Below, one piece after another: positions 1 through 64,000 of a stretch of DNA of 64,000 bases; positions within the stretch are counted from its first letter, which is position 1; each line of letters starts with the position of its first letter. The notes under the pieces were generated by a model. That model worked only from the letters and a program-made list of their open reading frames with translations, was not told the DNA's origin and did not search any database. Position numbers and translations under genes: made by a program. The DNA comes from a virus (taxonomy: Duplodnaviria > Caudoviricetes): positions 32,001 through 96,000 of the IMG/VR virus record IMGVR_UViG_2595698832_000001; one strand, written 5' to 3'.

Positions 1-218
1 TCTATGGAAAATGCATTTTCATTATTAAAATATTCCTCATTTTTCCAATTATATGGGTGATCTACTGAAAATCCTGCGTGGTCATAATTCTCTATGATAC
101 GATTACAGTTACTAGCATCGTTATGTTCGGTATTTTCAATATATAAACCTTCTGATGTTTTAATATACTTCTTTTCAATATTATCCCAAATCCTAAAATC
201 AAAATCTTTTAGTTTCAT
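1..218 (-). CDS. YopX-family phage protein, N-terminal part (runs off window)
   Basis: Manual translation MKLKDFDFRIWDNIEKKY resembles the YopX N-terminus (FRxWD); GGAG RBS upstream. Confidence 0.55.
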   Translation of the reverse strand, partial: MKLKDFDFRIWDNIEKKYIKTSEGLYIENTEHNDASNCNRIIENYDHAGFSVDHPYNWKNEEYFNNENAFSI

Positions 219-287
219 TTTTATCTCCTCCAATTTATTGATAATTATATAATAAGCTTAGATTTATTTTAATTTTATACTTTGATG

Positions 288-569
288 TCAATTAAAATAA
301 ACAAACTTAGCTTTATGTTTATCCATTGCAGTCTTTACTTCTTTTAGGTCATAACTTTCTTTAGATAATTCACAAACGTCCTTGTAAGATAAAGATACGT
401 TAATTCTATCAGGATCTTCCATAATATAATCTTTTGAATATAAAAAGTTCCAAAGATTATTACCATAACTATCACCTTTGTGGATTATGTTCAAGAATGT
501 TCCATTTTTTAAGTCTTTTTTAATATCTTTTTTGTTTTTATAATAATAAAAAGCAGTTGATGAAGTCAT
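288..569 (-). CDS. hypothetical protein
   Basis: 93-aa ORF with AGGAG RBS. Confidence 0.6.
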   Translation of the reverse strand: MTSSTAFYYYKNKKDIKKDLKNGTFLNIIHKGDSYGNNLWNFLYSKDYIMEDPDRINVSLSYKDVCELSKESYDLKEVKTAMDKHKAKFVYFN

Positions 570-896
570 TTTATCTCCTTTAATAGATTATCATCTTCGT
601 GAATATTGCTTATTACATCCATATTTACATATGAATTATATACTTTAAGAAAAGCTGTATCAAAATCAACTTTTCTTTTATGAATTTTATTATCGAGGTT
701 TCTAACAAACCTTTCTATTTTAAACGTTTCATAAGCAACCTACTCTTGTAATACGATAAAGTTCTCCAATAAGTTTATTTTCTAATAATTTTACTTATTG
801 GCTTTATTGGCTTGTCTTGCCATTTTTTCAACTATTTTATATAATCTTTTATATTCGTCTATAATAGATTTTATGATAGCTTCCAGATTTCTATTA

Positions 897-1301
897 CTAA
901 TGTGAGAAACAGAAGCATAATCGGCTTTTTAAATCTTTCATAGCTTGCTTGATTTCATCTATATAATCTTTGATGATTTCTTTGTATCTTTTCAATTCTT
1001 GTGATTGGAGTTCCTCTCTATACCAAGGCATCTTGTTTTTATAGCTAAGTAGATATTGATTTATATTCCATACTTCGTTCAGTAAGTCATTATAAAGTTT
1101 ATAATATTGTTTGTTGCTATGTGGACCATCAGCAAGCTTGTGTAGAATTTTTAAAGCTTTCTTCCCAAGCGATTCTATATCTTTATAATCTTTTTTGAAG
1201 GCCAGACCTGATTTGTTATTGGCTACATTAATCTCCTTGAGCATATCATCAATAGCAGCTTCATTAATAATGGCTTCATTAATAAATTTCGTAAACGTCA
1301 T
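897..1301 (-). CDS. hypothetical protein (3' end probably frameshifted)
   Basis: 134-aa ORF, AAGGA RBS, promoter-like TATAAT upstream. Confidence 0.55.
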   Translation of the reverse strand: MTFTKFINEAIINEAAIDDMLKEINVANNKSGLAFKKDYKDIESLGKKALKILHKLADGPHSNKQYYKLYNDLLNEVWNINQYLLSYKNKMPWYREELQSQELKRYKEIIKDYIDEIKQAMKDLKSRLCFCFSH

Positions 1302-1481
1302 TTGTTATCCTTTTAATAGTTTAATTTTATACATAATTATAACAGATTAACCTTATAATAAACTTATTTATTATAAATTATGTATTAATATACTTCTTTT
1401 CAATATTATAATCTATATACTAAATCCTAAAATCAAAATCTTTTAATCTCCTTTCCGTCTTTATCAAACCAATTTTCATTT

Positions 1482-1694
1482 TTAATCTTCTAACAATTTT
1501 TTAATTTCTTCTTTTTCTTCTTTGGAACAAATTTCTAGTATTTTTTCTACAATTTCTATCTTGTCAGTATTTTTTAAAAAACTATTTATGAATTTTTCTT
1601 GCTCTGTATAATACAAGTTTTCATAAATTACAAAAGCTTCATCTGCTGTAACATCTTTTAACTCATCGGCGTAAAATCCAACTTCAAATTTCAT
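1482..1694 (-). CDS. hypothetical protein
   Basis: 70-aa ORF with AGGAG RBS. Confidence 0.6.
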   Translation of the reverse strand: MKFEVGFYADELKDVTADEAFVIYENLYYTEQEKFINSFLKNTDKIEIVEKILEICSKEEKEEIKKLLED

Positions 1695-1759
1695 TTTAAT
1701 CTCCTTTGATTTAATTTATCAATGTAATTATATAGTAATAAACTTAAAATAATATTAAA

Positions 1760-2226
1760 TTAGCTAGCAGAGTCTAATTTTGTTTCTAAGTTCTCAGTAT
1801 TTGTATTCACTTCAAGTGTGCTAATACCAGAATCTACAAAAGATTTCATAGTCTCTGGTTCTTGTTTTGAATCTTTATTAAAAAATTTGTTCAGCAAACT
1901 CAGTTATAGGTCCACGAACCACATTAATTAACTCACCACCCCAAGTATTAATTATGCTAGGATTTTTAACTGCATTTTGAAGAACTGTTAAAGCGTTGTT
2001 ATACTTATTAATATATTGATTGTCTATTTGTGAGTTTGAACCAATTATTATAACTTTACAATCCTTGTCAACTCTTGTTAATATGGTGCTCATTGACTTA
2101 GTAGAGATATTTTGACAATTTTTTAGATAATACGCCAGAATCTAAAAAATAATTTTCATTACCCTCTACTTGTGGTGTGTATATAAATGAATTATATTCG
2201 ATAGGTTCTATTTTAGTTACTTTCAT
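1760..2226 (-). CDS. phoH: Split-intein C-fragment (~36 aa) fused to PhoH C-terminal extein
   Basis: ATG 2226 (ATGA overlap with upstream stop, AAAGGA RBS) gives MKVTKIEPIEYNSFIYTPQVEGNENYFLDSGVLSK(N)|CQNISTKSMSTILTRVDKDCKVIIIGSNSQID. Needs removal of one A in the A6 run at 2119-2124; a second shift near 1880 extends it to 1760. Confidence 0.75.
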
Positions 2227-3345
2227 TTTAATCCTTTTAACGAATTATTAATTTTACGTAGACTTTCGTTGTCAAAAGCCACCTTATTAGCCAAGAAGTT
2301 GTCTACAATTTTATTTTTATATTTTTTTAAATAATCTTCGGTTATTATTTTATATACAAATCCATTGTTTTCACACCACTTAATTGCAGCATTTTCTTTT
2401 ATTTTGTTTAAATCGTTGTTTATCTCAGATTTTGGTTTAATTTCATATAATATTTTGTTATTAAAATCTGTAAAATCAACTATATAATTACGGGCTACTC
2501 CGTAGTAGTCGTAAGGTATTACAGTTTTTTCATATAAAAGTTTGTCTTCTGTATCCAATAATTTGAACAATACTTCGAATGAACTACGAAAAGCATTACC
2601 CTTGTATAATATTCTGCTTCTGCACCAGCTATTAGTAACACAAGGTACAAATTCACCTATTTTTTATTTTTTCTTTCATTATAACTGATAATTTAGCACC
2701 CGCTTTAATACAGGCTAATTCTTTTTTCGTTTTATCTCCTATGTATGTATTGCGCATCATAACTTCTCTCAGTTTAGCAGCTCGGCTATACCGAACGTGT
2801 CTTACTATCCTTTTTATATTAGTATAATTGTTAACAGTTTTTGTGATATTTGTTCTAAAAGTTTCTATTCTAAATTTAAATGAATCGCAGTCTTTATTAA
2901 AACATTGTCCAGCATACCCGTATTCATTAACTGCTAATTTTTCACCACAATAACAACAATACACTGTAGGTTTGTAAACGTAATTTGTTTTATGTTTTGT
3001 TGTATAATGATTTTTAATACCTTTTATTGAATTGGCCTTGTAGTCACAACAACTACATTTTATCTTTTTACAATTACAATTAAGATCAGCTTCTAATAAA
3101 TCACCACAATCTGGACAGAAAATTTTTCCACTTGCTAAGAGTCTTGTAAAATGTTTTAATTCTATTTTTAAATTGTTAGTGACTAGCTGTCTTAATTTTT
3201 TTAATAATTTCTGGTTTATAATAGTATTATGATAACCTTTAAAGTTTATATTATTATCGTTTATATATAATAATTTTTGAATGAAATTATTTTCATCAAT
3301 TGTGTATAATAAATTAATGTTTACTGACGATTTCAACAGTCTCAC
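2223..3345 (-). CDS. Free-standing putative homing endonuclease (Zn-ribbon/C2H2 motifs plus TnsA-like PD-(D/E)XK domain); frameshift near 2655
   Basis: ORFs 2653..3345 (CPDC, CSCC..H..H, CCYC) and 2223..2570 join as FRSSFE...YIVDF...YEIKP...AAIKWC...GFVYKIITE. Confidence 0.7.
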
Positions 3346-4740
3346 CTTTGCTTATTTTTGATATCATTTCGTAAACGGTTATATTTTCATCATTAGTGGT
3401 TATTAACTTATGATTACCGGTTAACATAGCATAATCACCATTTTCAAAATAAACTTTAAACATTTGTTCTTTGGTATTGTTTATATGTTCTTTTTTTAAT
3501 TGTATACTAATTTTTTATATTCTTGTTTTTTAATTTGTTTGTTATATGATAATAATTCTATATCATCTTCTATATATAAAGACTCTAATTCTTTGGCTGT
3601 TACAATACCTTTATTTGTTATAATTTTTTGATCTTCGTGTAAACATTCATCAACAATAACAAACGCATCCGAAATTGTTCTACCACGCAAAGCACCAATC
3701 CACATAGTTTCGATACCAGATAACTCAATAATTTCTTTAATACCTTCTTGTATTTTTAAATTATCAATTTTAACTTTTCTTGATTTATTATCATTAGATT
3801 TTTCAAGTCTTTTTCTAACAATATATTCTAAAGAATCATATAGTGGGTGATTAAAAACCGCAAACTTTTCGTCATTTCCAGCAAGATATCCAATATCTTC
3901 ACCTTTATCTAAAGATTCAATTGAGTTACGTATATAAACAATTTTACTATATTGTTTTTCTTTAACTAATCTGATACCAGTCGCAATAGCTAATAAGCTT
4001 TTACCTGATCCTGAAACTGCAGAAACAACTTGTAAATCTACATTAGTATCTAGCATAGCATCCACGAAATATTTTTGACGGATATTAATAGGTTTGACAT
4101 CTTGTTTTTCCAAGTGTTTTTCGTCTATGTAATTAATTCTGTGATTTTGTATCCTTGCTAGTTTTTTATTACCATCTTTACTCTGTATTAAGTAGTTATA
4201 ATTTTCGTGTTTATAATCTGGATCTATACTTAAAATGCTGCTAAGATTTTCTGGCAATTTCTCAACATCGAGAACTTTAAAAAACTCTGGAACTTCATTA
4301 AAATCTTTTTTTAAACCGAATGTCTCAGTTTTTACCCCTTCAGATATAGCTCTTATCTTGCACATACTATCATATGTTATAAAAATACAATCTGGATATA
4401 ACTTAGCAACTTCTATAATTTTTCTATCATTTAGAATATTAATAGGTTCATCTGCGTGTTTATATTCTTTTTTACTAGTAATAGTTACTTTTAAAAGAGA
4501 ATCACCCAGTGTTGTCTCAGTATAGTCATTGAATTTATTAAGTTCAATGACATCAAGATTTGATAAAAGTCTTGCAAAATTACGGGCTTGGTATCCAACT
4601 TCATCGAATAATGATTTTTTGGCATCTAATTCATCAATAACTGTTTCGGGGATTATAATACGATTTTCACTATCGTATAAACGTGAGAGATTATTTACAT
4701 CATCTAAAATGATGTTAGTATCAACGACATAAGTTTTCAT
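3314..4740 (-). CDS. phoH: PIN-PhoH family ATPase N-terminal part plus split-intein N-fragment (3645..3314)
   Basis: PIN motif VVDTN; Walker A SGSGKS; RGRT; VDE followed by intein block A CLHEDQKI. After a frameshift near 3500 it continues through block B MLTGNHKL to TAA 3314. Confidence 0.85.
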
Positions 4741-4955
4741 TGGAGCCTTTTGTCTTTTGATTTTATTTATGATTTAATAACCTTGAGTTTTAAATTACAA
4801 AAATTTAAACTTTAGTTTTAGTTGTTTTAAAAGCTTTAAACTTTAGTTTAGATTGTTTATATGTTATGATATTATATTCTATACCATCTATGAAATATTA
4901 TAAGAATATATAAATATCTATAATTATATTATAAGTTTTCTTAAAAAGGATTTAA

Positions 4956-5585
4956 ATGTATAGTATTGGAGAATTTTCTAGAATTATAGGTGTTACTAGG
5001 ACAACCTTAAGAAATTGGGATAAAACAAATAAACTAAAACCTATTTTACTCGAATCGGGACATAGAAGATATACAGATGAACATTTATCAAAGATAAAAC
5101 ACATAGACTCTGATGACAAACTGAATATCGTCTACTGTAGAGAATCTACAAAGTCACAAAAGAAATCTTTAGATCTACAGATAGAAAATATAAAACAATT
5201 TTGCTTAAAGCAAGGTATATCTATAGATAAATGTATAAGCGAATTTGGTAGTGGTCTTAATTTCAAGAGAAGGGGATTTCTAGAGATTCTTAATCTGGCA
5301 ATAAATGGTAAAATAGATAGGCTAATTATCTACTATAAGGATAGACTGTGTAGATTTGGCTTTGAAATGTTTGAGGAGTTATCTAAAAAGTATAATTTTA
5401 AGATAATTGTCGTTGATAATACAGAAACAAAGAGTAGAGATAAAGAATTTGCAGACGATATAATTGCTATAATACATTTCTTTTCTATGAGATTGTATGA
5501 ATCTAGAACATATAAGAAAAATCTCAAAGATGCTGAAGAAAGTATTCAAAAAAGCAAAAGAAGAAATATAAATAGATATAAATAG
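4956..5585 (+). CDS. tnpA: IS607 transposase (MerR-type HTH plus serine recombinase)
   Basis: SIGEFSRIIGVTRTTLRNWD, GHRRY, YCREST, EFGSGLNFKR, YKDRLCRFGFE. Confidence 0.92.
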   Translation: MYSIGEFSRIIGVTRTTLRNWDKTNKLKPILLESGHRRYTDEHLSKIKHIDSDDKLNIVYCRESTKSQKKSLDLQIENIKQFCLKQGISIDKCISEFGSGLNFKRRGFLEILNLAINGKIDRLIIYYKDRLCRFGFEMFEELSKKYNFKIIVVDNTETKSRDKEFADDIIAIIHFFSMRLYESRTYKKNLKDAEESIQKSKRRNINRYK

Positions 5586-5616
5586 CTATAAATAGATATA
5601 AAGAAAGGAGTTTAGA

Positions 5617-6862
5617 ATGTTATCTAGAAAGATAAGAATTGATAGCTTTATCTCTGATAAAGAAAAAGAAGAAATTTATCAATATTCTAAATCTCTTTCT
5701 ACTATCTATAATGAATGTCTAGATCTCCTTAAAGAGAATTTGAATTTTAAAGATCTATCTAAAATCACAAAAGGTAGATCGAAAGCAACAGGTTTATATT
5801 CAAAACATATACAGAATACCTCTAGAGAGGTTATAAATGCTGTAAAATCTTATCTAGACGAAAAAGAAGAATGATAAAACCGCTAGATTTCCAAAATTAT
5901 ATAGAGAATATAGTCCTATCATTATGGATATAAATCTTTCTTCTAAGATTGTAGAGGTTGTTAATTCTGAAACAGGAGAGGTAACTCTTGAAAAGAAATA
6001 CTATCCAGGTGGAGGATTTAAACTAGAAGGTAAGAAAATAAACTTTACTTCAATAGGATTTGAATTAGATTTAAGTAAATGCCCTTACTATGATATAGAA
6101 CTTATCAACTATAAGACTTTAAAACAGATAGTCATCAAGATTGATGTGAATAAGAGAATAGATTGTATTTTTGTTTTCTCAGAGAAAAAACAAGAAAAAG
6201 CACTAAATCAAAATTTTATTTCTATAGATCTAGGAATAAGCAGCATAGCATCTTGTTACTCAAATAAGATTGATTGTATGAAGATACAAACTAAGAGATT
6301 TAAAGGTTTAGAAAGAGCTATAAATGAACTTAAGTCTAAAAGAGATAAGAAGAAGAAAGGTTCAAGAGGATATAAAAAACTTAACAAAGCAATCAGAAGA
6401 AAGCAAGCAAAACTAACTAATAAAAGAAAAGACTATCTTCATAAGACCTCAAAGACTATAGTAGATCTCTGTATTCTTAATGGTATAGATAACATCATTT
6501 GTGGGGCTATCAAGACTAAAAAATTAAAGAAAGACTATAAAACAAGTTTAAATAAATCAACTCAAAATGAAGGACTATTGAGTAGATTTAAGGGTTTCTT
6601 AAAGTATAAAGCAGAGAATAAAGGATTGAACTTTTTACTTGTGAATGAAGCATATACTTCTCAGACTAACTGTCTTACAGGAAAAAGAGAGCTAGACTCG
6701 AATCTTGGTATTAGAGAGGTAGAATTAAGTCCAGGTTTCAAAGTTGATAGAGATATAAATTCAGCTGTCAATATAGCCAAAATATGTGGGGATTTATGGT
6801 TATCCCATATCTTTGAGAAGAATAGACTTCTCAAGATACAAAAAATGAATATTACTTTGTAA
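5617..6862 (+). CDS. tnpB: TnpB RNA-guided endonuclease (frameshift near 5870)
   Basis: RuvC-I IDLG, DYLHKTSK, NEAYTSQ, RuvC-III DRDINSAVNI; ORFs 5617..5874 and 5924..6862. Confidence 0.88.
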
Positions 6863-6903
6863 TATTTGATTAAATTCTTATAGATTCTTATAGAATTTAA
6901 AAA

Positions 6904-7404
6904 TCATTTTTTAGATTTACTTGAAACTTTTGAATCCCTAAGCGCTTTCTTATACAAAGCTTCTGCAGAAACACCTATAAAAGTTTCTGTTTTAGTTTCT
7001 ATAATTTGTTTCATATTTTCATTAGGTATTTTGACTGCTCTTCTATATATTCTGCTATTAATATAAAGTCTTATTATTGGAAAAAATCCAAACTTTTTGA
7101 GCATAGGCTTAATTCTATACCAATCTATATCTAATGGTTTATTCTCTTTAATATTCTTTTTATTTAGTCGAAATATGGCATTTAAAAGCATTTTTCTCAT
7201 TGGTATCGGGCACCAGTGAAAATTTATACCTAAGGTATAAGATTTAGATTTTCTGAGTACCAGGCACAATGGAGTTCTATCATATTTAACACTGGTATCT
7301 TTAGGATTATATTTAAAAATTACTAAATTACCAGGTTTTAAAATTTGTCCTTTTTCAACCGATTTGGTTTTAATAAGATTTTTAACTAACTTTAAACTAT
7401 CCAT
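6904..7404 (-). CDS. gp2: DNA end protector protein (T4 gp2-like)
   Basis: PGNLVIFKYNPK..YDRTPL..GINFHW pattern. Confidence 0.75.
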   Translation of the reverse strand: MDSLKLVKNLIKTKSVEKGQILKPGNLVIFKYNPKDTSVKYDRTPLCLVLRKSKSYTLGINFHWCPIPMRKMLLNAIFRLNKKNIKENKPLDIDWYRIKPMLKKFGFFPIIRLYINSRIYRRAVKIPNENMKQIIETKTETFIGVSAEALYKKALRDSKVSSKSKK

Positions 7405-7429
7405 TTTCTGACTGTTTTGAAGTATTTAT

Positions 7430-7449
7430 GAGTCTGGATTTCCAGACTC
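7430..7449 (-). terminator. Hairpin downstream of tail tube gene
   Basis: GAGTCTGGA-TT-TCCAGACTC perfect inverted repeat. Confidence 0.5.
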
Positions 7450-7456
7450 TTAAGAA

Positions 7457-8047
7457 TTATTGGTCTACAGAAACTACGTTAGTAGCAGCTGATTTACCAT
7501 CTTGTGGCATATTAAATTCAGATCCATTAGAAATAATCCAATCTGAGAAGCTAAATGTGATATCACATTCTTGTAATGTATCTAATTGATCAGCACCGAC
7601 ACTAATTTCACCAACACCACTTGGCCAGCAGTTTCTTAAAGTATATTCAGCAACTTCATTTTCTAATGAATCTAATTGACAAACCGAAACTTCTGTAAAT
7701 AAACCTCCTGGATTACCAGAATGTGTATTTGCTTGGAAGTTATCACAAGCTTTCATCCAACTTAAGAAGTCTTTACGAGTTTGGTGTGCATTATCCATAT
7801 AAAATGTCACAGTCCATTGTGTATCATACGAAGTATCACCAGGTATAGGAAGCTTTCTTCCTTGGTTAAATACTTCAATTTGTCCAATAGTTACACCTGG
7901 AAAACTAGTAGCTTTAGCTAAGCAGTTCAAGCTTTGTAATTCCATTTTATGTTGCACTTCTGTTGGAAATGAAAGTTTAACACGGTATTTTGTAGCTTTT
8001 GCACCAGATTTTAGTGCGTTTTTAATTTCTTCAATTTTGTTAGACAT
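7457..8047 (-). CDS. gp19: Tail tube protein (gp19-like)
   Basis: KATSFPG..GRKLPIPGD..WTVTFY..WP..FSFSDW. Confidence 0.88.
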   Translation of the reverse strand: MSNKIEEIKNALKSGAKATKYRVKLSFPTEVQHKMELQSLNCLAKATSFPGVTIGQIEVFNQGRKLPIPGDTSYDTQWTVTFYMDNAHQTRKDFLSWMKACDNFQANTHSGNPGGLFTEVSVCQLDSLENEVAEYTLRNCWPSGVGEISVGADQLDTLQECDITFSFSDWIISNGSEFNMPQDGKSAATNVVSVDQ

Positions 8048-8494
8048 AACTGTTAAACCATTCCTTTGCTTTTGTTTTATTTATTATTTTGATGATTTTT
8101 ATGGTTTAAGATTATTTTAAGTTCTAAAATTAAAATACGACACTATAGTGTTAAACTTTACACTATAGTGTGAAATCTTCTGATAGGAGCAAGTAATGGT
8201 CCTTCAAAAATATAAGGATAGAAAAGATATACGAGTTCTAAAGAATGTCTTGAGTTTGTGGTAGTGTTCTACCTCCAGTCCTTCATAAAAATATTATAGA
8301 AGTATCCACAGTTCGCTTATCGACATATGTCTTAGCAAGGTAGAGACTATTCTGAACATTGATTAGAACTATAAAGACTTCCGGTGTGCTAAGTTTATAC
8401 TAACAAATTCCCGATTAAATAAGAAGTATGTATGGTGTTCTGCACATAAAAGTCTTTATAGTTCTAACATTCTAAGTTTAGAATTTAAAACTAA

Positions 8495-8657
8495 AATATA
8501 ACCAAAATTGTGAGCATCTCTCTGTTCTAGTATTTTTAAACTTTTTAAATTTTTTAATCTTTCAATTAAGTTACATTGCAATCTAAAGAAAAAGGAGTGA
8601 CTCTACTATGATTTTCTCTGTCAGGAAATCCGAAATGCTCACAATTTTGGTTATATT
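8495..8657. repeat. 23-bp perfect inverted repeat flanking 117 bp
   Basis: AATATAACCAAAATTGTGAGCAT at 8495-8517 and its reverse complement at 8635-8657. Confidence 0.9.
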
Positions 8658-8709
8658 CTAAATCTGTTTAACAATGATATTTAAAAGATCTAATTTATTT
8701 ATATTTATA

Positions 8710-8731
8710 ATTATATACTAAGTATCCTTAA
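8710..8731 (-). promoter_or_regulatory. Early-type promoter TTAAG-N11-TATAAT pointing into an ORF-free region
   Basis: TTAAG GATACTTAGTA TATAAT on minus strand; same spacing as motifs upstream of many genes. Confidence 0.6.
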
Positions 8732-9270
8732 AAGTTCCTTAAATTTCCAAATCTTTTGTCGATAATTTTGACAGCTGCTTTAAATCTTTCGTCTACAGAA
8801 CCACTTAAATTAACTACATTAATACCATAGGTATCTATATAGTAATCGTAGTAATTACTACAAATATTTCTAAATTCTAAATCAGTAGATCTGACACCAT
8901 CCGGAACTAAATCAAATTCTGGTTTAATATAAAAAACTATATCATATTTTTTCATTAATTCAATAGAAACTATTTCAGCTAAATCTAAAAATACATCAGG
9001 TATTGATTTTTTAATCTCTACTAAATACTTAGTATAAACTACAGCATCTAATATTGTTCTTTCGTATATACCATCTTTGTTAAGATCTTCTATATGAATT
9101 TGCAAAGCTGCTTTTTGAGTTTCCATATCACCATCTTCATTTATATTAAAACCCAATTCTTTTAATTTTCTTCCAGGCCCTGGAATAATATCCAAATTAT
9201 ATCGTTCTTTTAATAATTTGGCTATAGTCGTCTTTCCAGAACCTGAAACTCCTGTAAATCCTATTTTCAT
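8728..9270 (-). CDS. P-loop nucleotide kinase (AAA_28/dNMP kinase-like)
   Basis: Walker A GVSGSGKTT, ERTILD, DGVR. Confidence 0.75.
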   Translation of the reverse strand: MKIGFTGVSGSGKTTIAKLLKERYNLDIIPGPGRKLKELGFNINEDGDMETQKAALQIHIEDLNKDGIYERTILDAVVYTKYLVEIKKSIPDVFLDLAEIVSIELMKKYDIVFYIKPEFDLVPDGVRSTDLEFRNICSNYYDYYIDTYGINVVNLSGSVDERFKAAVKIIDKRFGNLRNF

Positions 9271-9311
9271 TTAAACCCCTTTAAAACCTAATTTTGGCTA
9301 TTTAAACCATA

Positions 9312-10088
9312 TCAAAGGCCATTAATAGTTCTAAAATCCATAATATTTAATAAAATAGTATTGGCGGAACCTTTATAATCTATAAGATCTACTAATTTAG
9401 TACTTATTTTAGTTCTTAAACCATCTTTAGAATATCTTACATTATATATACCGTGAACAATTGGGTTAGAAGTATCTAAAGATACAATCTCTGGAATGTT
9501 CTTATAATTTTTAAATTCTTGAGGAACTTGACAACCCAATAAATGTATTTTAGAATCTTTTAATAGATTTAATTTATCTAAATGTTTTATAAAATCTATC
9601 CTTGCTTGTGTTAATTTAGCTTCTTTAGTATCACCTTCGTATTCATAGAAGTAATCTCCTGAAAAACAAATAGCTACCATATCTGCATTTTCTTTCATAA
9701 ACTTAAAGCAATCTGTTAATTCTTCTAAAGTATTACCTTGAACAACACCTATTTTCTTACCAGGTATACTAAACTTAGAAAAGTCTCTAAAAGATTGTAT
9801 TGTTGCACTAGCATTACCTAAAGCATCAGGGACTATATAATAGAAATTACTAGGATTGATAGAACCTAATTCATTTGCTTCTTTAGCAAACTTATCGTGA
9901 TCGTATAATGTTCCTAATTCAAATAAAGAATTATCTAAATAAACTATTCTACGCTTTTTTAATGAATCTATGTAAAATTGTTTGTATTCTGGGTAGATTT
10001 CAAATAAATGAACTAAAGCATAATCATAATCATTAAACGTTCTTGATTTTTCTAAAAGACTTAACGGAACTTCGTGAGAAACAAGCAT
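9312..10088 (-). CDS. TGT/DpdA-like transglycosylase (7-deazaguanine pathway candidate)
   Basis: TGT-fold motifs LDNS, IVPD, VVQG, IHLLG, SLDTS. Confidence 0.65.
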   Translation of the reverse strand: MLVSHEVPLSLLEKSRTFNDYDYALVHLFEIYPEYKQFYIDSLKKRRIVYLDNSLFELGTLYDHDKFAKEANELGSINPSNFYYIVPDALGNASATIQSFRDFSKFSIPGKKIGVVQGNTLEELTDCFKFMKENADMVAICFSGDYFYEYEGDTKEAKLTQARIDFIKHLDKLNLLKDSKIHLLGCQVPQEFKNYKNIPEIVSLDTSNPIVHGIYNVRYSKDGLRTKISTKLVDLIDYKGSANTILLNIMDFRTINGL

Positions 10089-10196
10089 ATAACTCCTTTT
10101 TGTTTATTATATTATAATTGAACTTAAAGTTCTATGAATCTTATGTTAAAAACTAAAACTCTAGTTTAAATTATTTTAAAATTTAAGCTTTTAAGT

Positions 10197-11219
10197 TTAG
10201 AACCAAAGTCTAAACTCTATTGAATCGAACTCTTCATAAGTAGGTATTGCAAAAGATTTCATCATAGCATCCACAACACTTTTATTAATTATTTTACCTG
10301 TAGCATTTCTTTTTTCAAGTCTATTTAATATCATTGTATATGGTGTTAAAAATACTACTGCTTTCTTATGATAATTTCTAACCAAGCTCGAAGTAGCAAA
10401 TAATCTACGCCTCGATTTAATCGAAGTATTCGTTTTATCTATTAAAATATTTTGATTCTTTTGAAGTGCTCTTAAAAACTTATCATTAAATAAAGAATCG
10501 ATTTCTTTTTGATCAGAATCTGTTAAGTTTCTCCAAATATCTGAATATTCAACTTGATTGTATTTTTTAAAACCGTATCTCATTAAAATATCGTCTCTTG
10601 ATATAGCTGCTTTATCATTCATATAAACATAAGTTGATTTACCAGAACCTGGTAATCCTACTAATACTTCTAAAACTGGTTCATTGGCAACATTAGATCT
10701 ATCATAAGCTTCAATATTTAAATCGGGAAGTTCTTTTGGAACTTCAGTGATTCTACCTAAAGCATCAGCAACTGAAAACTTGGATAATAATTTTAAATCT
10801 CTATAAACATAACGTTTTTTAAGTGTTTCTAAATCGAATTTATAAATGTCGTGATGGGCTACTATTTTAATTATATCTATTATTTCTTGTTTGGTTAGAT
10901 TTAAATCCAAATCGTGTAAAACATCTAATACAAAGAACACACCAGCATTTTCGTGATTTAAAAAATGTATTTTTTCTGGGTTATTTTTAGATGGTGTTCT
11001 AGTTATTATTTTACCAATATCGTGTAAAGCTGCTCCTAATATTAATACTTTATAATCAGGATCATCTTTATATAATTCGTTGACTTTGACCATAACCATT
11101 TCGGTGTGTATACCAACGTTCGGTTCTAAGTGGTATTTGTTTGGTGTATTTTCAGTGCCATTCAAACATCGATATAAAGCATCAATATATTTGTGATTTA
11201 AATCTTTTAAGTTCAACAT
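10197..11219 (-). CDS. HD-domain phosphohydrolase fused to polynucleotide kinase (AAA_33)
   Basis: H..LHDIGK..HE..HHD..D plus GLPGSGKST, SRDD, DKTN. Confidence 0.8.
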   Translation of the reverse strand: MLNLKDLNHKYIDALYRCLNGTENTPNKYHLEPNVGIHTEMVMVKVNELYKDDPDYKVLILGAALHDIGKIITRTPSKNNPEKIHFLNHENAGVFFVLDVLHDLDLNLTKQEIIDIIKIVAHHDIYKFDLETLKKRYVYRDLKLLSKFSVADALGRITEVPKELPDLNIEAYDRSNVANEPVLEVLVGLPGSGKSTYVYMNDKAAISRDDILMRYGFKKYNQVEYSDIWRNLTDSDQKEIDSLFNDKFLRALQKNQNILIDKTNTSIKSRRRLFATSSLVRNYHKKAVVFLTPYTMILNRLEKRNATGKIINKSVVDAMMKSFAIPTYEEFDSIEFRLWF

Positions 11220-11237
11220 TGTTATCTCCTTTTTGTA

Positions 11238-11270
11238 ATTATAATATATTAAAGCTTAAAGTTTTATGAA
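11238..11270. repeat. 33-bp direct repeat, copy 1 (contains minus-strand promoter)
   Basis: ATTATAATATATTAAAGCTTAAAGTTTTATGAA, identical to 13871-13903. Confidence 0.85.
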
Positions 11271-12463
11271 CTTAAATTTAAGTCTAAGTCTAAGTTTAAA
11301 ATATATGTTAGGTTGCCAGCATCGTAAACTTTACTAAATCCATTTTTACTCATTATTACAGATTCTGTTTCACTTTCATTATAATATCTAATTATATCTT
11401 TATCGAATAATTCTTTTAATTTATGTTTTTGGAATTTTTGTCTTGCATATACATTACTTTCATTTATATAATAATAATTTGGATAAGTTTCTCTCATTAA
11501 TTTAAAACCTAGAGTTTCATATATAGATCCTTTGCTGAATCTTCTGTTAGCATAACTAATAACTGAAATCGGCTTATAATCCCTCAAAAACGCCTTAAAT
11601 AACTTCGAGGCACCACCTTGAACAGTTATACCTTGCTTAACACAGAATCTAATTAATTCATACTGATATGCTTTATTAAATCGTGGTTTACTAAAAGTCA
11701 TACAAGCTACCAGATCATAATCCTTATATAAACCATAAGCAATAACTGCATTACAATAACCTTGTAAATGATTAGAATTTAAAAAATCTTTAAGATCTTT
11801 GTTATTAATTTGTTTAACTACACAACTTCTAGCGGGTATTTTTATATTTCCTCGCAATTTATTTTTAATCATAGAAACCCATAAATCTATATTATCACTT
11901 TCAAATATATGAAATACATCTATCCCAAGAGCTTTATATTTTTTAGTAATTTTTAAATTATAATTAGGCCACATCGAATCTAAATTATTAAAACTTATGT
12001 AATTAATACCTAAATTAATGCAAGGTATAAAAATATCTAAATCATTAGATTCTAAAAGTTTAATGTCTATATCCAATGTTTTCAGTTTATTATATAAATC
12101 TTTTATAGCCGAAGTATTTCTTTGTTTGGTTTTGATTTTAGGTTTAGGTTTAGGTTTAGTCTTAACTTCGATTTTAGAATGTTGATTAATAGATTTAGAA
12201 ACCTTTAACCCTATATTCATATTCTTAATTTTAAATTGTTTAATGCATTCAGGGTTATCACAACATTTTTTACGAACTGGTGATTCAAAAACACCTTTGT
12301 GTATTTCACAAATAAAGTGAGTTTTCTTATATTCTTTTAATATATTATAAAGATCTGGATTTAATTTTTTAAGATCACATAAAGTAAACCTTGAATTATA
12401 TAATTGATTATAGAATTCGTCTAAATCTCCATCTTTAAAATTTCTAATATATTCAGCTTTCAA
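11264..12463 (-). CDS. Hef-like putative homing endonuclease
   Basis: DIFIP..IFE..ARSC..NHLQG..ELIRFC..GGASKL..SYANRRFS..YDAG. Confidence 0.7.
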   Translation of the reverse strand: MKAEYIRNFKDGDLDEFYNQLYNSRFTLCDLKKLNPDLYNILKEYKKTHFICEIHKGVFESPVRKKCCDNPECIKQFKIKNMNIGLKVSKSINQHSKIEVKTKPKPKPKIKTKQRNTSAIKDLYNKLKTLDIDIKLLESNDLDIFIPCINLGINYISFNNLDSMWPNYNLKITKKYKALGIDVFHIFESDNIDLWVSMIKNKLRGNIKIPARSCVVKQINNKDLKDFLNSNHLQGYCNAVIAYGLYKDYDLVACMTFSKPRFNKAYQYELIRFCVKQGITVQGGASKLFKAFLRDYKPISVISYANRRFSKGSIYETLGFKLMRETYPNYYYINESNVYARQKFQKHKLKELFDKDIIRYYNESETESVIMSKNGFSKVYDAGNLTYILNLDLDLNLSS

Positions 12464-12475
12464 TTTATTAAACCT

Positions 12476-13865
12476 TTATAAAATTATATGTTTTAAATTT
12501 TCTATGGAATCAGATTCGGATTCCCATATATAAAATACTTTATAACCTAACTTAGCAATAAAATTAAGTCTTTCAAATGTTCTATCATATAATTGTTTTG
12601 ACGTTGCGCCGATAAACAATAATTTAGAATCATTTGAGTAACCGTGCCAGAAATTACCCAGGTATTCAAATACTAGTTTATCACCTGGATCAATATTAAT
12701 TGAATTGATTGTTAATTCTTGGTTAGTTTCAATATAGCCATCAACTTTGTATTTAGTACCAGGTATTAAAAATTGTCTAATTAATTTTAAATTGTAAATA
12801 GATTCCACAAAATCTAAAAATTTTGCTTCACTTTCACCAAACTTTCTAAGTGTTGGGACATCTATATTAAATTTGCTTTTTGAATTAGTAACTGTAGTTC
12901 CGTTTAATCCAAAATACTCTTGAAATTTAATTTTTAAAAAATATCCATTTTCTATAAAATTATTTTTAATAAATTCTTCATTGTAGTCTTTATAATTTTT
13001 TAAATGTTTATGCTTTATATTAAAATTTATATACTCTGGATATAATTCAAATAATAAATCCTCTGGAAAATTTCTAGGTAAGTTTAAATGATCTAAAATA
13101 TATATTAATTTAAATGATTCTTGATACTCTGGACTTTGAAATATCCAATCATATCCATATTTTTCTTTATTAGTAGCTTTAGCTTTAGCTTTAATATCTG
13201 GATTTTGCATAGCGCTTTCATACCCATATTTTTCTTTGTTGGTAGCTTTAGCTTTAGCTTGAATTTCAGGGCATTGCATAGGATTTTCATATCCATATCT
13301 TTCTTTATTAGTAGCTTTGATTCGCTCTCTATGTTCGGGTATTTCAAAAGTGTAATCATACCCATATCTTTCATTATTAGTTTGTCGTCTTTTTAAATCT
13401 ATTGCTTCGTAATCCAAATTGCGATGAGCTTCTTTTATAGCTTCTGTGTTGTTATATTTAGAATCTCCGTATCTTTCTAAATTAGTCTCAGCACGTTTAC
13501 TAACTACTTTGTTATAATAATCAGGATCTTGGGATATTGTGATACGTCTTTTTTCTGCTTCTTTTTTATAATCTCGCTTCTTATTGCCTTCTATAATAGC
13601 TTCTCGTAGTTTTTAGTTTTTTAGATTCGTAAAATTTTAAACATTCTAGTTTATTACAAGGTTCTTTAATAAATTCGAAGCAACATCGACATATTTTGAA
13701 ATTTTTTCTCTTGTAGAGATAATCATCAACAAAATCGAAATTATTAAAACGTAAAACTTTAATTATTTCAGATAAATCTCTCTTTAAAGAGTTTAGGTAT
13801 CTATATATTTCATTGATATCGGTTAACGTTTGTATTTTTTCAGTAATGTAAGATTTTTTAGCCAT
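12476..13865 (-). CDS. Putative homing endonuclease with TNxERYG repeats and C-terminal Vsr-like domain (frameshift near 13580)
   Basis: Repeats KATNKE(R/K)YGY; VDGY..EYLGNFWHG..GYKVFYIWE. The frame of 12476..13417 stays open up to ~13580. Confidence 0.65.
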
Positions 13866-13870
13866 TTATT

Positions 13871-13903
13871 ATTATAATATATTAAAGCTTAAAGTTTTAT
13901 GAA
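13871..13903. repeat. 33-bp direct repeat, copy 2
   Basis: Identical to 11238-11270. Confidence 0.85.
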
Positions 13904-13968
13904 TTTGAGTTTAAAATGAGACCCGATTGTTAAAAAATCGGATCTTTTTTGTAAATTGAACCTTGGGT

Positions 13969-14391
13969 TTAGCTTACAACAACGCTAAAGTCGTTTGCAC
14001 CTACATTAATGAACCGCAAATGAATGAACTCTGCAACATAAGTCGGCTTAATATATACGTCTATGACGAGTTGGTTCGCGGCGATTACACTTGCTGGATT
14101 GTTTGATGTATCACATATCACAAGGTAATCTTGTATACCCCGACCAGCTTTTACTTGAGCCAAGAAAGGTTTGATAATACTTACAAGGTAATTTCTTGTA
14201 AAACTATCATTGAACTCAAATAGACTATACTTCGACATACGCCCTAAAGATCTTTCCAAATGGTTAAACAAGCTAACAACGTTTACACGATCGAAGCTTG
14301 AAGCTTTAGTTTGTAATGTTTTTTGACCCCAAAGAACAGCACCAGTGTTTGGAAACATAACTACTGGATTTATACCATTCTTGTAAAGTAT
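13969..14391 (-). CDS. gp18: Tail sheath protein part B, exon 2
   Basis: ILYKNGINPV..LWGQKTL..FDRVNV..FEFND..IKP...EFI, the canonical sheath C-terminus. Confidence 0.9.
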   Translation of the reverse strand: MLYKNGINPVVMFPNTGAVLWGQKTLQTKASSFDRVNVVSLFNHLERSLGRMSKYSLFEFNDSFTRNYLVSIIKPFLAQVKAGRGIQDYLVICDTSNNPASVIAANQLVIDVYIKPTYVAEFIHLRFINVGANDFSVVVS

Positions 14392-16024
14392 CATTGTGTT
14401 CAACATCGTTCGCTACGCGATGTCCGTTCGAAGTAATGGTAAACAACGAACTGCTTTAACTTTCGTTAAAGATCAGACTATATCTTGCTCATATCATAAT
14501 GACTTAGAGCGCCCCATTTCGAATTCGCTTGAATTCTACTCTACTTGGTGTCTATAAGACCCTTTCGATAGTCGTTGAACGTTCTCTTTTAAAAAAAGAG
14601 CTTCGCTGCTGATTAGCATATTGTAAAGTGATTAAAAGTTTCGGAGTTTTAATCACAAAATGCAAAGTAGAATCTTTTTTAAATAGATTCAATTTATTTA
14701 TTTGTTCTACATAAAATTGAATCTTTTAAACAAATTCAATTTATTTATTTTGTATTATATAATTATAGATATCATCTATTTCGATATCACACCTTCTATT
14801 TTTACTTATATTTTCAACTGCTGGTATAAATCTTAAATTTGATATGTTACCTATTAAATAAGCGGGTATATTATTGATAAATCCCATTTTTATAGAGTAT
14901 ATATGATCTAAATGATACCCATTGTTTTTCAGAGTTCCTCTTTTATCATAATTTTCTAAAGATTTTAAATCGTTTTTATTAGTATATCGCCAGACAACGC
15001 GTCTATAGTACTCGAAATCAGGTAAATCTTCGGGTTTAGGCCAAACACCACTTTCTTGCATTTTAATTCTGTGTCTATCATAGAAATTTAAACCATTTTC
15101 ATCTTTTTCGAGATTTTGTATTTGCATCCTATCATAGAAATTTAAACCATTTTCATCTTTTTCTAATTTTTTTAAATGCACAAATTGATAATGGTCAACA
15201 ATTTCACCGTTGTATTCAATCTTTTTATTTTTCATAGTTTTTGCAGCTTTGATAGCGGCATTTTTAATAATTTCTGGATTATTCTTATAAGTTTCATTTC
15301 TTTTAATAATAGCTAATTTAAAGACTTCTTTATGTTCCTGATATGCTTTCTTAGCTATATTGCTTAGATCTTCGTGTGTATATTTTTTACGCTTGGTTTC
15401 TTTGGCTTTGTTTATAGCTTGCTGTTTTTCTTCTGGTGATTTATTTTTAAAAGTTTCTTTAACTTTTTCACTCTGTGATTTTGCTAATACATTGGACATC
15501 GTTGAGTTCGCGTGTCTGCTTGAACATCCATTAGAAAACCCTTCTCTGAGATTTCTAAATCTTTTCTTATTTCCGCAAGTAGGACAAACTAAATCAATAG
15601 GCTTTAAATCTTCTATTATATAATAAACTCGTTCTAATATGCAAGCGTTATAATCGTCTAAGAATTCAGTATTTTTATATATTTCTTCTTTTAATTCTTT
15701 GATAAATTTACTATTACGAGTAAAATTTTCACAGTTTGGATATTTTTCTTTAAATTTTTTAATTTCTTTTAATAATTTATATCTAATAGATATATCATAA
15801 GAATAATTTAAATTTAATTTAGTAGAACATTTTAATTTAGGTGTTTCTACAAATATGATCAAATGAGGAAGCTCCGACCTTTCCTCATTTAAAGTTAATT
15901 TTTGCATTTTATTCCTTTGGAAATATTACAACTTAGCCTTCCAGCAATTAAAGGCTTTTTTCAAGTTACGTTTCCGTAACCGGTGACATACATACTTTTA
16001 TTATATTAAAAGCATTTTGTTGCT
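14392..16024 (-). ncRNA. Group I intron (1633 nt) in the tail sheath gene, carrying an HNH gene
   Basis: Core elements P AATTGCTGGAA (~15940), Q AATCAGCAG, R GTTCAACGACTA, S AAGATATAGTC; exon ends in U and intron ends in G; splicing restores AMRD|ILYKNGINP in frame. Confidence 0.88.
14741..15907 (-). CDS. Intron-encoded HNH homing endonuclease
   Basis: C-terminal YHLDHIYS..NL..EN.SK; CPTC zinc ribbon; duplicated LEKDENGLNFYDR. Confidence 0.8.
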   Translation of the reverse strand: MQKLTLNEERSELPHLIIFVETPKLKCSTKLNLNYSYDISIRYKLLKEIKKFKEKYPNCENFTRNSKFIKELKEEIYKNTEFLDDYNACILERVYYIIEDLKPIDLVCPTCGNKKRFRNLREGFSNGCSSRHANSTMSNVLAKSQSEKVKETFKNKSPEEKQQAINKAKETKRKKYTHEDLSNIAKKAYQEHKEVFKLAIIKRNETYKNNPEIIKNAAIKAAKTMKNKKIEYNGEIVDHYQFVHLKKLEKDENGLNFYDRMQIQNLEKDENGLNFYDRHRIKMQESGVWPKPEDLPDFEYYRRVVWRYTNKNDLKSLENYDKRGTLKNNGYHLDHIYSIKMGFINNIPAYLIGNISNLRFIPAVENISKNRRCDIEIDDIYNYIIQNK

Positions 16025-17339
16025 ATCACGCATCGCACCAGTTGGGCTATATGCCAACGCCTCGCAGTTTTTAATGAGACCTCTGTTAAGACCAGCAGCT
16101 GCATACCAGTTAGCTTGGTTATAATTTGTTTGGGCTTTAAGACCTGCAATATCTGCAGCTAAGTTCAGCCATCTATAACCACCAAGCTCAGCACAGTATT
16201 GATATTTGTAATTGCTACACAAAGTTACATATTTAGAATCTATATTTAAAGATTTTCTAAAATCAAGCGTTTTTTGATTAGCAATTGTAGATTTATAGCC
16301 CACTGAACAACTTTTTGGTGCACCCATAAATGCTATACAGTCACCACGAGTAATCGCAATATCAGTAGCTGCTTTTGGATAAGTTTCGTTACAAATTAAG
16401 ATATCAACATCGATTTCTTCTTTGTTGTCGAAAATTGTATAAGCGTCTATAATATCGTCAATACCTGGAGCTGAATCCATACCATTTTCAAGTTTAAGTA
16501 AATCTTCACCTAAACAAGTTTTTGGTTTACCTTGAACTGCTTCATTTACAGAAACTAAGATATAGCTTGACTTGCCATTAATCATTGTTTCTATATAAGT
16601 AAATTCATTTTTCTCATTTTTATCAGTTAAGCCTAAGCTTACAATAAATGATTCTTGAATTTCGTTTGCGTAGATAACAATAACAGCAAATTGATCACCA
16701 TAAGGAATATAATCAAATTGAGAATCTAATGGTATACCATCAGTGATATATTTTCCTTTGTTGAAATCATCAGGGTGTGCGATTGCGACGTCAATTTTAT
16801 TACCCCACTCTCCCGGTGTTTTAGCAAATATTTTTAATTTTGCATCTTTATAAACAAAATGGTTTAGATAATTTATCTTCATCAAATGTATTGAAGTTAC
16901 TAATGGTATGATCATAAAGTTCATATTCTGACGCATCGTATTTGGTTTCAGAACCTTCTACAGGAACTTCAACACAAGACGATTTAGTAGCCTTAACTAA
17001 ATAAACTGGAAAACCTTTAGTTGCTTCAACAATAGCTTCAGAATCCTCAGTTCCTTCATAAGTAATATTTGTGAAAGCTTCACCATTGACTATACTGTCA
17101 GAGATTGCTAAGATTCTGAATCTTGGATCAGTTAAAACATCAGAAAATGCTATAATATCTCCGCGTTTTAATTCAGTGTTAGCACCTCTAAGACTTAAAA
17201 TATAATTAGAATCTGGTTGAGATTCACCTTCCATTAAGTATACTGAAGTGTCTGCATTTAGTTCACCTGGTTCTTTGTCTAAAGTAACAATAGTTACTTC
17301 TTGAGTTATAAACTCTGGTATATCGTAGATATCTGCCAT
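16025..17339 (-). CDS. gp18: Tail sheath protein part B, exon 1 (frameshift near 16860)
   Basis: AKTPGEWGN, RGDCIAF, NWYAAAGLNRG; ATG 17339 with AAGGA RBS. Confidence 0.82.
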
Positions 17340-19211
17340 TTATTGTCCTTTCCTAGCTTTAGATTTTTGGATAGCTCTACCACTTGGATCTGTATCTTCG
17401 GCTGTTACGTTGATAGTAAATTTCTTTTTCTAGCATCTGGGTAACAATCTTTTTTACAAATAAATTTAACTGTTCCAGTTCCTTGTGTTAAAGGTTTAAT
17501 ATTATATTCTAAATCATTTATTGTGGTAATCTCAGCGGCTAAGCCATCAGAGCTTTCGACATTGATTGCGACAGAATCTAACGCATAAACGTCTAATGGA
17601 TTTAAAGTAACTGTAGTGATTTGATTTACTTTTGAAATAATTTCAGTTGGGTTAACTTCGACGTTTGGAGCTGTAGTAGAGTTAACAGCAACAGGGACTT
17701 TTTTTAGTAAATGTTTTAAATCCTTCTTTTTTAACAATTACTTCTACATAAGTTCTTCCTGGGAATTTTGGACTGACTGTTATAATTTTAGTATTTGATT
17801 TTAATACAGCAACTTGAAAATTACCAGATCTTGCTGTTACAGTAGCTTCCTCAGGTGCAGTCACTGTAATTGTTTGATCTTCACCACCTTTATCAAAACT
17901 GAGAGATTCTTTGTTGATAATTATGTCGGAAATTTCAGGCAAATCTTCAATTGTTACTGATATTTGACTTGAAAAATCTTTATGACCTTCTTTTGAAACT
18001 GTTACATTAACTGTAGTGTTTCCCGCAGCTACTGGAGTAATTTTTAAAATATTGTCACTAACTTCCAAAGTTGCAACTTCACTATCTTGTATAGTAGCTT
18101 TAAGTGTAGCAGATTCTGGTAATGTAGCAGTTACTGTTTGAACACCTTGATTAATTTTAGCTGTAACTGATTCTGGGCTAAAAGATACTCCAGTAATTTC
18201 TGGTAAGTCAACTGCTTCAGTAACGGTTACGGTTATAGTTTTAGTAACTTCAGTTTTTCCTTGAGCTTGAGCTGTGATTTCAATTGTAGTGGAACCCACT
18301 CTTACACCATTTACAGTTTTCTTATCACTTTCAATACTTGCAATACCTAAGTTTTTAGAAACAATTGTATAATCACTAGCATCAGTGTCGATATTTAACA
18401 CACCTTGCTCGCCTTGAATTATATTTAATTGTTCTGGAGAAACAATCAATTTTGTTTGTTCTTTTTCTTGAACGTCGAATTTTAATTCAAATGAATTAGT
18501 TCTCGAACCTTCTTTGGTAGCTTTAAAAGTCACAATAGCAGTCCCTACTTTTAATGCAGTTAAAGATTTATTAGATTTGTTAACAAGAACCACATCAGGT
18601 CTATCTGTTTCTACAGTATAAGATTCTGCATCGGTTGTTATTACGTAGCTAACAACTTCATCAACATAAGCACTTACTTGGCTTGGGTCCACTACTAATT
18701 GGGTTAATGGTTGATAATCTGGATTTGGTATTTGCTTAACTTCATTTCTAACATATTTAATTTTATATTCTTTATTAGAATCGTTGAATTTAAGAACTTG
18801 TCCAACTTCGAATTTATCAGTTTTTTCGAATTTAACGTCTACAGAGTCAACTTCGATAACTTTAACACCTTCGATTTTACTAGCGTTAACATTTGTTTTA
18901 TATGCATTTTCTTCAAATTGTAAGCCATCTAATTGTGTGGGTGTACCATTGATGTCTGCTGCACGAGAAACATAAATTGCACCACTGTAAGCTAAGAAAT
19001 TTTGAACTTGATAATAATCATTATAATTCTTTGTATTAGGCATACCGTAATTATCTCTGAGTTCTTGAACACTTGAGATTAAAGTATGTACACCAACTGG
19101 TCCTTTCTCAAAATCACCACCAAAAACGGCAGCAGAGTCACCTTCAACAGGCGTAATTTGAGATTGGTCTACTTCGGAAACCTGGATACCAGGGCTAAGT
19201 AAATTTGCCAT
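17340..19211 (-). CDS. gp18: Tail sheath protein part A: sheath N-terminal domain plus tandem Ig-like domains (frameshifts near 17700 and 17430)
   Basis: MANLLSPGIQVSEVD..FEKGPVG..FLAYSG..YVSRA, then repeats such as GTAIVTFKA, GSTTIEITA, GNTTVNVTV. Confidence 0.8.
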
Positions 19212-19403
19212 TTTAATCCTTTTAATATGATTTGATATTACAAAAAGTCTCTCGAACTGCATCAAGCTTCGTTGTTGAGCTCTTAAACCAATTTCGATGC
19301 CTTTAGGCTAAAACGACTAAAGTATATTGGAATCTTATTATTTATTTAAGGATTTAAAAATTAAATTTTAAGAGTTTTTTCAGTTTATGTATTAAAAAAT
19401 TAG

Positions 19404-19426
19404 ATTGGGGATTTAACATCCCCAAA
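19404..19426 (-). terminator. Rho-independent terminator after major capsid gene
   Basis: TTGGGGAT-TTAAC-ATCCCCAA stem-loop with a T-run on the minus strand. Confidence 0.7.
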
Positions 19427-19438
19427 TTATTGAAGCAA

Positions 19439-20774
19439 TTAAGCTAAAATAGTTCCTGTTAAATCTACACCGAATGTTCTTGCGTAATTTTCTGGTTCAA
19501 GTGGATTAGTAGCTAAGCCATATCTTGTTCTTGCAATCATACCTGGTTGTCCTGATTCTTGATTCATTACTTTTTGGAAGCTTAATGGTACATATGGGCA
19601 GAAGAATCCGAGACTATCTTGAGCGGTTGTACCCTTATAAAGAACAGTGATATAATCAGATTTAGCATATTGATCAACAATTACATTATATCTACCATCA
19701 TAAGTCCCTACATTACCAGTAAATACATCAGTAGCTATATTACTTGAACTAGAAGCAAATTTAAATGTACCGATTTGATCTAACATAGTAGCAACTTTTG
19801 GAGATACAAGCAATGTATTACCTGAACCACGTCTTGTCATTAACCCGATGTTTCTTGCTTCTAAATCTATTTTGATAGCATTACATCTATATCTTTCAAT
19901 TTCCCATCTACCAGCTTCTTTGTGTTCAGCACCTGGACTTAAAGTATCAGCGACAACGGTAGCTGTATTGTTTACGAAATTGATAATCTCACGATCTATT
20001 TCAGTTTGCATTTCAGCAGCAATAAGATTAGCTAAATGTTCATCTGCAAGTACACCGTGTTGATTTTTTAAATCTTCATACATTTCTAAAGTATATTCAG
20101 CTTTAAGTTTTCTTGTTTTTGCTTCAACAGTATCTTTTTCAATTCCAAAACCTACAGTGTTCATATCTTCAGCAAGTTTTTCACCATCAGCTGTACTATA
20201 TGGTCCTGAATAAGTTTCTAAGATTTTATGGAAAGTAGCTTCGTTAGAATAAACGTTAACGATTTTAGTTCCTTTATCAGCAGCTTCGTTTTGGAATTTG
20301 TTACCATTAGTTAACTGAACTAAAGCAGTTTTACCATCTTTTTCAACGTGTATAATTTTACCTGTTGCGCTTGAAGTTGTACCTGTAACAGTATCACCTT
20401 TATTCACATTATCTTGAAATACAAGAATTTGAGCTTTAGAAACTGGAGATATAGCACCGTCTTTTTTATTACCTGTATATCTATTGACTAATGCATAAAT
20501 GTAACCTGTAGGCATTGTTAAAGGTTGAATACCTAAAAGTTGATTAGCAACTAATGCTGGGTAAACCCTTCTTACAATTGGCATTAAGATTGGTGTAAAT
20601 TGAGCGATATCACTAGAGATAACACTTTCACCTACAAGTGCACCTTGAGATGCTAAAGCAGTGTTGCTGAGCAATGTACTCATCAATACAGCTTCACTTT
20701 CATTTAAAGCAGCATATTTTGAATCTTTAATATAAGACTCTACTTTTTCATTAAGACTTACATTTTTATCCTAT
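19439..20774 (-). CDS. gp23: Major capsid protein (gp23); start codon near 20774 appears damaged
   Basis: VRRVYP..GIQPLTMPTG, TRKLKAEYTLE..DLK..HG, EIDREII, FFCPYVPL, TRYGL. Frame is open upstream of 20686. Confidence 0.95.
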
Positions 20775-20845
20775 TGTTTTTAACCTTTTAATTTTTTATA
20801 TTATTTATTTTTTAACTGAATTTTAACTGAGCTTGTTATTTGAAC

Positions 20846-21598
20846 TTAGTAGTTAGCCCAGTTAATGTCAGCGCCTGCTTTGTTTTTAAAACTTTCTTTG
20901 ATATCCTTTGAATCCTTTGAATCCTTTGAATCCTTTGAATCCTTTGAATCCTTTGAATCCTTTGAATCCTTTGAATCATCAGAATCATCAGAATCATCAG
21001 AATCATCTTCGTTTGTTTTTTTACAAGCTTCAAATAACGCTTCTAATTTAGATTCAAAACCTTCACCTCGTTCTACCAAGCTAGCTAATTTTTTAAATTT
21101 TTCACTTTCTACAAGATTTAAATTAGCAGCTAATTCATCAATTTTTTTAGATTCTTGAAGAATCGCAAGTTCAGCTTTAAGTTCTCTATTTTCAACAACT
21201 AATTTATCAAATTGATCACTTAATTCAGAATCTTTGTTTGCATAATTTTCGAGTATGTTTGATCCAGCAACATCTACTAAGTTATCAAATATACTTACTA
21301 GAGTAGCAGCCTTTTCATTCTCAACAACAGCGTCTAATTTTTCAAGAACTTCGTCTTTAAATTTATAAAGTTCTTCATTGATGAATGAATCTATATTTTC
21401 AGTAATTTTAGATTCGAGTTCTTTTTTAGCTTCTTTGAACTCTTCTACTAACTTGATTTTTTCGAGTTCGATTTGTTCATTAGCTATTTCAACAGCTTTA
21501 ATTTCAACAGCTTCATTAAACACAGATTCAATTTCTGATTTAACTGATTCTGTTAGAACATCTTTAAAGCTATCGTTGCTTAAAACTTTGTCTAACAT
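20846..21598 (-). CDS. gp22: Prohead core/scaffold protein (gp22-like)
   Basis: Acidic coiled coil directly upstream of gp23; FNEAV..KA motif. Confidence 0.75.
   Translation of the reverse strand: MLDKVLSNDSFKDVLTESVKSEIESVFNEAVEIKAVEIANEQIELEKIKLVEEFKEAKKELESKITENIDSFINEELYKFKDEVLEKLDAVVENEKAATLVSIFDNLVDVAGSNILENYANKDSELSDQFDKLVVENRELKAELAILQESKKIDELAANLNLVESEKFKKLASLVERGEGFESKLEALFEACKKTNEDDSDDSDDSDDSKDSKDSKDSKDSKDSKDSKDSKDIKESFKNKAGADINWANY
20903..21007. repeat. 9-bp tandem repeats encoding (DSD)n(DSK)n
   Basis: ATCCTTTGA about x8 and ATCATCAGA x3. Confidence 0.9.
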
Positions 21599-21770
21599 TT
21601 AGGTACCTTTCTTTGTAATTTTTTTATATTTATTAAAATCGGTTTAATTTTGTTTTAAGCTTATTTTTTGTAGTGTTAGTAGTGTTAGTAGTATTTAGTA
21701 TTGGCAGAATCGAAGCAAATATCAATTTTAACACCAAGTGTAATTTATGATATTGCTTATATACATAAAA

Positions 21771-22025
21771 TTAAAAATCATCACTAAAAACAGTTTTTTT
21801 AGGACTTTTATAGAATTTATATTTAATAAGATTTGCTTCTATATAATCTTTTAAGTATGCATCCTCTGATATCAAAAAACCAAGTTCTTCTAAAGGGATA
21901 TCATTTAAATCACAAAAATCTTGCATTATTTCCATAACACATTCATTTTTATGCTCTCTTAAAAACTTGTAGAATTTATTTAATGTTTTAATTTCCTTTG
22001 CTATTAAATCTTGGCTAATATTCAT
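21771..22025 (-). CDS. Late promoter transcription co-activator (gp33-like)
   Basis: Small acidic protein coupled to gp55; FCDLNDIPLEELGFLIS resembles the gp33 core. Confidence 0.55.
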   Translation of the reverse strand: MNISQDLIAKEIKTLNKFYKFLREHKNECVMEIMQDFCDLNDIPLEELGFLISEDAYLKDYIEANLIKYKFYKSPKKTVFSDDF

Positions 22026-22789
22026 TTTGAATCACCTTTAGTTAGATTTACATTAAAATGTTTGTAATTACTTAGAACGTTTTTAAGTTCAGCGTAATCA
22101 TCAAATGATATAAAACCTTCATTGTATCTAATATTAATATTTTTGTATTTGATTTCAGTGGTATCTAAAATATTTTCAATCATTTTTAAATTAAAATTGG
22201 GTATTGTGTAATCTACATATAATTCATTAACAATATCTATAGTTGAAGCATTCCTAGATTCATTATGTATATCATATTCAGAATTATACATACAAGCTAA
22301 GTTTTCAAGTTCTTTATCTTTTTTGTTTTTCTCATTGATAATAGCTAAAATACTATTATGAATTATTTGTGAAATATAACTAAAACAAGATACTGATTGG
22401 TTTGTAATTTTAGATTTTAATGTATGGTCGAAGTTATGAATATATTTAAATACACGATAGCAAGCATCACTATAAAAATCATCTTGCCAAGTATACCCGG
22501 AAAAATTAGGTTTAGTTAATATTTTTTTAATCATTAGAATAACAATGTTACCAAAATATTCGTGAGATTTTGGTGATATTTTTACACCCTCGGATATACT
22601 AATAATATAGTCTTTAAGATCTGGATCTTTTGTTTTAATATATTCTTTTATCTTAATGTCTAAGTCTTCATTTATAGAACCATCAGGATCTTCAGAGCCT
22701 AGATTTAATCTGAAGTTTTTTTCGCGAATAGCTAGCGATTTTAGTTCAAGTTCGTTAGTATAATCGTGTTTCATACGAGTTTCACTCAT
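22022..22789 (-). CDS. gp55: Late-transcription sigma factor (gp55)
   Basis: KPNFSGYTWQDD..YIHNFD..FSYISQI. Confidence 0.88.
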   Translation of the reverse strand: MSETRMKHDYTNELELKSLAIREKNFRLNLGSEDPDGSINEDLDIKIKEYIKTKDPDLKDYIISISEGVKISPKSHEYFGNIVILMIKKILTKPNFSGYTWQDDFYSDACYRVFKYIHNFDHTLKSKITNQSVSCFSYISQIIHNSILAIINEKNKKDKELENLACMYNSEYDIHNESRNASTIDIVNELYVDYTIPNFNLKMIENILDTTEIKYKNINIRYNEGFISFDDYAELKNVLSNYKHFNVNLTKGDSK

Positions 22790-22855
22790 TTTACCACCTT
22801 TAGATTTTAAACTTTAGTTTTAAATTTAAATATTAAATATAAATTAAATATATTT

Positions 22856-23515
22856 TTAATTAGCTAATAGTTCAGCTTTTTTGAAATGCTCTAAAGCTTG
22901 GTCTGTATTACCATACAAATCTCTGAATTCTTTTAAATACATATCAAGAGCTTCTTCACACCCAGGTCCAAAAATTCTGCCAGTTATTTCAACTGCTAAA
23001 TCTTCATTATATCCAAATTTTTCCATAGTTCTGAGTTTAATGAATTGAAAAATATATGGAACTAATTGCTGAGCTTTTTGTTTTTCTGGAGATAATGGTC
23101 TTCTTGCGTATACTTCTTTAGCTGCTTTAGCGCGACGTTTTTTACGTTCTAATAGTAGGCTTGTAAATCTATTATCGAATTTACGTTCGTGTTTGAATAA
23201 TTGTGGTGCTTTTTTGCCATTTTCTACAAAATTATTAATGATGATTTGTTCAAAATCATTGAAAGGTTTTTTGTTAACAATTTTAGTGTATAACTTGCGT
23301 AATTTTTGTGTATTGAGACCTTTTTTGGTTAGTTTCGTTTCAAGCTCTTCTATTTGTTTTTGAGTTTTAAGTCTTGTATTTTGTGTGAATAAACTTGAAT
23401 ATCTAAGTCGTTTGTAATCCAGCTTGAATAAATTAAACTCTACTTTTAAACGCAGATATGTGTTGATAATATCTTGATGTTTGGTATACAATTTGTGTTT
23501 GTAAGTCAGTTTCAT
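22856..23515 (-). CDS. hypothetical basic protein
   Basis: 219-aa ORF with RBS and TTAAG-N11-TATAAT promoter. Confidence 0.65.
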   Translation of the reverse strand: MKLTYKHKLYTKHQDIINTYLRLKVEFNLFKLDYKRLRYSSLFTQNTRLKTQKQIEELETKLTKKGLNTQKLRKLYTKIVNKKPFNDFEQIIINNFVENGKKAPQLFKHERKFDNRFTSLLLERKKRRAKAAKEVYARRPLSPEKQKAQQLVPYIFQFIKLRTMEKFGYNEDLAVEITGRIFGPGCEEALDMYLKEFRDLYGNTDQALEHFKKAELLAN

Positions 23516-23617
23516 TATTTTCCTTTCAATTGGTATATTATATAATATATAAGCTTAAAAAATTCTTAAATTTATTAGAATGGTTTAAATATTTGCAGTC
23601 TTCTGTGTTGATCTAAC

Positions 23618-24773
23618 AAAAAGCCAAGCATTTTTTATACTTTTTAATATTGCTTTAAGTTTCAGATATAATACTATAGTATATACTACTAAAAAGCCAA
23701 GCATTTTTTATACTTTTTAATATTGCTTTAAGTTTCAGATATAATACTATAGTATATACTACTAAAAAGCCAAGCATTTTTTATACTTTTTAATATTGCT
23801 TTAAGTTTTAAGCATATGCTAGGATATATAGCATTGTTATATACTACTAAAAAGCCAAGCATTTTTTATACTTTTTAATATTGCTTTAAGTTTTGCTTTA
23901 AGTTTTTTAAAAAATTTTTGCAACTTTAATATGATATATTATAATATAAAAACTTTTTTCAAAAATTTTCTTAGCAATTTGTAAGGTTGCTAGTTTTTTA
24001 AAATCTAAACTAAAGTTTCAACATATGAAACTTAAAGCAATATTAAAAAGTATAAAAAATGCTTGGATATTTCATAGTATATACTATAGTATTATATCCT
24101 AGCATATGCTTAAAACTTAAAGCAATATTAAAAAGTATAAAAAATGCTTGGATATTTCATAGTATATACTATAGTATTATATCCTAGCATATGCTTAAAA
24201 CTTAAAGCAATATTAAAAAGTATAAAAAATGCTTGGCTTTTTAGTAGTATATACTATAGTATTATATCCTAGCATATGCTTAAAACTTAAAGCAATATTA
24301 AAAAGTATAAAAAATGCTTGGATATTTCATAGTATATACTATAGTATTATATCCTAGCATATGCTTAAAACTTAAAGCAATATTAAAAAGTATAAAAAAT
24401 GCTTGGATATTTCATAGTATATACTATAGTATTATATCCTAGCATATGCTTAAAACTTAAAGCAATATTAAAAAGTATAAAAAATGCTTGGATATTTCAT
24501 AGTATATACTATAGTATTATATCCTAGCATATGCTTAAAACTTAAAGCAATATTAAAAAGTATAAAAAATGCTTGGCTTTTTAGTAGTATATACTATAGT
24601 ATTATATCCTAGCATATGCTTAAAACTTAAAGCAATATTAAAAAGTATAAAAAATGCTTGGATATTTCATAGTATATACTATAGTATTATATCCTAGCAT
24701 ATGCTTAAAACTTAAAGCAATATTAAAAAGTATAAAAAATGCTTGGATATTTCATAGTATATACTATAGTATT
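23618..24773. repeat. Repeat region 1: 4 units (73/73/85-bp spacing) inverted relative to 9 units of 85 bp, around an AT-rich spacer
   Basis: Unit core CTTAAAGCAATATTAAAAAGTATAAAAAATGCTTGG at 24031+85n; reverse-complement copies at 23620-23890. Confidence 0.95.
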
Positions 24774-24801
24774 AATATTCGCTTAAAATTTTAAGTATAT
24801 T

Positions 24802-24823
24802 TTAAGTATTTTCATAATATAAT
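24802..24823 (+). promoter_or_regulatory. Early-type promoter TTAAG-N11-TATAAT
   Basis: Same spacing at 40352, 40469, 44703 (+) and ~10127, 11259, 13892, 23558 (-). Confidence 0.65.
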
Positions 24824-24855
24824 ACTATCAATAGAATAAACAAAGGTTAAAAACA

Positions 24856-25737
24856 ATGAATAAAACCGATAAAATGATTGAAGCTATCGAGGATACACTA
24901 TTAAGTCCGGAAAATTTAGGAACACATTTCTACGTTTTAGAAACCATAAAAGGATTTGATTTCAGTATTAAGTTCGATAAAATAAATAGCTCTATTAAAT
25001 ATTTTACTAAAAGTAAACCAATTAATTTTGAATCTAATAAAAGCTCAAAAATTAAAACACTTAATGATACTATTAGTGAAGTTAGTTTAATTAACAAATT
25101 AGTAGAATTAATTAATATCAAATACCCGGAAGATGACTATATTGAGTTCTTTTTGACATTATTTTCAGTCGATGCTAGTGAGTCTAATGATTCTGATACC
25201 GCAGGATATGCAGTCATAATGTATGACATTTTAGTCGGTTCAAAACCACTAGAATCCAAATATGAAGATTTTGATAATGTTTTAGATTATTGCACTTTAG
25301 CTGGTATCAAAACGAATCCAATTATTAGAATTGCAACTGATTTAGATTCTGCTTTAAGTGTTCCTGCAAATGGTGATTCTATGATTCCATATCTTTTCAA
25401 TAATAGTTCGGAGTTGATACCTATGTATGGCATCACCATCAGACCTTATAAGGAATTGCAATACAAATTAAGATCTAAAACTCATAGACTTATTATTGAT
25501 CTTGATGAGTCTAATATGCCAGTAGGTTCTAAAACTGAAGATTCAGAATTTCTTAAATTTTTAAACATAGAATCATTAAATGTTGTAAAATCTCAAAATC
25601 CAAAAAATTTAGAAACAGAGCTAATATATTATATAATAGAAAAAATAAATGAAATAAAACACTTGAGCGTAGAAGAAATTAAAAATCTAAAATCAAAGTA
25701 CTCACAAAGAGTTAAAGATTTCATCTCTGTGAACTAA
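24856..25737 (+). CDS. RNA ligase 2 (Rnl2)-like protein, catalytic motifs degenerate
   Basis: YVLETIKGFDFS resembles EKIHGTNFS; YDI; YGITIRP resembles EGxVxKP. Confidence 0.45.
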   Translation: MNKTDKMIEAIEDTLLSPENLGTHFYVLETIKGFDFSIKFDKINSSIKYFTKSKPINFESNKSSKIKTLNDTISEVSLINKLVELINIKYPEDDYIEFFLTLFSVDASESNDSDTAGYAVIMYDILVGSKPLESKYEDFDNVLDYCTLAGIKTNPIIRIATDLDSALSVPANGDSMIPYLFNNSSELIPMYGITIRPYKELQYKLRSKTHRLIIDLDESNMPVGSKTEDSEFLKFLNIESLNVVKSQNPKNLETELIYYIIEKINEIKHLSVEEIKNLKSKYSQRVKDFISVN

Positions 25738-25798
25738 AACACTAAAATGTTAAGTTTAAAGAACTAAAATATAAATCGAAGAACGAAAGGTGTAAAAA

Positions 25799-26713
25799 TT
25801 GTCAATGAAATTTTTCGTAACCGGATCCAGCGGTTTCATAGGATCTAACTTTATTAAAATGCTATATTCATTAGATGAAAACCCAAGAGTAATTGGCTTA
25901 GATGTAAATCCAGGCGAATATACTGATAGTACACAAGGTATTAAAAATGCTAAGAAATCTGGGTTGCTTAAAAACTTAATTAAAAATAGTGATATAGTTG
26001 TTCATTTTGCAAGCCATTTAGGTGTTCAAAATATTGTAGATAACCCAAACTTACCTTTTAAATCTTTTAAAAATGATAAAATTGTTGTAGACTTAGCCAC
26101 TAAATACAATAAAAAGATTGTATATTTTTCTACTTCTGAAGTATATGGTGATTCTAAAGATTACTCAGAATCCAATGATTTAATTATAAGTTCTAAATTA
26201 AGATCTAATTATGCTTTAGAAAAACTTTTTATGGAAAGATATATCCAATCAAAAACAAATAATTATTTAATAATAAGACCTTTTAATGTTTACGGTCCTG
26301 ATCAAAATCCAAATAATGGATTCATTGCTAAAGTATTAGCAGCAGCTTTCAATTCTAAAGAAGTAATTAAAATCAGAGCCAATGCTGAGTCAAAAACAGG
26401 GACTGAAAGATGTTATTGTTATGTAGATGACTTTAATAAAATTCTTTATAAATTAATTAAACAAAATATCAGCGGTGTGTTTAACATAGGAAATCCTATG
26501 GCTAGAGCAAATCCATTAGATATCATAAAAATATTCAATAGTTTTGGGTATAATATAAAATATAAATTCGAAACTATTGAAAATGAAAATGATTATGAAA
26601 TACAAAGACGAGTTCCTAGTATTGTTAAATTAAGCGAAGTTGTTCATACCGATTTTACAAATTTAAAAACTGGTATTAAAAATATTTTGTATTATATTGA
26701 CCCACCATTTTGA
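25799..26713 (+). CDS. NAD-dependent sugar-nucleotide epimerase/dehydratase
   Basis: TGSSGFIG, STSEVYG, YALEK (YxxxK), RPFNVYGP. Confidence 0.9.
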   Translation: MSMKFFVTGSSGFIGSNFIKMLYSLDENPRVIGLDVNPGEYTDSTQGIKNAKKSGLLKNLIKNSDIVVHFASHLGVQNIVDNPNLPFKSFKNDKIVVDLATKYNKKIVYFSTSEVYGDSKDYSESNDLIISSKLRSNYALEKLFMERYIQSKTNNYLIIRPFNVYGPDQNPNNGFIAKVLAAAFNSKEVIKIRANAESKTGTERCYCYVDDFNKILYKLIKQNISGVFNIGNPMARANPLDIIKIFNSFGYNIKYKFETIENENDYEIQRRVPSIVKLSEVVHTDFTNLKTGIKNILYYIDPPF

Positions 26714-26750
26714 GATAAAATTTAAAACCTAAAATCAACAAGGAGTAAAT

Positions 26751-27323
26751 ATGCTAAAACATTTAATAATTGCGGGCCATCCAGATGATGAGGTAATTGG
26801 TTGTAGTTCTATACTACTAGAAGATTCTGTTGGTGTCCTATACATCACAAATGATTATAGTACTACTAACACAGAACGTAATAAAGTCAAAGATAAATTA
26901 GCTTTGGATTATCAAAAATGTTTAAAATATTCATTTTTTAAAATGCCTAATATTAATGAATTAGCTGATAATATTAAAGACGTTTTAGACTCCATTAAAC
27001 CAGAAAATGTTTACGTTCACCATCCAAAAGATTTGCATCAAGATCATAATACTATTACAAAAGCAACCCTAATAGCTGCTAGAATGAATAGAAATGATTA
27101 TATTAAATCTTTAAGTTATTATTATGTTGAAAATCCATTTGAATTAAAAGCTTGTGAATTCAAAAAAATAGATAAAGATGAAAAACTTAAGTTTTTATCT
27201 AAATATAAAAAGTATATACCAGAAAATCATATCAAAACTATTTTAGCTTTTAATGAGTTCGTAGGAATTTATAGCAATTTAGGTTTCGCAGAGCCGTTTG
27301 AAGTTGTTTACAAACGTTCTTAA
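26751..27323 (+). CDS. PIG-L/LmbE-family de-N-acetylase
   Basis: HPDDE and HQDH motifs. Confidence 0.85.
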   Translation: MLKHLIIAGHPDDEVIGCSSILLEDSVGVLYITNDYSTTNTERNKVKDKLALDYQKCLKYSFFKMPNINELADNIKDVLDSIKPENVYVHHPKDLHQDHNTITKATLIAARMNRNDYIKSLSYYYVENPFELKACEFKKIDKDEKLKFLSKYKKYIPENHIKTILAFNEFVGIYSNLGFAEPFEVVYKRS

Positions 27324-27355
27324 TTACATTAAATCTAAGAAAACCAAGGAAAATA

Positions 27356-27901
27356 ATGAGTGAAATTATAATGATTCACGAAGTAAATGATAAAGTTCTC
27401 AAAGCTGTAGAATCTTTAGACCCAGACAGCATAATCACATTTGATGATGGTTTATATACACAATTTCATTATAGAAGTCATTTTGCGTTATTTAAACGTG
27501 TTATATTCTTTGTAAATCCGTCCATAATTTGTGAATCTTCCGAGAAACAATCTAAAGAGTATATACAGTGCTATAACGCCCATAAAAAGGCATTTAAAGG
27601 CTGTTTTGAAAATTATATGACATTAGATCAAATTCAGCAAATTTCAAGGGAAAATATGTATAATTTTGAAATAGGTTCACATTCTTATAATCATAAATAT
27701 TTTAAAGATTCTAAATCTTTAATAAAAGATATTCAAGATTCTTTAGATTTTTTTGAGAATCATAATATACCTATTAAATCATTTTGTTTTCCGTATAATC
27801 AAGATTCGAGAAACCCACATTTTACCCAAGCAGTTAAACTAAAGTTTAAAGATTTGGATATTTTTGGTAATAACAGAGTACCTATTGAATCTAAGTTCTA
27901 A
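27356..27901 (+). CDS. Polysaccharide deacetylase (CE4/NodB)
   Basis: TFDDG, HSYNH, FPY motifs. Confidence 0.82.
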   Translation: MSEIIMIHEVNDKVLKAVESLDPDSIITFDDGLYTQFHYRSHFALFKRVIFFVNPSIICESSEKQSKEYIQCYNAHKKAFKGCFENYMTLDQIQQISRENMYNFEIGSHSYNHKYFKDSKSLIKDIQDSLDFFENHNIPIKSFCFPYNQDSRNPHFTQAVKLKFKDLDIFGNNRVPIESKF

Positions 27902-27967
27902 ATGTTAAATATTAGACTAAAGTCTTAGATTTTAGACTTTAACAATACACCAAATTAAGGAGCTTAA

Positions 27968-28603
27968 GTGAAAAATATTAAAGTTAAATTAATAGCAGAT
28001 TCTGGTATCAATGTTTTTATTGACGCTGTCAGAACTTGCTGGGATAGTCATAGTAAATGTGATACTAATGGTGATAATGTAGGAGAAAATGATAAAGCAT
28101 TAATAGATAGAATAGTACACAAACATAAACACCATTCTACATTAGAACATTTGTTTTATAATTTTGAAATCACAGGAATTTCAAGACTTTGTTTGCAAGA
28201 GTTGGCAAGACACAGAATGGCTTCATTCAGTGTTAAGAGTACAAGATATACACTAAAAGAACTTAGAGGTGCTGATATTTCTACATTAGAAGATGCAAGT
28301 AAGTTTATTGTTTTAACTGATAATGAATTAGTAGATGCTGCAAGCCACAAAAACTTAAAAGAACTTCATAACATAGTCAATACAAACGGTATTACCCAAG
28401 ACTACGCCAAGTATTGTTTACCAGAATGTTACAGAACTTCATTAAGATTTTCTTTAAATGCTAGAAGTTTAAGAAATCTATTAGAACTAAGATTATCTAA
28501 AGGTGCTCATTTCGAGATTCGGTATTTGGCTAAATTGTTGTTTGATGCATTACCAGATCTACACAAAGAATTAATTTTCAATGATTTAGAATATTCAGAA
28601 TAA
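27968..28603 (+). CDS. thyX: Flavin-dependent thymidylate synthase
   Basis: HHSTLEH, ELARHRMASFSVKSTRY, NARSL..LR, HFEIR. Confidence 0.95.
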   Translation: MKNIKVKLIADSGINVFIDAVRTCWDSHSKCDTNGDNVGENDKALIDRIVHKHKHHSTLEHLFYNFEITGISRLCLQELARHRMASFSVKSTRYTLKELRGADISTLEDASKFIVLTDNELVDAASHKNLKELHNIVNTNGITQDYAKYCLPECYRTSLRFSLNARSLRNLLELRLSKGAHFEIRYLAKLLFDALPDLHKELIFNDLEYSE

Positions 28604-28618
28604 ACACAAGGAGTTAAA

Positions 28619-28846
28619 ATGTATGTTACAAAAGAAGTAGACGTAGAAGTTGAAGTTGAATTAGATGAATTTAAAGACAATGACGTCTTAAGATATGCTA
28701 GGGATTTAATTGAAGACGATAAATCTAAAATAGTATTTTTTGAGGGTCTTATAGAACCAGAATTTAATTTTGATTTTTTAAATGATTTATATAATATAGA
28801 ATACAAAAAAATTATTTTGAATCATTTCCTAAGCATAAAAAATTAA
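28619..28846 (+). CDS. hypothetical protein
   Basis: 75-aa ORF with AGGAG RBS. Confidence 0.6.
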   Translation: MYVTKEVDVEVEVELDEFKDNDVLRYARDLIEDDKSKIVFFEGLIEPEFNFDFLNDLYNIEYKKIILNHFLSIKN

Positions 28847-28907
28847 TTGATTTCATAAAAGCTAATTATTGATTTTAAAGGCTTAGAGCTAAGAACCAAG
28901 GATTTTA

Positions 28908-30017
28908 ATGAACGTTTTATATAATAATGAATATATTGATTTTACAAAAGAACCTTTATTTTTTGGAACAGGTAAAAACTCACAAAGATATGATGTTATA
29001 AAATATCCTATCTTTGAAACTTTGTTTAAGAAAATGGCTGGTTTTGATTGGCAAGAAGATGAAGTACAGTGCACTAAAGATCAAGCAGATTTCAATATCT
29101 TAAATGAAGCAATGAAACATTCTTATACTAGAGTGTTAAACAAGTTAATTTTCTTAGATTCTATTCAAGGCAGGGGTTTATTACAAACTATTGGATCTAT
29201 TGTTACTAACCCAGAACTAGAAGTTTGTATGACAGAATGGCAAAGATTTGAAATTTCAAGACATTCAAGAAGTTACACCCATATTCTTAGATCTGTTTAT
29301 GCTAACCCAAGTAAGATATTTGATGAATCTTTTGAAATACCAGAATTATTAGAACTTGCAGATAGTATTTCAAAACCATATGAAGAAGCTTTTGAAGCTG
29401 TAACAAAGTATCATTTAGGATTAATAGATACTGAAGAAGTTAAAGTAAAAGTTCTTAATATGTTAGTCGAAATTAATATATTAGAAGGTGTTAGATTTTA
29501 TTCTGGTTTTGCGACAATTTGGAGTATGCATTATAGCCAAGGGTTAATGGAAAGAACTGGCAAGATTTTACAATTAATTTGTAGGGATGAAAACCTACAC
29601 TTAGCAATAACTCAAAATCTAATTAAGATATTATCAAGATCTCCTGAAGAAGGCTTTATAAATGCTTGGAATTCTATTAAAGATAATATAACTGATAGAT
29701 ATTTAGAAGCTGCTGATCAAGAGTTTAAGTGGATTGATTATTTGTTTAGTAAAGGTGCATTCTTAGGTATGACCCCAGAATTAGCCAAGAATTATATTAA
29801 ATATCTTATTAATAAAAGATTAAAAGCTATTGGATTCAAAGAAGTTTTTGCTGGGTTTAATAAGAACCCTATACCTTGGGTGGAAACATATATTAATTAT
29901 GATAAAAATGAAGTTCTTCCGCAAGAATCTGAAATAACAAATTATAAAATGGATATTTTAGACACTGAAATTAAAGATTCTGCTTTTGAAAGACTTAAGA
30001 AGAAATTAAAAATCTAA
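28908..30017 (+). CDS. nrdB: Ribonucleotide reductase class Ia beta subunit
   Basis: LDSIQ, E..HSRSY, LEGVRFYSGF, RDENLH. Confidence 0.95.
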   Translation: MNVLYNNEYIDFTKEPLFFGTGKNSQRYDVIKYPIFETLFKKMAGFDWQEDEVQCTKDQADFNILNEAMKHSYTRVLNKLIFLDSIQGRGLLQTIGSIVTNPELEVCMTEWQRFEISRHSRSYTHILRSVYANPSKIFDESFEIPELLELADSISKPYEEAFEAVTKYHLGLIDTEEVKVKVLNMLVEINILEGVRFYSGFATIWSMHYSQGLMERTGKILQLICRDENLHLAITQNLIKILSRSPEEGFINAWNSIKDNITDRYLEAADQEFKWIDYLFSKGAFLGMTPELAKNYIKYLINKRLKAIGFKEVFAGFNKNPIPWVETYINYDKNEVLPQESEITNYKMDILDTEIKDSAFERLKKKLKI

Positions 30018-30097
30018 ATTTAATGCTTTGATGATATTTAAGTAATTTTATTTTAAGTTTATTATTATAAAATTATATAAAATTAAAAGGAGCAAAA

Positions 30098-30506
30098 ATG
30101 AAAGATTTAACAACAAAGTTTATTAATATTATGTTGAATAACAGCTACGATGAAGCTCTACACAACAAAATACGAGAAAAATTATTTAGTTCCGATTTAC
30201 AAGGTTCAAATTGTGACACAGGTTTTGAATCATTTAGACTTGAACTCAATTGTTCGATTGATGAACTCAAATCAAAATTATTAGGTTGTGGATATCTTGA
30301 CGACACTGACGAGGATTTGTGGGTACTTTTTTAAGTTAAAAGATTCTGATGGTGATTCACAATGGGATAATTACGTTTACAGTTTACCTTCATCTATAAG
30401 AGAGTTAAGCAGCACTACATTTAGAATTAAAGACGGAAATACTATTGTTTTCTACGATATGGTTTGGGGTAACGAACAAACTTGCCATTTGACTTTTAAG
30501 AACTAG
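30098..30506 (+). CDS. hypothetical protein (probably one gene, frameshift near 30330)
   Basis: Overlapping ORFs 30098..30334 and 30288..30506 joined at a T-run; AGGAG RBS. Confidence 0.5.
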
Positions 30507-30574
30507 TAAATATTACACTTTAGTGTTAACGAACTTAAACGTCACTAAAGTGTAAACTTCTAAGCTTGCTAGTA

Positions 30575-31723
30575 CTATTGAATATCAGTATCCTTGAATC
30601 TTGATAAAATCAATTTTGTAATATAAAATTGTGAACTTTCTATTTTATCTATAAACCCAGTTAAAATATACTCACCAGAAATTTTAGTGTCTCCTTCTTG
30701 TGTTTCATTAGTATTTTCGTTAGATTTAAATAATACTTTGTATTTTGTGAATATTTCTGGTGCCTTAACAACTCCAGGTACTACTAATTCTAACTTAGAA
30801 TAATCTAAAAACGATTTATATGTATCAGCAAAAATATTATCATCGTACAAATATTCTTGAGCTTGATATTCAAAACCATCGTGATCTTGAGATTCTACTG
30901 GAACATCGAAATCTAAATCTTCAAGATTAATTTTCATAACTTTCATTGTTTTAGTAGCTTTATCAAATGCGATTATTTGTGATTTCGGTAATTTCAGAGC
31001 TTGGTTTGTGTTTATAATCTTCCTAGATAAAATATCATAAGGGTTGTTAGGATCTTTTTTAAAATCATCATATTGTATACTTTGAAGTTTTAAATTATTT
31101 GGTTTGAGTTCTTTATAAGGTTTCATAACAATTTTTTGTTTATCCTGAAATAATATTAATCCTTGTCTATCACATTCTTCGAATATGAAATCCAATACAG
31201 ATTTTCGTGAAGTTAAAACGAAGTTTTCAATTATGATGTTGCTAGATAATTCCAATTTAACAGAATCTGGATTATATTTTAATTTTGGTTTAATATAAGT
31301 ATCATATATATCTTTAAAAATATCTGAAAGTTTTTTATTTTTATATGTTTTAGCTATATATAATTTACTAAACAAATAAGATACCAAATCTTGACCTTGT
31401 ATTGTAAAACTGGATTTATCAGTTGTTTGAGTTTTATTATTTTTAACAACTTGAAATTCTCTTCTATAGTAACCTTCACTAGCATCTAATATAAAAGGAA
31501 TAAATCGCATATCACCGGATTGATCTAAATAGTATTGTAAATCCGTGGTACCATTGACTGTAAAATAAGACAAGATGATAAAACCATTGAATGAAATTTC
31601 ACCAGATTTTGTTTCTCCAGTTTTTAATTCAAGTGATTTACTTGATTTATTATTAAGAATAGATAAAGTAAAATCTTTGACATCACAAGCGTGAGAAAAT
31701 AGACTTTGAGTTCCCGGATTCAT
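30575..31723 (-). CDS. Putative baseplate hub/virion structural protein
   Basis: 382-aa ORF coupled to gp14; ends ISGEYIL..YITKLILSR, like hub proteins. Confidence 0.45.
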   Translation of the reverse strand: MNPGTQSLFSHACDVKDFTLSILNNKSSKSLELKTGETKSGEISFNGFIILSYFTVNGTTDLQYYLDQSGDMRFIPFILDASEGYYRREFQVVKNNKTQTTDKSSFTIQGQDLVSYLFSKLYIAKTYKNKKLSDIFKDIYDTYIKPKLKYNPDSVKLELSSNIIIENFVLTSRKSVLDFIFEECDRQGLILFQDKQKIVMKPYKELKPNNLKLQSIQYDDFKKDPNNPYDILSRKIINTNQALKLPKSQIIAFDKATKTMKVMKINLEDLDFDVPVESQDHDGFEYQAQEYLYDDNIFADTYKSFLDYSKLELVVPGVVKAPEIFTKYKVLFKSNENTNETQEGDTKISGEYILTGFIDKIESSQFYITKLILSRFKDTDIQ

Positions 31724-32419
31724 TAGAACCTACCAAATACATCATCAGAATTTGTATAAAAATCTTTTGTTTCTTGTTGTTGTTTATCTTTAATAGAACT
31801 CAATTCATCGAAATATTTTTCAAGCTCGTTATGCATATCTGTATTAGGTGTTTGCTTGTCTAATAATTCGTCAGATCTAATAACAAAATCACTTTCAAGT
31901 TCATCAGATTTTTTAAATACATAAGTTTTGCATTTAAATTTATAAACTATTTTTATATTGATTATAAAGAAATACGTTATTTAACCCAAAACAATCTAAC
32001 GTAATTTCGGTAATTTCAAGAATCTTTCCACTTGGAACGATTATTAAAGATCCTATTAAATCGTGAATTCTGGAATCTGGTAAAGTTACATCGTATTCAT
32101 TCTTAGAATTCATTGAAGATTGAACTAAATTAAATGTGGAAATTTTAGAAACATATAAACCTATACTTGTATCTAACGGAACACCAAATTGGGTTTGCAA
32201 CCTTTCATATTGGTCAAATTCTTCTGAATTTTCTGGCATACCAAATATTTCAAAACAAGCTCTATTGTCCGCTTTAAAATGACTAAAATCACCAAATGTT
32301 AAATCCCTGTTAATTTTTTTGGTAATGATTAATTTAAGTGGAGCACCATAAAGTCTAATGAGTTCTTCGGTAACAGATCCACTCAGATCATATTCATTAG
32401 TATGCTGGTTAAAATTCAA
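31723..32419 (-). CDS. gp14: Neck protein (gp14-like), frameshift near 31945
   Basis: EELIRLYG..DLTFGD..FG..GSLI pattern. Confidence 0.7.
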
Positions 32420-32486
32420 TTTTAAAGCCTCATTTTTGATATATTTATTTTAAGTAATCAAAATAAATAAAATCAAAAGGTTCAAG

Positions 32487-35400
32487 ATGGACAGCACAGA
32501 TAATTCTAAAGCTACGAGTATTGAAACAAATCAATATATAAAAAATCCAAAATATACAACAAAAGAAGCTATTGATAAATTTGTTAACCTATTGATCCTA
32601 GGTAGATACACTGAAAAAGATTTATCAGATGCTTTGAACTATTGCTTAATACGTAGCACAGAAAGTTTTGATAATATAGATTCTATAAAAGAAGCTATAG
32701 AAGAACTTAAGAAAGATTCAGAAGCTTTTAAAATATTCATAGATAATACAAATAAACTTTTAGATGCTATTCAAGATATTAATAAAGAACAAACTGCTGA
32801 AATTGATAAAATTAATGAATTCTTAAAAACAGCAGTAACTTTAGATACTGAACAAACTATTACAGGAACTAAAACATTTAATAAGATTTATGTTCCAAAT
32901 CCTACAGAATCTAAACAAGCTGCTAACGCTCAGTATGTTATAGATTATGTTAAAGATCAATTAAGTAAAACTATTGGAGATTTAAATAATTTAAAAACTG
33001 AATCTAAAGATTTAATTATTAATGCTATTAACGAAGTTCTTGACAATTTAAATGCTTATAAAGAAACTATAAATGAAACTGCTATTAATCAAATGATTGA
33101 TACTAAGTTAAATCCATTAATAGAAAGAATTACAACAATTGAATCTACTGCGGATTACACCAAAGAATTAGCAGAAGCTAATAAGCAAGCTATTGAAGAT
33201 TTAAATACAAAAGTAGTTGATAATACTAGTGATATAACGGATATTAATAGAAGACTTGAAGAAGCTGTTTTCTATAGTAAAATTGATGATACTCGCAAAA
33301 CTATACAACTTAAAAATTATGATAGCATTTCCGGTGTTAGTACTACTGGTGAAGGTATCAATATTGCTATGGTTTCTAAATGGGATAAAGTAGATTTAGG
33401 ATCTAATCAAATTCCTATTAACTTAAATGGATCGGAAACTAGACCAACTTATAATGATTCCAAAGAAATAGCTTTAATAGATGATGTTAACTTAAAAGCA
33501 GATGCTAGCAATGTTTATAATAAATCTGAAATTGATACTAAATTAGATACTAAAGCAGATTCAAATACCGTTTATAATAAAGAAGATTCTGACGCTAGAT
33601 TTGTTAGTTTAACTGAGAATCAAAACATTCAAGGCAATAAAGTTATAGAAGGTATTTGGGAATTTAATGGAATATTGTCTAAACCAAAACAATTAGCAAC
33701 TACTGAATATGTGGTAAATTATGCTAAAACATATGCTAACCAAAAAGTCGGAGATTTGGCAAGTCTTAAAACAGAAGCTAAAGATACAGCAGTGTCTGCT
33801 ATCAACGAATTATTTGATAAGATTGAATCTGGTAATACAGATGAGCCAGTTGATACTTATACAAAACAAGAAATAGATGCTAAATTAGAAACTAAAGCAG
33901 ATGTTGACAATGTTTATAATAAATCTGAAATTGATTCAAAAACTTGATCTTAAAGCAGACGCTGGCAGTGTCTATAACAAATCAGAGATTGATCATAAAT
34001 TTGAAAACATAACTATTGATGATATTAATTATGCGAAGTTAGGTGAGGAAAATACTTTTATTCAAGAACAAAACATAAAACAAGTAAATATAAGTGATGA
34101 ACCTACACTAGATACCCATGTAATTACTTTAAAATATTTTAAAGATAATTCTAGTGGTGGTATTTCTCCAGCTGATTATGTAACCAAGACTGAATTTACA
34201 AGTGGTATTAATAACAAAGCTGATAAAAATCATACACATGTTGTAGCTGATATAACAGATTTAAATTTAGATAGACTTGCTACAAAAGAAGAAACATATA
34301 CTAAACAAGAAATAGATAATAAAATAGATGCAATAGTACCACCTGAAATTGACTTAACTCATTATGCAAAGAAAGATGCAGCTAATATTTTTACAAAAGC
34401 TAATACTTTTACAGAAGCACCTTCGGTAGAAGTAGATGCAACACTAGATAATCACGTTATTAGAAAAAAACAATTTGACAATAACATAAAAGAAATAAAT
34501 GATAAAGTTAAATCTGTTGTTGGTGATTTAAATTCATTAAATAATGAAGTTTCTAAAGATAATTTAGTTAATGCTATAAATAGTGTGGATGATAAGTTCA
34601 AAACAACGGCTAAAACTAATGAATCAAATACATTTACAGGGGATCAAACTTATTTAGACAATATTTTACTAGAATCTGTTCCTTCTGAAAGAAATCACGC
34701 AGTTAATTTGGGATATATTTTAGACAATCCTGGAGGTATAAAACTCCCTGATCACACAGCACTTACACAGAATTCTGTTACAGAAATAACTTTTGGATAT
34801 GCAAATCCAGTAGCGTACTCTGCACAACAATTAAAAAATGTATTCCTAAAAGATATAGTAGGTAATGAATATAAAGCTATTATGGCAGATGCAACATCAT
34901 TTACAGCAAATCCTTCAAAAGAAATGGTTGTTATACTTTCTAGAACTGATTATACAAAAAATATAGATGTTAATTTTGACATAACTAAAACAGTTGATGA
35001 GCTTAAACAATATGAGCTTAAAGAAGGAGAAGTTAGAGTTATACTATCTTACGATATTGTATCTGTTTATTCTAGTGGATATGGTTATGGCGCTATGTTT
35101 TCTAGAAACGCTAATAAAAAAGACGGAGATTTAATATATGATTATTATTTTGGAAGTCAAAATGATATAACAAATAATAGAAAAGTATCTATAAAAATAG
35201 ATAAACTTGGCATTAATACTCCGGATATTGTAAGTATATCTATGACCACAAATGGTTCAGAAAAACTTACAGTTAAAACTGATGAACTAAATCCTATAGA
35301 AAACATTTATGATTCTGCAGATATGACTTATATTCATACTCCTGTAAGCAAAACTGTAGGAGATGTTCTGTATAGTAATATATCTCAAGCAATCAAATCA

Positions 35401-37752
35401 ATACATTTATTAGAAAATAATATATGTTCTTTAAAGCCTGCAGATATGGAATTACAACTTGTAAGACTTAAAGAATTTAAACAAACAATAAATAATATAT
35501 TGCAATCTATGTTTGATGAGAGCCCTGTAACTCTAAAAAATGGAGATTACATAGATGTTTCATTTAGTGGTAGTGCAAGCTGTGGAACAGGATATTGTGG
35601 GTATGTTAATATAAAAGATACTATAAGAGATATTACATATAAAGCTTATAAAGTATCTTCAAATGCTTTTAATACAACTAGTGAAACTAAAGTTATTGCA
35701 GTTCTAACTTCTGATAACAGTAAAACAAATGTAACTTATTCTGATAGTGTATCAACATTAGAATCTTATGAAGTAGCAGAAAATGAGATATTATTAGAAA
35801 TATCATTTTCAACTGCTAAGCAGTATTCTGCTAAATACGGGTATGGAGCTATGTTAGAGTATTGGGGTTCTGTATCTGATTTATGTTATGATTATTATAT
35901 GGGTTCAAACCTAGATATGAACTGTCCATTTAAAATAACAATACTAAAACTAGGAAGTTCTGTTAAAGCAGATACTATACAAATAGGTGCTCCTACTTTT
36001 GCAGGATCATTAGTTATGCACCTAAGAAAAAATACAAACGATGTTATTAATTTCCTTGTATCTACAGGTGTGAATGTAACAGGAAGAGATGGAGCTGAAA
36101 GCGGATCAGTATATAATTTAGTAGAAAAATCATTGAAACCATTAAAAGTTCTAACATCTGAAGCACATCAATCTATAAATGGTATAACTACTTTTAATAA
36201 TAAAGTGTATATGAATATAGACAATGAAAAAATTACAGACAGCAAACAACTAATACATAAAGAATACCTAGATAAAAATATTGCAGACAATGTAGCATAT
36301 AATATTAGTAATACTCCATTAGTACCTTACAATGATGTTAGCTCTTTAAACACAAAAAATATCGGTGTAAGAATATCTGCGACAACTAATAACTCTAGTT
36401 ATTCATCTGGTGATACAGTAGTAGTTAGTAATTTCAAGATAAAACTTAAAGGAGATGGTGAATACCTTAAACCTTATGGGGTTGAAGTTGTTGATAGAGA
36501 AAATAATAAAATAGGTTTAAATTTAATAGGAGATGATACAGTATATAATGATAATGATGCTTTATTATCTACAAGGCCTTCTGATTTCAACTCATCTAAT
36601 GTAGATCTTTCTAGTGGTAGTAATGCTGTAGCTACAGTAAAAACAAATGGTGCATACGATTATAGTGGAGTATATGAGATTTGTAATCCTTTCAGAGAGT
36701 ATAATAAAAAATATTGCGTATTTTTAAGTTCTGATGGATTAAAAAATCCTTACTATCAAGTTGATATAAGTAGCTCCAAACAAGTTGATAATATATCTTT
36801 TCAATTATTTGGAACTAGTGCTACAAATCCTTTTTTATATTCTAAAGACTGTAAAATTGAGTTATTTGTAGAAAATACTGTTGTAAAAACCTTCAATGTT
36901 AAAGGAAGCTCTGAAAATAATAGTCCTGTAAATATTAATATAGATTATAAAGATGGTATGTTCTTAATATCTGTTCTTGATTCTATAAATTATATAAATA
37001 ATAGAATCAATAAAAATGCAGAGTTACTTACAGGGTTAGGGAAACCCAATTTTTCACTAAACCCTAATAAAATAGGCTCTTTATACTCTGATACAACAAA
37101 TAAAGCTGTATATATGTGTATAGACAATACTTTTGGTGCTAATAAATGGGTGAATATAGTAACAGGTGATGAAATTAAACCAAACCTTAGAAAAATAGAA
37201 ATCACTTGTAATGTAAACTTAAGAAGTGGCCAATACGGTGGTTGCATGAGCGGTGTTAAAATAGGATTTGATAACGGGTATGCTTCTACAAAACAAATAG
37301 TTAAAGGATTAAATAATGGTCAGATATTATGGTCATTAGACGGTTTAGGTAATCTAGCTAGTTATTCTGAAGTAGGTTCTTTATCTCCTAGTGGTAATGA
37401 TATCAAAGGTGATGTTACTACTACTGGAATATATAACGACCCTTCATATCATTGTGTTACTAATATATTCAAAGAGTATCTTGGAAATGCTGACCAGTGT
37501 TCATTATGGTCTGACGCTAGCACTAAACAATTAAAAATAACATTAATATCTGAAAAAGTCCCTAATAAAATTACTTATGTAGGTAACGGATATTATGGTC
37601 AGACTTCTGTATCTGATGTAAAAGCTATATGGTATTATGTAAATGATGACGGTATGAAAGTAGAAGAGTCTGTAGATAATGAACTTGAAGTTAGTGTTAA
37701 TAGTTCAGAAACAAACGATAGTTCTTATATATATGCGTTCAATATAAATTAG
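32487..37752 (+). CDS. Very large fibre/receptor-binding-like protein (ORFs 32487..33947 and 33901..37752 joined by frameshift)
   Basis: Repeats (V/T)YNKSEID, GDLxxLKTE, HTHVVADITDL; duplicated globular C-terminal modules; AATAAATA late promoter. Confidence 0.65.
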
Positions 37753-37923
37753 ATATGTAAGACTGTATTAATGATAGATCCAACTAAAGACTTTTTAAAA
37801 GCTATTATTTGGAAACATCATTATTATTTTTGATTCATTTTATTAAAGAAAACAGAGATATAAATATTATATAATAACGAATTATCAGAAGTTGAAGAAT
37901 CTAAACAAGATTAAAGGTAAAAA

Positions 37924-38160
37924 ATGTTATCATTTGTAGTTAACCAAGCATTACCAGACTTGAATCAATCATTTAATTCAGAAGGAACTGACTTAACTAG
38001 TTATGTAAAACCAGAATCTAATTTAAACCTAGTATATAAAAAAAGATCTAATATAACTTATACAATTGAAAAATCTTTTGAATCCTATACTAAAGTAAAT
38101 GAAATCTATACTATAGATTCTTATTTACAAGTAAAAAATAAAGACACGAAGTTCGATTAA
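37924..38160 (+). CDS. hypothetical protein
   Basis: 78-aa ORF with AAGG RBS. Confidence 0.45.
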   Translation: MLSFVVNQALPDLNQSFNSEGTDLTSYVKPESNLNLVYKKRSNITYTIEKSFESYTKVNEIYTIDSYLQVKNKDTKFD

Positions 38161-38205
38161 TTTTAAAATAGTTCCGGGGTTGGCTATTGAAGCTGAGGGT
38201 TCTTA

Positions 38206-39566
38206 ATGGCTTTCTTTCATTTTAATACTTTAAGAAAATATACTGGAGCTTTGATACATTTATTTTCTAATTTAGAAATACAAACTATTCAAAGTAATGG
38301 TAAACCATTATATTCTATAGTTCCTATTCAGTATGCTAACAGGGAAAGATTTGATATTTATAGTCAATTATCTTATAATCAAATGTTTAATGGTAATACG
38401 CAAGTTTTACCTAGAGGTATACTCTTGTTTACTGGTATGAATGCTAATATCAACAGAGACAAAAAATAAATTTGCTAAGATATATAGAAAATCACAAATA
38501 ATTAAAGGTAGAAACTAAAAAATTAAATTATCAATTCAATTCAGTTCCTTATGATTTTACTTATCAAGTAATTATACAATGTCGTGGAATGAATGAAGCT
38601 AGTATGATATTAGAACAAGTCGCTAGTTATTTTAATCCTAGTTATTGTTTAAGAATTAAAGAAGTAGATTTACCAGATTTTGGAGATACCTCTTGTATAT
38701 TAGAATTAAACTCGACTAGTGTAGATCAAGAATCTATGGATGAATTAAGTACTAATATTGTAACTTGCACTTTTGATTTAACCTTAAGGGGTAATATATA
38801 CCCAGCAATAAAAGAACAACATTTAATAGAATTAGTTCAATTGTTTATGAGCACTGATTTGCCAGAATCTACTGAAGCTAATCCAGTAGTCACGAGAGTT
38901 TATTCCGAAGGTTCTAAAGAAACAGAATCTGGTATTCAAACTTTTATAAATCAATACAAAGCGGTTATTAAGGATATAGAATTCAACCAAGATTATTTAC
39001 TCTGTAAAATAGATTCTGAATGTGAGAAACTTATTAAATTTAAATTTAATTGGTGGGTCAATGACATCAAACAAGACAGCGAAATTGAAAAATTACATTA
39101 TGCACCACGAGATGGTGATATTGTAAAAGTTCAAGCATTTACTGATATTGTTGAGAGTGATATCTTTGAAAAAGAATTCTATTCTGATGAACCAAGATAT
39201 GATTTAATTATTAATGATTTAATTAGGGATGAAGAATTCTTAGAATGTGATTTTACTGACAGTAATCCATCAAATATTAAATATACATTTGAATGGTTTA
39301 TAAACGGTGAAAAATTAGATTTAACACAACGAATTATTAAATATAAATCTAAAGTTAGCTTTGATTGTGAATGTATTATTAGAAGCTCTGATGGTAGAGA
39401 AGCTAAATATTTTAAACATTTTCATAATAATGAAATAATTTTTAAAGATTCTTTTAAAATAAAAGATTCTATGAAACTCGAGCTCAAAACAGATTTGAAA
39501 TCTATAGCCATTGGCTACAACGATTCAATGGGTTTTGATACTAATAATGATTCAAATGATAATTAA
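38206..39566 (+). CDS. gp15: Tail sheath stabiliser/terminator (gp15-like) with C-terminal extension; frameshifted at 38460-38520
   Basis: FFHFNTLRKY..LFS..VPIQYA..LPR; QILEQVASYFNP-like segment (MILEQVASYFNP). Confidence 0.75.
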
Positions 39567-39574
39567 GGTTTAGA

Positions 39575-40327
39575 ATGGGTACTTTTTCATTTTCATTATC
39601 GGATATAAAGAAACAATTAGGTCCTGGTTTAGGAGTTAGATCAAATGCTTACTTACTAGAAGTTGCTGTAGTAGGTGCTGTTTCTAAAAAATTAGCAGTT
39701 CTTTGTCAAAGTACAGCATTACCTGAAAGAAATATTGGAACCACTGATATATTCTACAAAGGTAGAAAATATAAAATGCGTGGTGAAACAGACTTAAGTG
39801 GTACTTACACTATTAATATAACTGATGATTCTGAAATGAAACTTAGAAGAATGTTCGATAGCTGGATGAGAGAAGTAGATAATACCACACCTAAAGGGAC
39901 TAATGCTTTAGCAGGCTTATTTGGTGGTGCTATGGGTGACTTAATGGAGGTAGCTAATGGAACTTTGAAAGCGGTTAATGAAATTAAATCTGCTTGGGAG
40001 TTTGATGGTGGGGTTTCTTGGCTTAAAAATATGATTATGGGCAAGCCACTACCAGCAAATTATCAAACAACTGTAAACATTTGGCAATTAACTAAAGTCA
40101 AAGAAAAACTATATGGGTATGCTTTGACTAATGCTTTTCCTATTGAAGTAGGTGCGGTAGAAGTTTCTGATGAAAATGAAAATCAGTTATCTATGTTTAG
40201 TGTAACTTTTGCATATTCAGATTTTGAACCTATTGAAGATAAAGGTGTAATTGGACAAATAGTTGATACTGTAATAGGCCAAGAAGGTCAAGAAATTGTA
40301 CAAGGTGTTGAAAATCTATTGGATTAA
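39575..40327 (+). CDS. Second tail tube-family protein (gp19/gp54-like)
   Basis: LCQSTALPE..GRKYKMRGE..AFPIEVG..FSVTFAY. Confidence 0.78.
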   Translation: MGTFSFSLSDIKKQLGPGLGVRSNAYLLEVAVVGAVSKKLAVLCQSTALPERNIGTTDIFYKGRKYKMRGETDLSGTYTINITDDSEMKLRRMFDSWMREVDNTTPKGTNALAGLFGGAMGDLMEVANGTLKAVNEIKSAWEFDGGVSWLKNMIMGKPLPANYQTTVNIWQLTKVKEKLYGYALTNAFPIEVGAVEVSDENENQLSMFSVTFAYSDFEPIEDKGVIGQIVDTVIGQEGQEIVQGVENLLD

Positions 40328-40510
40328 AATATTCTTTAGATTTAAAATTTTTTAAGTTTTAATATTATATAATATGTGAAAAATTTAAATTTAAAAGATT
40401 TAACACTGTAGTGTTAAATGTTAGCTCTACAAAAAACTGCTAAAATCACTAAAAAATTTAAGAACATTTTAAGGATTAATATATTATAATTATATTGTAA
40501 AGGAGATCAA

Positions 40511-41017
40511 ATGGATATTTCAATTAAAGAAATACAACCAAGTTCTGAACAACTGAGACAATACAAAGCGCAAAGAATAACACAAAGAAAACGCATCATA
40601 AAAGGTGGGTTTGAGCACGTTCTCGTAACTTCGGATTCTGACTTAGATGGTATTCATATAGGCGCTTTATTGGTGGGGTTTATAGAAAGATTTAGGCCGG
40701 AATACAAAGGTAGATTTGGTCGGTTTAACACGCCTGTTAAAATGGTTTTAAAAGGTGAAACTCCTATTAAATGGACTTATGACATCACAGAAGAGTTACC
40801 GGTTAAATCCGGTGAAAATGCGAAGTATTTCAAAGGTTTAGGATCTTGGCAAAAAGAATTATTAGATTTTGTTATTAAGAAGGATGGATTAGAAAATATG
40901 ATCGATGTCTATGATTTCGATAATATTAATATAATTAATGACTTCTTAGGCTCTGAAGAGAGTGATAAAAGAAAGAATTATATTAGAAATCATTCTTTTA
41001 GTATAGCAAGTCTGTAA
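40511..41017 (+). CDS. DNA topoisomerase II small TOPRIM subunit (T4 gp60-like)
   Basis: SDSDLDGIHI, KYFKGLGS. Confidence 0.82.
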   Translation: MDISIKEIQPSSEQLRQYKAQRITQRKRIIKGGFEHVLVTSDSDLDGIHIGALLVGFIERFRPEYKGRFGRFNTPVKMVLKGETPIKWTYDITEELPVKSGENAKYFKGLGSWQKELLDFVIKKDGLENMIDVYDFDNINIINDFLGSEESDKRKNYIRNHSFSIASL

Positions 41018-41191
41018 TTATTTGATTGTTTTACATTTTGGTGATTTAATTTGATTCTAAGTTTTAAACTTTAGTTTATAATTTAAAGTTTATAATATAA
41101 TAGAATTAATATTAAATTAAGTTTTTTAATTTTTTATAATTGGTTTTAATATAATAGATTAAAACTGATTAATTTTTTTAAAGGTATATTT

Positions 41192-42109
41192 ATGGACATT
41201 AATTTTGATTGGAATTCAATGAATGCGGGAGCTAACCCATTCGAATCTAAAAGTTATGAAAGTGATACTCGTTTTTATACCTTAGCAAAAGATGAAAATG
41301 GTAATGGTGCAGCTTTAATCAGATTCTTACCTAGCGAAGTTCACGAAAATGGCTCAATGAGTACCATTATGAAAGTATTCAAATACAATGTTAGATCTAA
41401 AACTTCTAAAAGATTTATAGCTGAGTGGAGTCCAAGTACAATTGGTTTGCCTGACCCAATTCAAGAAAAGTGGGCATCTCTTTGGAATGCTGGCAAACAA
41501 GATGAAGCAAGAAGATATGCAAGGTCTACAAGATACATTGCTAATATTAAAGTTATTAAAGATCCAAAAAACCCAGCAAATGAAGGTAAAATTTTCTTAC
41601 TTGATATGTCACAAACACTTGGTGAGAAAATTAAATCTATTTTAACACCAAATGAACAAGAATTAGCACTAGGTGCTGTTGCTAAAAATCTTTTTGATCC
41701 TATAAAAGGATTTAACTTTAAATTGATTGCAACTAAAGGGGCCAATGGGTTTATAGAATATTCAAAAAGTGATGCTGAAGCAAATCCAAGTGCAATTTAT
41801 AATAGTGTAGAAGAAGCAGTAGCAGATATTAAAAATAATGCTTATAAATTGTCAGATTGGCAAAAACCAGAAAGCTACAAATCTTACGAAGCATTAAAAG
41901 AATTGCTAGATGGTTTGGATACACCAGTAGAATCTAACAATTTAGATTCAATGGTTCAAGCAGCACCAGTAACAAGTTTTGCTGAACCGGAAGCACCAAC
42001 AGTACGCATTAAAACAGCACCAACTGCACCAACTGCACCAGAAGCTAAAGCGCCAAGTGCTAACCAAGCAGATAATCTTGATGATTTGATGGCTGACTTA
42101 TTAAAGTAA
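41192..42109 (+). CDS. gp32: Single-stranded DNA-binding protein
   Basis: DTRFY..GNGAALIRFLP..YIANI.VIKDP.NP.NEGK; acidic tail LDDLMADL. Confidence 0.92.
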   Translation: MDINFDWNSMNAGANPFESKSYESDTRFYTLAKDENGNGAALIRFLPSEVHENGSMSTIMKVFKYNVRSKTSKRFIAEWSPSTIGLPDPIQEKWASLWNAGKQDEARRYARSTRYIANIKVIKDPKNPANEGKIFLLDMSQTLGEKIKSILTPNEQELALGAVAKNLFDPIKGFNFKLIATKGANGFIEYSKSDAEANPSAIYNSVEEAVADIKNNAYKLSDWQKPESYKSYEALKELLDGLDTPVESNNLDSMVQAAPVTSFAEPEAPTVRIKTAPTAPTAPEAKAPSANQADNLDDLMADLLK

Positions 42110-42149
42110 CTTATAGAAGCTCTGATGGGCTTCTTCTCAAGGAAGAATT

Positions 42150-42422
42150 ATGATCGATATCGAAAACTTTAAACCACTTCAAGATTTTGTTCTAATAAAA
42201 ACAGAACCTGTTAAATTTGAAACTGAATCTGGCATCATCACAAAAATACAAAAATCAAATCTTTATGACCGACCAACCAAAGGTGTTGTAATTAAACAAG
42301 GGCCTAAATGTCAATATGATTTGGTTAATAAAACAGTTCAATGGGATATCACAAAAGGTCAAGATATTGAAGAAAATTATATTCTTTTGACTGAGGATTC
42401 AATACTAGGAATTATAGAGTAA
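42150..42422 (+). CDS. GroES-like co-chaperonin
   Basis: KPLQDFVLI..TESGII..GVVIKQG. Confidence 0.8.
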   Translation: MIDIENFKPLQDFVLIKTEPVKFETESGIITKIQKSNLYDRPTKGVVIKQGPKCQYDLVNKTVQWDITKGQDIEENYILLTEDSILGIIE

Positions 42423-42872
42423 ATGAGAGCTCAGCTTTTTGAATTGCACCAAGAACTCAATATCAAGGATAATATAATCTTGTTACATTGTGATATGTTT
42501 CCTTATGCAGGAAAGAACATCATAAATTTACATATACAAGAACAAACTATGATTAATGTAGCAGCTGGTATTGCATATACTGGCAAACCAGTTATAATCT
42601 ATGGAGTTCTTGGATTTGTTTTTCTTAAAGCTCTGGAGCAAATTAAGTTTAGTATATTAGATTTTAGTGCGAAATATGCTCCAATAATTATGTGTAATGC
42701 TGGATATACTGGGTGTTATGAAATGTATGGCAAAGGCCATATTTTCAAAGAAGAATTAGATCTTTGTAAAGTTTATAATATTGAATATTTCAAACCTAAT
42801 AAAGAAAATTTTAAAGGTTTGATAAAAGATTGTTTAAAAACAAATGGTTTCAAATATATTTTGATATATTAA
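42423..42872 (+). CDS. Transketolase pyrimidine-binding-domain protein
   Basis: IQEQTMINVAAGIA..G; F..KALEQIK. Confidence 0.7.
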   Translation: MRAQLFELHQELNIKDNIILLHCDMFPYAGKNIINLHIQEQTMINVAAGIAYTGKPVIIYGVLGFVFLKALEQIKFSILDFSAKYAPIIMCNAGYTGCYEMYGKGHIFKEELDLCKVYNIEYFKPNKENFKGLIKDCLKTNGFKYILIY

Positions 42873-42990
42873 ATCATTAAGCTTTTAAGCTTTAGCTTAT
42901 AGTTATTAAACATTTTAAGCTTTAGCTTTATTTTTTAAAACTTTTATAGCTTTAAATTAAAAATAAATAATTTAAAACTCAGGAATTTTA

Positions 42991-44595
42991 ATGAAAGAAT
43001 TAGTAGCATCGTGGCTAGCACGCAGATTTACAGATAATGACTTTAGAAGTGTTCTCAAAAATGTCGTTCTAAAAGATGGTATAGGTAAAGGCGCCAAACG
43101 CCCAGATAATGCTACCAATTTTGTGAATACAAAAACTGGTGAATTAATAGAACCTACTAAAATTCGTGAATTTATCAAAGCTATGAATGTGGAGGTTCAA
43201 ACTCGTAATAATTTTTATAAAGGTAATACCGCTTATCAAAATGTTTCTCAAGTTACTCAAAGTGGTATTTTACAGGGTTCTGTGGTTTCAAACACACCTT
43301 ATACTGCTATGCAGGTTGTTTTAGAATCATTTGTAGGTGATGGTATTAGAAATTTTGGAACCGCAGTTCAAGCAGATTTTAATCAAGTTAAATTAAATCA
43401 AAAATCTTTATTTTTAGCACACGGTAATTATTTCGCAAGATTAGAATTTACAGCAAGTGCGATTGCTAATATTTCTGGTGGTATAAGATTAACTTATAAT
43501 CAGTCTCAACTTTGGTATGATCAAGGTAGATCAGAAGTTAATATTAATTATGATGCTTTAACAAAAATATTAGCTCTTGAAAATTTTACAGATGTAGAAA
43601 TTGGTATAGCAGATTTTAGCTCTAAAAAAATTAAATGGTTTAATAACGTTAAACTTAAAGCAAGCACATTAAAATTCACAGTTTCGCAAAATACAGAAAA
43701 TGCTAATAAAACAGTGCAAAAACGTATAGTTTCTGGGTATTTAGATTTTACAATTGATCAAACTATTGAGGATACAATATCTGAGAAATTAAGAGGTGCT
43801 TTGATCACAGCTGCTAGATTTAATAAATTCAAACAATTATTAAATAAAGCTGAAGTTGCTTGTTTATGTGATTGTAATTATTGTACTTGTGATTGTAATT
43901 ATTGTACTTGTGATTGTAATTATTGTACTTGTAATTGTAATTATTGTACTTGTGATTGTAATTATTGTACTTGTGATTGTAATTATTGTACTTGCAATAA
44001 TAATAAAGAATACACTGATAGTGTTAATTATTGGAATGGTGTTGTTTGTACTTGTAATGCGAATATTACTTGCCAAACTCAAGGTCCTGGATATACACCA
44101 GTTTATACAAACAAATATATGACTGAGTGTTCTTGTCAAGGTGATAGAAGTGTTCCGCAATACAACCAATACGGTCAAATATATGGTTATGCGTGTAGAT
44201 GTAATGCTAACTGGATTAATTCTGTTAGACAACACGCTACCGTAACTCAAGTATGTTCTTGTAACGTCGACAAGCAATGGACTAAAAATATTACAGGTAA
44301 ACCAATTTGGGATAAAAAATCTACAGGTCAAATCGATAATATTGTCAACAACAATACTTCAAATTCACAAACAAGCACTACTGTAAGAGTTTGTGTTTGC
44401 GATACAAACGTCACGATAGCCGCACAATGTGCTACAAATAGAACAATGGCTTATGTTGATGGATCAACTGGAAGTCAAGGCGGTTACAGATGTGTTTGCG
44501 ATACCAACACAAATAGACAAATTGCTTGTTCTGCTAATAGAGAATATAAATATGTCACTGACTATACTCAATTTCAAAATAAACAATACAATTAA
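42991..44595 (+). CDS. Cys-rich repeat protein, late-expressed; candidate radical-SAM substrate
   Basis: No Cys in first 290 aa, 35 Cys in the rest, including 6x C(D/N)CNYCT; AATAAATA upstream. Confidence 0.75.
   Translation: MKELVASWLARRFTDNDFRSVLKNVVLKDGIGKGAKRPDNATNFVNTKTGELIEPTKIREFIKAMNVEVQTRNNFYKGNTAYQNVSQVTQSGILQGSVVSNTPYTAMQVVLESFVGDGIRNFGTAVQADFNQVKLNQKSLFLAHGNYFARLEFTASAIANISGGIRLTYNQSQLWYDQGRSEVNINYDALTKILALENFTDVEIGIADFSSKKIKWFNNVKLKASTLKFTVSQNTENANKTVQKRIVSGYLDFTIDQTIEDTISEKLRGALITAARFNKFKQLLNKAEVACLCDCNYCTCDCNYCTCDCNYCTCNCNYCTCDCNYCTCDCNYCTCNNNKEYTDSVNYWNGVVCTCNANITCQTQGPGYTPVYTNKYMTECSCQGDRSVPQYNQYGQIYGYACRCNANWINSVRQHATVTQVCSCNVDKQWTKNITGKPIWDKKSTGQIDNIVNNNTSNSQTSTTVRVCVCDTNVTIAAQCATNRTMAYVDGSTGSQGGYRCVCDTNTNRQIACSANREYKYVTDYTQFQNKQYN
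43867..43992 (+). repeat. 21-bp tandem repeat x6
   Basis: TGT(G/A)ATTGTAATTATTGTACT. Confidence 0.95.
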
Positions 44596-44757
44596 AACTC
44601 AATTAACATATAATCAGCTTGAAGTTCTTAAAAAGAGCTTCAATGCTTTTTAAAAATTTAAGATCAAAGATTTAAAACTAAAGTTTAAATTTTAAAATAT
44701 TTTTAAGTCAAAATATATTATAATTATTTTATCAAAGCTGTATATAAAGGAGATATA

Positions 44758-45838
44758 ATGAATTATTTAGAACTTAAAAATATGGCAGAGAATTTAAAAG
44801 ATTCTAATTATAGGTCAACAAAATTAAACGATTTTAAATTCTATACTTATATATTGTCAGATTATAAAAACTTCAAAGAAAATAATACTTTTTTCATAAG
44901 AGGTTTAATGATAGATTCTAAATCTATATTAAACAAAGATACTTTAGCACCTGGTATATCGATACCAATGCCAAAATTCTTTAATATTAATGAAAATGAA
45001 GATTGGATATTACCAGATTCTACAAATCTTGAAGATTTCACTATAGTGACAAAATACGATGGTTCTTTAATGATACCTTATGAATATGATGGTATAAAAT
45101 TTAGAACTAAAATGTCTATTGACAACGATCAAACTAAATTAGCTAATAAGTATATCAAAAATAATCCAGATATATTAGATCTAATAAAAAATAATCCAGG
45201 CACCCAGTACTTTTTTGAGTTGATATCACCTTTAAATAGAATAGTGGTAGACTATAATAAAACTGAATTAAAATTAATAGCTGAATTAGATCTTAGAACA
45301 TTAGAATTTAAAATTCACGAAACTAACGAGTTTAATTTTAAAGATTTAAATATTAGGACTCTAAAAGATCTTAAAGATTATATAAACACCATATCTAATT
45401 ACGAAGGTGTCATATTACAGCATAAAGTAACTAAAAAAGTACTACAAGTTAAAAACACAAGAATATTTAGACTTACATAATACTGTAACTAATTTAGATT
45501 TAAAAGTGATATACAAAATGATATTAGAAGAAACTATAGATGATGTGTTACCAAAATTATCACCAGAAGCTGTGGCTTATGTTGATTCTGTATCTAATTC
45601 AGTAAAAGTTAAGTTAAATGAAATATTAGATTCTATAGATTCTAATTATATTAAAGCTAAAGATCTTGAAGCTCCAGCTTTATATATAAAAGATTTGAAT
45701 ATAGATCCTATAGCCAAAGATTGTTTATTTAAATTATGTAGAAATAAACTTAATTTAGACAACGTCTTAGATCAAGTTAAAAAATCTATGTTAAAATATA
45801 ACAAATTGCGAGATATTAAGGTTTTTTTAAAGCTATAA
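44758..45838 (+). CDS. rnlA: RNA ligase 1 (T4 RnlA-like), frameshift near 45440
   Basis: PKFFNINE, KYDGSL, FELISPLNRIVVDY, EGVI. Confidence 0.85.
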
Positions 45839-45991
45839 ATTATATAATATTAAAATCAAGTCTTAAATCAATCTTTAAAAGGTTTTTCTTAAATGAATTC
45901 ATTTATATATTATATTGCAGTTTACGGCGGGATAAGTGTGATTTTGAGTGTTTTTGCAGTATATATTTCTCATAAGTTTTAAAGGTATAAA

Positions 45992-46405
45992 ATGAACACA
46001 ATTAAACTAACTTGGAATGATGTTCACCAAGCTTTGCATAATCTTACAAATGAAGTAGATCTTAAAAATTTTGATTGTATAATAACTCCCAATAGAGGTG
46101 GATTAATAATAACTAGTATGTTGCAATACACCCAGGGTGTTAAATTACCTGTTTATGTAATTAATGATTCTGATGTAATCAACATTCAAAATCATAAAAA
46201 AATTTTGTTTTTAGATGATATTAATGATACAAGTAAAACAATATTTAAAATACAAAAAGTTTTTAATGGTCTCATAACATTTAAAACATTATTTGAAAGA
46301 TATAATAGTCCATTTAAAACTGAGACTATCAATATCATCTTGAATGATGCTTGGCTAATTTTTCCTTGGGATGTTGAACCAGAAGTTTTAAATCTAAGAA
46401 AGTGA
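45992..46405 (+). CDS. Type I purine phosphoribosyltransferase (Gpt-like)
   Basis: RGGL, FLDDINDTSKT PRPP-binding motif, WLIFPWD. Confidence 0.8.
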   Translation: MNTIKLTWNDVHQALHNLTNEVDLKNFDCIITPNRGGLIITSMLQYTQGVKLPVYVINDSDVINIQNHKKILFLDDINDTSKTIFKIQKVFNGLITFKTLFERYNSPFKTETINIILNDAWLIFPWDVEPEVLNLRK

Positions 46406-46414
46406 GTAATTAAT

Positions 46415-46756
46415 ATGCTAGTACCAAAAATAATCAGAAATTCAAAAGTTTATAGATTTATAAAAAATATCATTAAATTCAGAAATGAATTAATAATTTG
46501 GAGACCTTATGAGCCAATATTTGATTTAAAATTGATTTATAAAATGCTTAAAATCAAAAGAGAATATTGGCTTGATGATTGTGGTGGAGCAGCTTACGAA
46601 GGTATGGAAAAAGAATTAGATACTTTAAATAGACTCTTAAATGAGTTAGACTTAGTATTTAAATATTCATATGATGGTGATGACCAAACTGCTATGATCC
46701 ATTTTGATATTTTTATGGAAATTTATAAGAAAAATGCTTTTAAATTGTGGTGTTGA
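46415..46756 (+). CDS. hypothetical protein
   Basis: 113-aa ORF in operon. Confidence 0.55.
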   Translation: MLVPKIIRNSKVYRFIKNIIKFRNELIIWRPYEPIFDLKLIYKMLKIKREYWLDDCGGAAYEGMEKELDTLNRLLNELDLVFKYSYDGDDQTAMIHFDIFMEIYKKNAFKLWC

Positions 46757-46844
46757 TACGAAAATGCGTGTCAGAATCTAAAATACTGAAATATTTAAGT
46801 TATATTTAATCATAAATACGATATAATATATCTAAAGGAGAATT

Positions 46845-48015
46845 ATGGAATATTTACCAAAAACTCAAGGACCTAAAAAACTTTATAATTTTGATATTAA
46901 TATGACTCAAGCGTGTACACTAAGATGTACATACTGCATTCAAGATTTTAATAAACAAAAATTTGAAAAATTATCACCAGAACTTACTAAGAAAATGATA
47001 GAAAAGTTTGATTTCTTGTTAAATTCGGTAGAATTCAATAAACATTATGATGGTATTAGAATTTCATTCTGGGGTGGAGAACCCACAACTAACCTAGAAG
47101 GTGTTAAAGAGTTTGTAGAATACTATAGACACAACCCAAAAGTTTGTTTCTTTATGTATTCAAATGGTTATAAATACAACCACGTTTTTTGATTACTTAG
47201 AAACATTTAAGTATATGCCAAATGTCGGGTCAGAACCAAAATTCTTGACTCAAATATCTTATGATGGAATGGCAAGTCACGATTCAGATAGACTTAATTT
47301 GCAAGGTAAAGGTTCAGCACAACAAGTTAAAGAAACTGTTTTTGAACTAGCAAAAAGAAATATACCTTTTATTGTTCATCCTACGATTGCAGCTAAGAAT
47401 TTCGATAAGATTGCTATTAATTATTTCGAATTTAAAAGAATGTCCGATGTCTTAGGTATTGAACTTAATTATAACCCTACGATAGATTATATGTCTAAAT
47501 ATGATTTTACAAAAGAACAATTAGAAGCATTGACAAATACTTTAAAAGAAGAATTCTTAAAAATACGTGATGCTGAAGTTGAGTTCTTTAAAAGAAAAGG
47601 ATATTTTAATTTTGGTTGGATGAATCCAAATAGAAGTATTTGTACAGCAGGTGATGGCTATTCTGGTATTGAATTGGATGGTAAAATGTATGCTTGTCAC
47701 GGTGTTTTTAGTGAAGAATATAAACCAAATAATGTTTTAAATGATATTAATTTTGAGAATGTAAAATTTACTGATACTTTAATCAAAAGCTCACAAGATC
47801 ATAGAAAAATATTAAATGAAAATATGCCTAAAGCTTGTCAAGAATGTTTTACACATTATTGTTTAAAATGCAATTCTACAAAATTTGGTATTTCTAATAA
47901 AGAAACCTACGCAGAAAGATGGACTGATTATAGTTGCCAACCTGGTTTATGTTATATGTTTAAATTCATAGGTAAATATAGAATAGCTTTGATGAAATAT
48001 ATTCAAGCTTCTTAG
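46845..48015 (+). CDS. Radical SAM enzyme with SPASM domain (frameshift near 47185)
   Basis: CTLRCTYC (CxxxCxxC), GGEP; C-terminal CTAG..ACH..CQEC..CLKC..C..C. Confidence 0.88.
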
Positions 48016-48118
48016 AATTCTAAAATAGTTCTAAATTGACACTATAGTGTTCTATTTTAGAAACTATACTGACATATACCAGAATCCAAAAATAAATATA
48101 CAAAAAGTAGGATTTATT

Positions 48119-51100
48119 TTGAGTATAATAAAATCAACTGCTAGGGGTATTAGAGGTACTTATAGAGCAGGCAAAAATGCAGTTAATAGTGTTAATTCTG
48201 CTTATAATAGTGCTGTTAGTGGTATAAACAAAGTAAATTCTGCTTTAGATCCTATGAATACAGTTAGAAGTGCTACTCAAAGACTCAATAACTGGATGGA
48301 TTCGGATTCTAAAGTATCTAAGACAACTACAAAAAAATAATGATTCAATTGTTAGTGAATTAAACAATGTAGCCAATGAAGTTGTTAGTGCAGCTAAAGC
48401 TTTAGATCCTATGAATGCTAGAAAATTAACTGAAATTTCAGAATCTCTTAAAAAATATTTCAAAACAAATCTCGGATATTAAAAAAAGGATTAATAGATA
48501 ATCAAGATACAGAAATAAGACACCAAGGTTTTGATAAAAACGTTCAAAATGTTTCAGAATCTAAAGTAAATGTACCTCAGAATAAAAGTTTTTTTGATAA
48601 ACTTTTAGGTTGGTTAGGAGGTTTATTAGGTATATCGGCAGGTGCTTTATTACCATTATTGGGATCATTAGGAAGTTTTTTAACAAAGCCTTTAGATTTC
48701 ATTTTAGATCTATTAAAAGGTGGTATTAATAAATTATGGACTTTATTTGAGCCATTATTAGGCCCTATTATAGACCCTTTAAAAAATGGATTTGAATTCT
48801 TAAAAAATAAATGGAACTCATTAGTAGATTTTATCAATAAAAAAATTAATATTGGTGATAAATGGAAAATCTCAGATAATGATAATCCAAAAAAATCCAA
48901 AATCACCAAAAGTAAGTTCATCTAATCCAGCTAAAGAACAATCTTGGATGTCTAAGAAATGGGATTCTTTTAAAGGTGCTATGCAAAATGGATATGATTG
49001 GGCTTCGCAAAAAGTAGATGATTTAAAATCATATGCTAGTAAGAAATATCAAGATATTAAAAAATTCTAAAGTAGGTAAAATTATATCTGCAGGATATGA
49101 TAAATTAAAAGCAGCACAAAAATATATTGTAGAAAAAGCTATTGAAGGATTTGATGCTGTTAAAAATATGGTAAGCTCTGCTTGGGATTCAGCAGTTAAA
49201 GCAGCACAAAAAGGCTTTAATATGCTTAAAAAGTTTGCTTTAGCTCCTATGGAGAAATTTGTTAGTTCAGTAGGTAAGAAACTATTTGGAAGTTCTAAGT
49301 TATTTTCAGTTCTACCTAGTATACTTGGAAATCTTGAAAAAATAGGAGCAAGATTAGCTGCTAGTGGTGCTAAAATAGCTTCAAAAGCTTTACCAGGTGT
49401 TGGATTTGCTGTAGGTATATACCAAGCTTGGGATTTCTTTACTCGTGGTAGATGGGTATTGGGTTCAATAGCAGCACTTAGTGCTTGTATTTCATTATTA
49501 CCAGGTATTGGTGGGATCATATCTATGTGTTTAGACTTAGGTTTATTTGCTACTGATATTATAACAAGTCCAGATGATGTAGATAATCTTAATAAAGAAC
49601 AAAATGATTTAGTAAATACAGCAAATAAAATGGTTCAAAATAATGATACTGGAGGTATTTTAGAACCAAGTCAAGTAGAAAAAGATAAAGCACAATCTGG
49701 AGTTCAAGATTCAAGTTCTAATTCAAGTTCAAGTAATAAAGGATTAAATGCTAAAGTACTTGATGGTAAATCTGCTAACGATTTTGCTGCTTCGTATACA
49801 CCACATAAAGTGGATTCTAACGGAACCGTTATAGCTGCTAAAACAGGTTCTATATATAAAGGTTTGACCTGGGTAGAATCTGAAAAATATGATGCTGAAA
49901 AGCAAGCTTATTTTAAGAAACGTGAAGAAAAAGAAGCACAATTAGATGCGCTTTTTGAACAAGGTCAAAAAGCTATGAATTCTGGAGATACTGAAACCTT
50001 TAATAAATTAGTTACACAAAGAAATAAATTATCTGATGAATTATCTAAAATGAGCTTAGATTCTATCGATTCTAAATATCAAGCTATTGGACAAGCAAGA
50101 ATTAAAAAATTAGCAAAGCCAAGGAGCTAATGCAGATTTATCGGTATTTAGAACTAATGGAGATTCAAGTACTAGTTCAGGGGGAACTGATACAAAACCA
50201 GATTCTACAAATGCTAGTGCTAGTGTAGCTTCGCAAGCTTCTGGTTCAATCTCTCCGGCGCAAGTTCAAGGAGCTCAATCCACAGAAGCCCAAGGCTCGA
50301 GTTCAGGAGGATCTCCAGGAGCAAGAGCTGCAGCAGAATTCAGTAAAAAATATAACTTAGGAACTAGAGCAACAGGCGCTTGCGCCAAGTATGTTAGATC
50401 TTATTTGATGGCAGCAGGATATCCATTATCTGGTTGGCCAGTAGCAGCTGCAGATTATATAAATTTCTTACCTAAATATGGTTTTACACCAGTTCAAGGT
50501 AGAGCTTCACAAATAAGCCCAGAAGTAGGTGACATTTCAATAACCCAGAGATTTGGAAATCACAAATATGGGCATATTGCTATTTGGAATGGTTCTAATT
50601 GGGTTTCAGATTTTAAACAAAACTCAGTTTCAATTTATAGAGACGTAAATGCTTTCGGTGGGCCGGATGCTAATATAACTATTCTAAGAGATACTTCAGG
50701 TCAAAATCCATCTCAAGAACTTGTAAATCAACAATTATCCAATATGAATAGTTCTTTTAAAGTTGCATTAGGGGGTGGAGGTGCTAAAGGTGCTGTTTAT
50801 AGTTTGGATTCTGGAGTTTCAAATGTTGTTACAAATACAGCAGGCGCTGCAGCTAGTGTTATAAGTTCTGGTGTAAGTAGTATCCAATCTTTTGCTAATG
50901 CTAATTCTATTACAACCAGAAAATCTTTAACTCAAATGTATACAGAATCTGGATTAAGTACTAGTTTTGGGTCAAGTTCAGTCCCACAAGCTGCTAGCCC
51001 AGCTGCAAATTCAACACCAAAAGAAACAAAAGCAGATATTAAGCCAGCTTCAAAACCAGTAGCGTCAACTCCAAAAGCAGTTCCTAAAGCTGCTAGCTAT

Positions 51101-51601
51101 GGTACACCACACAGAGGTCAATATGATGCAGAAACAATGGAAGACTTTAACAACTTAGGAGATAACTTTAGTAAATCCAAATCGCCAATTTCTTTACCTG
51201 GAGATTCGAAATCTAACGTTCAGACTAATAATGCTGGTTCAGTAGCACCAGTAACTCCTGTAGTTAATATAAAGAATAATTCATCTCCAAGTGATTATTC
51301 TTGGGCTTCTAAAAACAGTTTTAAAATTGCTAGAATGTTTGGTTTAGATGGCATCAGCGATTACGAAATACTTAATGAAGGTTCAGAATCTGACTTTTTA
51401 CAATCTTATGGTATGTCTAAAAGACAAGCAATTCAATCAGCAGGGTTAAACAATACAGTACAAACCAAAGTTGCTAGTAATGTTAAAACAAAAGATGTGA
51501 TACCAGCTGTCAATAAAACCCAAATAAATAATACCAATATACAGACTAAAACAAAAGAAACTTCTAATAAAGATTTGACTGATTCTTTTGTTTTGAGCTA
51601 A
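48119..51601 (+). CDS. Tape-measure/baseplate hub-like protein with NlpC/P60 (CHAP-like) peptidoglycan hydrolase domain; several frameshifts
   Basis: W-periodic helical repeats; CAKYVRSYL..GD..YGHIAIWNGSNWVSDF; lies just upstream of gp48. Confidence 0.6.
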
Positions 51602-51628
51602 GGTTCATTAAATGCAAAGGATTAAATT

Positions 51629-52561
51629 TTGGGATTATTTGGTTCTGTCAGTAGTGTTATTTCAGGTGTTGATTTACCAAAAGCTACGAAAACTTTCTCG
51701 GCCAACAATGGCGCTGAAATTCTAAAATTTACCAAATCTTTAGAATCTGATAATTTTAAACATAAACAAATAATATTAACTGTTTATGACCCAAATGATT
51801 TCTATAAAAAAGTCAAAGATGCTATTGGTCAAAAAATGTCAAGCCTGATGACAGCAGGAACTTCAGCATTTTCTGGTGATGGGTATGATTCTTCAGATGC
51901 TAGCCAAGCTCTAAAAGATGCGGGCCAAGACATTGTAGATATGTCAGCTGTCAATATATTATATACAATACATTTACCATTAATGAATGCTTTTCAGGAA
52001 CAAAATTCCCATAATTATTCTGAAGATACTGGTATTTTAGGTTCTATGGCAAATGCTGCTAATGAATTATCAAGTACAGCTAGTTCTGGTATAATTGAAG
52101 CTTATGGTAGATTTGGAGATTTTGGTGGAAATACAGATAATATGGCATTTGCTCCGCAACTACCACAAGTAGATCCATTAAAATGGCAAAACTTTAAAGG
52201 TTCCAACTTAAGAACATTTCAATTTACTTTTAAAATATCTCCTAGAAATATAGATGAAGCTTCTAATATGATGAGAATATTTTGGTTATTAAAAAGAAGT
52301 TCATACCCTAAAAAAGAAGCTGGTGGTGTCTTATTGATACCGCCTGCAAGAATAGGTGTCCAATTTTCAAACCCACTGCTACATAAGTTGATAGCTCCTG
52401 GTATTTGTGTAATAGATGGTGTTTCTATGGTTTATGAAAACGGTGATGATATTGCTGTAACATTAGACGGAGTTCCAAAGAAAATAGAGTTTACATTATC
52501 ATTAAAAGAATTCCGTCAAAAATACCAGGATGATTGGAATTTTGAAAATGCTAGTCTATAG
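51629..52561 (+). CDS. gp48: Baseplate tail-tube cap (gp48-like)
   Basis: FKGSNLRTFQFTFKISPRN.DEA..P..LKE. Confidence 0.75.
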   Translation: MGLFGSVSSVISGVDLPKATKTFSANNGAEILKFTKSLESDNFKHKQIILTVYDPNDFYKKVKDAIGQKMSSLMTAGTSAFSGDGYDSSDASQALKDAGQDIVDMSAVNILYTIHLPLMNAFQEQNSHNYSEDTGILGSMANAANELSSTASSGIIEAYGRFGDFGGNTDNMAFAPQLPQVDPLKWQNFKGSNLRTFQFTFKISPRNIDEASNMMRIFWLLKRSSYPKKEAGGVLLIPPARIGVQFSNPLLHKLIAPGICVIDGVSMVYENGDDIAVTLDGVPKKIEFTLSLKEFRQKYQDDWNFENASL

Positions 52562-52569
52562 GAGTTAGA

Positions 52570-53061
52570 ATGTATATTAGTAAGCAACTTACAAATTATT
52601 TAGATAATTATTCGTTCAGTGAAGCTAATAAGACCGAAGCAGAAGTTTGTAATGTTAGAGATTACAGGTCTATGGATTATAGCACTATAACAAAATATAT
52701 TAATGATTCTAATACTATTAATGTTAAAATAAATGCAAATGATTTCATTGAAAGTGTTTCTAATAGATTGTATAATGATCCTAATTTATGGGATTTATTA
52801 ATGCTTATTAATAATAAAGATGCCTTGAGTGATATGCCTTATGATAATGATAGAATAGCAGATATGGCTGACGAATTGATAGCCAATTATTTTAATAATC
52901 CTGAGAAACCATACCAAGGTAATGTTACTGAACAATTAATAACCGAATACAGGGAATATTTGATAGATTTATTAACACAAAAGAATTATCAAAATATGAT
53001 TATAAAAGCTTTAGACCCTGCTTATTTGGGTGACTTCTTAAGACTTTTTAAGTACAAATAA
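52570..53061 (+). CDS. gp53: Baseplate wedge protein (gp53-like)
   Basis: ESVSNRLYNDPNLWDLLMLIN..DMP. Confidence 0.7.
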   Translation: MYISKQLTNYLDNYSFSEANKTEAEVCNVRDYRSMDYSTITKYINDSNTINVKINANDFIESVSNRLYNDPNLWDLLMLINNKDALSDMPYDNDRIADMADELIANYFNNPEKPYQGNVTEQLITEYREYLIDLLTQKNYQNMIIKALDPAYLGDFLRLFKYK

Positions 53062-53065
53062 TTTA

Positions 53066-53934
53066 ATAAGCCAAGCATTTTTTATACTTTTTAATATTAG
53101 TTTAAGCTTTGCTTTAAGTTTTAAGCATATGCTAGGATATATAGCATTGTTATATACTATTAAAAAAGCCAAGCATTTTTTATACTTTTTAATATTAGTT
53201 TAAGCTTTGCTTTAAGTTTTAAGCATATACTAGGATATAATACTATAGTATACACTACTAAAAAGCCAAGCATTTTTTATACTTTTTAATATTGCTTTAA
53301 GATTTGTTTTGTATTTTAATGTGAGATTCCAAGTCCTTGAAAATTTTTTAAAAAAATTTTTACTCTTTAATATGATATATTATAATATAAAGCTTTTTAA
53401 AAAAGTTTTTTCGGGTTTTTAAAACCAAAATTTTAGTTTAGATTTTAAAACTTAAAGCAATATTAAAAAGTATAAAAAATGCTTGGCTTTTTAGTAGTGT
53501 ATAACAATGCTATATATCCTATCATATGCTTAAAACTTAAAGCAATATTAAAAAGTATAAAAAATGCTTGGCTTTTTAGTAGTGTATAACAATGCTATAT
53601 ATCCTATCATATGCTTAAAACTTAAAGCAATATTAAAAAGTATAAAAAATGCTTGGCTTTTTAGTAGTGTATAACAATGCTATATATCCTATCATATGCT
53701 TAAAACTTAAAGCAATATTAAAAAGTATAAAAAATGCTTGGCTTTTTAGTAGTGTATAACAATGCTATATATCCTATCATATGCTTAAAACTTAAAGCAA
53801 TATTAAAAAGTATAAAAAATGCTTGGCTTTTTAGTAGTGTATAACAATGCTATATATCCTATCATATGCTTAAAACTTAAAGCAATATTAAAAAGTATAA
53901 AAAATGCTTGGCTTTTTAGTAGTGTATAACAATG
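53066..53934. repeat. Repeat region 2: 3 units inverted relative to 6 units of 85 bp, around an AT-rich spacer
   Basis: Same core as region 1 at 53451+85n; reverse-complement copies at 53070-53300. Confidence 0.95.
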
Positions 53935-54029
53935 ACTACATTTCAGTTAAAATTCAGTTATATTTTAATATAATACCGTAAGTATAAAAAAATAAATACT
54001 TGAATATAATATAACAAGCAAGGAAATAT

Positions 54030-54533
54030 ATGACTAGTAATAGCTATTCGCAATCTAGTAATTATAAAATATTTTTACCTTTTCTAGGCGATGAATGGAT
54101 ATATGCTCAAAATATAGCATTACCGGGGTTTAGTCTGAACCCAAGTCAAGCCAACTTCGGCGGTAAAACTATTTATGTTGGTGGTGACCACATAGACTAT
54201 GACCCAGTAACTGTAGGTTTCCTTGTGGGAGAAGATTTCAAAATATATACAAAATTAATCAAATATATTTTCGATAGAGTTCACCCAAATAATGGTAATA
54301 TCGAACCATTAAAAGAATTTACTTGTGGTGTGGAAATAACCGACAATAAAGGAGAATCGTTGGTCAGTATGACTATGTATGGTTGTAAAATCACAAACTT
54401 AGGTGCTTTACAACTAATATCGAATGCTGATGATGCTGAACAAACTTTTGATCTTACCTTTAATTTCGATAATTTCGAATTGATCGATTATTTTGAATCT
54501 ATTAAATTAAAAGAAGCTGTTATAAAATCATAA
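54030..54533 (+). CDS. gp3: Tail completion/tube terminator (gp3-like)
   Basis: AQNIALPG..GDHIDYDPVTVGFLVGED. Confidence 0.75.
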   Translation: MTSNSYSQSSNYKIFLPFLGDEWIYAQNIALPGFSLNPSQANFGGKTIYVGGDHIDYDPVTVGFLVGEDFKIYTKLIKYIFDRVHPNNGNIEPLKEFTCGVEITDNKGESLVSMTMYGCKITNLGALQLISNADDAEQTFDLTFNFDNFELIDYFESIKLKEAVIKS

Positions 54534-54542
54534 AGGGTTCTA

Positions 54543-54962
54543 ATGGAACAAGTAATAGAAGCAGAAATCGTTGAGTTCGATTCTGAGAAAGCTAAAATTA
54601 ATAAAGCTCAATTAAATCCAGATGAAATAATTCAATTGGATTTAGTAGTAGACGATTATAATAAATTAAGACAAATTATTTTAGCTAATGTAGCACAATT
54701 AAAAGTTATGAGTGACAACCTAGTTCAAGAAATGGAAATTGAAGGATATAACCCAGACTTAGTAACTGCTTATAGTAAACTAATTGAAACTTCAAACAAG
54801 TCTTTAAAAATTCTAACGGATTCTTATAAAGGGATATCTGATATTTTAATTAATATTAATAAAATTAATGCATTGCACCCAAGTACAGAAGTTAAAGAAG
54901 ATTTTGAAGTTATTTCAACTGCAGATGTTATTAAAAGAATCCGAGATTCAAAACAGGATTAA
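54543..54962 (+). CDS. gp16: Terminase small subunit (gp16-like)
   Basis: DDYNKLR..P....AYSKLI resembles T4 gp16 helices. Confidence 0.55.
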   Translation: MEQVIEAEIVEFDSEKAKINKAQLNPDEIIQLDLVVDDYNKLRQIILANVAQLKVMSDNLVQEMEIEGYNPDLVTAYSKLIETSNKSLKILTDSYKGISDILININKINALHPSTEVKEDFEVISTADVIKRIRDSKQD

Positions 54963-54999
54963 ATATTGAAAACAAAGTATTTCAGATAGGACAAATCAA

Positions 55000-56355
55000 A
55001 TGCCTTTAAGTGTAAATGAATTTATTAAGAAACCAAAATATTTTAAACCTTTTCTTAATAAATTAGAAACAAATGATTTTTTATTAGAAGGAGATCTTGG
55101 TGTTTTTAGTTTTGATTTAAAAGACCCTACAAATATTAGATTGTTTGAATTAATTAAAAGTATGAATATTGATGCTGTAGAACTTTTAATATATGACAAA
55201 GCTACTAAAAAATATAAAAACTTTAAAGGTTCAATTAATCGAAAGAAAGGTGAAATACCTTTTAGTAAAATTCATAAATCTAATGTATCTGGTTTAACAT
55301 TAAAAGGTCAAAAAAGTGATAACAAAGACGACTTAGCAGAGTGTGGTGTTGTATACTATTTAGATATGTTTTTAAATACTAAATTAACCGATATTAAATT
55401 CTATAATGAAACTCAAGTTAAAAATACTAGGACTAAGACGCCATTAGATTCTGTTAAAACATTTTTATTTGAAAATCCAGATTGGGATAAAGCTTGTAAA
55501 GATGCATCTAAATGTATTCTAAATGAAATTATTTTAAAACAAAACCTTAGAAATTATGAATTTCACCACAAAACTGATGTTTTTAATGATCTTAAAAAGC
55601 AAGGTAAACAATTAACTAAATTAGCAGAGGATAAATGGAATCCTGGAGATTTCTTTTTGGTTAAACCTACATATAAAATCAAATCATACAAAACTTATCA
55701 AGAACTTAACAAAGAAATTAATGATTTTGATAATATAATACCTATAAGTCTTAAGAAATCTGCTAAAGAAGCTTTAGGTGGTTCCTATGCTTTGAATAAT
55801 TTATCAGGTAATTATGGTTTACCAAATTTTAAGAGTATTAAATATAAATCATTCGATAATAATTTTTTTAATTTTTTTAAAGAATGTATGGTTGAATTAA
55901 AGAAGCATAAAAATTCAGATATCATTAGAGTTAGAACTAATAACATTAACTTAGCTGACATTTATGATGAAATTGCCAGCAATGCTAAAGCTGCTAATTT
56001 TTTCGAAGGGTTTCCACCGAGTTTAGCATTTATATCTATGAGTTCAAAATATTTTAATGATATTATATTTGAAGTTGTTTGTAATTGTTTAAGTAGATCT
56101 CTATTAAGTTCTAATTTTTATAAAGTTTCAGGAAATCATTTAGAAGTATTTGATACATTGCCTTCAGATTTAAAAATCGAATACTGTGTTGTCTCCTGCG
56201 ATGGTAATGCTGATATCAAATGGAATATTAAAATAGACGGTAAATTATGGAAATTGCAATTAAGATCTAAAGGTTCTTTACCACAATTTATGTTGGTACC
56301 TCAACCGGTAAGTGCTTCAAGTCAAGACAAAAAAATTCAAGCTATTAATGTTTAA
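55000..56355 (+). CDS. hypothetical protein, possible PD-(D/E)XK nuclease
   Basis: E..(x)n..WNPGD..ISLKK pattern. Confidence 0.45.
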   Translation: MPLSVNEFIKKPKYFKPFLNKLETNDFLLEGDLGVFSFDLKDPTNIRLFELIKSMNIDAVELLIYDKATKKYKNFKGSINRKKGEIPFSKIHKSNVSGLTLKGQKSDNKDDLAECGVVYYLDMFLNTKLTDIKFYNETQVKNTRTKTPLDSVKTFLFENPDWDKACKDASKCILNEIILKQNLRNYEFHHKTDVFNDLKKQGKQLTKLAEDKWNPGDFFLVKPTYKIKSYKTYQELNKEINDFDNIIPISLKKSAKEALGGSYALNNLSGNYGLPNFKSIKYKSFDNNFFNFFKECMVELKKHKNSDIIRVRTNNINLADIYDEIASNAKAANFFEGFPPSLAFISMSSKYFNDIIFEVVCNCLSRSLLSSNFYKVSGNHLEVFDTLPSDLKIEYCVVSCDGNADIKWNIKIDGKLWKLQLRSKGSLPQFMLVPQPVSASSQDKKIQAINV

Positions 56356-56432
56356 AAATCTGCACTCGAGTGTTAGATCTAGCACTATATTTAGCATCCA
56401 AATAAGTGAATAAATACATAAAAAGGATCATA

Positions 56433-56946
56433 ATGGCAAAATTAATCTTACAAAGAATACAAGAATGTACCAATGTTAGAAAACCAAGTAAAGAAAAAAT
56501 ACGAAGGATCTACATTATCTGATTTAATATTATATGATGACAATGATCAAATTCTTTGGAAAGGTGCTGCTTGTGAAAATGCCGGACCAAGCACAGAAGA
56601 ATCAGGAACTGATAAACGTATAACAGCAGGTTCTTATAAATTAGAATGGTGTGCTAGTTCTAAAAATGTTGGATTAGCTAAAAAATACCCACAATGGTAC
56701 AATAAAGATCGGTCAACCATAGCAATTTGGGTTAAAAGACCAAACGATGCTAATTTTAACAATAGATTAATCAGAATACATATTGGAAATTACCCACAAG
56801 ATACAGAAGGTTGTATTTTACCTGGTAAAACCAGAGGTGCTGGCATTGTTTCTAGTTCAGCAGATGCTTGCAACGAACTCTATACTAAAATAAAAGAAAT
56901 TGGAATTAAAACTGTAGATTTTATTATTAAAGAAATTGAAGCTTAA
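56433..56946 (+). CDS. DUF5675-family protein (L,D-transpeptidase-like); frameshift near start
   Basis: IRIHIGNYPQDTEGCILPG; ATG 56433 with AAGGA RBS. Confidence 0.7.
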
Positions 56947-56954
56947 GGATTAAA

Positions 56955-57173
56955 ATGAGGGGGTTAGTTTATAAATCACCACTTAAAGTTGATTTAGATT
57001 TAGCAGAATCTTATAAAGGTAATATATTTTTATATAATGAACCAATAAAAAATGATCCAGAATATAGCATACAAGATTCTATTGATTTAGTATCTAAACC
57101 AGATCCTGTAACTTTTAGTGAATCAATATCTTTAGATGATACTAACCACTTCAATATTGATTTCAATTTTTAA
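56955..57173 (+). CDS. hypothetical protein (may extend by frameshift)
   Basis: 72-aa ORF with RBS. Confidence 0.45.
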   Translation: MRGLVYKSPLKVDLDLAESYKGNIFLYNEPIKNDPEYSIQDSIDLVSKPDPVTFSESISLDDTNHFNIDFNF

Positions 57174-57325
57174 CGAAACAGCGATATTAAGAGAATCTGT
57201 CTTTGATATAACTTCTGAGACTATTGATTCTGATTTTAGTAGAGATCCAGAGCCTGTAGATCCTGGATTTAACTCTGATTCAAAACCAAGTGTATAAATA
57301 AATACAAAAAAAACAAGGATTTTAA

Positions 57326-58081
57326 ATGTCAGATAAGTTAAAATTACTTTATGAATATCACGATGCTAATGTACTTATCGAAGAATCAGTTAACGACAAA
57401 AAAGAAAAAGTTAAAAAATATAAAATTGCTGGTATTTTTTCAACAATAGGTGAAAAAAACCGTAACGGTAGAATTTACCCAAAAGAACTCTGGGAAAGTA
57501 ATGTTAAAAAATACCAAGACGTTATAAAAAGCGGTTCTATTAATAGACTTTGTGAGTGGGAACATCCTGAAAGAGGTACAGTTGATCCTATGGAAGCAGT
57601 TGCTGCCATCAATAAACTTGAAATCAACGGCAAGTATGTTATGGGTGAAGCTACATTGTTAGATAATCCAAGAGCTAACCAATTAAAATCCTTAATAGAT
57701 AATGGTATTAAATTGTCTGTATCTAGTAGAGGTTCTGGTAGAGTTAAAAATGGTATTGTCGAATCATTTGATTTAATTACATATGATTTAGTATCTGCAC
57801 CAAGCGATTATAATGCTACTATGGAAGGAACATCTATATATGAATCACAAAAAGAATTTGTAATGGTGGATGGTAAATTAGTAGAATCTAAAGATTCTGA
57901 CAGTGCTAAAGATTCTGACAGCGATAGCAAAGCTGATACTAAAGATTCGAAAGATTCGAAAGATTCTGATTCAAACGATTCTAAAGATAATACTGAAGAT
58001 TCGAAACTAAAAGAATCTATTCTTAAAGAACATTTCTTAGAGTTTATTGAAATACTTAAGAACAAAAATAAAAACAAATAA
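57326..58081 (+). CDS. gp21: Prohead core protein protease
   Basis: KNRNGRIYP, EHP, VSSRGSG, DLVSAPS. Confidence 0.93.
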   Translation: MSDKLKLLYEYHDANVLIEESVNDKKEKVKKYKIAGIFSTIGEKNRNGRIYPKELWESNVKKYQDVIKSGSINRLCEWEHPERGTVDPMEAVAAINKLEINGKYVMGEATLLDNPRANQLKSLIDNGIKLSVSSRGSGRVKNGIVESFDLITYDLVSAPSDYNATMEGTSIYESQKEFVMVDGKLVESKDSDSAKDSDSDSKADTKDSKDSKDSDSNDSKDNTEDSKLKESILKEHFLEFIEILKNKNKNK

Positions 58082-58101
58082 TCTATAACAGGAGTTAAAA
58101 A

Positions 58102-58308
58102 ATGTATGACGATATTGTAAAGAATGTAATTCAAAATAAAGGGCTGGCTCAAGCAAGTAATGATTTCAGAGCTATTCTAATTGATAAGTTCGACTATATG
58201 CCAGAAATTAGATCAAGACTAGCTTCTATTGAAAAATATAGGGATATGAGAGCTTCACAATTTTCTGCAAATAATGCATATAACCCAGATCGAGATTCGA
58301 TTTCTTAA
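58102..58308 (+). CDS. hypothetical protein
   Basis: 68-aa ORF with AGGAG RBS. Confidence 0.55.
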   Translation: MYDDIVKNVIQNKGLAQASNDFRAILIDKFDYMPEIRSRLASIEKYRDMRASQFSANNAYNPDRDSIS

Positions 58309-58461
58309 ACATTTAAAATCCAAATTTTACTCGAGAGCTAACATTTTAAAATACTAAAATATTAGCTCTTCAGCTTCAAATTTCAAACCATAATCAGTTA
58401 ATTTTAATATATAATATAATATAATATAATATAATAAAACAAAATCATAAAAAGATTTATA

Positions 58462-59673
58462 ATGTTAAGCAAAGAAGAAATAAAATATTTTCAAACACAT
58501 AAAAATGAAATAACAGACGAACTCTTAGAAACAATTAGAGCTCAAGGAAAACTAGGAAAAGCACAAGCCTTAGAAATCTTAGATTTACCTAAAGACTCTG
58601 ACAACTATTACTTAGATGCGTATAATACGAGAATTAGTTATAATGGGTCTCGTGGTCTTAAAAAAGCTTACACAAAATTAAACTTAAGTCCGATACATAT
58701 CAGCGAGCTTGAAAAATGTGCGAATGATCCACTTTATTTCTTAAGAAATTATGTTCGAATGACTACACCAAAAGGTTTTGATTTCGTAGATTCTAGGCCA
58801 TACCAGGATGAATTTATACAATTGCTGAGCGATGATTCTATCGAAAACGTGATATCAATGCAGCCTCGTCAATGCATTGAAGCAAATACTAAAATAAATG
58901 TAAATGGTAATGAAACTACTATTATTGAATTATTCGTTAACCAAGAATCTAATAAAAGATTATATTTTAATAGTTCTAAGTTTATTGAAAGTTATGAATG
59001 TAAAGACAAATATGTAGAAACGCCTATAGGTAAAGTCAAAATTCTCGAAGTCCATAAAACTATTAAATACAATATTTTTGAGATAGAAACCGAAAATGGA
59101 TTCAAGTTACAAGCATCTGAATTACACGTATTAATAGACGAAAATGATAACGAATTATATGTTAGAGATTGTTTAAATAAGGTAATTAAAACAAAATCAG
59201 GACCTTCTAAAATAATATCTAAAACATTTATAAAATATGATCATTGTTATGATTTAACTTTAGAGCATTATCACCTTTATTACACCAATGGTGTTTTAAG
59301 TCATAATTCATCTAAATCAACTACAACAAGTGTAAAACTTGCACATTTATACTGTTTTAAGAAAGATCTTACCATAGGTATAGTTGCTTATAGTGGTAAT
59401 TCTGCCCGAGAGTTCTTAGATAAAACAAAGAAAATATTAATAGGTTTACCAATATGGATGCAGCCAGGAACAGTTACTTGGAATAAAGGTTCAATAGAAT
59501 GTGAAAATAATATACGTATTTTAACGGACGTGCCGAGCAACAGCTCATTTAGGGGATTCAGTTGCTGTCTCGAAAATACTCGAGTGCAGGTAAGAAATAA
59601 ATATACTAATAAAATAGAAACGCTTACCATAAAGGAATTGTATGCTAGGTTACAAGAACTCAAAAAATCTTAA
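58462..59673 (+). CDS. terL: Terminase large subunit N-part with mini-intein 1 (58873..59307) and short split-intein N-fragment (59563..59670)
   Basis: KCANDPLYF, YQ, PRQ|CIEANTKI...VLSHN|SSKST; FRGFS|CCLENTRV...KKS stop. Confidence 0.92.
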   Translation: MLSKEEIKYFQTHKNEITDELLETIRAQGKLGKAQALEILDLPKDSDNYYLDAYNTRISYNGSRGLKKAYTKLNLSPIHISELEKCANDPLYFLRNYVRMTTPKGFDFVDSRPYQDEFIQLLSDDSIENVISMQPRQCIEANTKINVNGNETTIIELFVNQESNKRLYFNSSKFIESYECKDKYVETPIGKVKILEVHKTIKYNIFEIETENGFKLQASELHVLIDENDNELYVRDCLNKVIKTKSGPSKIISKTFIKYDHCYDLTLEHYHLYYTNGVLSHNSSKSTTTSVKLAHLYCFKKDLTIGIVAYSGNSAREFLDKTKKILIGLPIWMQPGTVTWNKGSIECENNIRILTDVPSNSSFRGFSCCLENTRVQVRNKYTNKIETLTIKELYARLQELKKS

Positions 59674-60907
59674 ATTAACACATAATGTTGAATTTCCTAA
59701 GGACTTTTTAGAACCACACCCAATACCAAAATGTTCATTAAATGATGAAGAAAAACAAATAATAAAAAACATACTCGAAGAAGTTAATTTTTTTAATGCT
59801 AAATATAATAGTGAGTTAACAAGATTTAGATTCTGGGAGAGAACAAATCCAGAATTAGGTGCTAAATTTTTAAAAGATTTTAATTTTTTTAAATCCTATT
59901 ATCATAAAATTAGACTTATAGATTATATAAAGGTTTTTATATTAAATACAGAGACACAAAAAAGTCTTACCAGAAAATTTAAAGACATAGATGATTTTGT
60001 AAAAAATGCCAGATATTGTGATAGTACAATAGTAAACAATAATAAGTTGATAGAATCAAATGAAATTAAAAAATATATTAATTTTAAACCTATTAAAGCT
60101 AGTGAATTATTATTTTGTTATTATGCTAATATTAAAGATAGACCACTTTGTAAAATGTGCACCAAAGAAGTAGAGTTTCAAAATATGCAATATGGTTATA
60201 GATTGTTTTGTTCACCAGAATGTCAAATAACATACCATAATTCTAAAAAACCTATAAAGCATTCTAATTTATCACACGATGAAATTATAAAAATTATTAA
60301 GAGTGTCCCGCCTGATATCAGAAATACTGCAAATGAAAAAATAGCAAATATTTTTGGTAATGTACTTGAATATACAAAAGATTCGGATATCAGAGATGAT
60401 GAAAGATTATATCTATATGTTAATAAATTAAGTACTAACCACGTATTTTGTGAATGTGGAAATAAAAAATCATTTAAAAGCCAAATACAAGGTTATGCTA
60501 AAACTTGTGGGTCAATATATTGCATCTTACTAAGTAAAGGCCATAAACCCCGTAGGCCTAAAGGAACGTATTCTAATACTGTTTCTGGAAATGGTTACGG
60601 TATGCCCGGAAATGTTTATGTATTATATTCAGAATCATTAGGTGCTTACAAAGTAGGAATAACCAAAAACTTAGAACAGCGTTTAAGAGATTTAAGACGC
60701 TTTGTTCCTGACCTGGATTTAAAAATATGTGTATTCGTAAGCGACTCGGGCCGTGTCGAGAAATTTATACATAAAAAATATAAAGATAATAATGTTAAAT
60801 TTAGGGAGGGATTTCCAGGATCTGGCGAATTCTTTGATTTAAATAAAGCTGAAATGGAAGACATAACAAGAATATTAATAGAAGCGAACTTCAAGGAAAA
60901 TGTGTGA
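59642..60907 (+). CDS. Free-standing GIY-YIG (T5orf172-like) homing endonuclease
   Basis: VYVL..YKVGITKNLEQRL..E..IH..GEFF; zinc ribbons CKMC..FCS..C and CECG..TCG..C. Confidence 0.82.
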   Translation: MLGYKNSKNLKLTHNVEFPKDFLEPHPIPKCSLNDEEKQIIKNILEEVNFFNAKYNSELTRFRFWERTNPELGAKFLKDFNFFKSYYHKIRLIDYIKVFILNTETQKSLTRKFKDIDDFVKNARYCDSTIVNNNKLIESNEIKKYINFKPIKASELLFCYYANIKDRPLCKMCTKEVEFQNMQYGYRLFCSPECQITYHNSKKPIKHSNLSHDEIIKIIKSVPPDIRNTANEKIANIFGNVLEYTKDSDIRDDERLYLYVNKLSTNHVFCECGNKKSFKSQIQGYAKTCGSIYCILLSKGHKPRRPKGTYSNTVSGNGYGMPGNVYVLYSESLGAYKVGITKNLEQRLRDLRRFVPDLDLKICVFVSDSGRVEKFIHKKYKDNNVKFREGFPGSGEFFDLNKAEMEDITRILIEANFKENV

Positions 60908-62748
60908 GTGAAATCCAAGATATAAATCCATATGAAATATTAACACCACAAGGATTTAAACCTTTTGTTGATATCATTAAATCAATTCAAACAACTGGCA
61001 TAACAATAACTTTAGAGGATTCAAGAGAGATATCAGTTACATTAGATCACAAATTTAAACACTTAAATGATTATAAAGAAGCCAAATATTTTAAAGTAGG
61101 TGATAAATTACAGTGTTCAAAAATTATTAAAATTGAAAATATTGAAGGTGAATTTTATGAACCTTTAGAAGTTCAAGATCACGAGTATATAGCCAACGAC
61201 TTTATAAATCATAATTGTAATATAATCGTTGTTGATGAATGTTTAGAATACAGCACTACCATAAACATATATAGCAAAACGTTAAATGAATCTTTTGATA
61301 TTAAGATCGGAGACTTCTACAATCAAAATCCTAACATAAACAATTTCAAAGTTCTAACTTCTAATGGTTATAAATCATTCAAAGGTATTAAAAAAACTAT
61401 TAGACGCGATAACTTGCAAATATTTTTCGAAGATTCTAATATTATAGTAACACCTGAACATAAATTTTATGATAATGGAACTTTCATAAGAGCAAAGGAT
61501 ATAAAAATTAACGATATCATAAATGGTAAAAAAGTTAAATCAATTAAAGAAAATGTTGCTTGTAGCAATGAATTCTTTGATTTATTAGATGTTGAAGATG
61601 GTCATCATTTTACTGCTAATAATATAGAAGTTTCAAATTGTGCATATTTAGATCCAGCCTCTTGGATAGATTTCACTGATGGTGTTTTACCATCACAAGC
61701 TGGCTTAGCTTTCAAAAAATTAGTTATTTTATCTACACCTAAAGGTAAGAATCATTTTTACGATATTTGGCAGGGTGCTGGAGATACTTTAGATACTTCT
61801 GTTAATGGATTTGTAAAACATAAAGTAGATTGGAGATTAGTCCCAAGGTTTAAATCTGATGGTACTAAGTATGAACCAGAAGAATTTAAACAACAACAAA
61901 TTAAATCCAGTGGTCTAGTCATTTGGAATTCTGCATACGAATGCAAATTTGAAGGTTCTGCGATGACATTGATACCTAGTGAAATATTAGATACTTATAA
62001 ACCACAAGAACCAATAGAAGTTGATAATATTAAGGATTCTAAAATACTAATATACGAAGAACCAATACCCGGACATAAATACGTTATGGGTGTTGACACT
62101 GCTAAAGAAGGTGCTGATTTTACAGGGGTTCAAATATTTGATACTACAGATTTAAATTTCAGACAAGTAGCATCAGCAAAACTTAAAATAGATTATATGT
62201 TATTACCAGAGTTACTCAATGAGTATGGTTTAAGGTTCAATCAAGCTTTAATAATTGTAGAAAATAATGAAGGCTCTGGTCAAGTGGTTGCTGATATTCT
62301 CAAAAGAGATTATGAATATGAGAACTTATATTATGACGTCAATAAACAAAAACAAAGATTAAAATATCCTGGGTTCAGAACTACAAAATTATCAAGGGAT
62401 GTTATTTTACAAACTGTATCAACGTTAGCACAAGCTAATAAATTATTATTAGTGGACAAAGAAACTATTAAGGAGTTTGGAGTATTTACATTAAATGATA
62501 ATGGTAAGTACCAAGCAGCTGTAGGATATCACGATGATTTAGTAATGTCTTGTTGTTTATGTTTTGGTATTTTTACAAATGTTAAGAACTTTGAAGATAT
62601 GAAAGAAATTGTAGATTCTTTAAAAAGTTCCGAAGGAAAAAGTTTTGAGTATCTAACATTTGGAGCTTTTGCAGATGGTTTAGGTACAGAGCCAGATTCT
62701 AACACTGATAATAAGGATTTGAATCACAGTAATTTGGAATATTATTAA
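60904..62748 (+). CDS. terL: Terminase large subunit C-part with split-intein C-fragment (60904..61215) and mini-intein 3 (61240..61638)
   Basis: TLDH..INHN|CNIIVVDE|CLEYSTTI..TPEH..EVSN|CAY; STPKG.NHFY, GVDTA, ENN, HDDLVM. Confidence 0.92.
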   Translation: MSEIQDINPYEILTPQGFKPFVDIIKSIQTTGITITLEDSREISVTLDHKFKHLNDYKEAKYFKVGDKLQCSKIIKIENIEGEFYEPLEVQDHEYIANDFINHNCNIIVVDECLEYSTTINIYSKTLNESFDIKIGDFYNQNPNINNFKVLTSNGYKSFKGIKKTIRRDNLQIFFEDSNIIVTPEHKFYDNGTFIRAKDIKINDIINGKKVKSIKENVACSNEFFDLLDVEDGHHFTANNIEVSNCAYLDPASWIDFTDGVLPSQAGLAFKKLVILSTPKGKNHFYDIWQGAGDTLDTSVNGFVKHKVDWRLVPRFKSDGTKYEPEEFKQQQIKSSGLVIWNSAYECKFEGSAMTLIPSEILDTYKPQEPIEVDNIKDSKILIYEEPIPGHKYVMGVDTAKEGADFTGVQIFDTTDLNFRQVASAKLKIDYMLLPELLNEYGLRFNQALIIVENNEGSGQVVADILKRDYEYENLYYDVNKQKQRLKYPGFRTTKLSRDVILQTVSTLAQANKLLLVDKETIKEFGVFTLNDNGKYQAAVGYHDDLVMSCCLCFGIFTNVKNFEDMKEIVDSLKSSEGKSFEYLTFGAFADGLGTEPDSNTDNKDLNHSNLEYY

Positions 62749-62763
62749 AATTTTGGATTCTAA

Positions 62764-63493
62764 ATGAAAGAATATATTAAATACAACGATAGAAAATTTA
62801 CTTTAACAGCTTACAAAGTTAAAACTGAAAGAGATTTATTATTAACTGCAAGCTCAGATGATACTGTATACAGTAAAGATCTAAATGATTTAAACTTAGA
62901 CATTTACTTAAGAATCTTAGAACCTTATATAGATTCTAATATAAACATTTATGATTTATATCCGGAAGAAAAATTATTTTTACTTTATAGATTAAGAGCA
63001 ACTTCAGTTTCTGACCAATTATCTTTAAATACTAGGTGTGATTGTGGTTGTACTTTTAAATCTAACATAGATTTAGGAAAAATTGGAGATCTCCATAGTA
63101 TTGATACAAATACATACCCAGATTTGAAAGACGTTTATAGCCCAAATTTAACCGACATATACAGTGATTCTTACTTAGAATCTAATATTATGGATTATGA
63201 TTCTGAATTAGATATGTATTTAGAAGCTAATACTACTAAATTTAACTTTATTAAAGTTGTTAAATGTTATAATTGTAAGAAAGATCTTGAAATCGATTTA
63301 ACAAACCCAGAAATATATAAAAATATATTTTACAGAGAATCCTATAGGTGAGTTCTACAAAAGTTTGACAAGATTATCATTTCTAGGTAAGTTTACCATA
63401 GATGGTATTTTAAATGATTTATATCCATTTGAAAGAGAAATCTTTATAAGTTTAATAAATGATGAAGTAGAAGAACAAAATAAAGACACTTAA
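62764..63493 (+). CDS. Baseplate hub assembly protein (gp26-like); frameshift near 63335
   Basis: YKVKTERDLL..LLYRLRATSV..CDCG..CYNC. Confidence 0.6.
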
Positions 63494-63527
63494 AAAACAA
63501 TCTTAGTCTTTAAGTGCTTAGTGTGCG

Positions 63528-63947
63528 CTACTTTGTATTGTTTTTATCTAATCTATCCTTAATGCTTTCATTAATTTCTACAGTTATTTCAGATTTTAAG
63601 TCATTCTTGACTTCGGACTTAACTTCAGACTTTATAGCATCCTTAACATCATTCTTAATATTTTCAGCAAGTTTAGCTAAATCTTTATTTTTTTGTTTTT
63701 CTTTGAGTTGATCAATAATAACTTCTGGTTTTTTAGAACAACCAATTAAACTACCATTAAGATCTTGTTGTGGTGTTACATAATTTCCCGTCGATAAGTA
63801 TAAAACACCGTCTACACAAACTTGATTAATTCTGGAATCCGAAGTTCCACGAACTTCTTTGCCTGTTTTATCGCTGGAATAATCAGATCCACACCCTATT
63901 ATAAACAAAGCTAACAAAGCTATAACGAAACATTTTAGATTCTTCAT
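63528..63947 (-). CDS. Predicted lipoprotein
   Basis: Signal peptide with lipobox FIIG|C. Confidence 0.65.
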   Translation of the reverse strand: MKNLKCFVIALLALFIIGCGSDYSSDKTGKEVRGTSDSRINQVCVDGVLYLSTGNYVTPQQDLNGSLIGCSKKPEVIIDQLKEKQKNKDLAKLAENIKNDVKDAIKSEVKSEVKNDLKSEITVEINESIKDRLDKNNTK

Positions 63948-64000
63948 AGACCCTCTTTTAATATTATTTATGATTTTATGATTTTTGATTTAAAACTTTA

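Follow-up and report, generated by a model that had tools for sequence, protein, structure and literature searches.

A Cys-repeat, fibre-like phage protein as candidate substrate of a neighbouring SPASM radical SAM enzyme

Why would a phage encode, on one strand and only a short distance apart, a protein with an array of Cys repeats and a radical SAM enzyme of the SPASM type? This question is raised by the window analysed here, i.e. 64,000 nt of a viral record that turned out to be a CP220-like Firehammervirus (Campylobacter phage), for which the original prediction had proposed a post-translational modification pair. Based on the comparisons described below, we consider it likely that the CxC[ND] repeats of a late, fibre-like protein are the substrate of a dedicated SPASM radical SAM enzyme and become crosslinked by it. 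The repeat protein and its upstream motif are laid out as follows:

42962..42969, + strand: AATAAATA, late-promoter-like motif, with 22 nt between its last base and the ATG of the 534-aa ORF
42991..44595, + strand: CDS of the 534-aa Cys-repeat protein, a homologue of CP220 gp140/CPT_0180; phrog_26958 (unknown function)
43108..43860, + strand: N-terminal Cys-free domain, about aa 40-290, AF2 pLDDT 55-88 over most of it
43861..43995, + strand: Cys heptad array, aa 291-335, i.e. CL, six C(D/N)CNYCT and C, encoded by 21-bp DNA repeats
43996..44592, + strand: C-terminal region, aa 336-534, with dispersed CxC[ND]xN units, AF2 pLDDT about 23-45

The 534-aa protein matched 0 Pfam and 0 NCBIfam families. 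A recount agreed with the composition first described, i.e. a Cys-free N-terminus of about 290 aa followed by 35 Cys, the earliest at residue 291, with residues 293-334 made up of six exact C[DN]CNYCT units and dispersed units further on: CTCNAN (353), CRCNAN (402), CSCNVD (422) and CVCDTN (468 and 501). Outside the array, five CxC[ND] motifs compare with 0.21 expected, and five were reached in 0 of 10,000 shuffles of residues 335-534. The conserved C-terminal Cys are the pairs C353/355, C402/404, C422/424, C468/470 and C501/503, plus C513; in an alignment of 20 full-length homologues, C422 and C424 are invariant, and conservation is 90 % or higher for C353, C355, N358, C468, C470, N473 and C513. 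Within C[DN]CN[YF]C[TP], Asn and Tyr/Phe match Cys in conservation. The CP220 record annotates six 21-bp repeats at the array, and the 21-bp repeat in CPT_0180 was remarked on by Timms et al. (PMC2853527). Repeat number does vary across phages, with six units in six of the seven isolates read, four in WX1 and one to six in metagenomic relatives.

The N-terminal domain is predicted to comprise helix 1 (aa 55-75, ‘IREFIKAMNVEVQTRNNFY’), a beta-barrel insert (aa 135-257) with a weak likeness to folds of tail tubes or baseplates (Z of 6.8 at most, below stand-out level) and helix 2 (aa 274-289), which leads straight into the first Cys. Both helix motifs are present in every relative read, and the conserved helix ahead of the first Cys raises the question of a RiPP leader. 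A RiPP precursor has a leader that the maturase recognises and releases its core by proteolysis, and no protease or export gene was identified; the size of 534 aa favours a modified protein over a peptide product. The flanking domains are modelled confidently by AF2 and the Cys arrays at pLDDT 23-37, which is weakly suggestive of a need for partners, metal or modification.

The motif upstream of the ORF had been read as a late-type promoter, and its distribution is in keeping with this: 22 of its 46 copies in the whole genome lie 8-45 nt 5' of ORFs of at least 100 aa (about 0.9 expected by area), and at -8..-45 relative to ORFs of that size ATAAATA was counted 38 times, versus 2.0 expected by area. 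The motif is also found at 11 other genes of the window, six of which match virion or morphogenesis PHROGs, i.e. tail tube (twice), head scaffold, head closure, head maturation protease and DNA end protector. As in T4-type late genes, a TATAAATA-like motif lies shortly 5' of the start of the 534-aa ORF. Judged by motif position and by the association with virion genes, the Cys-repeat protein is probably expressed late.

The second gene of the putative pair and its surroundings read:

46415..46756, + strand: 113-aa ORF, phrog_25482 (unknown), directly 5' of the enzyme gene; only a candidate member of the system
46845..47192, + strand: radical SAM enzyme, N-terminal piece, 115 aa, with CTLRCTYC (CxxxCxxC)
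47164..48015, + strand: radical SAM enzyme, C-terminal piece, 283 aa, with a SPASM-type Cys pattern
47180..47185, + strand: run of six T, one T more than in relatives, by alignment with CP220 and F379

A radical SAM/SPASM gene had been placed about 2 kb downstream, and it does lie on the same strand, starting 2,250 nt past the stop of the Cys-rich ORF; it is, however, not a single ORF, since the extra T at 47185 shifts the frame and splits the gene in two. A point against the pair is that the Cys-rich ORF is intact in the window despite the frameshifted enzyme gene. In CP220 and F379 the enzyme gene is intact (389 aa), the extra T is missing from 13/13 GenBank relatives, and one letter fewer is also read at 47185 in contigs of four further runs from four studies; the most likely cause of the frameshift is an assembly error of one base or a private mutation. 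ATAAATA also lies 5' of the N-terminal enzyme piece, its last base 27 nt before the ATG. Also against the pair, the two genes are non-adjacent in Firehammervirus, being separated by an RNA ligase, a phosphoribosyltransferase and the 113-aa ORF, and in F379 additionally by two homing endonucleases. An HMM made from the small helical ORFs found ahead of the enzyme at other loci gave no match to the 113-aa ORF.

The assignment of the enzyme to the radical SAM superfamily is given by PF04055 (cut-off 29.5), which scores 39 bits for the intact CP220 protein, where CTLRCTYC occupies residues 24-31, and 35 bits for the N-terminal piece, in addition to 30 bits for Fer4_12. Enzymes of the SPASM subgroup carry seven or eight C-terminal Cys for two auxiliary 4Fe-4S clusters. 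Across seven orthologues C24, C28 and C31 are invariant, as are seven C-terminal Cys (C266, C284, C331, C334, C339, C342 and C369), and the C-terminal piece in the window reads C-x12-G-x4-C ... CxxCx4CxxC ... C. The SPASM HMMs stay slightly under their cut-offs, i.e. PF13186 at 16.8 (21.5) and TIGR04085 at 23.6 (27), the latter score being also that of the C-terminal piece, which gave 40.8 bits for anSME and 40.0 for PapB; one orthologue (L009) lies above the SPASM cut-off with 24.3 bits.

Is the neighbourhood of these two genes more than chance? They occur together in 13/13 Firehammervirus records, which are too closely related to serve as independent evidence. Independent evidence is found in uncultivated viral contigs, where a profile built from seven orthologues with 28-34 % identity to the CP220-type enzyme retrieved 38 strong full-length copies (at least 200 bits), which clustered at 90 % identity into 27 lineages with a median identity of 30 % between clusters. 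Automatic detection found a CxC-dense ORF on the same strand within 3.6 kb of the enzyme in 25/27 lineages (16 at 75 nt or less, one 302 nt upstream and eight at 2.2-3.6 kb), and the remaining two, L028 and L036, were seen by eye to have Cys-rich ORFs with this architecture in degenerate form. In 16/27 lineages the enzyme gene directly adjoins the repeat gene or overlaps with it, which suggests co-translation. When loci were instead found via the Cys protein, CxxxCxxC ORFs were present in 11/16 non-Campylobacter loci; all 36 of these ORFs match PF04055, 34 above the cut-off, and in L012, L015, L017, L018 and L019/L020 the best match to the CP220 enzyme is the ORF immediately before the repeat gene (196-267 bits). 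Against the pairing, the available sequence of the other five loci (L005-L008 and L016) shows no radical SAM ORF, and in four of them the contig ends about 1 kb past the gene.

Many loci harbour several radical SAM genes, up to eight in 19 kb, so that some proximity is to be expected anyway; in the enzyme-fetched loci, duplicates included, CxC-dense ORFs numbered 50/761 at 4 kb or less from a radical SAM match versus 4/444 farther away. The adjacency is nevertheless specific to one SPASM subfamily and not to radical SAM genes generally. Co-occurrence, which the original prediction had named as a test, came out strongly positive, and the pairing of the enzyme with a CxC-repeat protein is well supported by gene context and conserved in many diverged phages. 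From this context and from the family resemblance of the enzyme, there is a good likelihood that it acts on the 534-aa protein.

It could still be argued that in the Campylobacter phage the two genes lie close by coincidence and that the enzyme works in host metabolism or modifies nucleotides or DNA, perhaps together with the phosphoribosyltransferase next to it. A modified guanine is present in Firehammervirus DNA, and the purine phosphoribosyltransferase between the genes is annotated ‘queuosine biosynthesis protein’ in F379. Metabolic roles for the CP220 radical SAM genes were also proposed by Timms et al. (PMC2853527). We regard this explanation as very improbable, as the orthologues in 27 lineages retain the Cys-repeat neighbour rather than the transferase and the architecture of SPASM peptide maturases is conserved. 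QueE and anaerobic-RNR activases had been named beforehand as affiliations that speak against a modification pair; neither QueE, RNR activase/NrdG nor any nucleic-acid-modifying family is among the best 25 of 44 NCBIfam families for the intact protein, and in the orthologue L017 a QueE-like PHROG scores 24.8 bits versus 115.5 for phrog_1802.

As to the chemistry, the best NCBIfam match of the intact enzyme is the ranthipeptide maturase PapB (NF047865; 76.9 bits, cut-off 340), collinear over residues 17-311 and profile positions 6-294 of 330, followed by anSME (TIGR03942; 60 bits, cut-off 349). The SCIFF, CcpM and QhpD (TIGR03906; 43.8 bits, cut-off 453) maturases also belong to the best matches, and the cyclophane-forming YhhB and AmcB and the dynobactin maturase DynA are also among the matches. 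The CrpC-type maturase of Cys-rich proteins (TIGR04463) scores 32.9 bits (cut-off 525), and HxsB only 23.2 bits on the N-terminal fragment. All curated family cut-offs are missed by far, so that the chemistry is not readable from membership. Among solved structures, the best matches are CteB (5wgg, E 6e-19), 8vpo and the anSME 4k37; the match to 5wgg begins at chain residue 98, and the enzyme accordingly has no N-terminal RRE-like domain. In the search among SPASM maturases that had been suggested, and by structure, the enzyme thus comes nearest, among characterised enzymes, to anSME and to the SPASM maturases PapB and CteB, which form thioethers.

A genuine pair with another chemistry would target Asn, Tyr or Thr (e.g. 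an aromatic C-C cyclophane at Y-C-T), epimerise residues, or oxidise Cys to a formylglycine or dehydro residue in the manner of anSME. The equal conservation of Asn and Tyr/Phe with Cys, the rank of anSME as second-best family, the matches to YhhB, AmcB and DynA, and the distance from every curated cut-off would all suit such a reaction. Still, CxC[ND] is all that the heptad, octad and hexad variants beside strong orthologues share, the hexad form CICNSDCSCNLVCSCHNDC lacks Tyr, and the best family and the best structure are thioether formers. The target motif of anSME is C/SxPxR, which is absent here. On balance, we think a different chemistry unlikely, and a thioether product falls somewhat short of an even chance.

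Where would such a crosslinked protein act? Peptidase_S74 (PF13884) is the C-terminal intramolecular chaperone of tail fibres and spikes, e.g. of endosialidase and the T5 L-shaped fibre. It follows directly after the array in 22/150 repeat-module proteins, the array ending in ...NYSDxRLKxNI, with which an S74 domain begins, and is also present in the relatives L032 and L026 and, as a separate ORF (split form), in L012 and L017; by the Pfam search it is absent from the window protein, which in this respect differs from S74 fibres. Tail-fibre PHROGs lie just 5' of the cluster in six of eight loci tested, so the idea of a fibre, already part of the original prediction, gains from both observations, and the late-type motif upstream of the 534-aa ORF adds to this context. 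As in S74 tail fibres and spikes, the Cys array of the relatives sits where trimeric stalks lie, and in the literature no S74 fibre with a Cys-repeat stalk or a radical SAM partner was found. The 534-aa protein is probably a fibre-like structural or morphogenetic protein and trimeric; its presence in the virion as a fibre is, from this context, slightly favoured. Against this, 11 virion gel bands are identified for CP220 in the text of Timms et al. (PMC2853527), and CPT_0180 is not among them.

A trimeric fibre also brings metal into consideration, by analogy with the HxH iron sites of the T4 gp37 needle. The Cys repeats could be a metal- or Fe-S-binding element of the fibre, or supply clusters or electrons to phage radical SAM enzymes, with a non-modifying enzyme that lies nearby owing to this supply or to a shared fibre or radical SAM gene island. 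Three Cys per heptad would give nine per layer in a trimer, trimers are implied by the S74 domains, and the array alone was left unfolded by AF2. Radical SAM genes are also plentiful, with up to eight per locus and 11 in CP220 and 12 in CPt10 (PMC2853527), and metal binding was raised by the authors of the CrpA study as well (PMC13692751). Against this, the neighbour belongs to one specific SPASM subfamily and abuts or overlaps the repeat gene in most lineages, and metal binding and crosslinking can coexist; we therefore hold a purely metal-binding role to be quite unlikely.

If the repeats are indeed crosslinked, the enzyme would bind the repeat region, perhaps via the conserved helix ahead of the first Cys, take a hydrogen from a neighbouring residue and couple the Cys sulfur to that carbon. 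Thioether staples of the ranthionine or sactionine type would result in every repeat, giving a rigid rod resistant to proteases and reducing conditions. We suggest, tentatively, that many large uncultivated myoviruses, and among cultured phages found here only Firehammervirus, possess a tail fibre or tip with a Cys-x-Cys-Asn repeat stalk that is covalently stapled by a dedicated, virus-specific SPASM radical SAM enzyme. If true, a radical enzyme would for the first time be known to crosslink a virion structural protein post-translationally, a phage protein maturation of a previously undescribed sort, and of the 11-12 radical SAM genes that lack an explanation in CP220-like phages, at least one would gain a substrate and a purpose. 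No published description of the enzyme/repeat-protein pair was found in the literature.

A precedent that counts for the enzyme-substrate reading is the SPASM enzyme CrpC of Methanococcus voltae, which puts ranthionine crosslinks into the Cys-repeat protein CrpA (PMC13692751). Like CrpA, the phage protein is large, with a Cys-free N-terminal part and C-terminal Cys repeats of low AlphaFold confidence, and a SPASM radical SAM enzyme is encoded nearby (PMC13692751). In contrast to CrpC, the phage enzyme falls outside TIGR04463 and lacks the predicted N-terminal RRE; moreover, the phage repeats are 7-residue CxCNYCT or dispersed CxC[ND]xN units, whereas CrpA, an archaeal cell protein, has a 17-residue unit with CxxQ/D, and the phage setting is viral, fibre-like and S74-linked. 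Phages are unmentioned in the main text of the CrpA study (PMC13692751).

PapB and CteB share with the phage enzyme a radical SAM core plus SPASM domain and targets with repeated Cys motifs, and the phage enzyme begins directly at the core, as in the PapB model; PapB joins Cys to Asp or Glu (PMC9413430). The substrates of PapB (PapA, freyrasin) and CteB (thermocellin) are short leader-core peptides with CxxxD/E that yield secreted natural products, unlike the phage substrates, which span 160-830 aa with CxC[ND] units and structural-protein features. Crosslinking within a protein subunit instead of a natural-product peptide, as would apply to the phage pair, is known from QhpD, which forms thioethers between Cys and Asp/Glu in QhpC, the small subunit of quinohemoprotein amine dehydrogenase (PMC13692751), although that non-viral case concerns an enzyme subunit with three specific crosslinks and no repeat array. 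The HxsA/HxsB/HxsC system, which has a role in phage-host conflict, comprises a His-Xaa-Ser repeat protein that radical SAM enzymes mature (PMC13128918); this bacterial defence system uses HxS rather than CxCN, yet it combines a repeat protein with paired radical SAM/SPASM maturation, as the phage locus would.

The gene for the Cys-rich protein encodes 534 aa with 35 Cys, the first of which is residue 291. Residues 293–334 consist of six exact C[DN]CNYCT heptads, with coding DNA made up of 21-bp repeats, and are followed by further units, i.e. CTCNAN, CRCNAN, CSCNVD and CVCDTN (twice). Five CxC[ND] units in residues 335–534 compare with 0.21 expected, and none of 10,000 shuffles reached five. 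Both the heptads and the dispersed units of the original prediction were recovered. Two alternative-frame ORFs, at 43856–44122 (+, 88 aa) and 43864–44331 (−, 155 aa), span the 21-bp repeats; their VIVIIVL- and TIITITS-type repeats are by-products of the repeat DNA, and the ORFs are not genes. The features of the locus considered here are, in window positions:

42962–42969, AATAAATA late-type motif upstream of the Cys-rich ORF
42991–44595 (+), ORF of the Cys-rich protein
46845–47192, enzyme piece with the CxxxCxxC motif
47164–48015, enzyme piece with the SPASM part

The late-type promoter proposed for the Cys-rich gene is supported by the placement of its motif throughout the genome: 22 of the 46 copies of the AATAAATA octamer lie 8–45 nt upstream of ORFs of at least 100 aa (around 0.9 expected by area), as do 38 of 99 copies of ATAAATA (around 2.0 expected). 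Besides the Cys-rich gene, 11 window genes bear the motif, six of which match virion or morphogenesis PHROGs, the other five being PhoH and a transposase, as exceptions, and three genes of unknown function. Since the motif thus marks mostly virion and morphogenesis genes, the Cys-rich gene is preceded by a late-type signal. A version matching seven of the eight positions ends 27 nt upstream of the start of the enzyme gene. No RNA runs on record are listed with this stretch.

The 5.2 kb around both genes in the 182,833 bp virus record (window, 32001–96000) are 92–98 % identical to 13 GenBank records from the CP220-like Campylobacter phages (Firehammervirus). Phages CP220 and F379 share the gene order of the window, i.e. 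a gp19-like tail tube gene, a topoisomerase piece, gp32, a GroES-like gene, a hypothetical gene, the Cys-rich gene, the RNA ligase gene RnlA, a phosphoribosyltransferase gene, a small ORF, the radical SAM gene and a very large gene. In F379, RnlA is additionally separated from the Cys-rich gene by two putative homing endonuclease genes (L002 5011–6428), found in neither the window nor CP220.

The predicted radical SAM gene was recovered with a CxxxCxxC and a SPASM-type part, but not as one intact gene in the window, as a run of five T has become six at 47185 and splits it. RnlA (44758–45838) is likewise split by an extra A at 45441 into ORFs of 240 and 110 aa, and this A is absent in CP220 and F379. 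All 13 GenBank relatives have an intact enzyme, with a length of 389 aa (for the IBB_35 contig, 378 aa are aligned), and contigs assembled from four runs of four studies, i.e. samples other than that of the window (best word share 0.85), lack both extra letters. We read these as probable assembly errors or private mutations of the record. The contigs of the four runs break within the 21-bp repeat array, so the repeat number cannot be read from them. Downstream of the enzyme, at 48047–51601, CP220 and F379 have one very large gene annotated as ‘endolysin’ or ‘putative membrane protein’; in its place, the window has six or more shorter ORFs spread over different frames, which may point to further frameshifts in the assembly.

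The intact enzyme matches PF04055 and Fer4_12, with a SPASM match just under the cut-off. When it was compared with SPASM maturase models as originally proposed, the best NCBIfam matches were SPASM peptide or protein maturases throughout, each far under its own cut-off: PapB came first (76.9 bits), and anSME (60 bits), a ScfB-related model, CcpM, the mycofactocin, CXXX-repeat and SCIFF maturases, QhpD and others were also among them. Neither QueE nor the RNR activases, either of which would have spoken against a maturase, was among the best 25 of 44 families. A profile of seven orthologues matched the solved structure 5wgg best (E 6e-19), followed by 8vpo and anSME. The alignment begins at residue 98 of the chain of 5wgg, which we take to be CteB; therefore, the phage enzyme lacks the N-terminal domain of that structure.

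The strongest evidence for a pair comes from gene neighbourhoods. An enzyme alignment (seven sequences, 28–34 % identity to the CP220-type enzyme, ten invariant Cys) fetched 77 viral loci, of which 28 contained an ORF scoring at least 200 bits and 49 scored at most 112 bits. Pooled with the loci fetched by the repeat protein, this yielded 38 strong copies, which group into 27 clusters when the identity threshold is 90 %, with a median between-cluster identity of 30 % (range 22 to 88 %). As the original prediction of a substrate–enzyme pair would have it, a same-strand CxC-dense ORF (≥ 3 CxC in a stretch of 45 residues, ≥ 8 Cys in all) was found within 3.6 kb of the enzyme in 25 of the 27 clusters: within 75 nt in 16, 302 nt upstream in one and at 2.2–3.6 kb in eight, including the Campylobacter phages. 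By eye, the other two (L028 and L036) have degenerate versions of the repeat-protein architecture. Neighbours missing the strict heptad pattern have a hexad form, e.g. CICNSDCSCNLVCSCHNDCGCNYSD, followed by a Peptidase_S74 (S74) domain. Considering that heptad and hexad proteins both stand beside the enzyme, the common unit is CxC[ND], which is also the unit dispersed in the C-terminal part of the window protein.

Over the enzyme-fetched loci, duplicates included, 50 of 761 ORFs at most 4 kb from a radical SAM match were CxC-dense vs 4 of the 444 lying beyond that distance (odds ratio 7.7). As a negative control, the 49 weak loci are not clean, because CxC-dense ORFs occur in 20 of them as well, some adjacent, and with other repeat types such as CDCxxRTAV and CSCNxxCYGY. 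Such loci suggest that phage pairs of a SPASM enzyme and a Cys-repeat protein form a wider family. Different Cys-repeat proteins, examples being these two repeat types and a 364-aa ORF with 81 Cys, lie beside, or a few kb from, more distant SPASM radical SAM genes in the following viral loci:

L060, 4990–5874, Cys-repeat protein
L058, 335–1486, Cys-repeat protein
L052, 9402–9959, Cys-repeat protein
L062, 7174–8028, Cys-repeat protein
L072, 11201–12295, Cys-repeat protein

The reciprocal search, by alignment of repeat-protein homologues, fetched 18 viral-contig loci, including CP220 and CPt10. Of the other 16, 11 have the repeat gene set among ORFs that bear an N-terminal CxxxCxxC. PF04055 was matched by each of the 36 such ORFs tested, in 34 cases above the cut-off. 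In L012, L015, L017, L018 and L019/L020, the ORF that matches the CP220 enzyme best (196–267 bits) ends 10–15 nt before the repeat gene or overlaps it. The remaining five loci (L005–L008 and L016) show no CxxxCxxC ORF, and four of these five contigs end around 1 kb past the repeat gene; in L049, a relative of L007 and L008 on a longer contig, the enzyme gene lies 4 nt downstream of the repeat gene.

Among 50,697 phage records, both genes are confined to 13 Firehammervirus records, with weak enzyme matches (23–26 % identity) in three further records. Prokaryote genomes (one per species, 185,579 species) gave three strong enzyme matches, all on MAG contigs of 2–6 kb, and a fourth, weaker one on a 161-kb contig (L121), where a heptad protein is again encoded 3.1 kb away. 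The enzyme subfamily is thus nearly virus-only. The viral contigs are large, reaching 227 kb; five are 44–81 % complete according to CheckV, two of which have a Gp23 capsid match above the cut-off. Tail-fibre PHROGs are found directly upstream of the cluster in six of the eight loci tested.

Outside Firehammervirus, two other radical SAM genes usually stand before the enzyme gene, and a conserved 200-aa gene behind it. The best matches to these neighbours in the genome under study lie far apart, in whole-genome positions at 110523–111626 (301 bits), 11873–12832 (115 bits) and 106027–106719 (29 bits), i.e. the Firehammervirus version is a scattered cluster. For the other members of the conserved cluster of uncultivated phages as a whole, best matches lie outside the window at G000:C1:104000–112000, 11873–12832 and 139732–140601, among them two further radical SAM genes, a 230-aa protein with ‘GYFITDDNREE’ and a UDP-glucose dehydrogenase-like gene. 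In seven loci, a conserved acidic ORF of 72–100 aa, predicted to be helical and without a Pfam family, lies directly upstream of the enzyme orthologue:

L032, 9748–9987, small acidic ORF
L026, 4247–4465, small acidic ORF
L023, 9750–9998, small acidic ORF
L033, 9796–10014, small acidic ORF
L036, 2574–2816, small acidic ORF
L037, 9666–9968, small acidic ORF
L029, 9744–9983, small acidic ORF

The 113-aa ORF at 46415–46756 in the window was considered as its counterpart and dropped, because no homologue of the small ORF was detectable in the genome under study.

The Cys-rich protein falls into no Pfam or NCBIfam family, and the PHROG to which it belongs is one of unknown function. Its relatives number 75 in a word-indexed search and 230 (E ≤ 0.001) when 1.84 billion cluster representatives were scanned in full with HMMER. 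Full-length homologues, reaching down to around 22–28 % identity, keep the dispersed CxC[ND]xN units and vary in repeat number, with one to six heptads. The homologue in phage WX1 (L099 101–1663) has four instead of six; its annotation as ‘putative N-acetylneuraminate pyruvate lyase’ is unsupported by Pfam or NCBIfam. In most relatives, similarity is confined to residues ~260–340, where a helix, I-x-A-x-x-h-N-x-h-x-x-x-h-N, leads into the C-x-C-[DN]-C-N-Y-C-T repeats; an upstream helix, h-x-x-L-R-x-A-I-x-x-E-x-x-R-R (IREFIKAMNVEVQTRNNFY in the window protein), is also common to them.

Of the 150 repeat-module proteins scanned, 22 have S74, which serves trimeric tail fibres and spikes as an intramolecular chaperone, directly behind the array, at ...CNCNYSDxRLKxNI. 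One has a Hint domain match, and three others a Hint-like start behind the array (by eye). In two loci the repeat protein ends in SDxRLKxxIxYh, and the rest of S74 forms a separate ORF of 91–93 aa:

L012, 10525–10806, split S74
L017, 10326–10601, split S74

The Campylobacter-phage protein is a derived form: it has no S74 domain, a beta-barrel insert of roughly 120 residues between the two helices and a 200-residue C-terminal extension with the dispersed units.

In AlphaFold2 models the flanking domains fold well and the Cys arrays do not, with no usable monomer model for residues 294–534 of the window protein (pLDDT 23–45) and an array pLDDT of 33–37 in a small S74-bearing relative. Low confidence of this kind would fit an array that needs partners, metal or modification, and proves nothing. 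A VIA-wide fold search with residues 135–257 gave weak tail-tube-like folds (Z ≤ 6.8) under the stand-out level, BFVD a single match (E 3e-4) to an unnamed protein, a Foldseek search of the relative's model against the PDB nothing at E ≤ 0.001, and the ESM Atlas no usable match.

The pairing was kept while the enzyme diverged to around 30 % identity and the repeat shifted among 6-, 7- and 8-residue forms, and we infer that the enzyme modifies the CxC[ND] units. Cys-to-carbon thioether crosslinks would be the favoured modification, because the nearest characterised relatives of the enzyme make such crosslinks and because a recent study (PMC13692751) showed ranthionine links being installed by a SPASM enzyme in CrpA, a Cys-repeat protein of an archaeon. 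The S74 context places the array at the position of a trimeric stalk directly before the chaperone, which is cut off or supplied in trans. In that case, a stapled rod at or near a fibre end would result. Against a virion role, CPT_0180, the CP220 homologue, is absent from the 11 gel bands for which proteins of CP220 particles were identified (PMC2853527).

That radical SAM enzymes mature Cys-rich peptides is well established. Maturation of a whole protein has been shown only recently, in an archaeon (PMC13692751); the principle therefore has an archaeal precedent, and the novelty lies in the viral setting with its link to fibres and in the virus-restricted enzyme subfamily. In Timms et al. (PMC2853527), the 21-bp repeat in CPT_0180 and the 11–12 radical SAM genes of CP220-like phages, with proposed metabolic roles, are noted separately and left unconnected, and our literature search, with few subscription journals in its scope, found no paper linking both genes or describing CxCNYCT repeats. 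The pair offers a concrete answer to a question from 2010, i.e. why these phages carry so many radical SAM genes (PMC2853527), and Firehammervirus provides cultured phages in which the idea is directly testable. If the crosslinks exist, phages would have a new means of hardening or shaping an adsorption organelle, and enzymatic peptide stapling would gain a new repeat scaffold.

Outside the window lie two paralogous ORFs (G000:C1:118374–118892 and 118957–119811), 172 and 284 aa long and containing 47 and 76 Cys, respectively, in a period-3 CxxC pattern, e.g. DCYDCTDCYDCNEC, a kind of Cys repeat unlike that of the 534-aa protein.
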